A DNA stretch of 64,000 nucleotides, taken from Octopus sinensis. Taxonomy: Eukaryota. This document shows, one piece after another, positions 1 to 64,000 of this stretch. The notes below the pieces were generated by a model, which saw nothing but the letters and a program-made list of their open reading frames with translations, searched no databases and was not told the DNA's origin. The position numbers and the translations under genes were made by a program. The stretch spans positions 160,270,001-160,334,000 of the forward strand of contig NC_042998.1 in NCBI RefSeq assembly GCF_006345805.1, in the 5' to 3' direction. Each line of letters opens with the position of its first letter. Position 1 is the stretch's first letter.

Positions 1-24
1 TTTTTATGGTGGAGTTGGGGAAGT

Positions 25-300
25 AATCACACTGGCACTCCATTGGTTATGATGGTGAGTGTTCCAGCCACCTTGCAAATGGCTGAGCACTCCACAGACA
101 CATATACTCTTAATATAGTTCTCAGGGAGATTCAGTGTGATGCAGAATGTGACAATTACAAGCAAAACTCATTTTTGCCAGCTGAGTGGATTGGAGTAAC
201 TTGAAATAAAGTGTCTTTCTCAAGGACACAATGCACTGCTTGGAATCGAACTCACAACCTTATGATTGTGAGTTGAATACCCCTAATCAATAAGCCATTA
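25..300 (-). mobile_element. tRNA-derived SINE (family C here)
   Basis: The reverse complement starts with a tRNA-like head (TGGCTTATTGATTAGG...GAGTTCGATTCC) followed by the gtgtccttgagaaagacac body shared with copies at 680, 4535 and 41135. Confidence 0.8.
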
Positions 301-679
301 CCGAATACCTCTAATCAGCGAACATCTCTATCACAGCTCTGAAACTAACAAATACCAACATCTGCACCCACAATATTTCTGAAGTTTTTGTACACCACTT
401 TTTAATGAGAAGATGCAGCTATTTAATTCTTGGTGTCGAACAAGTTTGAAGATGTTCAAAATCATTTAAATCTTATGAAATATGGCAATTCATCCATCAC
501 ATTTTCAATCCTAACTGCTCCCCACTACATCCTTCTACACTACCTCGTTATGGGAAACTTTGATTAAACTGATGTAACATTTGCACTAACTTAGACTTCA
601 TGTTTGTTTTTGGTTGACTTTGTTATATAAATCCATTTATTCCTCTGACCATTTTACCATTTATTATAGTCTCTTACAT

Positions 680-975
680 GGGAGAACATGGGCTAGTGGT
701 TAGGGTGCTGCACCCATGATCATAAGATTGTGGTTTCAGTCCCTGAACTGGGTGATACATTGTGTTCTTGAGCAAAACACTTCATCTCACATTGCTCAGC
801 AATCACTTTGTCACTTGACATGTGGTACACCATGCACCTGCTCAGGTAACATCAATTTGATGTAGGGGAGTGAACTCATGTACATCACATAGATTTGATT
901 ATTACAAACAAATCGTTTGTGCAGGTTGTTCAGCAAGAAATCCAGAACTGTCTTTCTCAGACTATGAGAGACTAC
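680..975 (+). mobile_element. tRNA-derived SINE (family C), degenerate
   Basis: Head GGCTAGTGGTTAGGG...cataagattgtggtttcagtccc, then ttcttgagcaaaacacttcat as in other family C copies. Confidence 0.7.
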
Positions 976-1981
976 TGTCATAGTCTCTTAATTTATCAAT
1001 CCTTCGAGAATAAAAAGCCAGTTTGGTGTGTTTTGAAATTAGAATTAAAATTAACTGCAATGTAGGAAAGTACTAGTATCCATAGCATTTTGATATGTAT
1101 TTGAGTGATAGTTCTAGCTGTTTAGTTACAAGACAACCCTCATTGAACAAACCTATTTATTATTAAAGTAATTTCAGCTGTGACTATCTTATTGTTTCCT
1201 CACACACTGTATATTTAGAACTGCATTATTCTGTGTAGCTTAAGATTTTGGGGGTTATTTGGTTGTTATTTCTAGTAGATTGTATAACATCATTGAGGTT
1301 TTTGCTTCATTCTCATATGCAATAAGTAACTATGATGCAAAATTGGTTTCATATATTCAACAAATTATTGACAACTTATGATAAAAAATTTGGCCTCACT
1401 GCTTATGTTTTACTACAGCAGCAGTAAAAAGGAAAAAAAAATATCCATGGAAATAGATGAGACTTTATCCAAATAAAGAGAAATAGTTGACGATGGATGG
1501 TAATGGTGGTGTGATGATGATGATGTCCAGTTTTTTCATGCTGGTGTACATTAAGCAAACCTTGTCTAGACAAATTTTCTATTATTAGATACTATTTCTG
1601 TTGCCACCCCTTAATTGTTTTCTAAGGAAGGTACTTTCATCCCACTAATCCTCACACATCGAAATTGATAAGGCTCCTGAAAGCATTGTACATTTGTTTA
1701 CAAGAAACTATAAAAGTGAAAAAATAAATGACACCTTCAGGTAGTGTTAATAAAGACACACGACAATGACATTCACATTCATACACACATGCGCGCACAT
1801 ACATATGTGTACGTATCATATATATATATATATATATAAAATCAAGGGTGTTTTGCATTCCATTAATTAATAAGGCCAATAAACTGATAAAGAATTGAAG
1901 GCCTTCTGTGTCTGTTTTCCATTCGTCTGTGCATTTACTATATGCTTTTTAACTTGTCATTCTGTCTGTTTTTCGTTTGTG

Positions 1982-2140
1982 CATAGGAGTAGCTGTGTGG
2001 TAAGTAGCTTGCTTACCAACCACATGGTTCCAGGTTCAGTCCTAATGCATGGCACCTTGGGCAAGTGTCTTCTACTATAGCCTTGGGCTGACCAAAGCCT
2101 TGTGAGTGGATTTGGTAGATAGAAACTGAAAGTAGCCTGT
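1982..2140 (+). mobile_element. tRNA-derived SINE (family A), head half
   Basis: gctgtgtggtaagtagcttgcttaccaaccacatggttccaggttcagtcc...gaccaaagccttgtgagtggatttggtag, a unit that recurs more than ten times in the window. Confidence 0.85.
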
Positions 2141-3044
2141 CATGTGTGGGTGTATATATGTGTGTGTGTGTGTGTGTATAAATATACAACTACACACAAA
2201 CACATATATGCGTGCCTATACACATATTTATTTATACACACGTATGCATATGGACTAACTATTTCCCTTACTGAACTTTGCTTTATATATAGAGTAACAA
2301 TATTTCAACAAATTTTATGCTAAAGTTTCCATGAAGCTAAATTGTGCTAAATATTTTACAAAGCAATTTCCTTTTGAATGTAATTCTGGATGAAAATTGT
2401 ATTAAAAGTCTTTAATAATAAAAAACATGATTCAAACTATGAGACAATCCTATGCATATGTTTATATTTGTATTTTCTTGAATTTTATGCGCTCTCTCTG
2501 TCTTAGTTTCACCATTAAACTGTTATTGACACTTGTATTGAACTTGCAGGTTTCACTGCTTATTTTATTTGTGAGATCAACTGTTTACTTTTCATTGATT
2601 GTAAGACATTAGTCTTAGGTGTCAGGTGTTTGAATATGTTTAAGTTAGTTGCTGGAAGAGAATTTTTGTAACAAATGCCTAATTTTATATCAAATGACAT
2701 CAACAAACACGTCCTACAACTGCTTTCATTTTGTACCTTTTCTTTTAGCAATACATTTATGACTACACATCTGCAGGCTAGGTACAGGTGACAGAAGCAA
2801 GATTGGCTGCTATTAAATTTATATGTTTATTTATTCAACTTAAAATGGTAATACTTTAAGAGTCTGTTAACTGGCTTTTTTAAAATTTTTATTTTCAATT
2901 ATTTGAACAAAGAGAAAGGGCAGGTGTTGTTATGGAAGTGATGCTTTTGTTTAGAGCAATTCATATTTCTCTGTAGCTCTGTTGCACGAGGAAAATATTT
3001 TGAGTGGTCTGAAGGGAAATGGTGCTACAGAGAGAATGGAAGAG

Positions 3045-3075
<31 letters not shown>

Positions 3076-3599
3076 GGGGCAGGATTTAAAAATATGTGAT
3101 GATATTGTTGTTCTCAAACTAACAAAAATACCAGCCCTATCCCACTAAAATATTAATGGTGATTTTCGCCTTCACCCTTTAGTAATGAGAAAACAAAATA
3201 AAGGTAGCACTTACATAATTCCTCTTCCTTTCTTTATCAGGGTATTGGACAAATTCACTAAGTTTAAAAATCATCTTAGTTTTTATTAAATATGGCAAAT
3301 TGTTTATCCACATTTTTAATCCTTACCCCACCCACTCTCCCCCAAGAAGCACTGCTCGATCCCAAAGTTAACTCTACTCAAAAAAATTTATGATCAAAGG
3401 CACTGAAGCTGTGACCAGTACTATATAATTAAATGTAGCCTTCCTTTTATAAGACAGTAAGATATGATTTGGAGATTTGGTAGCTACTTTTAGCTGGTTG
3501 AATGATCATTAGAAGCTTCTATATTGGGCTTGTACATTCAGGGTATATACATTTATGTGTAACATATCTAGTGTATATATAGTATGTCTAGTATTGGCA

Positions 3600-3775
3600 T
3601 CATCATCATTTAGCATCTGTTTTCCATGGCAGTATGGGTTGGGCAGTCTGACAGTAAATAGTAAACCATTGGACTGCACCAAGCTTTGCTGTCTGCTTTG
3701 GCAAGGTTTTTACAGCTGGATGCTCTTCCTAATGCCAACCACCTTACAGAGTAGACTGGGTGCTTTTCACACACA
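3600..3775 (-). mobile_element. RTE-type 3' tail or related SINE, ending in (GAT)n on its own strand
   Basis: catcatcatcatttagc...ccatggc...ggatgctcttcctaatgccaaccacc. Related copies at about 31465-31660 (+), 41995-42210 (-), 47030-47165 (-) and 52290-52535 (+). The RTE link is inference. Confidence 0.55.
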
Positions 3776-4015
3776 CATACATACAGAGTGCAATGGGTAA
3801 ATTGTTGCCATTTTATATTTTTAATTTTGCACATGCACACTGTTTATTTTTGATTTTGCCAGCTACACAGTATAATAGGGTAAGTTGGGCACCTTCTGTG
3901 AGAAAAACAGCATATGATGCAACTTATTCTGCTTGAAATTTGGGAATGACATGCTGTACTGCTTGGCATTCATGCTGGAAGCTCCAATATGAAGTGTCGG
4001 AAGCTTCAATACAAG

Positions 4016-4052
<37 letters not shown>

Positions 4053-4063
4053 CGGTATATATA

Positions 4064-4521
4064 CTGTATATACTGGCATACAAGATGGAATTTGAACTTC
4101 ACAAAAATCGCCCCAAAACTAGGGGTCGTCTTATATAAACTCTGAACCATAACCTCCTGTAGTTTAGAGTATCACCAATGTCAATGTAAAAAATAACCGA
4201 CAACTAAGTGATGTCACAACAGTAGTGCTTACACTATCCAGGTATATTTGTTGTGGATTATAGTAGGTAATTTACAATATCTGGCCACTTTTTGAAAAGA
4301 ACTGGATAAATTTTAGACAACTAAGACTGCAGAATTGTTACATACTAAGTTTACTGATTGAAACATACTTAAAATGCTATTGAAACACAAGAAAAGTAGA
4401 GATTCCAGGAGCTGCTGGGGTAGCTACAGTTCACCTGACTCCTTTAGCTATGAAGCTTGTATGTTTGGTACTCGAGCTAATTTCCACAAAAAGTTAGGAT
4501 AGTCTTATACAGCAAATATAG
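4064..4521. mobile_element. Degenerate Tc2/pogo-type (Kanga-like) MITE
   Basis: Left end TA-ctgtatatactggcatacaagatg with internal ggggtcgtcttata. Right end agtcttatacagcaaatatag is an imperfect inverted copy. Confidence 0.4.
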
Positions 4522-4534
4522 CTCAGAATTCACT

Positions 4535-4908
4535 TTTTAAATGGAAATCCTGGGGATTGTCTTGTACACCTGCTTGTTTTATATGCCGGCATCTGAGACT
4601 CCCTTCGGTCACGAGACAGACCATGGGATTGCACCTAGAAAGTTACCCTCCCAGGCACAAGTCCGGGCAAGGTTGTTTATGGAAGACCAGCAATCTCCCA
4701 TGCATACCGGCCTCCCCTCTCCACACCACCAGTGTTATCAAAGGAGAAGGCAAAGGCCGATACAGCTTGGCACCTGTGACGTCGCAAGTGAACTGGAGCA
4801 ATGTGAAATAAAGTGTCTTGCTCAAGAACACAACACACAGCCCGGTCTGGGATTCGAGCTCACAACCTCATGATTGTAAACTTGACGCTCTAACCACTGA
4901 GCCATGCG
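4535..4908 (-). mobile_element. tRNA-derived SINE (family C), relatively young
   Basis: Minus strand reads GCGCATGGCTCAGTGGTTAGAGCG (A box) ... GAGCTCGAATCCCAGACC (B-box-like). Several CpGs are retained. Confidence 0.85.
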
Positions 4909-5779
4909 CTGGCACATATGGTGTATATTACAATAATGAAAGTGCAGTGGTCACCTTATTGTTCAGTGGAAAAAGTGGGATGAATGGTAAGTTGGATGAA
5001 TGAGTTTGTTTTCAATTAATCATCTGTTTTATTGTTAAAAGTTTGTATGGAACATGATGGTCACAAAGAAAGGAAACAAATGATTATGTAGATTGTTTAG
5101 TGCTGGATGTGACGGTTGCACACAAGTAGAAATGATAAAAAGAAGTCTTGTGGATGGAAGTGGCATTTAACTGTATAAGCTGAATAACCTTCTTTTGGAT
5201 GAACTCAAGGGTAACTGTGTGAAGCAGTAGTATAATCCAAAATATGGGAATAAGTACTGTCTGGGACAGAAGATTAAGATAATATAATATATCCAGTAGT
5301 AGATTACTTAATGTTTCTATTTTTTAAGACAGTACAGTGTTATTTGTGGGAGATTTGTCTACTGTTTCTAATTGATTGAGTGACTATGTAGAGGCTACTC
5401 TGTGAGTCATGTAGGATAGAAGTTCTGAAGAAAGGTTATGTCTGTGTTGTTTAATGTTACAGATAGACTACTAGCACTTGTAAGAAAGACATGAATGTTA
5501 TAAAATCACTATGTCTAATTGATGGACTTCAGTTGCTACAGTAAAGGAATTTAAGGGCGGAGGGAAAAAAGTTAAAGATGATGATGATGATAGATTTAAT
5601 CATGTATTTATTTCTGCTTTTGTAGAGTAGCCTTGGTCATACTGGCCAGTTAGATAATCAATTGGGTGGCTGTGTGAGGTTACTTAGTTAATGTTTAATA
5701 TGAATTGTCGAAGAAGATTTGTGAGACTATGTGCAATCGATATTGGAATTCCATGAAGTTTTTGAAGAAGGGGTATGCA

Positions 5780-5830
<51 letters not shown>

Positions 5831-7316
5831 TGAATAAGGTAGAAGGAGACATAGAGACCTTGGTAGTTAAGATGCTATTTTCCCTTCCCTTTAATTGTTC
5901 AAGCAAGAAATTTGTCTGACTACATACCATGTCAAATGGCATAAATATTCATAAATAATGGTTTCTGTTTACTCTGTCACACGAGAATCCCTATTTTCAA
6001 ATTATCAATCGATTTTATTTTCATCAATGGCTTGTCATCATTTATTTCTGAAGCTTGCTAACACTCTGTGTCATAGTTCCCATTTTCTCACTTTGGTGTG
6101 TATGTTTATTTATGTGTGTATATATGTATATTTATGTATATATTTATCTATCTGTCTCTCTCTATATATAGAGATAGATATACACACACACACACACACA
6201 TATATATAGGTGTGTGTATATATATATGTGTGTATGTGTGTGTATCTATCTCTATATATATACACATGTATGTATGACTCAACTGCTAGTCACCAAATCT
6301 ACACCTCTATTTTGCTCCCCTTCCTTCCTATATGTCTTTGTCTCCCTCTGCACTCATTGTCTCAAATCCATGGTTGCTTTGTCTCCACACAGTAAGGCTC
6401 TCAAACCCTCCTACCACTATCATGTCTGCCACCACCACTGCTCCTCTCACACCTCTGTCGCCACAATGAAACCTACAGCATTTACCAGTAACTGTCTAAC
6501 ACTGCCATCACTGTCACCACTGTCATTGCTCCTTTTCTTATGTTTGGAATGGCATAACATGACAGCTTCTTTCCTCTTGTTTTTTTTTTTGGTAAATCTA
6601 TGATATTTATTTGGGTCAGAACCCCCTTCATTCCATCAGGATTATATTTTCTCTGCCTTTACCTCATTTCTATTCAGCCCCTATTTCAACATTTGATAAT
6701 CACACGTGTGGTTTAGGATCATCCAGTCACTACTTGCCATCCTCAATCCTCTACTTGCTGATATTATTTCATTCTTTCCACCAACTGACAATACTTGGTA
6801 GCTTTTTGTTTGTTTGTATGTATGTCTGCCTGCCTGCCTGCCTGCCTGTCTGTCTGTCTGTCTGTCTGTCAGTCAGTCAGTCACTGTTCAGTTTTATTTC
6901 AAGATTTCTTGCCAATAGAGAAAGAGCTGGTTTCTAACCTAGATCCAAGGCTCCTTCATTGGAAATTTCAACATCAACAAAAGAGTATTTTTGTTTGTGT
7001 GTTTGTTTGTATGTATGTATGTATGTATGTATGTATGTATGTATGTATGTATGTATGTATGCATGCATGCATATATGTGCAGATTTGTATTTTGCTTTAT
7101 GTATGTATTTTCATGCATATAGTTGCATATCTAGACATGCTGATATGTATTTAAATGCTAAACTTCTGGAAAGTTTTACAGATTTTTACAGTTCTAGTAA
7201 TGGGTTGGATCTGTAGTCTTCGAAATAGCTTTCTGGTTTTGAGAAGCCTAATTTCTCAAGATTGGTGTTTAGGCAGTGTGTTACTTATCCCATATATGTA
7301 TGTATGTAAGCATGTA

Positions 7317-8491
7317 TTGGGTCATCAAGTAGGAAATTTGTAGAACAGAAAAAAAGTTTGCTAATATTTTATTAATACAAGGAATAGTTTTATTCATCAA
7401 AGTATGTATCCATATTGTCAATACACTTTTGCTGTTTCAGCAGTAGCTTGTCCAGCCTGTAACTGTAAAAGCCTGGCAATCTAGAGTCAGTAAAATCTTG
7501 TAAGGCCTGTTTTACAGCATCACTGAAATTCAGTTTTTTTCCTATCAAAAAGTTATCCAAATTCTGGAAGAAGTGGTAGTTAGTGGGGGCAAGATCAGGT
7601 GAGTATGGTAGATAATGGAGAACTTCCAACTCCAACTTTTGTAGTTTCACCAATGTCAATTTTACAATATGTGGTCTGGCGTTGTCTTGTAATAAAATAG
7701 GAGTGGATCTGTTGACTAATCTAGGCTGTTTTTTTGTAAGTTTCTGCAACATTTGGTCCAGTTGGCTGCAGTATACTTCGCCCGTGATTGATCAGCCAGG
7801 TTTAATGAAATCATAATGGGTCACACCTGCACCAGACCATCAAACACATACCATCAGCTTCTTTTGAGGAATTTTGCTTTTTGGACTGTATTTTGGGCTG
7901 TGTGGCTTGACTTTGTCCAACCATAGTGCTGAACGTTTACAATTGTTATATTGGATCAATTTCTCATCACATGTTACAATTTGATTAAAAAAAAATTATT
8001 CATTTTTGAGATGAGAAAGTAGAACAAACAACAACAACGCTAATTCACAGGCACTTTGAGATGGATCTAACTCGATGGTAGCTTTCAGTTCATCATTACC
8101 CACCTTTGTTTCTGGCCAACTGCATTGCTCATTTGTGAGGTCAAAGTTACCAGAATGAAATTTTGCAAACCAATTTGATACTGTTTGCTGTGTAATAACA
8201 TTAGAATGAAATACTCCATTAATATTCCAAGCTGTCTGTGATGTTGTATTTCCAAGGAAGAACTCATATTTCAAAACTGTATGAATTTCTGACTTATACA
8301 TCTCTAAACAAAAATAGCAAAAAATGATTTATATATACTTTATAAAGTGCAAAATGAGTTAGAATAAAGAAATAGATGTGTCAGCTTTCTAACAAAAAAT
8401 AAAGATTGTCAAAATATAATAATGGTGCAAAATGAGCAGCTGTCAAAATTTACAATATACCTTACTACAAATTTCATACTTGATGACCTAA
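7317..8491 (-). mobile_element. Mariner transposon, both TIRs present, defective transposase (Hsmar1/cecropia-like)
   Basis: TIRs ttgggtcatcaagtaggaaatttgtag / ctacaaatttcatacttgatgacctaa (2 mismatches) flanked by TA (7315-16, 8492-93). HTH ORF 7996-8301 (YEFFLG..TVSNWFAKFHSGNFDL). Catalytic ORF 7390-7752 (LQDNARPH..PYSPDLAPTNYH) has D34 spacing with the last D mutated to N. Confidence 0.95.
7390..8301 (-). pseudogene. Mariner transposase pseudogene (frameshifts, stops, internal deletion)
   Basis: Two ORF-track fragments with mariner HTH and DD34D-region motifs lie in different frames. Confidence 0.9.
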
Positions 8492-8492
8492 T

Positions 8493-8654
8493 ATGTATGT
8501 ATGCATGCATGTATATATGTATATGTGTATTAAAATACAAACTATAAAAGCAAAATATCTGGCATCACTTGAAAAATCACTTAATTTAAATAGGGAATAT
8601 AAGCGGATAACTATATGTATACATATGTTACATACGTGTACATGCATATATATG

Positions 8655-8708
<54 letters not shown>

Positions 8709-8739
8709 ATATATATATAATATATATATATATATATGT

Positions 8740-8772
<33 letters not shown>

Positions 8773-8880
8773 GTTATATATATATATATGTTATATATAT
8801 ATATATGTGTATATATATATATATGTGTATATGTCTTTAAGTATGTGTGTGTATATATGTGTGTGTGTATATGTATGTAT
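8493..8880. repeat. Compound (TATG)n/(TA)n/(TG)n microsatellite
   Basis: Seen directly. Similar tracts at 54345-54550, 55840-56220, 56750-57180 and 58208-58281. Confidence 0.95.
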
Positions 8881-8963
8881 GGTGATTGTTCCCAGGGTTC
8901 CCATTTTTATTTCAGTCTAGTCCTATAGTTTGACTTCTTGCTTCATATATATCCGTATGGCTC

Positions 8964-9736
8964 TTTCATTTTCATCTCAATCCATTTGTTGCTCAAGTTT
9001 CACTCTTTAGAATGTTTGCTCGGTGAACAAGTGCTGAACCCTACGAGAGCATGGCTGCTCATCGCGTCTGTCCCAGGTTGCAACTGAAACCCAGTTTACT
9101 GTTAACATTTTTTGAGCTGTATAATGAAGATGTTAAGCTTGGGTATCTAATTTTGAGGGTAGTACAACATATCATGTACTCTCAGCTGAAGCAAATACAC
9201 AGATGATGATGATGTTGATATGACGATGACAGTAATGATGATGATGGAATGAGGATGCTGCTTGTGGTGATGATAATGATGATAATGCTGCTGTTGCCAC
9301 CACTGCTACTGCCACTGACAATGATGAGGCTAATAAGGACAATCTATATTTTTATTCTGCTATAGTCTATGTATATAATGCTTAACTATGGAACAAAGAC
9401 ATTACACACACAGCATTTATACAATTGACTGTGGGATGAAATTGAAGATATATTCTGTATATAGACACATCATTTACAACATTTTACTTGTGAGATAGTT
9501 GATTGGAATATTTTTAGTTGAGTGTGGGTTTGAAAACTAGTTGAATTATTAAAAATTTATCTCAGGTTTTCTAATAAATGCTGAGTTAATTAATTATTAC
9601 TCAAAAATCTTTATGGTAAATTGAGGCTTCTGTTACAGTTGAGGACAGGTGCTAAAAGTTGCAATGCTCTCAAACATTCTATCAAACATTCTAGAAAGTG
9701 AAACTTGAGCAATAAATGGATTGAGATGAAATGAAA
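8964..9736. repeat. ~54-bp inverted repeat pair (8964-9017 and 9684-9736)
   Basis: tttcattttcatctcaatccatttgttgctcaagtttcactctttagaatgttt versus aaacattctagaaagtgaaacttgagcaataaatggattgagatgaaatgaaa. Confidence 0.8.
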
Positions 9737-9869
9737 ATGTGCATGCAGGAAAAAAAAAAGGTAGAAAGCTGTCTGTGGGATTGAACCACCTATCTGTGTT
9801 GTTTGAGCTCAGACTGCAGTTTTCTTCCTTTTTTCACATCCAAAGAATTTTCAACTCAGTGTATTATGA

Positions 9870-10085
9870 AGTCAGCTGGCAGAATTGTTAGTGTTTTTAG
9901 ACAAAATATTTAGTGGCATTTCTTCTGGCTCTTTATGTTCTGAGTTTTAAATCTTGCCAAAGTCATCTTTACCTTTTGTCCTTCTGGGGTCAGTAAAATA
10001 AAGTACAATTGAAGTAATAGGGCTGATGTAATTGACTTGCCTCTCCTTCCCTTTAATTGCTGACCTTATGCCAAAATTTTACACT
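9870..10085 (+). mobile_element. tRNA-derived SINE (family B)
   Basis: agctggcagaattgttag...ttctgagttttaaatc...ccttctggggtcagtaaaataaagtac...gatgtaattgact...ccttatgcc, a very frequent unit in the window. Confidence 0.75.
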
Positions 10086-10563
10086 ATTATTTATAGCTGA
10101 ATTTGCTTCATATGTCTTATTTACTAATTTGCTAATAATGACTTATTTACTGTTTAAATAACATACTCTGAAATAAGGAACAAATAAGTTCTCAGGTCAA
10201 ACAAGACAAGATGAAATTATCTTCTGAATATAAACAAAATCATACTTAAAATTTAACCTATGTTATTTAGAAACAAATCAGCTATGTCTATTGATAAATC
10301 AATTAGCAACAAAATTGCTTTTGGTTGGGAGAGGGAGGATGTTTGCACAGATGATATATAAATATTTTAATGTAGTTCAGAAAGGGTGATTTCTCAACAA
10401 GTTAACTCTGAACATGAGGCCCTTGATTTTTATTGGTAGCAGCAGAAATAAAACCAAAATAAAAAGAGAATGTTAGATTTTTCAAGTACATTAACCAAAT
10501 GAAAAACAACAATATTTTAAAATAAAGATATTATAATTAAAACCAACCCTTTTCCCATAAAAA

Positions 10564-11030
10564 GTGAGATCTTCTAAGAAGGCCCATTATCCCCTCTACT
10601 CTTTTGCATAGTACTGGATTCCATTAACAAATCTGTTGAACAAAATCATCAATGGCTAGAGAGGCTATGGACGAACTACAAACTATCTCTTTGTAGATGA
10701 CTTTCAGATATTTTCGAATGACAAATCCCAGTGGTGGTGGTGGTGGTGGTGGTGGGGGAACCTATAACTCATTATGTGATTAGACAAAAATGCCAAAGCT
10801 ATGACAAAGAGAAATAAATTTACAAAAACTGAGTACTTCAAATTAAAAATAGACACAGAAATGAGGGAATTAAACCAGAACCAATGATACATATGTTCAG
10901 CAGATGAAACCGATAATATATGACACAGAGAAATGAAGGAGAAAATTAGCAAAGAGTTTAACAGAAGAACAAACCTAATAATAGAAAGAAAAAAAAAAGA
11001 GGACCAAAAGGAAGTGTTCTAAATATTTAG
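10564..11030 (+). pseudogene. Old non-LTR RT relic, R4/Dong-like
   Basis: Hand translation across one stop and one frameshift gives EIF*EGPLSPLLFCIVLD / PLTNLLNK..TNYLFVDD, with SKYLG downstream. This resembles GIFQGDSLSPL..C..L.PL..LLN..YMDD..YKYLG. Confidence 0.45.
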
Positions 11031-11164
11031 GAAAAAATCCAGAATTCCAGAGTACAAGCATAGATCCTCAAGAATCAGAACCTGGTTCCATAGTTCAGAT
11101 TTTCAAACTCACACTGAGGGCTTCTAATAACAAGATCAGGACTTATTTCTGAAAAACATTGCAT

Positions 11165-11388
11165 AAAAGAAACCAGCTATATCCAACCCAAATATTCTAC
11201 TTCTTTTATGCTCCAACTAGTCAGATCTGGTCTCTCATGCCATTGCATCTGGTCTGTAATGTCATTCTAAAAATAAAGAGTTGCATCATCAAAATCTCAA
11301 GGCTACAAGATAATGCATGATTAATTCAAAACAATGTGAATAAATAAACATTACATTTGACAGAGTTATTTGGATGCTGAAGGGTTAA
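11165..11388. mobile_element. piggyBac-like MITE, degenerate (same family as 27086-27259)
   Basis: Shares aatgtcattcta..catcaaaatctca..gctaca..aatgcatgattaattca with 27086-27259 and ends agggTTAA. The left end is unclear. Confidence 0.5.
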
Positions 11389-13749
11389 AAATTAAGTAAT
11401 ACTGTTGCTAGAGGAAATTTAGATTTTGTATAAAATCTGAGTATATGAATATAACAAAGGTGCTAGGTATCTCTTCTGAAAACTGTGTCAGTGTTACAAC
11501 ATGTGCCCCTAAGACTGCTGCTATCAGTGTCTGGAAATAACAAAGCTACGTTAAATTATGGTGCATTCTACATACAATGACAGAGAGGTAGTAAAAACAA
11601 AGATAAAAAATAAAGAAAAAAAAACCTCGTTTCTGCCTCAGCAGACAAAACATATGCTTGAATGAACAGGAGAAATTGTTTATGTATAATAACTAAGAGA
11701 TATCTAGAATGTGAGATTGGAAACCTAAACAATCTCATTAAGACTAATTAAAAAACAGAACGAACAAAAAAAGATACAAATAAATAGCAGACATCTCATA
11801 TTACATAGCATATAAACGAATCACTGTTAGGTACAGTATGGATGCTATACAACACACTATACAATAACAACAAATGAACATATGGGAACACATGATCAAA
11901 ATCAAAACATAAATAATGAAGTATGTGCAATTCTTATACATCTAAGACAGACCTAAACTCACTGTTATATGTAGACATATAAAGTACTCTGAATTGTAAT
12001 TATGTTTGTATAATTGCTTATAATGGCATTAGTTCATAAATGTGTAGAGACAAGTAAATTGATTGAATCAACATCAGTGTTTGTACACATTTTCATTTCA
12101 CATTGGAAGGATGAAAGGCAAATTCAACCTCTGTAGGATTTGAACTCCTGATATAAAGAGATGTAGCAGAATGCAGGAGGTATTTTCCCCCTGTGTTCTT
12201 TTGTTTCTGCTTGCCATCACTTTCAGTGATTATGATAACAATAGATGTAGTAATAATATTTTCTTGCTTGTGCACAAAACCAGAAACTTACAGGGAGGGG
12301 AAAGGGATTATGTATTATTCAGGCTTTTCTCAAAAAAACATTTGTGGCATAAATGAGAAGAATTAACTTTAAACAGTTACTGAGATTGGCTCAGAAACTC
12401 ATCTTGCTAGATGTTTATCTGTTACTCTATAACAGCAGGGCATCATAATAATAATCTTGTTCTTTTATTGGTCACCAGGGCCTAAGACATTAGGGATTGT
12501 TCAAACTACAAACAGAAGCAAAGAGTGATGGGGTATTTACATGAAGTAAGAGGTTAAGATCAACAATAACAATAAAGACATATTAATAAACAGATTACAA
12601 TAGTCATAACATTATAGAACAATAACAACAAGAACAAAAATTCCCAGATGGTGAGGAACCACATAAGGGGATGCATAGCTACTTTATGTGGTTATCTCTC
12701 ATTTGGGGATCCTCTCTTACTGTAATTTTATTGTTGTATAATGAATTCCCCCTGATACATCAAAGGCAAGAGTCTTCTTCTAGAAGACCAGGACTTTGGA
12801 TATGATAGAGCTACAAGAGTAATTAGCTGTAGGAGCATCTATGAAACGAAGTCCATGAGATGCTCAGATGGCTCACCAGATGTGGTAGATAGCTATTTTT
12901 TTCTTTCATCTAGATGACATTTAATGCTATAGGGGTTTGCAACCACAAAGAATTCTTTTTTCCAAGTCAAAGATGATGAAATGATGTTCCTTTGTTCATT
13001 CATTTGTTCACATTTCTATGTCAGCAAAGCTTGTCAGGAATTGATTTTGACACAAGATTTTAAAGTTTGATACTCTTCCTGTCACTAACCCTCATCTGTT
13101 TTACAGGTAAGGGATTTTCATATTGTACAGGTTTTTGAAAGTGCTGGTCAACTGGTCATAACATCAACAAATAGAGTCAACATCAACATTGCTTCACTCA
13201 GATGCACCAAGTGAAATAAAGTGCATGTATGCTACAGGTTTATTAGAGTTTCTGTTTATCAAATTCACCCAAAAGATATTGGTTGGCACAGGACAGTAGT
13301 AAAAAGCAATTGCCCAAGTAGTAAAACAGTAGTAAAAAGCAATTGCACAGTGGGACTGAATCTAAAACCATTTGGTTATGAAGCAAACTTTTTAATCACA
13401 CACCTATGAGCAGTGATATGTTGTAATACAAACGACCAACCCTTGCTATCATGAAAGATGGACATTAAAGCAGCAATATTGATAAAGAAAATGGAAAGGA
13501 TGAAAGTGATGTGTGTTTTTGGGACTTGAACTTAAAACAGCGGGGTATCAAGCTTGTCAAAGTAAAGCACTTACTCCTGACTTAACACATTGATCTATAC
13601 AACCACAACCCTGATGATAACAGCTGTAGGTCTTGGATGAAAGAACAGGTCGTTATATTGGCCCCATTATAGAGTCAGAACTTTATTTTATTGACTATCT
13701 TGGATGAATTTGAAATCAAAACATGTAGCTACTTGATTAAATATTGGTT

Positions 13750-14140
13750 TCAAATATTGGCACAAGGCCAATAATTTCAGGAAAGGGGGCTAGTTGATTA
13801 CATCGCCCCCCCCACCCAGTGCTCAACTGATACCTATTTTATGACCCCTAAAAGGATGAAAGGTAAAGTTGACCATAATGAAATTTGAACTCAGAACTAA
13901 AGACAGATGGAATGCTGCTAAGCATTTTGCCTGGCATGCTAATGGTTCTGCCAACTTGCTGCCTTGCAGCACCTGATTAAATTTTGGCACAAGGCCAGTA
14001 ATTTCGGGAGAGTGGGTAAGTTGATTACATCGACCCCAGTGATCAACTAGTACTTATTTTATCGACCATGAAAGGATAAAAGGCAAAGCTAACCTCAGTG
14101 GAATTTGAACTCAGAACACGAAGACGGATGAAATGCCCCA
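13750..14140 (-). mobile_element. Two tandem family-B SINEs
   Basis: Two successive ggcacaaggcca...gttgattacatcg...gaaaggat..aaggc..aag...gaatttgaactcagaac units. Confidence 0.85.
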
Positions 14141-15439
14141 AAGCTTTACAATATCTGATTAAATATTGCTAGCTATTTAGTTTATTCCTCTTTTGGCTCT
14201 GGGTTAGGTATTTATGCTGGCAGTGAAACTGAGAGTAACCCATTCTACAAATTCTGCTGGGTCTTTGATTTCCTAGGATATTTAGTTATGATGAGGAGAG
14301 ACCAAATTTAAGATGGGAAGATAACTGAGATGACAGGGTAAACTGCATGTGAGGGCAGGAAATGTTAAACTTCATACAAGGGTAATTGAAGAGAAGATTC
14401 CTGAGATGTAAAGAAAAAAAATCACTGACAAACACTTTTTATTTATTATTTATTATTAGATTTTGTATATACGTACTTTCTCTCTCTCTCTCTTCCCCTC
14501 TCTCTCTCTAACGCGCGTGCGCACACACACATTTATTTTGAGATTTGTGTCCTCTGAATGTGTGCATGCGTAGATGTGAGTGCTTGATTACAAATGCATA
14601 TATATTTGTAAGTAAATATGTGTGTACATTTGCTTTTTCTGTATGCATTATATATTTAGAAATGTGTCTAATGTATGATTGTGTTGATGTGTGCTTATCA
14701 CAAATGTATGTGTTTGTGGAGTGAGTGTATGTATTTCATATATTTGCACATGCACTAAGTATTTTTTTTATTATATAATTGTGTGTATATATGCCTGTAT
14801 ATTCATATATTTATACACATGCACTTACACACATGAAAGTGTATGTATGTTTGAAAATAGTATTCAGTTATGAATATGATGATACATGCCTATATGAAGA
14901 TGTCAGTTATCTGTAGAAAATTTGATTAATGATAGCAATATGGGACAAAACCAGTTACTTTGGTGAAACTGTAGTAAGTTATCCACAAAATGATAAATGA
15001 GATTTGGGTTTTTGTTAAGAAAAATACAAGCATGATGAATCGCACTCTAGTTCATTGGCTTCTTTGCCAAAATTTTCCATGTTTTTACTGTTAGTAAACC
15101 CCAGACAACAGGTATACATTGTATGAAAATATCCTTTGTTAACTCTTGATTTCGAATAAGTACTTTTGTAAAAAATTAGTTTTCTTTGTTCTTTTGAATT
15201 TACAAAAACATATGCACTTTACATTCATCTTCTTAAGCAGGTAAAAGAGGATAAGATGTGCCTGCAAACCCAGATAATTACATAGGACTTGCTGTGGGAA
15301 TTTATATTTTCAGTTGTTCTTATCAATAAAATTTCCACACTAATGGAAGCCTAGTAAATGTTTTCCATTGATGCAGACAGAAGCAAATGAGAAACATGTT
15401 GTACTGTCTGACATATGGTTTGAACTTATATGTTTTGGA

Positions 15440-16633
15440 TGATTTATTCTTTTACTCCTTTACTTGTTTTAGTCATTAGACTGCAGCCATGCTGGAGCAC
15501 TGACTTGAATCTTAGTCAAGCAAATTGATCCCAATATTTATTTTTAAGCCTGATACTTATTCTCTCAGTACTTTTTTGCTGAATCACTGGTTGTCAATCG
15601 GTGGTGGGGAACCCCCCCACACACATACATAAATATAAGGCATAATCAACAAGTATCCAAACTGTTGCCATAGTAACGAAGCTAAAGTATGCAGAGTGAA
15701 ACAATTTGGCAAAGATTGACCTTGAACTCTGCTGTACATGCACACTTAGTGTTCATCTTCTAGCTCACTCCTGCTGTTTACAGCAGTGCTTGGAAGGAAG
15801 GTGTGTAGCATGTAATTGTTGCATTGACCATGGCAGAGAAAACTGTCATGGCGATATCTACTCAGAGGCCTGCGCAAAGTTGCAGAAAGTATTTGGAGAA
15901 GGAGTGTATGAGCTGCACGCAGGTGTACAAGTGGTTCATATGTTTCCAAGATGGCCGAAAAAGTTGATATTGACAAATGTACTGTGCAGCTGTGAGAGGA
16001 AATCATTGAATCACCATCCTTGAGTTATCAGAGGATGTGCAGATTAGTTACAGTTCAGTTCAGTCCGTTATCACTGAAGATTTGGGTATGCGACTTGTGT
16101 CTGCCAAGTTTGTGCCAAAACTGCTTTCAGCTGACCAAAACAACACTCAGGTTTCAGTTGCACAAGATCACCTTGATTGTGTTGAAAGCAATAAAAACTT
16201 TGCATAGGCCTCTGAGCAGGTATCACCAAGCTTTTGGCAAAATTTGATGCTGATTCTCTGCTCAACTTTCTCTGTCATGATCAATACAACAATCATATGC
16301 TACACACCTTCCTTCCAAGCACTGCTGTAACCAACAGAAGTGAGCTAGAATGTTAAAACTTAGTGTACATGCACAGCAGAGTTCAAGGTTAATCTGTGTC
16401 AATCAGCTTCACTCTCCATGCTTTAGCTTCATTACTATAACAATAGTCTGGATACTTAATAATCAGACCATGTATATATATGATGGGCTTCTTTCAGTTT
16501 CTGTCTCCCAAATCAATTCACAAGGCTTTGGTTGGCCCAAGGCTATAGTAGAAGACACTTGCTCAAGGTGCTATGCAGTAGGACTGGACTTGGAGCCATG
16601 TGTTTGGGAAGCAAACTTCTTACTACACAGCCA
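15440..16633 (-). mobile_element. Family-A SINE split by a mariner insertion (tail 15440-15635, head 16473-16633)
   Basis: The tail half (tacttgttttagtcattagactgcagccatgctggagc) lies left of the mariner. The head half (gggcttctttcagtttc...tactacacagccatgcc) resumes right of it, in the internal TA tract. Confidence 0.8.
15636..16472. mobile_element. Fold-back mariner derivative with two left ends (~270-bp inverted arms)
   Basis: 16200-16472 is the reverse complement of about 15636-15890, including the transposase start (minus strand MTEKVEQRISIKFCQKLGD). The plus-strand interior encodes ITEDLGMRLVSAKFVPKLL. TA flanks both ends. Confidence 0.9.
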
Positions 16634-17084
16634 TGCCTGTGCCTATTTGATATTGTAACTGCTCTTACATTTAATGGTTGCTCAGAGGCTTAGCTTTTCA
16701 AAATTCCAAATGTCTGGACTTTCTTAGGAATGAATTGTTGTTTAGCTCCAGGTCAGCCTTATTAAAGCAGACCTATGTACAAAGGTATTCCATTCATGAC
16801 CATCCCACCATTTTTTAGAACTATGTTAGACCACATTAATTAATGAGTTCTTTATTTAAGACAATAAGGTATGATTTAAGGGAGATTTGACTGCTCTTTC
16901 TAGTAGTTTGAATGACAACATAGAGGCTTTCTAATTGACTTGGTGAATTAAGAGTTGATGCAGCTGATTGACAATCCTTATACAAGTTAAGATATTTGAG
17001 TATCTTGCTAATTACCAGGAGTTCTTGTTTGTTTCTATGACTTCATGAGGCAGAACTTATCTTTTAATTTTTATTTTTTCCTTG

Positions 17085-17430
17085 TTGCAGTCTTTGAGCT
17101 GTAGTCATGCTGGAGCACCACATCGAAGGCTTTAGTCAAACAAACTGACCCCACTACTTTTTCTTTTTTTAATGTCTGGTACTTTTTCCATTGTTCTCTT
17201 TTTGTCAAATTGCTAGATTACAGGGACATCGACAAACCAACACTGTTTGTCAAGTGATGAAGGGGGACAAACAGAAACACAAAGGTAAACACACACACAT
17301 GCACACACAACAACCTTCTTTCAGTTTCTTTCTACTAACTCCACTCACAAGGCTTTAGTCAGCCTGGTGCTATAGTAGAAGACACTTCTCCAAGGACTGA
17401 ACCCAGTTTTGTGCTTGGGAAGCAAACTTA
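17085..17430 (-). mobile_element. Family-A SINE (tail, internal CA tract, truncated head)
   Basis: Same layout as 57821-58206. Confidence 0.8.
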
Positions 17431-19808
17431 TACATATCCAGCTGTCTGTTTATACAGTCTGGTGTGTGTGTATATGTAAACAGCTGATACCATATAAACG
17501 ATAACATGCCCAACTTGAAACGGGTAAGTTATGGGTGCATATAAATACATACATGCATGCATACATGTTTACATGTGTGTACATATGTAGTATTGATTAT
17601 CTAGTGAAGACGAAAGTCAAGAATTGTGGCTTTATAAAAAGCATCTTTAGGAGAGGAATAAAAAAGGAAAAAGAAGCAATTCTTCAGGTAAAATAAGTGT
17701 GAATAAAATAGATGTTTCAAGCTAAGAATTCTTGTGTGTATAAAATCATGAGGGAGAGAGTGGTACATTTATCTACATTTCTCTTTTTTCTGTTTATTCA
17801 TGTATATGGATACCTACGGTGTATATATATATGTATATACACACACACACACATATACATATAGACTCGTGTATGTGTTTATACACTCACATATATATAA
17901 ACACACACATAAAGAGAACAAGGTTGTAGAAATAAAAAGTATGGAGAAATGAATGTTATTAGTCACCTTTCCTTAAATCATTAATAAAGGATTCCAATCG
18001 TAATTTCCAATTAATCAATTCATCATAGTGTATTGTTGATTGAGAAATGAATAGACAGATGTCAAGTGAAAACAGTTTCTTGTCTTTAAGGTGTAATCAG
18101 TTGGGCTTTAAGTCATTAATTCCTCTGCACATAGATACATGCATACTTGCATCAATACATAGATATGCATGTACATTCATTCATATATACACATATGTAT
18201 GCATGCATACATACATGTATTGCACTCTTTTGTCACTTTGTTTTGTATTGAAACTGAAGCGGACATCTTAACATTGAGCGTTCATTATTTAGTTCACTAA
18301 TGTAAAAAGCTTCAATATGTCAGAAAAACCGTTGTTTATTGTTTTTACATGGAAGGACTTATTTCACTGTTTTAATGGTCATTGCTGTTATTCATTTATC
18401 TGTTTGCTTATATATTTACATCTCTCTCTCTCTCTTTCCCCTTCATCTGCCATCTTCAATTTGTTATCCTCTCAATTCTTTCTCTTCTATTTTGAATATT
18501 TGTTTTTACTTTTTGGGGTTCCCATTCCCTCTCATTTCTTTTCACAAAAAGAACATCATAATCAAATGTTAACCTGATATTTTGGCCAAAATCTCATTGA
18601 AATGTCACCAGTGTCCACTTGATTAAGCAAGTCTCACCAATTGTCCACTTTCCACATGATCAATGTCTGAATTGTCCAATAAGTTTTCGCTGTTTAATTA
18701 AATATCTAGTTTCATTCTCTGCTAGGCTATTCTTACCTTACTTGCTTGTTACTAGATAAAGCTATCACAGAACAATGCCATCTCATAAGATTATTCATGC
18801 GATCTTGATAAAATAGATATGTAATACGACAAATGTCTAATACTTTTTCTCACCTGTATTATGGTTGGCAAATAAACTGTCTGGTTTTAATAATATTTCA
18901 CTGACTTATCTGTTAATAGTACTTTATTATGATGTTTTGATGGGAAAATCATTGATTTAATGTTCAGATATAAAGAGTCATTTAGAGAGATGTGTACACT
19001 GCTTTGGAGTGGAGTACTTCAGTTGTTTGAAATCCTGACAGGCTTGTTGCTTTGCTGTTAGTAAAAATGTTTTGTAATCACATTCACTGTTATTAAACTT
19101 TTCAGCATAGAAGTTAAGATATGTTGAATTTTAGGAGAAATTCTGTCTCAAGATGGACACTAAACCATGATGGTGCTCATTAAAAGTTCAATCAGAAATA
19201 TAAATTATATTACAATATTACAATGGCTGGGAGGTGAAAGTGCTGATTACTGATATAAGTTCAAATCTTACTACTACTACTACTACTGCTACTGCTGCTG
19301 CCGCCGCCGCCGCTGCTGCTGTCGTCATCATCATCATAACATGTTTCTAAGCATGGTACATAAACTCTGCTCACTCTAGTTTGTGTTATGATTAATTCAG
19401 AATTCGAAGCATCTTAGTTTTGGTCTGTGTTAGCAAAGGTACTAACTTTGTACTTTTTTTATTTCTTTAATTGCAATTCTGGACTCACCTAGTTTGACTG
19501 ATTGACTGACTGTTGAAGCATCTTCTACCCCTACTCCACATAATATCTGAAATCATTGAAAAGTTGATGGTAAACAGCAAGAAAGAAAAATTTAATGTTT
19601 CTTTCACTGAATGCTCTTATTGGAATTTGATAATTGTATAATATTTAAGAGAAGTATTACATAAATGTTACTAAATTTAAGGTTAAAGTAATACATGATT
19701 TTAAACTCAACACAAATAACTTAAATGTGTTATGTTCTTTTTTTTTTCCTTTTAAAAATGGAAAAAGACAATACAATATAACAATATTTAAATTGGAGTC
19801 GAGTTGAG

Positions 19809-20215
19809 TTAAATGAGGTCTTGATAGCAAATTCTAATTAAATGTTGACTGTTGGGTCTAATGAGGCTCTCGAGACCATGGCAACGAAGTCTGATGATGT
19901 TTTGACAACGGGGTCAAACAAGGCTTTGACAGTAGGGTCTAATGAGGATGTGACAGCTGCCTTTAATGAAACCTTAACTGCAGGATTTAATGAGGCTCTG
20001 ACTGTAGGATCTAATGACGCTTTGGCAACTAATTCTAATGAGGTTTTGACAGCAGGATTGAATGAAGCTTTGACAGTAGATTCAGATGAGGTTTTGATAG
20101 CAGTTCTAGTGAGGTTTTAGCAGCAGGATCTAAATGGGGTTTTGGGGGTGGGGTCTATAAGAGTTTGACTGCAGAATCTAAATGATACCTTGCTTGTAGA
20201 GTCCAATGAGATATT
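19809..20215. repeat. Degenerate 24-bp tandem repeat (about 16 units)
   Basis: Consensus about ttg aca gta gga tct aat gag gct. Reads LTVGSNEA-like on + or ASLDPTVK-like on -. Confidence 0.85.
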
Positions 20216-20339
20216 GATATTTTAAAAATAAAATGTCAGCTACAGTTACAATTTTATGTTATTCTGTTTGGTACTCTACTAAATGTTGTGCATTGATAGC
20301 AATACTTAAAATTTGGTTCTATTTTTATTTCATAGATGA

Positions 20340-20975
20340 CTGAGTAGCAACATTAGCAAAAACATGATTCGACGGTCATTCGGAATGCTCACAGCAGCCA
20401 TATTCCTACCGCTCTATGTCACGCTGGTGAGACCCATATTGGAGTACGGGATTCAAGCCTCTTCTCCTTATCTCCTCAAAGACATACAGCATCTCGAAAG
20501 AGTCCAGAAGCTGGCTACCCGCATGGTTCTTGGTCTCAAGAATTTGTCTTATGAAGAAAGGCTGAAGACGCTCGACCTTTATTCTCTAGAAAAACGACGA
20601 CGCCATGGAGATCTCATTCTTGCTCACATCATAAGCAGAAAGTGTAACCTCTCGAAAGAGCTGTTCTTCACTCCTGCTCCAGAGCGTCGGCTGCGGGGTC
20701 ATTCTGAAAAGCTCTATCTGCGACGATTTCATCTCAATCGAAGGAGAGGGGCTTTCTCCGTCTGGGTTGCGGATCCATGGAATAAGCTGCCAGACGAGAT
20801 GGTGAAGATGCCGACGACTGCTCGGTTCAAAGTCTCCCTTGACCTCAAGTGGCCTGAACTCTTTACATGAACACCACCCTGTACATAACTCCATGTCCCC
20901 CTACATGGCCTTGCTTTTTGCTTTTTGAGCCAAAAAATTAACTAACTAACTACTAACTAACTAACTAACTAACTA
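20340..20975 (+). mobile_element. 5'-truncated CR1/L2-group LINE 3' end with (CTAA)n tail
   Basis: ORF 20364-20870 has YVTLVRPILEYG, LERVQKLATRMV, SYEERL..LDLYSLEKRR.HGDLI, RLRGH..KL and WNKLP. A 3' UTR stem-loop CCATGT/ACATGG lies at 20891-20908, with an (aact)n tail to about 20975. Confidence 0.93.
20364..20870 (+). CDS. LINE ORF2 C-terminal fragment (post-RT region)
   Basis: 168-aa open frame with CR1/L2-group C-terminal motifs. It is a truncated TE fragment, not a host gene. Confidence 0.8.
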   Translation: MIRRSFGMLTAAIFLPLYVTLVRPILEYGIQASSPYLLKDIQHLERVQKLATRMVLGLKNLSYEERLKTLDLYSLEKRRRHGDLILAHIISRKCNLSKELFFTPAPERRLRGHSEKLYLRRFHLNRRRGAFSVWVADPWNKLPDEMVKMPTTARFKVSLDLKWPELFT

Positions 20976-23398
20976 TAATACAATTGTTCTTATAATTCTG
21001 ATTATGAAATTTGAAAGGCATCTAAATTCTGTTAATGTGGATAAATGCATGTAAAGCTATGAGCATAAAAGAAAAACATTCTTTCAAGGGGATGAAAAAA
21101 AGTTTAATTCTGTCAGTAATTCTGATATAAGATTTATTTTTCATTTCTAAAACAGGCCAAGATATATATTTCATTCTCTAGAAGCAACCATTTAACTCAT
21201 TTCGTAGTAGCCTGCCTCTGGTTCTGGGATGTAAATATTCTGTTTAAGGTGATCTAAATTAAAACTTCCATCTAAATTTCATGTCAATTTATGTCTCACA
21301 CATCAGTTTAATGAATTTATTTGAACAAAGCTGTTTTTCAAAATTAATTCAAATAAAGGCAGTATAATTCAACAGATATATTGTAACAAAAGGGTTCAGG
21401 TTTACACCAAAATTTAGTTCTAATATCTCAAATGCAGCAAAAACCAAGAAGCAAGGTCTCTACTGGATGTGAACCACATACCTATCATTTGCTGGGCAAC
21501 CAAGCTTGTAATTACTCAGTTTTAAAACCTAATTTACTGCAAGTATTTAAATATTTCACATATCCATTTCACAGAAGTTGTATTATTAAGTAAGTTCAAA
21601 TCTTTTCTATACACAGGAAATTATTGCTTTTCCTGTATTTTATATTTCAAGGCTTTTGACAACAACAAACTTGTGCTGGTGTACGTGACATGTTATCTTT
21701 TATGAACTTTGGTAGAGGTTACAGGGGTTGTGTTTTAATAAGCGAAATTCATTTAAAAAGAAAAGGAAATAATTTTGCTTCAAATATGCTTCATAAGAAA
21801 TTAAACATATTTTGCCCGAGGGGCTGGTTTGAATTCTCATTTGTTAATGAAGATACTTCAACTATTTTACATCTCTGAAGCTCATTAAAATTATACATAT
21901 CTATATATGTGTGTGTATATATGCACACACATGCATACATATTAATATGTGTGTGTGTGTGTGTGTATGTATCTTAATGGTGCTTGGAAATTTTTTAAAA
22001 AATCATGAAAACATGATTAAGAGAAAAATTAGTTTATAATATTTATACTATGTTTACCCTGAGGGTAGAGAAGATCAAGCTTATTAATTGTCACAAAAAA
22101 TTGCTCCTGGTTGTAAAGTTTGTCATTATTATAGACAGCGTGGACATATTTGAATAATCTATTTGTTAAAGATCTAGTTGCTATAAGTGAAACAGATTAT
22201 AGCATTTAATATTTAATAAGGAAGTAGTGTATAAAATTTTAGATTTTGATGAAAATTTTTTACTTTAGAAATACAAAAAGATGTTTGTAAGTGTATACTA
22301 GAAGTATACACTCTCTATGTAAACTAAATATGTTACTGCTAGTGTTGTTGATACAGGTGACTTATTAGGATAAATTGCTAATTCTGGTAACTATCGCTAG
22401 ACTTGTTAGACATTGAATAAAATGGTTTCAAATTTCAGCACGTGGCCAGTAATTTTATAGGGAAGAGTTTAGTTTATATCAACCCCAGTACTCAACTGGT
22501 GTTTATTTTACCTACTCTGAAAGGATGAATGGCAAGTCAATTTTGGCTCAGAAGGTAAAGATCTATAAGAAATACTGCCAAGCATTTTGTCTCATGTGCT
22601 AAATTATTCTACCAGATCACTACTTCAGACATTGAATATAATATAATGCATTGCAATATTTGTTCTTGCTCTATGTCATCTGAGTTCAAATTCTGTCATT
22701 GTTACTTTTTCTTCTTTACACTTTCAAAGTCAATAAATTAAATAATCTGGTAATCAGTGTTGACTCTGCTTCTTTCTGTCTTCCTATTTTTCTCTCACTA
22801 TTACTTTCTCTTTTGAAGAAATTGGTTGTGGATTGACTTGGAGTGAGACGGGTTCCATTAAGTATATAATTTCCCAAGACACACTGTCTCAACTGTATCC
22901 CTATGAAACAAAAAAAAAAAAAAGGAAATTTACGACAGATTTCAATATTTGTCTCCACATTCTTCTTTTTGCTATGTATGTATGTAGGTATCTAGGTAGG
23001 TAGGTAGGTTGGTAGATTACCAACCAAAGTTAAAGAGCTTCTACCTGCTCATGAGGTAAGCTATCCCATTCCAGACATCAAACCAACACTCAAACACTCC
23101 ATAAAGTGATCAAATACCACTCCTGTGACCAATGTTGTGTAGCTCATTCACGCAAAAAAAAAAAAAAAATGTACGATATGTGATTTGCAAATATAAATAA
23201 GAATTAAATATAAATAATATATATAAATATAAGAAAGGAAAAGATATGAAATTTAAAAACATAAATAAAGATTTAAATACAAATAATATATATAAGTAAA
23301 AATATACATATATATACATATAAGAAAAAAAAGTATGATATGCGAATAAGAATTAAAGGGAAGTCCTGGTTTTGTCAATTTTCATGTCACACCAGTGA

Positions 23399-23462
23399 AA
23401 GTCTTCTTGGGCCAGTAGGTGGAGGTAGTGCACTACCCCCACCTACTGGCCCAAGAAGACTT
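23399..23462. repeat. 64-bp spacerless palindrome, one mismatch
   Basis: aagtcttcttgggccagtaggtggaggtagtg|cactacccccacctactggcccaagaagactt. 31 of 32 positions pair, with mismatch A23423/C23438. Confidence 0.97.
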
Positions 23463-23599
23463 GGTAGTATGTGCAATGTATATGGGTGTCTTTTCAGAAC
23501 ATTGTATGGTTTAAAAAGCAATGATGGTTCTAAGGTGTAGGTACAAGAGGTGGTCAAACTCTGCATAAGGAGCAGACAACTGCCCTGTATGTATGGATG

Positions 23600-24371
23600 G
23601 ATGCATGCACTACATCAGATCTAAAAGGTTCTTAAACAAACTGAAAAATCCAGCAGAAGAAGATTTGATTTGGTTTTTCTCAAATGCGAAAAACTTTGGC
23701 GAAGATCAAAAAGTTAACAGAAGAAATGACAGATGGCAATGTGCAGACGCTTCTGAAGTTCCAAGTGTTATGCATACAAAATTGCCTGTAACTGTCATGG
23801 TTGTCAGCATTGACGGACATGTGATGCTTCCTTACTGCTTTCTACAAGGCCTTAGAGTTAACTCTGCTGCCTGCATTGAGGTTCTGGAAACAATTGTTAA
23901 TCTTTGGATAGACAGTATATACAATGGAAGGTCATATGTGTTTCAGTAAGACACTGCACTATCACACATGTTTCTAGTAACACAGGAATGGATGGCTGAA
24001 AATTTTCATGATCGTATAACCCTTAATATTTGGCCTCCTAATTCCCCGGATCTCAATCCATTGGACTATTACATGTGGAGCGTTGTTGAAAGAGAGGTAA
24101 ATGAACACTGACATGACACCAAAGATTCTTTGAAAGCTGCCATAGTCAGAGTAATGTCCAAAATGAACCAGGACCAACTGATTCGAGCATGTGGGTGATT
24201 TAGATCTCATATAGAAGTTGTTGTTGAAGTGGAAGGTGGCTTTATTGAATAACATTATAGAAAAGAAAGTTTATTTTTATCTTCATGGCATTTTTTGATA
24301 AATAAAGTTATCTGTTATTATATATGTTTTTTATAAACATAGATCTGTCCTCAAATATCTTATGCACCCTG
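23600..24371 (+). mobile_element. maT (DD37D) Tc1/mariner relic, left part missing
   Basis: Translation FQ*D-TALSHM...WPPNSPDLNPLD-YYMW has 37 residues between the two Ds. NDR..VMHTK.P.TVMV lies upstream and EGGFIE* ends the frame. The right end is tcttatgcaccctg followed by TA. Confidence 0.9.
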
Positions 24372-27085
24372 TATGTATATATACATATATATATATATAT
24401 ACACACACACATACATATATGCCATACTATGAGGTGGTATAATGTTATCAAGCTCATAAGGGAAGAGTCCATTTAGTTTCATAAAAATACAGAAAAAGTT
24501 AGTAGTTGTATAGTATTAGTGAGTGAAGAGTTGACTATCTGAGAAATGGTATTTACCATGTTTGGGAATTGCAGCTGAGATGGACCATATGTGCAGTCTA
24601 CTTGCTAAAGAAAGCAAATAATGTATCATGATAGGTGAGTGTAGATAGTTAATTATCACTTATCATTTTGATTCTGAATGTTGATTAACCTTTGAATTAA
24701 AAAAGAAAAAAAAAGAAGGAAAAAAGAAAACCTTGAGGATTTTCTTTATTTCGAACTTAGAATGAATACAAACTCTTTTGATTAAAAATATTTGATTTAA
24801 AACATTCAGAGAAGTCTATGTAGATTACTATTGCTTCAATTGTAATTTGGCGTATTTAAACTTTTGATTGTCCTCTGTACTTGCTAAGTTAGTTAAAGAT
24901 TCCATAACTAACTTTTCTTGTTGATGACTAGTTATTACTCATTATGCCTAATTAAATAAATGTGGAGACTGAAAAATGGTGTCAGAGAAAGGTCATACTT
25001 ATGTGTTGTTCAAGGCATTTGGCTTAAGAGGAACCAAGGAGATTTCCGAAGGCTTATTTACGACACCCAAGAGTAGAACAAAAATAATTTCTTACTGGTT
25101 AGATTTTCATTAATGTTCTGACGTCTTTTGAACAGTTAACTTCCCGAAGGTATTTCTTCAATGAGGTAGTTTTGTTTTGTGAATTAGGTCAGGCAAACTG
25201 AAATATGATAAAGACACGACCTTCTAACTTGCTAACTTCAAACTTTCTTTTCTTGTCTCTTTGAGATGAAATTTTCTCGGCTCCAGGTCTGATAAACAAG
25301 ACTTATAATGATTATATGCAAAGCAGTGTAAAGTTGAACCCCAGTGAGGATTGTGTTAAATACAAATACAAAAAAGAAAAGGGTTACTAAAAAATGCATG
25401 CAAAAAATATCATAGGAGTTGTTACTAAGGGAAATGGGAAGAAAAAATAATATTGGTAAAAGAGAATGGGAAAAGAAATGCTGAAGAATAAAGAACAATG
25501 AAAGAGAAAAAATGAAATCTTTTCATCAGCTTTGACACAAGGGACTCACTTAGAAAACTTGCCCTGTTGCCAGCTAGATCTAATAAGGGCATAAATTATA
25601 GGTCAAGTTAGAGAATCCAAAAAGATTTTCTACTGATGGGTGTCAGGGGAGTTTCTGCCGATATCAGAAACTAATGAAGTGTGAAAGCTTCGAAGTGATT
25701 TTGACATAAACAAAATTAAGACAAATTGTGGCGAGAACTCTTGAAAGGAAGCTTGTATGAGCAGACATGGTGGGTAAGTTTGGTGAGATATATCTAGTTA
25801 ACCATAAAATGTTTGCAGGCTTACCCCAACAGCTTCACCTCCCTTCCTTCCCATGTCCAAAGTAACTTTCTGCAATTATCAAATGGTTAGGAAATAGTTG
25901 TTTTGTTAATCGTCAATTTCTGTTTGGCTGAGTACTCAATCAGAAAGCCACAAAAATGGATATACATGGCTTCAAATAAATAATCACTCAACTGAATCTT
26001 ACTTCTGTTCCATTAGTTTCAATCTTTTGGAAATTATCTATTTATTCTTTAGTTATTTTTTTATCAAGGGAGTTGGTGGCCATTTTTTTCTCATCCAGTT
26101 TATTTTTTCCTCTCTCTCTTATATAGATTTTTTTTCTCTTTCAGTCATTTTCTTTCTACATTTCAATGGTTGAGTTATTGTTGCTAATGTAATTTTTTTC
26201 TTTTTTGATTTCTGTTCTTTTTCTTTCTTTTTTTTTTTGTGAGTGCCATCTTAGCACACAAGTTGGTTAACTCATATTATAGATGTGATCTATTTAACAA
26301 CTGCCTGGTTTCTATATCCTTTTGTTTTTACAAATGTCGAATATTTTTTCTTTCTTTTGATACTTTATCTTCCATTCATTCCTTCTATCATCATCACTTT
26401 CTCGACCATCTTCGTCTCCACCCCTCCTCATCACCATTACCACTACAACAACCACCACTGCTATCATCACTAAGACTGCCACCTCTACAATCATCATCAT
26501 CATTTATTTGAATATATATATATATATATATTCAAAAAGTAAATTAAAAATTCCATTTCAAAGAAATCTCATTATCTAGATATTAAAATCTCATTCAGAT
26601 GAAGATGTAGACTTCAAGTGACACAAAAATTTGTTTAATGTAAAATATGGAAAGATAAGCTAAATGGTGTTCATGTTTTATTTAACAGTATGACATACAA
26701 TAAAGTCCTGTAAATCCATGAATGTTAAAAGCAAAGAAACAAATAATACTCTGAATGCAGTTGTTTAGCCCCGGGTTAGAATTGATTCAGCAGATTTATG
26801 ATAAAATGTATTGCAGCTATCCACTTTTTTTTTCACTGGAATAGTGTATCTAGGACTACATTATCTAATATGTCTGCTGGAAGTGTTGGACAATGTCAAC
26901 CAACATGAGTTTTCTCACTTTTGTTTGTTCTTTTAGTAATTGTCATTAGTTTGTCTATCAAGAATATTTATAGAAATTAATAATTTTTTTTCTGTCTTCC
27001 ATCTCCAGTTTTCATTTGTATTGTGTGACAATTTTATATTGGGCTGAAGAATTTAGCATTTCATACATTATTGACATTTATTTAG

Positions 27086-27259
27086 CCCTTTTGCATTTAA
27101 GCAGGCCAGATCTGGCATGTCACACTACCCAAAAATGTCATTCTAAGAATAAGCAATTATATCATCAAAATCTCAAAGCTACAAAACAATGCATGATTAA
27201 TTCAGAATGATGTGAATAACAAGCGTTACTTTTGACGGAGTAATGTGAACACTAATGGG
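27086..27259. mobile_element. piggyBac-like MITE
   Basis: Ends cccttttgcatt ... actaatggg-TTAA, with the left target site degenerate (ttag). The body is shared with 11165-11388. Confidence 0.6.
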
Positions 27260-28029
27260 TTAAAGAGCTTTAGGGTGCAGAACTAATAGTAAAATTCTTG
27301 CCTTATTTGCATTCTTACTTTATAAATAACACTTCAATTTACTGATTTGTTCCATGTGAGGAGGTTAGTTTACTGGAAAAAAAAAAGACAACAGAAAACC
27401 CCTGATAAAAGAAGTTAAACATCAAAATTCTTGCTAAATCTTTAATTCTGATCTAATATTGGCAGATTAAGATAAACAACCACTTGAAGGTTTCTAACTG
27501 GTTAAAGTATTATCCTTGTAAAACATTGGATTAAAAATGCCCACTAACCTCACTTTGGAAAAAGAACAAATAAAAGAAACAAAAACAAAAAAAAAAAACG
27601 GCAAAAAGCAAAACAAAACAAAAATGTTCACATTATTCAAGTTTTGTTATAATTTAAAAAATGAAAACAAAGACAAAAGTCACTGTAAGACAGAGTATGC
27701 ATTTCAAAGGAAGAAGAATGTGTGTGTGTGTGTATGTTTACATGCATGCATGTGTGTTTTCAGTGAGGTTTTCTTTTTGCTTTAGCCAAGTAGTCAGTTG
27801 CTGGATTCAGATATAGATTTGTTTGTAGAGCAGAGAATAAAATGCCATGCAATATTTTTTTGTTATAGCTCTTTATAGTCTCAGTTCAAATTTCAATGAG
27901 GTGAATTTTGTTTTTTATTCTTCTTAGATTGATTGAATAAATACCATCAATGTACTAGGGTTCAATTAAATAAATTAAGCCTTCTAAATTTCTGGTCATG
28001 TTCCTATGATAAAAACAATTTTCATTAAA

Positions 28030-28930
28030 AAAAAAGAATGTATGGTAGATTGGCAACATCACTAAAGTGTTAGGGACAATACCTTGTGGTATTTGTGTCT
28101 GCTTTTTATGTCCTTGACAAATTTCAACGAGGCCTACTTCTACTTCCATCCTTTTAAGATCAATAAAATGAAGTACCAGTTAAATATTAGGGTCATAATT
28201 ATTGGTTTCAGATTTTTGCATGAGGCCAGCAATTTCGGGGAGGGGGATAAGTTAATTACATTGACCCCAGTGTATAACTGGTACTTATTTTATTGATTCC
28301 AAAGGGGTGAAATGCAAAGTATACTCTGGTGGAATTTGAACTCAGAATGTAAAGGTGGACGAAATACCACTTAGCATTTCGCTTGTCATGCTAACCGTTC
28401 TGTCCCCTCAATAATAATAATAATAATAATATTAATCAGCCTTTCTCCTGTAGGCACAAGGCCTAAAATTTTGTGGGGAGGAGGATATGTCATTTACATT
28501 TACTCCAGTATGTAACTTGTACTTAATTTATTGAACCAGAAAGGATGAAAGGCAAAGTCGACCTTGGCAGAATTGAACTCAGAATGTAAAGATGGATGAA
28601 ATGCCTCTAAGCATTTTGCCTGGTGTGCTAACAATTCTGCCAAATGATAATAATAATTATAATACTTTCTATTATAGGCACAAGGCCTGAAATTTTGGGG
28701 AGGGGATTAGTCAGTTACATCGACCCAGTCTTTGACTGTACTTATTTTATTAACCCCGAAAGGATGAAAAAACAAAGCTAACAATGGTGGAATTTGAACT
28801 CAGAATGTAAAGACGATGAAATGCCACTAAGTATTTTGCCTGGCATGCTAATAATTCTGCCAGTTCACCACCTTAGGGGTCATAATTATTGACTGTCCCA
28901 TCTACAAATTTCTGGTCTTGTGCCTATCTG
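28030..28930. mobile_element. Cluster of four family-B SINEs (one +, three -) plus a + tail fragment
   Basis: + copy about 28030-28200. - copies about 28205-28410, 28450-28645 and 28675-28870, separated by (TAA)n-like tracts. Confidence 0.85.
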
Positions 28931-30299
28931 AGAAATTAATATTATTTTCAAAGAAGGAAAGAAAAAACAAAAACAAAACAAAACAAAGTAAACAAATGAA
29001 AAATTGAAATCAGTGTTGTGTCACACTTAATGTAACAAGTATATATACATATGTTTGTATATGCACATATATTTCTGTGCATACATGTGGATATCGAACT
29101 TGTGACAGTTCTTTTTGTTGCTTGTTTGTCAGGAATGTTCTGACTTAATTTGTTTTTTATTTTTGTAAAGTTGAGCAACAATCAAGCAAATGTACCCCAC
29201 CCCACCCCCTAATTCATATTATTTTTTACTTATTCAGTTTCAGGACTTATTATGTTAAGAATAAAACATCTTCAAAAAGTAATAAATGCTTTATTAATAA
29301 ATAGGAGAGGGATAGACATAGTGTGCATATCTATAATTATTTTATCATCAATATAAATAATATGTAGCTCTTTTGTTACTGAAGGTGGTAAAGGAGACAT
29401 GACATGATACTTATTTATTATTATTATTATTTTCATTATTATTATTTTGTGTGAAACATTTACATCAAAAGCCTATTACACTCTTTTATATCTACTTCAG
29501 TTATTCATATGATGGATGGATTAAGTTGTGCAGAAACAAGTCCTTTTACCAATCCTTTGATTGACACTTTTTGTTATACATACTTAATTCTGAATAAAAA
29601 TAAGATTAGAAAAATATTTAGAGGCGAGTCATCTTTTACTTCAGTGAATTTGGTTTATTGAAGTAATGCTAAGAAAACTATTTGCAAATTGATTTCATTG
29701 CAAAGCATTTGTATCAATTCACAAGACTTTGTGTCATAAAATGTTAGTGCAACACACACACACAAATGCACACATATGCATGTGTGTATATATACATACA
29801 TATATGTATATATATATGCATTTATATACATGTGTATGTATGTATATGTGTGTATATATATGTATGTTATGCATGCACACTTATGTGCGCACAGTGACAT
29901 GCATTTCAGGTAAATCTCTTGTGACTTGAAAAACCAAAAGTTACTCACAACTTGTTTAATTCTTTTCTTATTTTATGTTTTGTAGTATTTGTTCTATTTA
30001 TATTTAATGTTTTTTTTATCTCCCTTAATGTTATTCTCCATTCACTTCCTATTTTGGGTTCCAGTTACCATTTGTTATGCACTTCATTTTTCCATGTTAC
30101 ATCTTATACACCTGAATGCTATTAAATATTTCATTTATGAAATAAAACCTTGTTTCGTTAAAGGGTTAAGAGTTTCTTTACGAAGAAAAAGGGATAAAAA
30201 CTATGAATTCCTTTAGTTACATTTATTTGAGATTCTATGTTTTTTTACATTGATTTATGCTTTATTTTTAACCAATTATGCAAAGCATTTTGTTTAAAG

Positions 30300-30370
30300 C
30301 TGGGGTCTCCAACCCCCTGGTTGTGGACCAGTATTAGGCCATGGATCATTTGGCTGCACAGAAAGAACAA
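30300..30370 (+). mobile_element. hAT/Charlie-type MITE terminus
   Basis: ctggggtctccaaccccctggttgtggaccagt..ggctgcacag resembles CAGGGGTC.CCAACC.. Charlie/MER1-type ends. The other end was not found. Confidence 0.45.
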
Positions 30371-31099
30371 ATTTTAAAACTGTATTCCTATTTTATTGAT
30401 TATAGCAGTCTCAGGGTGTTTTTGCATTACATACATGCATGCATACATACATACATACATACATACATTCATAAAAAATCTGTCTGTGTTTGGACTGTCT
30501 TTGCATAGGGGCCATCTGGATTCCTGCTTTCGCCATGAACAGGAATTTATCTTCTCTCCTTGCTCCTTTGCACCACATGGGCTCAACTCACCTACTCTCT
30601 TCATCTGACACCTACCTCACCTTCTCTCTTCATTTGATACCAACTCACATCACTCCACACACTAGCACTAGCTACTTCCCAGCACCCACACCACACACCA
30701 TCATCCACACATCCACACACAATCTTCAATAGTGTCACCACACATACCACTATATGAGCAGTCACACACACTGTTTAACTCAGTACACACACCACACACC
30801 ATTGTATACACTCCCACATTCACACAAGTACATAATATCTGAACCCAGGCTATATATACATGCACACACAACATGCATTAACACACAATATACATAGACA
30901 AAAATTAATTTCACCCACATATATATACCATATACCTGCACACTGTTTGGTTACAGACACACACACACACACACACACCACGTGAAAAGCACACCTTAAC
31001 TGCTATATACATGTTACACATGCACACACTAACATGCACCAGTCATTTGCCCCTATTCACACGGACACACACACACTCACACATACCTTTCTCACATAC

Positions 31100-31375
31100 A
31101 CACACACATGCACACCTTTTTTGGGGATCACTAGCATTTTATTATCTCCCTTTCTTTCAATCCTTTTCCCAATCATTTGCCATGCTAGTCTGCTGAAATC
31201 GACAAGTTTTTTTTCATTCTCTCTCTGTTTATTTTCTCTTATTCCTTTCTGCTGAAGAGTGCAGACTCGAAACGTAAAAGACTTTTTTTATTTTCCTGCG
31301 TGTCAAACTAATACAGTTGCTTGTTGTCCATACACCTATCTTCGTCTTTTGTTTTTCTATAAATTTCAACTATAT
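31100..31375 (+). mobile_element. Probable Penelope-type pseudo-LTR fragment with a hammerhead-like motif
   Basis: ctttCTGCTGAagagtgcagactcGAAACGTAaaag folds as a minimal type I hammerhead. The PLE link is inference from the known association of such motifs with PLE pLTRs. Confidence 0.5.
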
Positions 31376-32059
31376 ATATGTGTGTGTGTGTGTAATATAT
31401 GTAATAATTAAATTATATATTATGCATTTTATGTTTTGCGATCCTAAAACCAAGGTGTCATGTGAAAAGCTTTAGTGTGGGAGCTGGTGCCATGTAAAAA
31501 GCACCTAGCATACTCTATAAAGTGGTTTGGTGTTAAGAAGGGCATCCATCTGTAGAAATTAAACTAAAATAGACTATGGAGCCTGGTCTAACCCCTGACT
31601 TTATCAGTTCCTGTTAAGCCTGCCAATCCATACCAGCATGAAAATGAATGTTAAAAGATGATATATATATATGATCCCCAAGTCTTTAGAAAAATTGTCT
31701 TGCATGAGACCAGTCTGTGGTACAAAAAGAGATTGGAGGCAGCTGGTTTGAAGCAATGAAGAGTTTATATTATTAATGAGTATGTCTTAACTCTTCCATG
31801 ACTATATTTGTAATGGGTAAACAGATTATATGTTTCAGTTATTTTTCAATATAATCTAAAATTTGGTGGGATTAAATAGAATATTTGTAACTCTGTATGT
31901 TTTTCTATCCTTGTGTTGATTATCTGCAATCTTATGGGATTTTGATGAAAGTATAAACATTTTACTTTGAATGGTCTTGTTCAGATTCGAATTAGAAGGA
32001 TTATTGTTGAAAACAGAATCCAAATTTATAAAATTATAATGTATACATACATATATGTA

Positions 32060-33698
32060 TACATTCACCATCTTCACCATCACTAACAGCAAACTCCATA
32101 ACAACTATGGAATTTACACCTGCAATGCTGCGACGTCACCTTCAAAATAAGCGCAACTATGCCCCCCCTGGTCTCGATGGAGTTACATACCTGCTTCTCA
32201 AACGTGGCAGGCACTTCCTTTTACACCAGCTTTCTATTTTCTTCCAGTACTGTCTCAACAATGGTGCTACTCCGGAGCAGTGGAAAACTGCCAGTGTCAT
32301 TCCTCTGTTCAAAAAGGGCGACTGCACATCACCTGTCAACTATCGCCCAGTCAGTCTCACTAGCTGTATTGCAAAACTGATGGAATCGTGTGTCAGAGAA
32401 ACACTCTGGAACTTCTGGAGCTCTCACAGTCTCATCCGACCCTCACAATATGGATTTGTCCCTAACTCCAGCTGCAGTGACCAGCTTGTCGAGTTCCTTG
32501 AGGACATTACTCAGATTACTGACAGTGGCTCATGGGTGGATGTTGTCTACCTTGACTTTGCTAAGGCTTTCAACTCTGTGCCACACAAAAGGCTTATGGT
32601 GAAACTCTCTGCAATGGGTGTGGGGGATGACCTTTTTAACTGGTTGAAATCCTTCATCCTCAGCCGAAAGGAGGTAGTCACAGTTCTAGGACAGCACTCT
32701 ACACCATATGAGATGTCATCGGGTGTACCACAGGGATCTGTCCTTGGCCCCCTCTTGTTTGTGGCATACATTAACGACATAGATGCCAATTTAAAGAATG
32801 CCACAGTATTGAAATATGCAGACGACATCAAGCTGTACCTTGAAATCAAGAGGACAGATCCTGATGTCTACAACTCTTTCCTGCAATCAGACCTAGACAC
32901 AATGCAGCAATGGATCACAGACTGGCAACTGAAACTGGCTGTGGACAAGTGTACCACCATGCATTTTGGGAGAAAAAACCCTGCGTTCACATACTCCCTC
33001 CACAACACTGATATCAAGAAATCCTCTTGCGAGCGTGACCTAGGCATCACTGTCAGCAGTGATCTGCGTTGGTCAAAGCATATCTCTAAGATTGTCAGGA
33101 AGGCCGAGGGTGTCTTGGCATCACTCAGCAGGTCTTTTGTTAGCCGCTCTCCAGCCATCTATTTAAAACTGTATACAGCTATGGTACGACCACACTTGGA
33201 ATTCGCATCATCAGTTTGGAACCCCTATCTTGCACAGAACATTGACCTCCTGGAATCTGTCCAGAGACGTGCAACCAAACGCATACCCTCCATCAGACAC
33301 CTACCGTATTCTGAGCGCCTTGTTTCCCTGGGCATGGATTCACTGAAGCTCCGGCGTTTGGCGACGGACTTGGTAAACACCCACAAAGTTATCAACCACC
33401 TCACCAACAACAACACTGAACACCTTTTTGATCTCCATGTGTCTAACACACGTGGACATGCCTACAAAGTCAGAAAACAATACAGCTCCCATGACTTTCG
33501 GAAACATTTTTTCACGCTCAGAGTTGCTGAAGCATGGAATAAACTGCCTGCGTCAGTTGTTGACTGCCATGACACTGCATCTTTTAAGGCCCTCATGCTT
33601 TCCGAAATCCGCCGAAACTTCACCTGATTATATATACACTTTAGATGAGTTGTAGTGCACCTGAGCACTGTACACAATTATTATTATTATTATTATTA
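32060..33698 (+). mobile_element. Young 5'-truncated CR1/L2-group LINE with (ATT)n tail
   Basis: RT ORF without stops. 3' UTR stem-loop AGTGC/GCACT at 33654-33669 and (tta)n tail to about 33698. GC is clearly higher than the flanks. Confidence 0.95.
32107..33627 (+). CDS. LINE ORF2 reverse transcriptase (no endonuclease domain; 5'-truncated)
   Basis: 506 aa with PGLDG, PLFKKGD..NYRP.SL, VVYLDFAKAFNSVPH, SGVPQGSVLGPLLF, YADD, ERDLG and TRGH. The frame stays open for at least 15 codons upstream of the ATG, so the ATG is not the native start. Confidence 0.95.
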   Translation: MEFTPAMLRRHLQNKRNYAPPGLDGVTYLLLKRGRHFLLHQLSIFFQYCLNNGATPEQWKTASVIPLFKKGDCTSPVNYRPVSLTSCIAKLMESCVRETLWNFWSSHSLIRPSQYGFVPNSSCSDQLVEFLEDITQITDSGSWVDVVYLDFAKAFNSVPHKRLMVKLSAMGVGDDLFNWLKSFILSRKEVVTVLGQHSTPYEMSSGVPQGSVLGPLLFVAYINDIDANLKNATVLKYADDIKLYLEIKRTDPDVYNSFLQSDLDTMQQWITDWQLKLAVDKCTTMHFGRKNPAFTYSLHNTDIKKSSCERDLGITVSSDLRWSKHISKIVRKAEGVLASLSRSFVSRSPAIYLKLYTAMVRPHLEFASSVWNPYLAQNIDLLESVQRRATKRIPSIRHLPYSERLVSLGMDSLKLRRLATDLVNTHKVINHLTNNNTEHLFDLHVSNTRGHAYKVRKQYSSHDFRKHFFTLRVAEAWNKLPASVVDCHDTASFKALMLSEIRRNFT

Positions 33699-34024
33699 TA
33701 TGCCTTTGATGTGTAGAAAAAAAGCAGCAGTCAACAAACTGTAAAATGCTCCATTGAGAAATTAACAGAATTGAAAAAAAAAAAAAAATTTACATTGTTA
33801 TAATTCCTCTCATAGCTAGGACTTCTCATATTTAAATTTATTTTAACTCTTTGAATTGAATTGAATTGAATTGTGCATAAAAAATATATATTGTTTACTT
33901 AATTATGAGCTATTTGTATGAATGTGTGTGTTGCTATTCTGAGAGTTTCTTGATTTATGTGTGGTCACTGTGGAATCACAAATTTTGGTTTAACAGCAGA
34001 GAGTCATTTCAGTAACAGAGATTA

Positions 34025-35578
34025 CCATAAAAACCCACATAATTTGCACACCTGTGTAATCTACACAGGTGATTTTTCTGGATAAAAATTTAAAAAAAAG
34101 CTTCTACTTGCGTAAAATTCACACCCAAAGTTTTCAGAATTGCCGATATGGCCAGGGGGCAAAGGTTTTCAATTTAGTTGTATTTAGCATAATTTCACTT
34201 AACTTATGATTAGATTTTATTATATTTTACTTAAATAAAAATAATTTCTGTTTAACAGGTATCACATTGAAAGTTATTACATTATGAAGTGTTTGTGTTG
34301 TTTATAATAAACTTTATTTTACATTTCTTGCCCACAAGAGATTATGTACAATCTTTAGTATACTTCTGTATATCTTTGCAAATCACGATCACAGGAAATG
34401 TTGTTGCCAATTCTTATCAACAAAAAGCTGATAAATACGCACAAATGTTGCAAAATAAGTTTAATTACCATTAAACATCAGCCTGGATGACACTTTACTC
34501 GACCGACAGAGGAAGGTGATCAGTCAAACTAATTATGTAAACAGAATTCTGATCGGTTGAAGGTGTCTTCTTGTCTCAAGCTCTGATTTTCTGCCTATTC
34601 GTGTCGGAACCTTTGATATGGAGTATCAAAATTTTAATTCCTTTCAAACTTACAAAATGTCAAGCAAACTTTAAAATTCACCATTACTGTTTTAGCTGGG
34701 AGACCAACCCGATAGTTTGGTAACCTGCTAAAATAAACATTAAAAATGGAAAGGAGAAAATAAATAGCTTTGCAAGTTTAACTTATTGAATAAGAGAGGT
34801 GCGAAATTTAAGAAGCAACTTGTTAGAATATACATGTCTGTGAGGAGACATAAACAAGAATAGCAAAAATCTACTGTACCAAAAGAATTGGTAATACATA
34901 CATTACAAGTGTTCTATGAAGAGAACATAAGATTGCTGCATAATTCAACATGAATGTAAAACATCATTACACATCGTATAAGGTAACTGAAGGTTTTTGC
35001 AGGAATGCTGAGTCATATTCCCTTAGTGAGTTTACATGCACAAGGATGAATTATGATGTTGTTATTGGCATTAGATGCAGAAGAGCTGGTAGTAGCAATG
35101 TTGGCAGTGATGAATTACATTGTCCTAACACAGAGAAAGCGAGCAATAGCTTCCTGGAGGCAAATGCAAGCTAGACTTCTTAAGTGGAGAAAAACTGATC
35201 TAGTTAAGGAAATTGCTTCTCTCCATTGCGATAGGTAGAAAGTTCAAGCAATGGCCAAGACCGTGATTACCAGCATGAACGTTAAACTTCAAAAGGCAGT
35301 TAACTATTTAATGGTTTTAGTAAATTTATATAGAAAAAGTAAGCATTATACTGTCCTGCTTAAATAAAAGTCAACTTCATTATATTTTTCTGTAAAGACC
35401 TATTCTGATATTAAATGAGTGAAATTCCTGTACAAATGTTTACATTTATACATCACTTTTCAACAAAAAAATTTCTAAAAACATTCTGGAAACAATCTAT
35501 TCATGTAATTTATGTATCCTGTAAAGTTTATTTTTGTTTTTGCAAAAAAAAGTAAATAAATTACATGGGTTTTTACGG
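34025..35578. mobile_element. 1.55-kb non-autonomous Tc2/pogo-type DNA transposon
   Basis: TIRs ccataaaaacccacataattt / aaattacatgggtttttacgg (3 mismatches) with TA on both sides (34023-24, 35579-80). Subterminal hairpin cacctgtgta-atc-tacacaggtg at 34049-34071. Confidence 0.7.
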
Positions 35579-38519
35579 TAATTACATTTTACTTTGGTGC
35601 TCATTACCCCTCTCCACCGCATGTACATTTGAATGCATGTGTTAGTGTGTAATTTTTCCATAATTTCTTCCTATGGTTCCACACAGCAAAGACACAAAGT
35701 CATTTGAGCAATTGTTTATCTTTAAAACAAAACATTATCATCTAATCAGAACAGATGGAGTATCAAGGGAGCATTCATTTGCATGCATATATGTGTATGC
35801 ACATATACGCATACACTTTCCCCCCCTCTCTCTCTCTTTCTCACACACACACATACACTCACTCACACATATGCACTCTCTTGTATTCTGTATCCTGTTT
35901 CTCAGTAATCCAGTAATGAAGTCAAGAATTTTCTCTTCTAGTAGAAATTATGATACAGATATGCCTTTACTTTTTTGCCATATGGAACAACAGTAAGGAA
36001 TTTTTGTTTGCATTTCCATAGTCTCATTTCTTGATAACCTTTTTAGTGGACTCCTTCCAACCTTGCCAACCAGAAGCTTCATTAAGTCACCTATATCTCT
36101 CTTCCAACGCCACCAGTAACTTTTTCCATTCCAAATTTGGAAATAATTCTTTGTATGGATTTCATTGTGACTATTTTCTTTTTTTTTTAACACTTCAGCA
36201 TTTTTCTCAATGGAAAGGACTACTTTTATTTTTATTTAGCCTTTTTTCTTTTGGCATAACATAGCATTTTGTGATAAAAAAAGAAGACCGAAAAAGAAAT
36301 CTCACCCTCAGTTTGTACGACATGAATTATTAACACAAACAGCTTACTCAGGTGGCAAAACGTGACAGACTGAGACAGACAAAAACAACCGTATATTCAT
36401 CTCAATACTTTAAATAGCAATGATGACACTTGGCCTTAAAATAACTCACATCACGGCAGGTTGTGGGTGGTGGAAAATGTTGGATAAAGTAGAATGTTGG
36501 AGCACAGATAATCAGAACACTCCTGCTTTGAGAGATTGAAAGATTGTAAATTGTTGTTGTCGTTTCAAATCAGTTAAGACTTGAATTGCCAACTTAGCAT
36601 TCTTGATGTCCTGTTTTTTTATTTTTTTATTTTGTATTTCCTATTTATTTTAGTTTATTACTGGTATTCATTTTGTCAACCTTCAAAGTCTGAACAGCTG
36701 TCAGTTGTAGCATGATATATAATCTAGAATCAAACACCAAACATTCAGTTTACCCTAGCATTCTCCTTGAAAGATATTATCACAAGTTGTTTGATGTGAG
36801 TTTATCATAGATGGAATTCTTTACCTTGGCAATCATGATATTAATGGTGGAACTAATTTAAAAAAGAAAAAAAAAAGAAACAACTGTTTTTGGCACATAC
36901 AAATGAAAAAATACAAAAGAGAGACTTATCACAATTGTATTACATGTCTTCTTTCAAATAAGTGACATGCAGGATATACATTAGAGTATATATAGAATAA
37001 CATATTAGAAATAATAACCAAATATTCTGCAAGCTACAACATACTGTCTAAAAACATGTTTAGAGATGGAAGATTTATCAATATTTTCATTTACTCCATG
37101 TTTCAAGTAATCTCCAATTGTCAATAGATGTATTATTCCTAGACATGTACATAGTATCACATTGAATTCAAATTGGGAGCCTTTATTTCTAAATTAAGAT
37201 AGTTACATTTTAATCCACTAAATTACTAGCACTCTCAATTGTTAAACTATTAAAGCTCTATGAAGAAAACGGAAAAGAAAAACTCATATGCCATGAATTT
37301 CTTTCAGACTGTAATTATTTTCTGTCTTAGAGAAATGTTTTGCTTCATAAAATGTTTAATATACCTCAGGTTATGTCATTCTGATGGTTTCTATAAAAAA
37401 TGAAATAGTGCTATACATGATTTCCACTGACTAGAAATTTTAAAAACTTTATAATAAGTGAGCAATAAAAATAAAATATTAAATATGTATATTCTATGCA
37501 TCTTTTACCTCATTCCTTAATTTCAAATCCAAACTTCTAATCCTGCAAATATTATGGAGAAATGATTCTCTCTTTTATATTAACAGTTGGCTACATACAT
37601 CATAAACATCACATTCAGATCCATTCAGATACTATGTACACTTATGGGAATAAGATACCATATGATAATTAAACTGAATGAAACACAGTGTCAATATACA
37701 TTATAAAATATTCATCTGTAAAGATGAACTTAAGAGAGTGAACAATTACAATCTTATTAAAAACATCTTCTAGACATTTAGCCATTACATTATTCTTTGT
37801 AGTTTGATAGTTTTCTCTTCAGTAACATTGTTTGAGTATTCAGCATTTCTGAAGACAATGAAGTTATGACTACTTTGTCTTATTTTCTAGAATAGTCTAC
37901 CCTACAGTACATTATTGAATATATCTATGTTTCAAAGAGGATGCTGTGTGATTTGAGAGAGATTTAGGTGCAACTTGCCATTTTGAATAATTAATAGTTT
38001 TAACATATGTTTTCTGCTAATTTATGAGCACAAGTATGAACCACAATTTCTTAGAGAACATGGGTAGCTCTGAAATAAAAAGTGGATGATAGTGCTAATC
38101 TAAGACAATTCAAGCCATTAATATCCTGCCTTTCCTTTTTTCAAGAGTGATGAATGGAGTTTGGACTGACTACCTTATTCAGTGTGTACGTTTTTAGAGA
38201 CAATATGGTGTGATCTAAGGAAGATACAGCTGTAGTTTCTAGCAGCTGACCACCTACATACTGGCTAGTTAGTTATTTCAAAAGAAAGTAACCAGTGGCT
38301 GGAATGTACTGTATTTGCAGCATTTAACATTGCATCAATGTTTGAATGCTTCCTTACTTATGGGACACATGTTCCCCCCACACACACATGAAACTGAAAT
38401 GTGGAGAAGATGAGTGCAATTAATTTTAAGATTTGGAAGGGGTTTATTCGATGGGGATGTGGCAGAGCTTCTTAGAGAGCTGGATGAGATTCCTTGCAAT
38501 ATATGTACCAGTAGAGTAG

Positions 38520-38735
38520 GTGAGCTGGTGGAATCATTAGTATACTGGACGAAATGTTTAGCAGCATTTCTTCTGGCTTCACAATCTGAGTTCAAATGCT
38601 ACTGAGAGTGACTGTGTCCTTCATCCTTTTGGGGCGGGGTTGAGGAAATAAAGTACCAGTTAAGTACTGAGGTTGATGTAATCAACTTGCCCCTCCCCCC
38701 AAAAATTGCTGGCCTTGTGCCAAAATTAGAAAGAC
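38520..38735 (+). mobile_element. Family-B SINE
   Basis: gagctggtggaatcattag...ctgagttcaaatg...aaagtaccagtt...ggccttgtgcc. Confidence 0.8.
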
Positions 38736-38768
38736 AAAAACCATGTGTACCAGTCCTTTATATTTTAA

Positions 38769-38988
38769 CCCTTTCAATACCAACCCGGCTGAAACCGGCT
38801 CTGGCTCCGAGTACAAATGTCTTGTTTTCATATGTTTTGAATTAAAATCTTCCACCAAACCTTAGTCACAATTCATGTTCCTAACACTAGCTTAATGATA
38901 ACTAAGTTATTTTACTAAATTCTTTGTTATATTTAAAGTAATTGAAAGAAACACAGAGCATCTCAAAATAAATACAGTAACAAAAGGG
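38769..38988. mobile_element. piggyBac-like MITE with intact TTAA target-site duplications
   Basis: TTAA(38765-68)-ccctttcaatac ... gtaacaaaaggg-TTAA(38989-92). CpGs are retained (cccggctgaaaccggc), suggesting a young copy. Confidence 0.85.
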
Positions 38989-41134
38989 TTAATACCAGCA
39001 TCTGCAATGACATTGGTGCCAAATTGTATCAACCTTTAAGAATAGCCTATCCTCTGGACAGCATTCATGGCAAAGAGAGAGAGATAGAGAGAGAGGGAGG
39101 AATCTTACATGTATAGATAAATGCTAGTCTCCCCACATCGAAAAAAAGGCAAAACAAAAAAAAAAACTTTGTTCCCAGAGCAGCATATACAGGTGCAGAT
39201 GCAGGATCAACTCTGACTGACAGAAACCCTAGAATGTTTCAGAAGTGGTTGGCATAAGATGCTCCTTTTTATCTTACTTATCTTTGGGTGTCTTTAGCTC
39301 TTTTGCAATCAGAAATTCAGTTTCCTCCTCATATCAGCTACTCTTCATATCAACCCAGGGTAGACATCAGCTGCATTGGTCTTATCAGCTCTAGAAAGAC
39401 CTGTCATTGTGACAGACACTACACGTTTCCCTCTTACTGACATATTGGGACAAATAGATGATAAAAGGCTGAAAGTTAGGACTGAGCTGTGCTGCAGTGG
39501 ACTGTGCTCTTCTCATGTCTTAATATTCTTTAGTTCTACTAATTTTGTCTTGCCACCTAGGTGATGTGCAAATGCAACCCCCGACCCACACGAGTGTGAG
39601 TCTGTTTTCACATCAACTTCAGAGTTGATAATGGTTTCCAATTATAGTTTTAGAGTCTTTCCTAGACAATGTTAAAAAAACCCCCAAAAAACAAAAAACA
39701 AAAACATGAAAATATTAATCTGTCAACATATCTTCTTTTTCTTATCTCATTAGAGTTCATGTCATATTTTTTTTTAATGTTAATAATTTTGATTTGATAA
39801 TATTTTACACCATTTCTCATAAAAAAACAAAATATTAATCCATATATTGATAACATGTACATATATGTGTGTGAGAATGTGTGTGTGTTTGTGTTTAAAC
39901 ACATGCACACATATATGTAATGAGTGAGTATTGTGTTTAAATATTTTGTGTTACTGATGATACTTTTCCAAATTTAAAGGATGAAAAATTAATGAGAAAT
40001 CATAAAGTACCACAGCAAACAAAAGAAAACTTGAGAAAAATGAAAAGTTTACATTTGTTTCTTTCACAACCTTCTAAGATGCAGCACTTCTGTTGGATCA
40101 ATCTGTCTTTACGGCCGTTGTTTGTTTACATTTTTACACTCCTCCCCACTGTGTTGTTTTATATAGCTATTGTTGCTGCTGCTGCTGATGATAATGATGA
40201 TGATCATTTCTAACTGTACATCTCCCCAAGTACTGGCCAAAATAAATGAACTGTTTGCTATTTTTTGTTTTTGTTTTTACTTGTCTTCTCTGTTGTTGGT
40301 GTTGTTTATTGAGGATTCAAGATGAAATATCTCGAATTGAAGCTTTTATTATTCAATCTGTCATTAAGGTTTAAACTCTTTTGGTTATTAATCTCTTGAA
40401 GCTGGTGATGAAGGGAAGGTGGGGGAAAGATGGATGGAGGCATCCTTGTTATTAAGTATAACTTAAGGAAAATCTTGTTTGCTCAGTTGGTCTGAATATA
40501 TATATATATATATATATATAATAATAACATTACCTCCATACTTGGACTTACTATACATATATGTGTGTGTGTGTGTGCGTGCACGTGTGTGTGTGTGTGT
40601 GTGAAGTGGCAGAGTTGGAATTACAGGAAGCTGGTTCAATTTCTGTTTACAGTTCATCATGTGCTCTTATGTCAAAGGTAAACATTTCTTTCTAATTTCT
40701 TTTTTTTTTCATATTTATTGCTTAAGCTTAATATTTAATAAAAAATCTGGAAAATATGTGTGTTTAGATAAATTTATTTCTCTCACTCATGATCATATCA
40801 TATGCACTATTATTTTAGACAGGTGTTTTTTCATTTTTATGTTTTTAAGTGTTTTGTAGCTTCCATAAATGTCAGCGTTTACTTAAAAAAAAAAAAGCAA
40901 CTTATTTTTCCTGTTTTAGTTTTAATTCTGTCTTCTGTTGTTGCCTTTAAATTGTTAGAAAATTTGACCTAAACTTCTGCTAAATGGAAAGTTCCAAAAC
41001 CTTTTGTCATAAGGACTTGTTAGCTTCATCTTATCTTATTTAAGAAACAGCCTCAAAAATGTGTCCATGATGAGACATCAAACTGCTAGAAATAATGGGT
41101 AAACTTTCCTCAAATCATATCTTAGCATTGTTAG

Positions 41135-41490
41135 TGGAGGTGTGTGACCTAGTGGTTAGGGTGTTGAACTCATGATCATAAGATTGTGGTTTCTTGAGCA
41201 AAACACTTCATTTCATGTTGCTTCAGTCCACTGAACTGGCAAAAGTGAGTAATCCTGTGAAGGACTGGCATCTTGTCCAGGTAGGAGATATATATTCCAT
41301 GGAAACCAGGAAACTGGCCCTTATGAGACAGCATGATTTGAGAAGGTAACTTCCTTTTTATTGTAGGAAAGAGTTACACTTCAAATATTGTGGTTCTAGA
41401 TGTACTGTATTTAGGAAAAGTCTTAATGGTCACAGCTGGAATGCTTTTGATCAGGGCTGACCTGACTGAGTAAACCTAAACAACAATAGC
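41135..41490 (+). mobile_element. Family-C SINE followed by a common 3' tail ending in (AAC)n
   Basis: tRNA-like head gacctagtggttagggtgttg and tail atggtcacagctggaatg..gatcagggctgacc..aaacaacaa. Related tails occur on both strands elsewhere (e.g. 16730-16910, 63740-63880). Confidence 0.65.
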
Positions 41491-44400
41491 AGCAGTAGCC
41501 ACCACAGTACTCAGATACCCACACAATTCCAGAATCCTCTACTTATTAGCAATACGTAACTCCTATCATCCCACCCCTACAAATGCTAAATTTACCTAGC
41601 TGTGATAAATCCTCATGGAGATTGCATATCCTTTGTCTGTCCAGCATTGTATGATAAATGCTAGGACAGAAAATACTTCAGCCACGTGCCCCTACCCCCT
41701 GTTGTTGCTGCCACTGCTGTCACTGCCACCTCTGCTGCTGCTGGTTCCAATGCAGGTGCTGCCAGTTCCACCACCAGTGCCGCTGTCGCCACTGCCTCTG
41801 ATGTGCCACTTCAGTTACCAGAACTATTGCTGCTGCTGCCAGCCACTGCCATCACTACCACCACCAACATCACCTCTTCTTCATTCACTACAACACCAAC
41901 TATCCATTTCATTGTTGCTGTTGTTATTGCCATTGCCTTCATTGTCGTGTTGTTGTCGTTGTTATCGTCATCATCATCGCCAATGTTTTATTTTTTTTTT
42001 CCATGCTGGTGTGGGTTGGCTGACTTGTCACAGTCTTAATCAGTTCTTATTCAGAGTCACTGCACTCCTAGATGAAATAGGAGACCTTGTCTCACATCTT
42101 TCTGTTTATGGCATGGTCTTTATGGTTGGATGCCCTCCCAAGCATCAAATATTTTACAGCATAAACTGGGTGCCTTTTATTAGGATACCAGTACTAAAGA
42201 GGTTGCCATGATATCAATAAAGCAAAACCCTAGAGGGTCTTCTTAGCCCCATGTTGTGTCTGCTTATTCACCAGTCACTATACAATATTTTTACAAATTT
42301 GTTGGCAGCCTCCTATCTAGATATTATAACTCAAAGAAACACTACATAGAATGAAGCTGATGAGAATTCATCTGATGTGCCCTGATTACTGTTTTAAAAG
42401 ACAATAATGAACTATCGACTAATTGGCCCTAACACTTATTTTTTTAAATTCTGGTACTTATTGATATTTATTTGTCAAACTGCTAAGTTACAGAACATAA
42501 ACAAAGACACAAACACATGCACTCATGCACACATGCACGCATGTGCACACACACGCACACACACACACACAGAGTTTTGGACGTTAACCTCTTAATGACA
42601 CAGCCATGTTTGAAATTATGAGGTTGCCATGGCTTGAAAACTTTGATCATAGATCAGTTAACTCAAGTCTGAGTGGGGCTAAACAATAAGAATATCAACA
42701 ACATTTACAACAATTATATTTTAGCAGTTTGATTTTAGTATTATTGATTATGGTCCTGACACTGGTTCTTGGCATCTAAATATTTTCCAGAAATTCTTGG
42801 GAAAAGTAATTTGAGTGTTGTTTCCTCTTCTTAATGACCACTCCAGTTTAAAAGAAGAAGAGCATCAATTTGTAGGAAGATTAATTAAGTTGAGGCACCT
42901 TAATGACTTTTCCTTGAGGTCATAAGGTAGTGATGACAGCAGAGGCTTCATATCAACCACTTACTGCAACATTTTCAGTTTTTAGGTAAACAGATGCTGC
43001 TAACCTAGTGCTATGATATTGGTATTGGCCTGTCATTTGACTTAGAGGTTCGTGGTTTCTATTCCATTGTTGGTCTTACAACTTTCAGTGTCCTATTTGA
43101 CCTTATTGTGAATAAGTACCATGATAAACCAACAAGGGAACCTCTATGAGGCATCAATGAAATGCTTCAATCTGGAAGAAATAGCAGCCAGATCTACCAC
43201 AAACCATACTTCATCAGACAATGTATTCATAAATATTCTTTAAAATATTGGGTTGGTCATGGTTGGACGTCTTTGAATATAAATTTACTCAATCAGGGTT
43301 AACCCAGGTAACTAACAACAATAAAAACAGCATAAATACTATGTGAATGTAAAGCTCACTGCTGTTAGAAGTAGCAGCTTCTGTAACTAATGTATTTCAG
43401 TAATTTGTAGTGTTGTGTTCAAATCTTCTTTGGGACAAAACTCATAACTAGTGGTCAGACTTCCAGAGAGGAAATCTTCACCACTATCAACAAACCATTT
43501 CTTAAAAACAATTTTATGTTATATTATTGTAATAATTTTAACTAGTTCTAGTTGGTTATTGCTCTTTTCTTTTATTGCTACGAAAAGTAAAAACTGATTG
43601 TAATGTACTTCTATAGTCATTGATGATAGGGAACAATGCTGGTTGTTTTGTTACAAATAGCTTATCTTCAATCAGAACAGTTTCATTCTATGAATAAATT
43701 TCCTATCCATTCTCTCATTCTGTTGATCAGATCTTTTCCTCAAATGCTCTTTATCTACGACAATCTCAGTGATGATTTTAAACCACAGTAGGCTATTCAT
43801 TGCACCCTAGCTCTCTCTCTCTTTCTTTTTCTTTCTCTCATTTTCTCTCTCTCTCTCTCTCTCTCACTGTCTTTCTGTGAGCTGGATCTAACATGAAACT
43901 AACGCTGTTGTCTAGCAGGGAGACATTTGAGGATTCTCGTCTTCATAAAGTAGGAATTCTGTATCTTCCATCGACTTGATTCCTATCTCAGGACAACTGG
44001 ACCATATCACAATTCTAAAGGATCAACATACAAATACCAGGATTCTTATGGAATCCAGATAATTATTAATAAGTATACTGTCTAAGCTTACACTGCTCTT
44101 CAAGGCATTAAACAGTTGTTTAATGCTGGAATTTTCTTCAGACCTTCCTGAATACTCCTAGAATTTTGTCCAGATAACATGCATACACAGATTCTACACT
44201 TTGATTATTTTCAGCACTTGCAAAAATCCCTATCTTTTTCTAACTTTTGTTTTCCTCCTTTTCATTCTTTTGTTCTTCTCCTTTATTTATTATTATTTTT
44301 TTGTCATATTATCACCTAGCATTATTTATTGAACATGTTTTTCTGCTCATATGTGAAGCTCTTTAATTTTCCTTGTTTTTTTTTTTTCTTTCCTTAATGT

Positions 44401-45544
44401 GCTGTTCCAAATTCTTTCTAATTGCATTACTATTGCAATACATGTAAAAGTTCCTGTCAAACAATCCTCCAGTATTTTGTATTTTGAAAACAGATTATTG
44501 ATAAAAAAAAATGTTTTCATTTAAATAATAACACTTCAGGAATATTTTCTGGTCATTTGCTTTTTTTTGTCAAATTGTCCTTTTCTATTCTCTTTTAGCT
44601 TTTCAACAAAGCATAAGTTACACACACACACACACACTATATACATACAGCATATACAAATGCATGGTCATGTGAAGATGAAGTTTGCTTTGTATCCATA
44701 TGGATTTGAATTCTATCTCACTGTGTGGGCACCTTGGGCAAGTGATTTATGCTATAATCTTAGGCAGACCTATGCTTGTGATTTGAATTAATTGGTAAAT
44801 AGAAACTGTATGGAAGTTTGTCATACACCCACATACATACATGTGTGTCTGTCTGTGCATGTGTATGTTTACATTCTGCATCTTTGCATGAAATATTCAA
44901 ATGGAAATGGTGTCATTGTGTTAACAGTCCCTGTTAACTAGTCATCCTGAAGCTCAACATGTCCAGAGAAATGGGGAATGAAATAAATCCCTTGAGAAAG
45001 AAGCAGGTGTTACATAAAAGAAGGGTATCCATCTGTTAAGTAATGCCTCAATAAAGGTATTAGTCCAACTCATGCTAGCATGGAAAATGAATATAAAATG
45101 AATAATGTATGCACATAAAAAGACATAAATGGCTATTGAATTGGCAGAATCATTAGAAGGTTGGATAGAGTGCCTTGCAGTTGTTGTTTTAGCTCTCTGG
45201 ATTCAAATTCCACTGAGGCTAACTTTACTTTTCTGTATTTTTGAAGTTGAAACGTGAAGTACCAGTCCAAGCTAGTGCATTGGTAGAATGTTAAAGTGTT
45301 GAAGATGATTCCTCTTGTTATATATCTCTTTCAGCTCTGTGCATTCTGAGTTCAAATCCTACCTCTTCTCCCTGGAAAAATGGATTCTTTGGAACATTGC
45401 AAAAATAGCGATAGTCTTGCTTGGCCCTTAAATACTTTTGCTGGTCACACTCCATGCCAACCCACCAGCTGGGTAGGTGAGAAGGCATAAATTTCCTGTG
45501 CATTCAGTTAACAAACACTATATCCATCCATCCTTTGTCACTAT

Positions 45545-45900
45545 CCATTGTTACCCAGAGGGCTGTGTGGTTAGAGTCATCCATAGGATTCCATCAGAAG
45601 CAACTGTCATTAAACTTTCTTGCTGGATTCCCAAACATAATCAAATGAGACTATGGGTATTATCCAACCATCTCATTCTTGGTCTATCCCCAAGTTCTTT
45701 TGTTGGTTGGATTGGCTTGAAGAATCTGTTTTGTGATCTTTCCTGCAACTTTTCTGTAGTACCAGGGCTGTGACTATGCAACACAGAGAAGTAGCAGTTC
45801 AATCTAGAGAGACTTTCTCCTCTTCAAGCTCCACTCCCTGTTGAATAATTTTACTCGAGATCCTTTGAAAGAACCCCATTTCTGCTGCTTGCATTTGTGA
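45545..45900 (-). pseudogene. RTE-clade LINE C-terminal relic
   Basis: Minus-strand translation with frameshifts gives ITKQILQANPT / DRPRMRWLDN..LGIQ..L.TVASD..LW, matching the RTE GRPR.RW.D motif. Confidence 0.65.
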
Positions 45901-48109
45901 TCATACTCTCCTGGTAATTACCTAACATTCATGACACAATTTCGCATACACACTCACAGACATACACATACACAGATACGTCTCTCTCTCTGTCTTTCTG
46001 TCTGTCTGTCTCTCTAATATTGCTAATTTTCTTTCAAAATAGGGATGGAATGGATCTCACATGTCTTTTGACAATTGAGGGTTCCATTTATCTTATTAGT
46101 AGAATTATCAACTCATTGTAAGTTGGCTGAGTTTCGCCACAGGCACTTGTACTCTTCATGTTCTCCACAAGACAAGCTCAGTTTGATTCAAAGTTAGAGG
46201 TTCTTCTGTTCATATCGAATACTCTCCCCAAATGGTATTAAACGGCACAAAAAACTGGCACAACGCCAGTTACTACGATGAGGGTTCTAGATGATCTGAT
46301 CAATGGAACAACCTGCTTATGAAATTAACGTGCTGGTGGCTGAGCAGTCGACAGATATGTGTACACTTAATGTAATTCTCAGGGAGAGTCAGCATGATAC
46401 CAAATGTGGCAAGGTTAGCCCTTTGAAGTACAGGTACAACTCATGAAGTTGTGAAGTTGATAAAATAAAGTACAAGTCAACTCACTCCTCTCAAAATTAC
46501 TGGCCTTGTGCCTAGATTAGAAACAATTATTGACCCTGGCAGAATTGTTTGAGTATTGGGCAAAATGCCTTGTTCTATTTCATTACAGTTATTTACAATC
46601 TGAGTTCAATCCAGCTGAAGTAAATGTTATCTGTTATCCTTCCAGGGTTGAGGAAATAAGGTACTTGTCAAGACGTGAGGTGGATTCAATTCATTAACCA
46701 ATGCCAAGTTGGTGCCATAGTTAGGCTGTGGCCTGAATGAGTGAAACAAGTAAAAGAATAAAACAATATAAATTGAAAATAGTACAGCAGATTTCAAACT
46801 GAAATATTCAAGATGGAATTTTCATCAAGTTTTGCTTATTGACAAATTCTTGAAATTTGATTTAGTTGTAAAACATTTTTGTTATTGATGAATAACATAT
46901 GTTAATACAAAATTTACATTCATTTTAATATATCTATGTAAGTAAACCATGAAATGTACATTATATCACCATCTTGTTTGTTTGTAGTTGTAACAATAAT
47001 AAATTTTATTTATCATCATCATCATCATCATCATCTTCTAACAGCCATTCTGGCATCGGTCGGATGGCATTGAATCTGATGGATCCAAGGATTTCATTGT
47101 ATTCCACTGTCTGGTCTGGTTTGGTTTCTATGGCTGGATACCATTCCTAATGACATCCAGTTTACTGTATGTACTGGGGTTTATTATAATTGATGCCCAG
47201 CACTGCTTTCAGGGTAACACTACCTCTAAGGGCAATGCTACAGCCTGGCTCCAAACCAAAAACTGAAACCAGTAAAAGAATGTGTGTGTACATGAGTATG
47301 CTGGTCACTCCTGTCAGTTTTGACATATGAGTGTTTGAAGGAGAGGACTTAAAGTTAAAGAGAGTAATAAAAAGAAAGTAAGTAAAAACAACATCTGTTT
47401 GTGATGGATGCATAAACATAATTTTAGTCCAGGTGTGGATTTTGCTATGAAGTCGCAATGATGACATTGATGATTTTGATTTTACCTGGGATTGTGTAAG
47501 TGTGTCTGTTGATTGCAGGATGTAGTTCTTCTGTTGTTCTGTTTCTTTGTTTGGATACATTCTGACACATTTTACACTATGCAGATTGGTCTAGGCAATG
47601 ACTTTCCCAAGATGAATATAGTAGCACCAGCACTAGTAAGGTTGCTTAGCATCTTGCAAGACTTACAAACCCCAAAGGGATAACCTTATGTGTAGACATG
47701 AAGTGTAAAGTGGAGAAAAGTATGAGAGAAAAGAGTCAGAGCAGAACAGGTTCTTGCAATGTGTCTTTATGGAGGAGCTACATGGATAAAATTCAGTTCA
47801 TTCAGTTCATTTCATATTTTATTCCAGTTGCCCCTTTCTTTGAATCTCATCTCACTCACTTCCTTGTTAAATCCTTTCAAATTCTGAGTATGAACTAGAA
47901 AACTGTGAATTCTAAGAGGTGTGTATTCTTTTATTAGTTTCAGTCATTGGATTTCAACCTTGTTGGAGCATTACCTCCAAGAATTTTAGTTCATTGTATT
48001 AGCACCAATATTTTGTTCCTTATTTTATCTAGCAAGAAATAACGAACTCAAACCCTAGAGTACTTGGCTGTGTAGTGAACATCCTGGATGATAACTGTAA
48101 AATAAAATG

Positions 48110-48470
48110 GTTTTAAATTTTGGCACAAGGCCAGCAACTTTAGTTGATTATATCAAACCCATTACTTGACTGGTACCTTATTTTATTGATTCCTACACAG
48201 ATGAAGGGTAAGGTTGACTTTACTGGGGTTTGAACTCCAGATATAAAGAGCTGGAAGAAATCTCACTAAGCATTTTGACCAAAGTGCTAATGATTCTACC
48301 AGCTCAATCATTATAATTGTGTGGTAAGAAGCTTGTTTTCCAACTACATGGTTCAAGGTTCAGTCCCACTGCTTGGTGCCTTGGGCAAGTGCCTTCTACT
48401 ATAGCCTTGGGATGATCAAAGCCTTGTAGGTGGATTTGGTAGACAGAAACTGACAAAAACCTATTGCATA
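48110..48470. mobile_element. Head-to-head family-B (-, 48110-48305) and family-A (+, 48320-48470) SINEs
   Basis: Both units match other copies in the window. Confidence 0.75.
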
Positions 48471-48493
48471 TATATATATATATATATATATAT

Positions 48494-48847
48494 GGTAATG
48501 TTCTTACCAATCGGTTTCACACTTGAGGTTCAATGGAGTGTTAAGTAACAGTCTGATTACGTAACCCTCACTCTTCAGAGTTGGCAGTTATGGGATGAAA
48601 TATGGCAACTGCTCTCTATTGTTGGAGGTGAACAGACATATCCAGTTTGTGGTTGCTGTGAAAAAGACAAAACAAACTGAGCAAAGGTTAAGTTAAAAGT
48701 TATGTCCTTTGGTATCAAAAACACCAACTCTGGGAGTGTTGCAAGTTGTGTTTTCTGGAAAAGAGTTTATAAGAAATGTGTGTATCTTTAAGTTGGTGCT
48801 CTTGTAGAAAGTTGAATGTGTGTAGTTGTACTGTATGTATAATGTTT

Positions 48848-48890
<43 letters not shown>

Positions 48891-49540
48891 ATTTCCGAAG
48901 GCCGCATACACATCTGTGTTTGTTAGTGTGTTTTCTTTTATGTTTTGGTTAAAATCTTGGGGTGTTTATGTATGCATGTGGTATGTGTAGGTATACAATA
49001 TGTGTGGGGGCTTATATTGGGACTGGTGGAAAGTGGTCTATTGGATGTGTGCTATGTTAAGGCATGTATGTTTGTGAGTGTGTTTGTATATGTTCTGGTC
49101 AAGCTTTTTGCTGGATTCCCAGGTATTGGCCGTGGGAGGGCTGAAACTGGGGGATGGTGATTATAGTCATGATGGGAAATGCAGGCATGATAGAATGTAC
49201 TTCCTTCCGTGTGGGCAAGGATTAAAAATTTCCCTTCTGCTGTTCAGGTAGATGCCTGGGTGCTGATACTACTTTAATATTGCTCTTTTCTCGGCCAGGT
49301 ATAATCTGCACTTCCTGCTGTTATTGAAGTATGCATTACATTTTCTAAAATCTTCCACTTTATGGTGTACTTGGTGGTGTTTTCTTTTAACAACCATATA
49401 TGCTTGGCCAGGGTTGTGGCATTATGTCCCTCCAGGATATTGAAGGAGGACTTGTGCATGTTATAGCAGGTTCTAAAAAGGCGTTCAGTTGCTCCCATGT
49501 ACTTTCACACATTTGGTTGTCCATTTGGTCCTATTGCTGT
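48494..49540 (-). mobile_element. Penelope-like element: GIY-YIG endonuclease end plus pseudo-LTR
   Basis: YMGATE..F...YN.HKSSF..N.T.LAKHIW.LKE....Y.IKWKIL (49274-49498), then LNSRREIFNPCPH.RKYIL, the typical PLE C-terminus. Downstream sequence has CTGAAGA...GAAAC. Confidence 0.85.
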
Positions 49541-49548
49541 TACCTCTT

Positions 49549-49581
<33 letters not shown>

Positions 49582-50194
49582 TGTGTGTGTGTGTGTTTGT
49601 GTCTTTGTTTGTCCCCTACCATTGCTTGACATCTAGTTTTGGATTGTTTATGTCCTTGTAACTTAGTGGTTTGGCAAAAGAGACCTATAGAATAAGTACC
49701 AGGTTTAAAGAGAAATTAAGTACTGGGGTCAATTAGTTCAACTAAGATTCCTGAAGGCAGTGCCCCAGTATGACCACAGTCTAATAACTGAAGCAAGACA
49801 GAAGATATATTTAATAGATTAAGTGTGGTTTCATTATTGGTGGATGGTATAATCAGCAGAGCATTGAATAAAATGCAATATGGTATTTGATTACATCTCT
49901 TTATGTTCTATGTTCAAATCAAGTTTAATTAAAAAGAGAACAGTTTACAAATCCTGGGAGTCAGTATAACAAATCTTTAGTACTACTTTTGAAGGCAACA
50001 CTGTCTTTAAGGGCAGCGCTATAGCATAGCTCTGTGTGTGAGTGTGTATGTGTGTACATTTGCTTCAAATTGCACACCCTTAATGTGCACATTAATTTTT
50101 CCTATGGGGGAGAAATCCTATTTTCTTTTCTAGAAACAAATGAAATGCATAAAGCATTTAAATTTTGTTTTCATGAGAGTACTTTGAAAATAAT

Positions 50195-50595
50195 GATTTC
50201 AAATTTTGGCACAAGGCCAGCAGTTTTGGGGAGGGGTTAAGTTGATTACATTGACCCTAGTGCTCAACCAGTACTTATTTTATTGACCTTGAAAGGATGA
50301 AAGGCAAAGTCAACCCTGGCAGCATCTGAACTCTGAACGTGTCTGCAACCCTAATGTTTCTAGGCAAGGTAATATTTCACCTAACATAGGGAGGCTAGCT
50401 GGTGGAATTATTAGCATGCCTGGAAAATGCTTAGTGCTATTTTGCTCTTCTTTATGTTCTGAGTTCAAATTCCACCAAGGTTGGACTTTGTCTTTCATCT
50501 TTTTGGGGTTGATAAAATAAGTACCAGTTGAACATTGGGATTGATTTTAGATGGCTCCTCAAAATTGCTAGCCTTGTGCCAGAATTTGAAACTAA
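50195..50595. mobile_element. Inverted pair of family-B SINEs (- 50195-50345, + 50390-50595)
   Basis: ggcacaaggccagc...gaactctgaac on the left and gagttcaaattcc...gccttgtgcc on the right. Confidence 0.8.
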
Positions 50596-50911
50596 TATTT
50601 CACTTGGCATGTTTTCTTGAGAGATAGGAAATGGACACAGCATGCATGGCAGTAATGCTTGTTCACAGTTATCACTCAATGTCAAGGCAAGGAGACAATA
50701 ACACATACAATACACATGTGTACACACACATGCATGTATATATATATATATATGATGGGTTTCTTTCAGTTTTTGTCTACCAAATCAACTCACAAGGTTT
50801 TGGTTAACCTGGGGCTATAGTAGAAGACACTTGCCCAAAGTACCATGTAGTGGGACTGAACCCATGCTCACATGGTCAGGAAGCAAGCTTCTTAACTACA
50901 CAGCTAAGCTG

Positions 50912-50956
<45 letters not shown>

Positions 50957-51006
50957 CATATACACACACATGTATATATAAACTCTCACTCTCTCTCTCT
51001 TTCTTT

Positions 51007-51061
<55 letters not shown>

Positions 51062-51410
51062 TTTGGCCTCTTTTACTTGTCTGTAGTTGTTTTAGTGTCT
51101 CCATTCATAAATCTGTCCTAAATCTTCATGAATAAAATATACTGCTGTTATTCTTACAAGTGGCAGGCAATGTGGAGGCTTTATTGATTCGGACAGACTG
51201 GCCAGTCAACTAAGCTTGCCTTGTTGGCTGGTAAATTTCAAGTTAGTCTAGCCATCTTCCAGCCAGTCACCTGATTTATCACTACATTTGTCTCCAGCCC
51301 TTTTATTTATTTATTATTTTTGTTTTCCAGTTTAGACTTTAAACAGAGTCAACCAGTTGTCTGTGGCAAAAATGGAAGAAACCCAGTGAGGTGGGAGGTG
51401 GTGGTGGAGT

Positions 51411-51469
<59 letters not shown>

Positions 51470-52576
51470 GAAAGGATGCCTCTAAGATTAGATAGGGTGT
51501 TGAAAGGCTGCTTTGTAAGAAAGATACGCTGCTGGGGCAAACATATATAATAGTTAGATAAGTTCTTGCAAGAGATGTGATAAGCCTATAAAACTTTCTC
51601 CTCTTTCTTATGGGTGGGTGGTGTGGTGGAGGTTGTGCTGTCAGTGGTGGTGTTGGTGTGGCTCAGACAATGTTATTGTTATGCTTTAAATTTTTGGGTG
51701 GGTATTGGGTGCCACACCTTTTTTAATAATGCTAATGCCAGGCATTGTGCCAAAATAACTGGATCCTCTTGAAGAGAGGATATGGTGTGGTGGTGGGCGA
51801 ACAAAAGATATATAGAGAAGAAAAGGAAGAGGAGGTGAGAGACAATGTGTACTTGCATGCTTTTTGCTTTGACATGCCTGAGCTCATTTCCTGTAAAAAA
51901 AATCCTTCTACATGGGGGTTTTCACGAATTTCTATATGTGTATATTCTATACATGTAATAATTTTTTTTCTTCTTAATCATTAATCAGAGGCAAGGAGAA
52001 ATGAGAGAGAGGAGGGTACATAGCCCCCCCCCCGTAGCTCTTTTAGGCTTTCCTGTGCTTGTTGGAACATTGTTATTTGAAGAGAGAGAAGGGCGGGTGG
52101 GAAAAGATTTAGATTTCTCTATGGAACGTATCTTATGCTGGTGTAGAAGAGGATAATATACATAATACACATCGTCATCATTTCTACCCCTTTCTCTCTC
52201 TCTCTCTCCAGCTGGGGTAACCATATATTTCCTCTACAGTAAGACACCTGTTTTTCTCCCTCTGTCATACTTGAGCCTCTCATCACCTGGCATGAGCCAC
52301 TGTCCTCAATGTCCCCCTCACCACTTCAATTGAGTGATCTTTGTCTTGTAAGTTAGGGATCTCACTCATGCTGGTGTCATGTTTAAAGCACCAAGTCCAC
52401 TCTGTAAAATGACTGGTGTTAGGAAGGGCATCAATTGTAAAAACCATGCCAAAGCAGACAGAGGAGCTTGTGCAGTTCTCTGGCTTACCAGCTCTTGTGA
52501 AACTGCTCAATTCATGCCGGCATGGAAGATGGCTATTAAATGAAGATATATATATATATATTATATATATATATAA

Positions 52577-52644
<68 letters not shown>

Positions 52645-52660
52645 ATATCTATATATATAT

Positions 52661-52874
52661 GGGGTGGTGGGTACTGAAAAGCTCCTGGCTTTAAAGGTAT
52701 TGTAAAAAAAACCTACTTGGAGGCCCGAGTTTTTTTACAGGGCTTAGGAAAACTGAAGGACCATTGCAATAAGTGTGTGAATCTGAGAGAGGAATATATT
52801 GAATAAAATCATAATTAACCGATCCTCCTGTATTTTCTTTTACCCAAAGCCAGGAACTTTTCAGTGTAACCTCA
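52661..52874. mobile_element. Mariner-type MITE
   Basis: TIRs gtactgaaaagctcctggcttt / aaagccaggaactttcagtgt, in TA/CA context. Confidence 0.75.
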
Positions 52875-52919
52875 CACACACACACACACATATATACACA
52901 TGCATACACACGCATGTCT

Positions 52920-53080
52920 ATGTGATGGGCTTCTACACAGTTTCTATCTATCAGATTCACTCACAATACATTTGTCAAGCTGGAGAGCCATATTAGAAAA
53001 TACTTGCCAAAGTAACCCCACAGCGGAACTGAACCCAAAACTACATGGCTGCAAAGCAAACTTCTTAGCCACATAGCCAT
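52920..53080 (-). mobile_element. Family-A SINE head
   Basis: gggcttctacacagtttc...actgaacccaaaactacatgg...ccacatagcc. Confidence 0.75.
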
Positions 53081-53083
53081 ATA

Positions 53084-53831
53084 CTGGGTCTTTCCATAAA
53101 TAAGGCAATTTTTTCAATAGTATGAACTAAAAGTTGGAGGGAGATGGAATAAACTACCTGCATCAGCTTGCTATAAAAGTAGGTAGTAATTTTACCGTGT
53201 GCAAGTTTTGAAGAGTCCAGTTCGATTGTAGCGGTTTTTTCAAAGATACAATGGAAGTGACAAAGGAGCATATTCAGCATATTTTGCTTTATGAGTTCAA
53301 TAAAGGCAACAACACAACGGAAAGTGCGAGGTATATTAATGCAGTATATGAGGATTGGACAATAAGCATAAGCCAGTGTCAACTGTGGTTCCAGAAATTC
53401 CAAACTGGAAATTACAGCCTAAAAGACAAGCCTCATCCTGGAAGATCTGTAGAGGTGAACGAGAATGTCCTGCAAACTCTGGTGGAACAAAATCCCAGCT
53501 TGGATTTGGTCATTCAATCATTGATCGACACCTGCATACTATTGGAAAAGTCAACGAACTGGGTCAATGGGTTCCTCACAAAGTTTCCGAGCCTAATCAT
53601 GCACAGAGAGTGAATGTGTGCTCTTCTTTGCTGTCATGTTTCACAAATGAATCTTTTTTGAATTGAATAGTGACTGGTGACAAGAAATGGGTTCTCTATA
53701 AAAATGTCAAACACTGAAGACAGTGGTTAGGGAAAGAAGAAACACTAGCACCCCAGGCTAAAGAAGGTCTTCACCCTCATAAGGTGTTATCTCTTGGGTG
53801 GGATATAAAAGGTTGAGTTCACTTTGAACTT
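53084..53831 (+). mobile_element. Mariner 5' half (mellifera-like), right part missing
   Basis: TA-ctgggtctttccataaataa left end. MEVTKEHIQHILLYEFNKG HTH, GQWVPH linker, IVTGDKKWVLYKN and GLHPHKVL..WDIKG.VHFEL, where homology stops. Confidence 0.9.
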
Positions 53832-53884
53832 TATAGAAGTAAAGGGCTAAAAATTATATTCATCTCTCAGATGCTCTCCTTGTC

Positions 53885-54345
53885 TTAGAGGCAACAATTA
53901 TAACAGGTAGTCACAAAGGAGAAAATGTCTTTATTCCAAAAATTCCTCTCATACTTACAGATGTTCCATTTGAATTAAAGATGCTTCAGTTTCTAATCAA
54001 ACTAAGCTTTGGTATTTCAATTAACAAATCTCAGAGTCAGTCCCTCGAGGTAGTTGGACTCTCTACTACATGCTTCTCCCACGACCAACTCTGCATTGTG
54101 AGTTTGAAGCAGCAATAGTTTATTCATTTTGACACCAACAAAAAATTAAACAATGAATATTGTTTACCCTGAGGTGCTTCGACATTGACAGATTTTTAGT
54201 TAAAAATTCTATTAACATTACAATTTGGATATTTTTTAATAAAATATAGATATTTTGAAATAATTTTGAGAATATGTCTTTATATTTATTGTTTATTAAT
54301 CTGAATAAGGACAGCAGTAACCCGGCAATGCTGGGTCATTCAGCA

Positions 54346-54347
<2 letters not shown>
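53885..54347 (+). mobile_element. Helitron 3' end: RepHel helicase C-terminus plus terminal hairpin
   Basis: LEATIITGSHKGENVFIPKIPLI..DVPF..K.LQF.IKLSF.ISINKSQ.QSL.VVGL...CFSH.QL, then (frameshift) MNIVYPEVL. Hairpin ACCCGGC-AAT-GCTGGGT at 54320-54336, then CAAG|T (CTAG-like) at 54344-48. Confidence 0.88.
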
Positions 54348-54426
<79 letters not shown>

Positions 54427-54550
54427 CATACACACATACATACACACACACATATATGTACATATATATACACATACACATATATAGAGATACACACATG
54501 TAAATATATATATGTACATATATATATATATGTATGTATGTATGTATATA

Positions 54551-54935
54551 GACGTGGCTGTGTGGTAAGAAGCTTGCTTCTCAACCACATGGTTCTGGGT
54601 TCAGTCCCACTGCGTGACACCTTGGGCAGGCATCTTCTGCTATAACCAGGGCCTTATGAGTGGATTTGGTAGATGGAAACCGAAAGAAGCTCATTGTATA
54701 CATATATATATATATATATGTATATGTTTGTGTGTCTGTGTTTGTTCCCCCACCATCACTTGACAACTGATGTTGGGGTCTTTACATCCCCATAACTTAG
54801 TGGTTTGGCAAAAAAATGACTGATAGAATATGTACTAGGCTTACAAAGAATAAGTCCTGGGGTCAATTTGCTTGACTAAATGTAGTGCTCCAGCATAGCC
54901 ACAGTCAAATGACTGGAACAAATGAAAAACAAAAA
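54551..54935 (+). mobile_element. Full-length family-A SINE with internal microsatellite
   Basis: Head gtggctgtgtggtaag, internal (TA)n/(TG)n, tail gtttgttccccc..cttagtggtttggcaaa..gactggaacaaatgaaaa. Confidence 0.85.
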
Positions 54936-55845
54936 AAGGGATATACATACCTATATATGTATGTATATGTATATATATATTTATACACACACACATACAC
55001 ACAGTGGCAAGCTTTTTTTTTTAGTTTTTACCTTACAAATTTACTTGCATGGCTTTGGTCAACATGGGGCTACATTTGAAAACAATTGTGAAAAGCTGTT
55101 ATGAAGTGGGATTGAACCTGAAACCACATGAGTGCAAAGCAACACACACACAGCCACTCTCATATTTAGTTTATGAATTAACCAACAAATACACACACAC
55201 ACACAAACGCATGTGTAAATATTTATTAATGATCATGCTGTCCTGTAAATTAATATAGAAAGACATTGTCTTGTCTTCTGTGTGTAGTTATTGCTATTTA
55301 TAAGGTCCTGTGCATTCATGTTAATGGATTTGTATGTATTGATTATATTAATAACCATTTTTTTTTGTCTCTCTCTCTGTCTCTGTCCAAAAATAAAGTA
55401 AGCAACTGACATAAGATTATTTCTACCATGAAAAGGGACCTGTATATATTTCCTTATGCCTACTTCTAATCTTTTCCTTGAATAATCTTTGCTACTGTTA
55501 TATGTTCTAAGTGAAAGACAAAAAAAAAAAAAAAAGATAACTCTACAGCTTTTTTTAAATTTTATTATTTTTCTTATTTTGGTGTTTTCTTTGGTGCTTC
55601 TATAGCAAAGAAGTTGACTTTATCTTTTGTTACTTCTTCAACATGCTTCATGCATAATAATACTCTTTTATGTTTTTCGACAGACCTAATTTATCCGGTT
55701 GAGTGTTGTATCTTCAATGCCTTCACTCTTACTTCGTGTATGTTTATTTTGTGTGTCACATTATTTAAAAAAAAATTTACTTGTTTGTTTGAATGTGTGT
55801 GTAGATACACACAGCCACACATGCATGCACACACAAACCTATGTA

Positions 55846-55904
55846 TGTGTGTGTGTGTGGTGTGTGTGTGTATATATATATATATAATATATATATATAT
55901 ATAT

Positions 55905-55971
<67 letters not shown>

Positions 55972-56170
55972 TCATATATATATAAATATAAATGTATGTA
56001 TGGGTGTATGTATATGTGTGTATATATACATACACATAGATGTGCATATATATGTATATACATATGCTTATATACGCATAGATATGCATATACATATATA
56101 TATAAACATATTTGTATGTATACATAGATGCATATGTCTGTATGTGTGTATGTATATATACCTATATTTG

Positions 56171-56218
<48 letters not shown>

Positions 56219-56774
56219 TACATACATGCTCATAACTGATATTGTTTTTTGTTCATGTAGTCATTGTTGTCTTCTTTTTTTTTCCAGATTTTAATTTATT
56301 TATTTCATCCCAAAATAAACTGTCTGGGTGTTAAGTTGAATGGAGACACTTCTGATGGGTGCACTGATTGGTACTTTTCCAGTAAGAGAAAAGGATCATT
56401 TATGTTCTTGTAACACTTTTTTGTCAACCTGACTCATTTCTTTCTGCCGTGATGCAGAAACAAAACATAACAAAAGTGTTAACATTCATATAAATAGCCA
56501 TATTAAACACTGTTTCTCTGAAGAGGTCAAGACTTTCCTTTTGCATGTCTTGGATGTATGTGTGTGTATGTTAGTGTTTGTGTATGTGTTTGTTTGTTGT
56601 GTGTGTGAACAAGTATGTGCCTATTTATTTGTTTATGTACGTGTCCATGTGTAGATATATCTATATCTGCATAGGTATGTGTCTGTGTTTGGAATGTGTG
56701 TGTATGTATGTGTATATGACTGTGTAGGTATGTGTGTGCATACCTACATATATATATATATGTGTGTGTGTGTG

Positions 56775-56830
<56 letters not shown>

Positions 56831-57094
56831 TTATATATATTTGTGTATGTGTGTGTATATATATATATATATATATAATATATATATATATATCATCATA
56901 TATATATAAATATAAATGTATGTATGGGTGTATGTATATGTGTGTATATATACATACACATAGATGTGCATATATATGTATATACATATGCTTATATACG
57001 CATAGATATGCATATACATATATATATAAACATATTTGTATGTATACATAGATGCATATGTCTGTATGTGTGTATGTATATATACCTATATTTG

Positions 57095-57155
<61 letters not shown>

Positions 57156-57742
57156 ATATATATATATATACACACATACATACATGCTCATAACTGATAT
57201 TGTTTTTTGTTCATGTAGTCATTGTTGTCTTCTTTTTTTTTTCCAGATTTTAATTTATTTATTTCATCCCAAAATAAACTGTCTGGGTGTTAAGTTGAAT
57301 GGAGACACTTCTGATGGGTGCACTGATTGGTACTTTTCCAGTAAGAGAAAAGGATCATTTATGTTCTTGTAACACTTTTTTGTCAACCTGACTCATTTCT
57401 TTCTGCCGTGATGCAGAAACAAAACATAACAAAAGTGTTAAACATTCATATAAATAGCCATATTAAACACTGTTTCTCTGAAGAGGTCAAGACTTTCCTT
57501 TTGCATGTCTTGGATGTATGTGTGTGTATGTTAGTGTTTGTGTTTGTGTATGTGTTTGTTTGTTGTGTGTGTGAACAAGTATGTGCCTATTTATTTGTTT
57601 ATGTACGTGTCCATGTGTAGATATATCTATATCTGCATAGGTATGTGTCTGTGTTTGGAATGTGTGTGTATGTATGTGTATATGACTGTGTAGGTATGTG
57701 TGTGCATACCTACATATATATATATATGTGTGTGTGTGTGTA
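55846..57742. repeat. ~960-bp direct tandem duplication
   Basis: Offset is 958 at tacatgctcataactg (56223 vs 57181). The unique part matches except for homopolymer/STR indels, and the junctions lie in (TA)n(TG)n. Confidence 0.95.
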
Positions 57743-57820
57743 TAAATTTATGTGCATATACATATATGTGTATATAGATGTATGTATGTATGTATATATA
57801 TATGTGTGTGTATATATATA

Positions 57821-58203
57821 TTTACTCATTTACTTGTTTCAGTCATTTGACTGCAGCCATGCTGGAGCACTGCCTTTAGTCGAGCAAATTGACCCCAGGA
57901 CTTATTCTTTGTAAGCCTAGTACTTATTCTATCTGTCTCTTTTCCTGAACTGCTAAGTTACAGGGACATAAACACACCACCATCAATTGTCAAGCGATGT
58001 TGGGGGAACAAACACAGACACACAAACATATACACATATATAATATATACAACGGGGTTCTTTCAGTTTCTGTGTACCAAATCCACTCACAAGGCTTTGG
58101 TCGGCCTGAGGCTATAGTAGAAGACACTTGCTCAAGGTGCCACACACTGGGACCGAACCTGGAACCATGTGGTTGGTAAACAGGCTACTTACCACACAGC
58201 TAC

Positions 58204-58206
<3 letters not shown>
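57821..58206 (-). mobile_element. Full-length, relatively young family-A SINE
   Basis: Complete tail, internal CA/TA tract and head. Several CpGs are retained. Confidence 0.9.
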
Positions 58207-58271
<65 letters not shown>

Positions 58272-58282
58272 TATATATATAT

Positions 58283-58625
58283 CGGTCGTATAAACAGAGA
58301 GGTGTAGGTTTGAGTCCCACGCATACAGGAAAACCTACTTTTTTCTATTGAGGGTTTATATGCCCCATTATTAAATCATTGTGTGGTGATTGCTATAAGC
58401 TTTGAGCTTATAAAATATTATTATATATATATATGAATAAAATATTCTATAATGATGTACATAATTATAATCAGGGGTTAGCTAGAGGCCTCGCCACGTA
58501 CTGAATTAGGGTTAGGTACATGGCGAGGCATTTAGCTGACCCCTGATTATAATTAGGTATATAATTATAGAATATGTTGTATAATTCACCTAAAAAGGTT
58601 TTTTTAACATACTTTTAATTAATAT
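58283..58625. other. Unclassified ~340-bp element with a long central hairpin, flanked by (TA)n
   Basis: Arms 58442-58501 and 58516-58575, loop tgaattagggttag. Smaller hairpins at 58394-58412 (tataagct/agcttata) and gtaggttt/aaacctac near 58305-58338. Confidence 0.7.
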
Positions 58626-58686
58626 TATATATATATATACACACTCATACCCATGTGCACACATTTCATATACAAGATATATAAGT

Positions 58687-59085
58687 GCAGGCATAGTTGT
58701 ATGGCAAGAAATTTGCTTCCCAACACCGTAGTTCTGGGTTCAGTCCCACTTCATGGCTCCTTGGGCAAGTGTCTTCTACTAAAGGCTTGGGTTGACCAAA
58801 GCATTATGAGTGGATTTGGTAGATGTGCACTGAAAGAAGCCCATTGTATATGTGTGTGTGTATGCATTTGTCATTGTATCTGTGTTTGTCCCCCATTACT
58901 GCTTGACAATTGGTTTTGGTGTGTTTTCATCCTTGTAACTTAGCAGTTTAGTGAAAGAGACTGATAGAATAAGTACCAACCAGGTTTTAAAGAAAAAAAA
59001 TCCTGGGGGTCAATCCATTCAACTAAAAATTCTTCAAGGCGGTGCCCATGTATGGCCACAGTCTAATGAAGGAAATAAGTAGAAA
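58687..59085 (+). mobile_element. Full-length family-A SINE
   Basis: Head, TG tract and tail as in other copies. Confidence 0.85.
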
Positions 59086-60156
59086 TTAAAATTTACAAAA
59101 TGTATATGTATACATTCCTTTAGAATAAATGTTATTTTTACTAGCTTTTGCTCCCTTTCTTTTCTCACCACTCACTCCAATTCTCAATCTTCTTGCAACA
59201 ATGACAAATGGGATTGTTGGAAAATCTATACAGCTTCCCTATGTTAATGATAGTAATTGCAAGTTTGTTGTTTTGAATCCTTAAGTATTCATTCCTGTAT
59301 TCTATATATGAGTGTGTGTTTTGTATGTATATGCTAAATGAGACAGGAGTGATGAAAGGTGAAGCGGCTAAGGTAGGCAAATGCAAGCTCATGTGTTGCC
59401 ATTGATTCATATCCTACTGAGAATAGGTATCTCTATGAATTTTTGAAAATATTTAAATGTAATTTCTACTGCACTGTTTCTTGGAGAGCATCCAAAAAGA
59501 AACATTTTAATATGTCATTTATGAAATTTGGATAAATATTTTAGGAAATATGACAATTTGAATGGTCAACAAATTGGTCAAAATCTTGCATAAATGGCCT
59601 AAATGAATAATTAGCCATATTTGTGATGTCATATCTTTGAAACTGAGGTGATAAGCATCTTCAAATTATGCAAATAGTGACTGTAGTATAGCAGTTGCAT
59701 GATTTTTTTCTTTTTTTTTCAGATTCTTGGAAAGGAAACATTTTTTTTTGGCAATTTTAGAAATATTTATGTGAAGCCTTTCACAGTGTTTTTAGACATA
59801 TCTAAATTCAAAAGTACGAGCCACTGGAACTTGAATTTTGACACATTTGTAATAAGTATGGAGGTAAATAAATCATGAGATTTTTGGGACTTGATACCAT
59901 TTCAATAAAATTTTAATAGACTGTTTAAAAGGACTGTAAATGGTGGAGCTTCAGATCAGGACGTTCACATAAGTTAGATAATCTCTGTTTGGATAGGGAT
60001 TTGTTTTGCTCACAGCCTTGGAAATAATGGGGTGGGGAGCTTTTTTATGAAAAAAAAAAAAATTTCAAAAATTTATGACTGTATCAGCCTCACTAATTGA
60101 AGTTGGATGGCAGAGGAGGTTATAAGCACTGGCCCTCCTCTAATTATCTTATAAAG

Positions 60157-60570
60157 TGCTGATATAGTTGTGTGGTTAAGGAGTTTACTTTGAAACCACA
60201 TAGTCTATGGTTCAGTCCCACTGCTTGGCACCTTGGGAAAGTGTCTTCTACTATAGCCTCAGGTTGATCAAATCCTTGTGAGTGGTTCTGGTAGACAGAA
60301 ACTGAAAGTGTGTGTGTATGTGTGTGTGTATATATATATATATACACATATGTGTGTGTGACTGTGTGTCCCCACCCCCATACTACTGTTTGAGAACCGA
60401 TGTTGGTGTGTTTACATTCCTGTAAGTTAGCAGTCCAGCAAAAGCGGCCAATAGAATAAGTATTAAAAAAAAAAAGATCTGGGGGTCAATTTATTTAACT
60501 AAAACTCGTCAAGGCAGTGCCCCAGTATGGATGGTGTAAAACGACTGAAACAAGTAAAAAATAAAAAAAA
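60157..60570 (+). mobile_element. Full-length family-A SINE
   Basis: Head, TG/TA tract and tail as in other copies. Confidence 0.85.
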
Positions 60571-61599
60571 ATAATAAAAGAAGCATAAACATAAGTAATG
60601 GGATCAATATGTTAAATTAAAAATCCTTCAGTATGGTGCTCTAGTATGGCCACTGTCCAGTGACTGAAATAATTGAAAGAGTATACATATGTAGGTGTGT
60701 ATGTGTACATGTGTGTGCATTCAACTTGTGAGGAGAGCAATTTGAAATGGATTGTATGTTCTTGTGTGTGTATTGTAAATGTTTGTTTGAAATTACATTA
60801 ATTAAAAGTGGATATCTTTTCTCTAAGATATGCAGTTGAATATATTATTATGAGGCTTATTTATCTCATGTCTGTGTGATTACACCAGAAATTTAGAATT
60901 GAGTTTGACGTTTTAACAGTAAAGTATCTGACTATTAAATAGATCTGACTTTGATCTTTGTCTAATTCTATATTTTATTTATTTTCCTCTATCTTGTGTG
61001 TGTGTGTATGTGTTTCTGTAGGTAATTATATATTAGGTCTTATCCATAGTTTCAGAAACATGTTGAAGTGAATGCTAGTGATCTTTACAGGGTGTGAAGT
61101 AAGTTGCTTTGCTAGTATTTACTTGAACACCTACATAAAACCAAGGCATGTATTTAATTATACATTTGTCTATACACATGTTTGGATGCACACATGCGCA
61201 CACACAAACACGCACACTCATGCAGATACACATACACAAAAACAAGCACATGCTGATATGTAACAGACTCTAAACATTTTGTTACAAGTATGTATTGAAC
61301 ACTTTAATTTTAATCCACATAAACCACAACACACATCCTATATAAACAAACATATGTGTGTGTATAGAAGATGCGTTGTGATTTTTATATATACAACCAA
61401 AGTGTGCATGACTGTAGTGAGTAAATATAGTTTAGTGTATGCAAACAAAAAGAGAGTAGATTATACATGTAACAGATGTTCATTTATTTAAATATTTTAA
61501 CATGCAATTTTGGAGCACACTTAACACTAAAAAATCAGTTTCTGTATTTTGAAATTATGTGAATTTCAAGGACCATGACACAAATGTATCTTTACATAA

Positions 61600-62190
61600 T
61601 GAAAGTGTCATGGTGGTATGAAAGGGCCCATGAGTTATAGCAGATTACTGATATTGTGATTTAAGAAGGTTCTTCTATTATGAGTTGAAGACAGGTTATG
61701 GACACAGATGATTAAATCATTCCAATATTTATAGGGGATGGTAAAATGTTGCTGAGTGATTTAAAGATTATTCTGAAAAATGGTCTTGAGCTTTTTCAGC
61801 TATGTCTTGAACACACAGGACCCTGTTGAGCCTAAACTCATCAGAGGCCTGTCTTTAGAGCAGTTGGATGATCCGTATCATCAACTGCGACCACTGATAT
61901 AAATTACCAATGAATGGATGAATTGATTTGTGTAGACTAAATCCACTTGCTGGAGATTAATGTCAATGGTTACAGAGTTTATGGTCTCTTGCTTGCTTTA
62001 CTTTCAATGCTGGTTTTTCCCTTTTTAAAACTTCATCTATTTGTGTATATTGCTTTTGTCAGTGCTGTTATCTCTGTAAACAACCTCTAGCCTTTTGTGG
62101 ATACCTGCACTTCCTCTTTCATCAAGAACTCAATCACAGCATATTACTTTTGCTTGGAACCCCTTATTTGCCTGAAATGGAGAAGGGTTA
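61600..62190 (-). pseudogene. Old mariner transposase N-terminal relic
   Basis: Minus-strand translation across frameshifts gives AVIEFLMKE..IHKRLEVVY.D....SNIHK*MKF*KG..SIESK...RP, resembling the mariner HTH (QRAVIEFL..IH.RL..VYG). Confidence 0.5.
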
Positions 62191-64000
62191 CAATAGAAGA
62201 GCTACTTTTGCAATGTGTGCAGTTTTGAATAACCAATGATGACTAATAAAAATAGTTATGGCCCACTTTTGTCTTACTTTTGGAACAAACATTGTTTGTA
62301 TTTGTATATATATATATATATACTTAGGTATACACATGTAGACACAAACATTCACATAGTCTGGTGTTTTCTATTTCTTATTATTAGAAAGATGATGGAT
62401 AAGCATTATCAGTATTAAGATTCTATTAAAAATATTTCAAAATACATTACATTTTCTTCATGACTTAAAACTGAAAATATTCTTGATTGTAGTACAATAT
62501 TTTTGCCATTCAGATACTATGCTTCTGTCAACTATGTCCAGACTACATTGGTGTGTGAACAGCTACTGTGTTGGAGTTGTAGTTGATATAGACCTAGGTT
62601 TTGTTGCTAACCTATGCAGTAAACTATCATTTATTTATTAATCAGTTATAGCAATTATCCAAAGGGGAAATGTTATCGCTTTTTATTGCAATAATGAAGC
62701 AGCAGCCATGTGATAAAAGCGAAAAGATAAGCATAATTTTATAATGTGTGTGTGTGTGTGTTGTGTGTGTGTGTGTGTGTGTGTGTGTAAAGAAATACGA
62801 TGGAGAAGATGTATTGTAAAATTCATGAGAAAGCAATTGAAAATTTACAATACATTTTGGAAGAAGATGCTTACAGTAATAAAATTAAAGAACAAAGACA
62901 AAATTGATGGGAAAATAAAGCAACCAAAAGACAAAAGTCAATGGAAAAGTTTTATATTATTAAAACTTTCTATATCACTTCCGCCCCACTGTGTCTATCT
63001 GTCTGTCTCCCTCTTAATTTTTATCAACGTGACAGTGAAGGATAGGTAGTTAGCTGGTAGCAAGAGCAAAACCTTTTTGTAAATAAGTATTTAACTACAA
63101 CAAATTGTTTGGTTATTCTTTGATGTAAATAAATAAAAATAATGATAAGAGTAATAAAAATCAAGGATAAAAAATTGTTTTTAAAGAACAAAAACAAAAA
63201 ATTGCACACAAAAATATTTATTATCTCTCATAATATTTAATACCTGATGGTTATTAGTGAAGAAATAAACTGGAGCAGGTGATGGTATGTAGGTGGAGAG
63301 AGAGTGTTGTAAATAACTTTATGAAGACCTACAGGTAGAGGTTTATCTCAACTGGAAATAATGACTTTAGTATAGATAGAGAAAAAGTGTGAGTGTGTGT
63401 GGAAAATTGGTGAGAGGAAAGTGCATGATACCTTATGGTAAATGATTTAGTAAACTTTAGACTGCTTGGTGATGGTTGGATATTGATGGAGGAAGAAACT
63501 GAAAATTATTTGGAAAATAAGATATTTTTGCTCTGAATTTTATTCTCCACCACTTTCAATCTTTCTTATTTTATGTGGTTAATTAAATGTAGTAAATACT
63601 GAAGAAATATTAGTCATTGTTCTAAAGTAGAACATATTTCTATTTTTATTTTGTTGAATTTGTGTAAGTGCGTAAATATATACGTGTGTTTGTGTGTGTG
63701 TTTTGTTTGTTGTTTTTGAACCTCATGCCAACCCTGGTTGAGCTTCATTTTGATGAAAGGAGTTCTAGCCGTCACTTCCCTGCCCCTGACACAATGTGTC
63801 TAGTACTACATTATCCAAAGTGTCCTTCATTTTAAAAGTTAAGTACAGTGTGATTTCAAGGAAATTAAGTTGCTCTTCCCAGCTGGTCAAAAGAATTTGT
63901 TCCTTTGTGCATATACCATATGACAGGGATAGTGGACAGGGAAAGAAGGTGCATGTGTGTATGTGTATGTATGAGATTGAGATGCAGTAGAATCTTGTCA

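What the first reader, a model, noticed from the sequence alone, without database searches (positions are those of the whole stretch)
23399..23462. 64-bp near-perfect, spacerless, GC-rich palindrome
Seen: 31 of 32 positions pair and the centre is GTAGTG|CACTAC. It is much richer in GC than the flanks, has no flanking direct repeat, and matches nothing else I saw in the window. It lies about 140 bp from the broken left end of the maT relic. Established: long spacerless palindromes extrude cruciforms and tend to be unstable. Inference: a recent inverted duplication (template switch or hairpin-capped break), a tiny fold-back MITE, or a hairpin-RNA locus (~30-bp stem with a UGCA loop). Coleoids have many lineage-specific miRNAs.
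Basis: partly seen in the sequence, partly recalled or inferred. Interest (0 to 1): 0.7.

Follow-up and report, generated by a model that had tools for sequence, protein, structure and literature searches.

The report
Fold-back scar inside a broken LINE
The 64-bp perfect palindrome is real and unique in the octopus genome, but it is most likely a mutational scar: 32 bp of a retrotransposon's 5' UTR were copied backwards at a rearrangement junction, and nothing suggests a gene or a mobile element.

Summary
Observation confirmed. Window 23399-23462 is a spacerless palindrome with 32-nt arms, 31/32 paired, 55% GC against 33.5% in the flanks. It is the only complex palindrome in the window, and its centre occurs once in the 2.72-Gb assembly (Octopus sinensis GCA_006345805.1).

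It is not orphan sequence. The left arm and the 40 nt before it are positions 286-360 of the 5' UTR of a ~3.95-kb RTE-like LINE. The arm alone has 101 other copies in the genome. The right arm is an inverted copy of the left arm made in cis: both share a rare variant.

The turn lies on a self-complementary TGCA in the loop of the LINE's native weak hairpin. One other copy already carries GTAGTGCACTAC there. Six bases after the right arm, the last ~140 nt and (TGTA)n tail of the same LINE family begin. The first 247 nt of the same 5' UTR lie inverted just upstream.

So the palindrome sits at an internal junction of one rearranged LINE copy that lacks ~3.5 kb.

Best reading: fold-back (snap-back or template-switch) synthesis followed by microhomology joining. 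MITE reading rejected. miRNA reading untested, and the shape is poor for Drosha. Assembly artefact unlikely but untested. Low interest.

The parts
22970..23010 (.). (TGTA)n/(GTAG)n microsatellite to the left of the LINE composite. It resembles the LINE's own tail and may be the target or priming site.
   Evidence: A direct repeat of 22970-22991 lies at 23581-23602 (77% identity).
23011..23264 (-). First 247 nt of the LINE 5' UTR, in inverted orientation. Consensus position 247 is at 23011 and position 1 is at 23264.
   Evidence: blastn against the family consensus: 87.4% over 254 columns, E = 4e-88. Alignment.
23265..23358 (-). AT-rich stretch made of extra partial tandem copies of the LINE's AT-rich 5' terminus (consensus ~17-108), in the same inverted orientation.
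   Evidence: (repeats D2, D3, D5).
23359..23398 (+). LINE 5' UTR consensus 286-326, forward orientation, contiguous with the left arm.
   Evidence: blastn: consensus 286-360 matches 23359-23432 at 93.3%. Alignments.
23399..23430 (+). Left arm. It equals LINE 5' UTR consensus 327-358 and carries one private G>A change (GGTGGAGG).
23431..23462 (-). Right arm: an inverted cis copy of the left arm. It keeps the consensus G and shares the rare CCAGTAGG variant with the left arm. The self-complementary TGCA at 23429-23432 is the turn-around.
23463..23468 (+). GGTAGT filler. It is either a second short direct copy of 23423-23428, or LINE 3' sequence CTTGGTGGT with a 9-nt deletion and a 3-nt CTT overlap with the arm end. 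The two cannot be told apart.
23469..23580 (+). Last ~110 nt of unique sequence from the 3' end of the same LINE family: the end of the ORF with a C2H2-like motif, the stop codon and a short 3' UTR.
   Evidence: (2235 first-look candidates, matches start at query 7-10), and (L040 3915-4065, L041 3878-4025).
23581..23607 (+). Degenerate (TGTA)n-type LINE tail.
23608..24394 (+). maT/mariner-type DNA transposon relic. It lacks its first ~485 nt and its right terminal inverted repeat lies at about 24346-24394. It is context, not part of the palindrome.
   Evidence: (Pfam DDE_3, E = 2.3e-7).

Best explanation
The palindrome is a templated inverted insertion, a fold-back or template-switch scar, inside one rearranged copy of an RTE-like LINE.

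Proposed mechanism (inferred):
1. A free or nascent sense-strand 3' end lay in the LINE 5' UTR, at the small self-complementary centre (TGCA, or GTAGTGCACTAC in some copies) in the loop of the element's native weak hairpin.
2. That end turned back and copied about 30 nt of its own upstream sequence.
3. The new end was joined, with 0-3 nt of microhomology (CTT), to sequence ~140 nt from the 3' end of the same LINE. About 3.5 kb of LINE interior is therefore missing.

Shown here: one arm is native LINE sequence, the other arm is its cis copy, the turn-around is self-complementary, both flanks belong to the same LINE family, and the palindrome is unique.

Not shown: which polymerase acted and when. 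I slightly favour post-insertional break repair or replication template switching (snap-back SD-MMEJ, Pol-theta/Pol-delta fold-back, or MMBIR type) over template jumping or self-priming during target-primed reverse transcription, at roughly 55:45.

The inverted first 247 nt upstream fit a separate or concurrent twin-priming-type 5' inversion. I infer no function.
For: 1. The left arm and 40 nt upstream match consensus 286-360 of the LINE 5' UTR at 93%. The family sequence then continues GTGCAAGCTACACCC, whereas the window turns back.
2. The arm occurs 103 times in the genome at 3 or fewer mismatches, which includes the 2 arms here. The palindromic centre occurs once.
3. Both arms share CCAGTAGG, seen in only about 5 of the ~100 arms listed. 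This points to cis copying.
4. The turn is on TGCA in the apical part of the native hairpin (DNA fold -10.9 kcal/mol). Copy L002 natively has the 12-nt palindrome GTAGTGCACTAC and L003 has AGTGCACT. L012, L019 and L021 have deletions at the same spot.
5. The right flank from 23469 is the 3' end of the same ~3.95-kb LINE. Full-length copies L040 and L041 carry both the 5' UTR and this 3' end. The element encodes an APE endonuclease and a reverse-transcriptase fragment.
6. The length fits documented fold-back insertions at breaks, which are mostly ~5-34 bp and use microhomology (PMC11724301). Single-event creation of perfect hairpins by template switching is also documented (PMC10710096).
7. The inverted 5' UTR 1-247, the 38-nt gap and the forward 286 onward have the geometry of a twin-priming 5' inversion (PMC12016303).
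Against: - No orthologous or pre-event allele was seen, so the ancestral state is inferred only from paralogous LINE copies.
- The age test is inconclusive. The arms differ at 1 of 32 positions, while the LINE pieces show 5.8% non-CpG divergence from consensus. P(1 or fewer mismatches if the copy dates from insertion) is about 0.10.
- The 6-nt filler GGTAGT and the 9-nt gap have two competing readings.
- A strictly intrastrand snap-back on TGCA alone would need a loop of under 3 nt. It therefore requires either the 12-nt native palindrome variant or an interstrand switch.
- Raw reads were not available to exclude an assembly or polishing artefact.
Confidence: 0.8

Rival explanations
1. The fold-back arose during retrotransposition itself. 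The LINE reverse transcriptase, or second-strand synthesis, jumped templates or self-primed, so one aberrant target-primed reverse transcription event produced the 5' inversion, the internal 3.5-kb skip and the palindrome together. This is a sub-variant of the best explanation that differs only in enzyme and timing.
For: All pieces (inverted 5' UTR 1-247, forward 286-360, fold-back, 3' end and tail) come from one LINE family. They lie within 600 bp, between two (TGTA)n-like microsatellites. The twin-priming geometry fits. The age test does not exclude simultaneity, P about 0.10.
Against: The order of the arms requires the fold-back to have been made on the sense (second) strand, not on the first cDNA. 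This is my inference: only the left arm continues into more UTR. The arm divergence point estimate (3%) is lower than expected (about 12%) if the copy is as old as the insertion. No clear target-site duplication is present.
Confidence: 0.35
2. Assembly or polishing artefact in the PacBio-based assembly. The true genome would have only one arm.
For: Palindromes are hard to sequence and assemble. Raw reads were not checked.
Against: The arms are only 32 nt and sit between different unique-order flanks, whereas missed-adapter chimeras give kb-scale mirror images. There are no N runs in the window. One arm carries a private substitution, which a mirrored read would not produce. The turn lies on a natural TGCA, with microhomology at the far junction.
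Confidence: 0.05
3. A hairpin-RNA gene: a young miRNA, or an shRNA-like endo-siRNA precursor, born from the template switch and now processed into small RNAs.
For: The RNA hairpin is very stable on both strands: -55.7 kcal/mol on the plus strand, and -59.6 kcal/mol on the minus strand with G.U in place of the mismatch. Template-switch hairpins have given rise to miRNAs in primates (PMC10710096). Octopuses have many lineage-specific miRNAs (PMC9699675).
Against: The stem is 30-31 bp with a 4-nt loop and no extension into the flanks. The stated preference is a 35-bp stem and a loop of 10 nt or more (PMC10710096). Rfam hits are all far below gathering scores, hit many unrelated miRNA families and occur on both strands. 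The arm is not in the held supplements of the octopus miRNA paper, though two of those files were cut when stored. There is no evidence of transcription. The upstream LINE promoter-side segment is inverted and points away.
Confidence: 0.05
4. A miniature fold-back transposon (MITE) made of two abutted terminal inverted repeats.
For: The 32-nt arms are about the size of a terminal inverted repeat, and a DNA transposon relic lies 145 bp away.
Against: The palindrome is single-copy genome-wide and has no target-site duplication. The arm is internal LINE 5' UTR sequence, contiguous with 40 more nt of that UTR. It is unrelated to the maT terminal inverted repeat CAGGGTGCGTAAGG.
Confidence: 0.01

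Closest known systems
[quoted passage not shown]
   Same: An inverted copy of about 30 nt is templated from the sequence immediately next to the junction. The turn uses a tiny self-complementary or microhomologous motif. The far side is joined with 0-3 nt of microhomology and a deletion.
   Different: Those events were observed experimentally in yeast, flies and cultured cells. Here the event is only inferred from a germline genome, and neither the enzyme nor a break is shown. The 32-nt arm is at the upper end of the reported size range.
Replication template-switch mutations that create perfect hairpins (Loytynoja and Monttinen; PMC8794818, PMC10710096)
   Same: A single event converts a weak quasi-palindrome into a perfectly paired hairpin by copying the complementary or nascent strand.
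   Different: Classical template-switch mutations return to the original template nearby and leave the downstream sequence intact. Here the return is about 3.5 kb downstream, or into another piece of LINE, so the event is coupled to a large deletion.
LINE 5' inversion by twin priming (Ostertag and Kazazian 2001; PMC12016303)
   Same: The first 247 nt of the element are inverted and placed just upstream of the forward remainder, which starts 38 nt further on. There is GGTAG/CTACC microhomology at the presumed internal priming site.
   Different: This explains the context (23011-23358 relative to 23359 onward), not the 64-bp palindrome. It is described for mammalian L1, not for RTE-like elements. 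The target-site duplication is not recognisable here.
RTE-type LINEs of octopus, such as RTE-2_OV (PMC9115989)
   Same: A single ORF of about 3.3-3.4 kb with endonuclease and reverse transcriptase, a 5' UTR of about 0.5 kb, and a microsatellite starting right after the ORF.
   Different: Sequence identity with RTE-2_OV could not be checked: no match was found in the paper's held supplements. Clade placement was not tested. The copies examined here are all degenerate.

Membership tests
Fold-back / template-switch templated insertion | The inserted stretch is the reverse complement of immediately adjacent sequence (cis template). | tested here: met
   31/32 complementary with 0 spacer. Both arms share the rare CCAGTAGG variant.
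Fold-back / template-switch templated insertion | A short palindrome or microhomology at the switch point. | tested here: met
   TGCA at 23429-23432. The 12-nt palindrome GTAGTGCACTAC is native in copy L002.
Fold-back / template-switch templated insertion | The ancestral state lacks the inverted copy. | tested here: inconclusive
   All 18 paralogous LINE copies examined and the family consensus lack it, and the centre is unique in the genome. The orthologous locus in another species or individual could not be examined.
Canonical animal miRNA precursor | A stem of about 35 bp with an apical loop of 10 nt or more and single-stranded flanks (as stated in PMC10710096). | tested here: not met
   30-31 bp stem and 4-nt loop. 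The flanks add no pairing.
Canonical animal miRNA precursor | Match to a curated miRNA family at its gathering score. | tested here: not met
   The best hits are mir-627 at 41.7 bits (86 needed) and mir-193 at 29.7 bits (55 needed). Hits occur on both strands and to many unrelated families.
Canonical animal miRNA precursor | Discrete 21-23-nt reads with 2-nt 3' overhangs. | not testable with these tools
   No small-RNA read data were available. The arm strings are absent from the held supplements of PMC9699675, two of which were cut when stored.
MITE / fold-back DNA transposon | Many copies sharing the same termini. | tested here: not met
   The full palindrome is found only at this locus.
MITE / fold-back DNA transposon | Flanking target-site duplication. 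| tested here: not met
   The flanks are ...CAGTGA | palindrome | GGTAGT..., with no direct repeat.
Twin-priming 5' inversion of a LINE (context) | An inverted 5' segment abuts the forward remainder of the same element, with a small gap or overlap. | tested here: met
   Reverse complement of consensus 1-247 at 23011-23264, forward consensus 286-360 at 23359-23432, and a 38-nt gap.
Twin-priming 5' inversion of a LINE (context) | One insertion bounded by a target-site duplication and a 3' tail. | tested here: inconclusive
   A tail is present at 23581-23607. The two sides carry similar (TGTA)n-type microsatellites (77% over 22 nt), which cannot be told apart from a target-site duplication. The maT target lacks 485 nt.
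RTE-clade LINE (source of the arm) | A single ORF with an AP-endonuclease followed by a reverse transcriptase. | tested here: met
   Exo_endo_phos E = 6.5e-13. RVT_1 E = 4.6e-4, below the cutoff but on a fragment. The pieces are collinear in L039-L043.
RTE-clade LINE (source of the arm) | Phylogenetic placement of the reverse transcriptase within RTE. | not tested
   No reference LINE library was available. Only the architecture and the microsatellite tail agree with the RTE description in PMC9115989.

The most novel reading that the evidence does not exclude
A template-switch-born perfect hairpin, caught very young (1 mismatch), that is transcribed, for example from a host intron or on the minus strand where the mismatch becomes G.U. 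Dicer would process it directly into small RNAs that could also target the ~100 LINE copies sharing the arm. That would make it an octopus proto-miRNA or endo-siRNA locus, and a non-primate example of de novo small-RNA gene birth by template switching.
Probability: 0.04. Interest if true: 0.55.

Novelty: new member of a known kind. Interest (0 to 1): 0.2.

Why it matters
Mostly as a clean negative. An eye-catching GC-rich perfect palindrome in an AT-rich octopus region turns out to be a by-product of LINE rearrangement, not a gene or a new mobile element.

It also has modest value as a well-resolved natural example of a ~30-nt fold-back templated insertion. The turn sits on a 4-12-nt native palindrome in a LINE 5' UTR hairpin loop, and other copies of the same family also show deletions and palindrome-lengthening changes at that spot. 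If sampling of the ~100 copies confirmed this, the site would be a natural hot spot for quasi-palindrome instability and template switching in a cephalopod genome.

Tried and rejected
- MITE or fold-back transposon: rejected. The palindrome is single-copy and has no target-site duplication.
- Known RNA family: rejected. Rfam at gathering level gives nothing, and the E-value mode gives only generic sub-threshold miRNA-hairpin hits on both strands.
- Listed octopus miRNA: the arm strings are not in the held supplements of PMC9699675. Two of those files were cut when stored, so this is a weak negative.
- Link of the LINE to RTE-2_OV: no sequence match in the held supplements of PMC9115989.
- Dating the fold-back against the LINE by arm divergence: underpowered, P about 0.10.
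- Looking for the rest of the LINE (consensus 361-1643) or the missing left part of the maT element elsewhere in the window: none found.
- Collection scans of metagenome, prokaryote-genome and viral contigs were not run, because those collections are not expected to hold octopus DNA.

Full report
**Observation**

The sequence at 23399-23462 reads AAGTCTTCTTGGGCCAGTAGGTGGAGGTAGTG|CACTACCCCCACCTACTGGCCCAAGAAGACTT.
- The repeat finder reports two 32-nt arms, 97% complementary, with no spacer.
- As single-stranded DNA the 64 nt fold at -32.7 kcal/mol (z = -11.7). As RNA in 104 nt of context they fold at -61.7 kcal/mol (z = -8.4). The flanks add no pairing.
- GC is 54.7% against 33.5% in the flanks.
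- Every other near-spacerless inverted repeat in the window is TA/CA low-complexity sequence.
- The window has no N runs.

**Source genome**

The window is G000:C2:160270001-160334000. The assembly has 2,719,151,902 bases in 13,516 sequences, and its tenth sequence is 105,892,736 bases long. These figures match those tabulated for Octopus sinensis GCA_006345805.1: 13,516 scaffolds, 2719.2 Mb, N50 105.9 Mb, L50 10 (PMC10700109).

**Copy number**
- Searching the whole genome with the 64-mer returns the full palindrome only at its own locus. About 20 other places match one arm plus a different continuation.
- A 26-nt pattern across the centre, with 2 or fewer mismatches, occurs once per strand and 0 times in the control.
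- The 32-nt arm with 3 or fewer mismatches occurs 103 times, again with 0 control hits. That is 101 loci besides the two arms here.

**What the arm is**

I aligned 18 of those loci. The arm lies in a conserved repeat that runs into an ORF with an AP-endonuclease domain (Exo_endo_phos, E = 6.5e-13), followed by reverse-transcriptase fragments. In my 1,643-nt consensus the arm is positions 327-358 and the ORF starts at 486. The arm is therefore part of a LINE 5' UTR.

In the family, the arm is followed by CAGTGCAAGCTACACCCACTG. This forms only a weak native hairpin, GGTGGGGGTAG...CTACACCCACT, at -10.9 kcal/mol as DNA. The TGCA sits in its apical part.

**What the flanks are**
- Consensus 286-360 matches 23359-23432 in forward orientation at 93%.
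- Consensus 1-247 matches 23264-23011 in inverted orientation at 87%.
- The AT-rich 23265-23358 consists of extra partial copies of the element's AT-rich 5' terminus.
- The right flank from 23469 to 23607 belongs to a very abundant repeat, with 2,235 first-look candidates. In other copies that repeat extends further upstream through a C2H2-like coding end and finishes in a (TGTA)n microsatellite.
- Two full-length copies, L040 and L041, carry the 5' UTR at about 90-240 and this 3' end at about 3,740-4,070 on the same strand. APE, RT and C-terminal ORF pieces lie between them. Both flanks therefore come from one ~3.95-kb LINE family.
- The architecture is a single ORF of ~3.4 kb, a 5' UTR of ~0.5 kb and a microsatellite right after the ORF. 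This agrees with the published description of octopus RTE elements (PMC9115989). Clade membership was not tested, and no sequence match was found in that paper's supplements.
- From 23608 rightwards lies a maT/mariner-type relic (DDE_3, E = 2.3e-7) that lacks its first ~485 nt. The missing part is not in the window.

**Anatomy of the locus, left to right**

| Coordinates | Content |
|---|---|
| 22970-23010 | Microsatellite |
| 23011-23264 | Inverted 5' UTR 1-247 |
| 23265-23358 | AT-rich repeats |
| 23359-23432 | Forward 5' UTR 286-360 (its last 34 nt are the left arm plus TGCA) |
| 23431-23462 | Inverted copy of 327-358 (right arm) |
| 23463-23468 | GGTAGT |
| 23469-23607 | LINE 3' end and tail |
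| 23608 onward | maT relic |

No other part of the LINE, at least of consensus 361-1643, is in the window. About 3.5 kb of LINE interior is absent exactly where the palindrome sits.

**Direction and source of copying**

Only the left arm continues into further UTR sequence, so the right arm is the copy. Two details support this:
- The right arm retains the consensus G where the left arm has a private A.
- Both arms share CCAGTAGG instead of the usual CCAATAGG, a variant seen in only about 5 of the ~100 arms listed. This argues for copying in cis rather than from another LINE copy.

The arm that is followed by non-UTR sequence lies 3' on the sense strand. I infer that the fold-back was synthesised on the sense strand, from a 3' end at about consensus 360.

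**Turn-around and junctions**
- The switch is on the self-complementary TGCA.
- Copy L002 natively reads GTAGTGCACTAC, a 12-nt palindrome, and shares the CCAGTAG variant. L003 reads AGTGCACT.
- L012, L019 and L021 have deletions of 13, 36 and 6 nt at the same place. L019's deletion lies between two TGCA motifs.

The site looks unstable in several copies.

At the outer end of the right arm, the sequence ...AAGACTT|GGTAGT|ATGTGCAAT has two possible readings:
- a second 6-nt direct copy of 23423-23428, or
- LINE 3' sequence CTTGGTGGT with a 9-nt deletion and a 3-nt CTT overlap.

**Mechanism**

The features are an inverted cis-templated stretch of ~30 nt, a turn on a tiny palindrome, minimal microhomology at the capture junction and an associated deletion. 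Together these are the signature of fold-back (snap-back) synthesis at a DNA end, or of a template switch at a fork.
- In yeast such insertions are mostly ~5-34 bp and use microhomology next to the break (PMC11724301). Related snap-back SD-MMEJ and Pol-theta scars are described in PMC5728401, PMC2943611 and PMC7165422.
- Template switching that creates perfect hairpins in one step is documented in primates (PMC10710096; PMC8794818).
- Quasi-palindromes are known fragile sites (PMC3855049).

The alternative is that the LINE machinery produced everything in one aberrant insertion. The inverted 1-247, the 38-nt gap and the forward 286 onward have the geometry of a twin-priming 5' inversion. There is also GGTAG/CTACC complementarity between the left microsatellite and the presumed internal priming site (PMC12016303).

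The age test cannot separate the two. Non-CpG divergence of the LINE pieces from consensus is 5.8%, so about 3.7 arm-to-arm mismatches are expected if the copy dates from insertion. One is observed, giving P about 0.10.

**Rejected or unsupported readings**
- MITE: the palindrome is single-copy, has no target-site duplication, and its arm is internal LINE sequence.
- Known RNA family: only sub-threshold hits to many unrelated miRNA models on both strands.
- miRNA gene: the shape is unfavourable, with a 30-31-bp stem and a 4-nt loop against the 35 bp and 10 nt or more quoted in PMC10710096. The arm is also not in the held supplements of the octopus miRNA study. Expression could not be tested.
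- Assembly artefact: unlikely given the short arms, the different flanks and a private substitution in one arm. It remains untested.

**Verdict**

This is a real, unique palindrome whose origin is ordinary. It is a fold-back templated insertion at an internal junction of a rearranged RTE-like LINE copy, with no sign of function. Interest is low.

The residual novel possibility is a very young template-switch-born small-RNA hairpin. It needs small-RNA reads and the orthologous loci to be settled.

Noticed in passing
window 23606-23613 and 23429-23436: The octamer TGCACTAC, which is the right half of the palindrome centre, recurs exactly at the LINE-tail/maT junction. About 0.01 occurrences are expected within +-250 nt. 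The junction copy is made of the last two tail bases plus native maT sequence. This could be chance, or a microhomology used in the rearrangement.
   Followed up: partly
L012, L019, L021, L011, L002, L003 (about 1530-1545 in each locus), aligned: Other copies of the LINE 5' UTR carry deletions of 13, 36 and 6 nt, a truncation, or palindrome-lengthening substitutions (GTAGTGCACTAC, AGTGCACT), all at the same TGCA centre of the native hairpin. This suggests a recurrent instability hot spot.
   Followed up: partly
window 23011-23358: The first 247 nt of the LINE 5' UTR lie inverted, followed by about three partial tandem copies of its AT-rich terminus. The geometry is that of a twin-priming 5' inversion in an RTE-like element. 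As far as I know from memory, twin priming is described mainly for mammalian L1.
   Followed up: partly
window 23608-24394: A maT/mariner-type transposon relic (DDE_3) has its right terminal inverted repeat (CAGGGTGCGTAAGG...) present but its first ~485 nt missing. The missing part is nowhere in the window, so the LINE event or an earlier one deleted target DNA. The family has at least 1,786 first-look candidates in the genome.
   Followed up: partly
window 23445-23451 (right arm): The right arm contains ACUGGCC, which from memory is the seed of miR-193-3p. Rfam mir-193 scores 29.7 bits against a gathering score of 55, and the opposite strand also hits. I read this as coincidence.
   Followed up: yes
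window 23399-23462, minus strand: On a minus-strand transcript the single A/C mismatch becomes a G.U pair. This gives an uninterrupted 30-bp stem at -59.6 kcal/mol, against -55.7 kcal/mol on the plus strand.
   Followed up: yes
window 22970-23010 and 23581-23607: (TGTA)n/(GTAG)n microsatellites lie on both sides of the LINE composite. LINEs of this family end in (TGTA)n, and many genomic copies have long (ATGT)n tails. This may mean the element targets or seeds such microsatellites.
   Followed up: no
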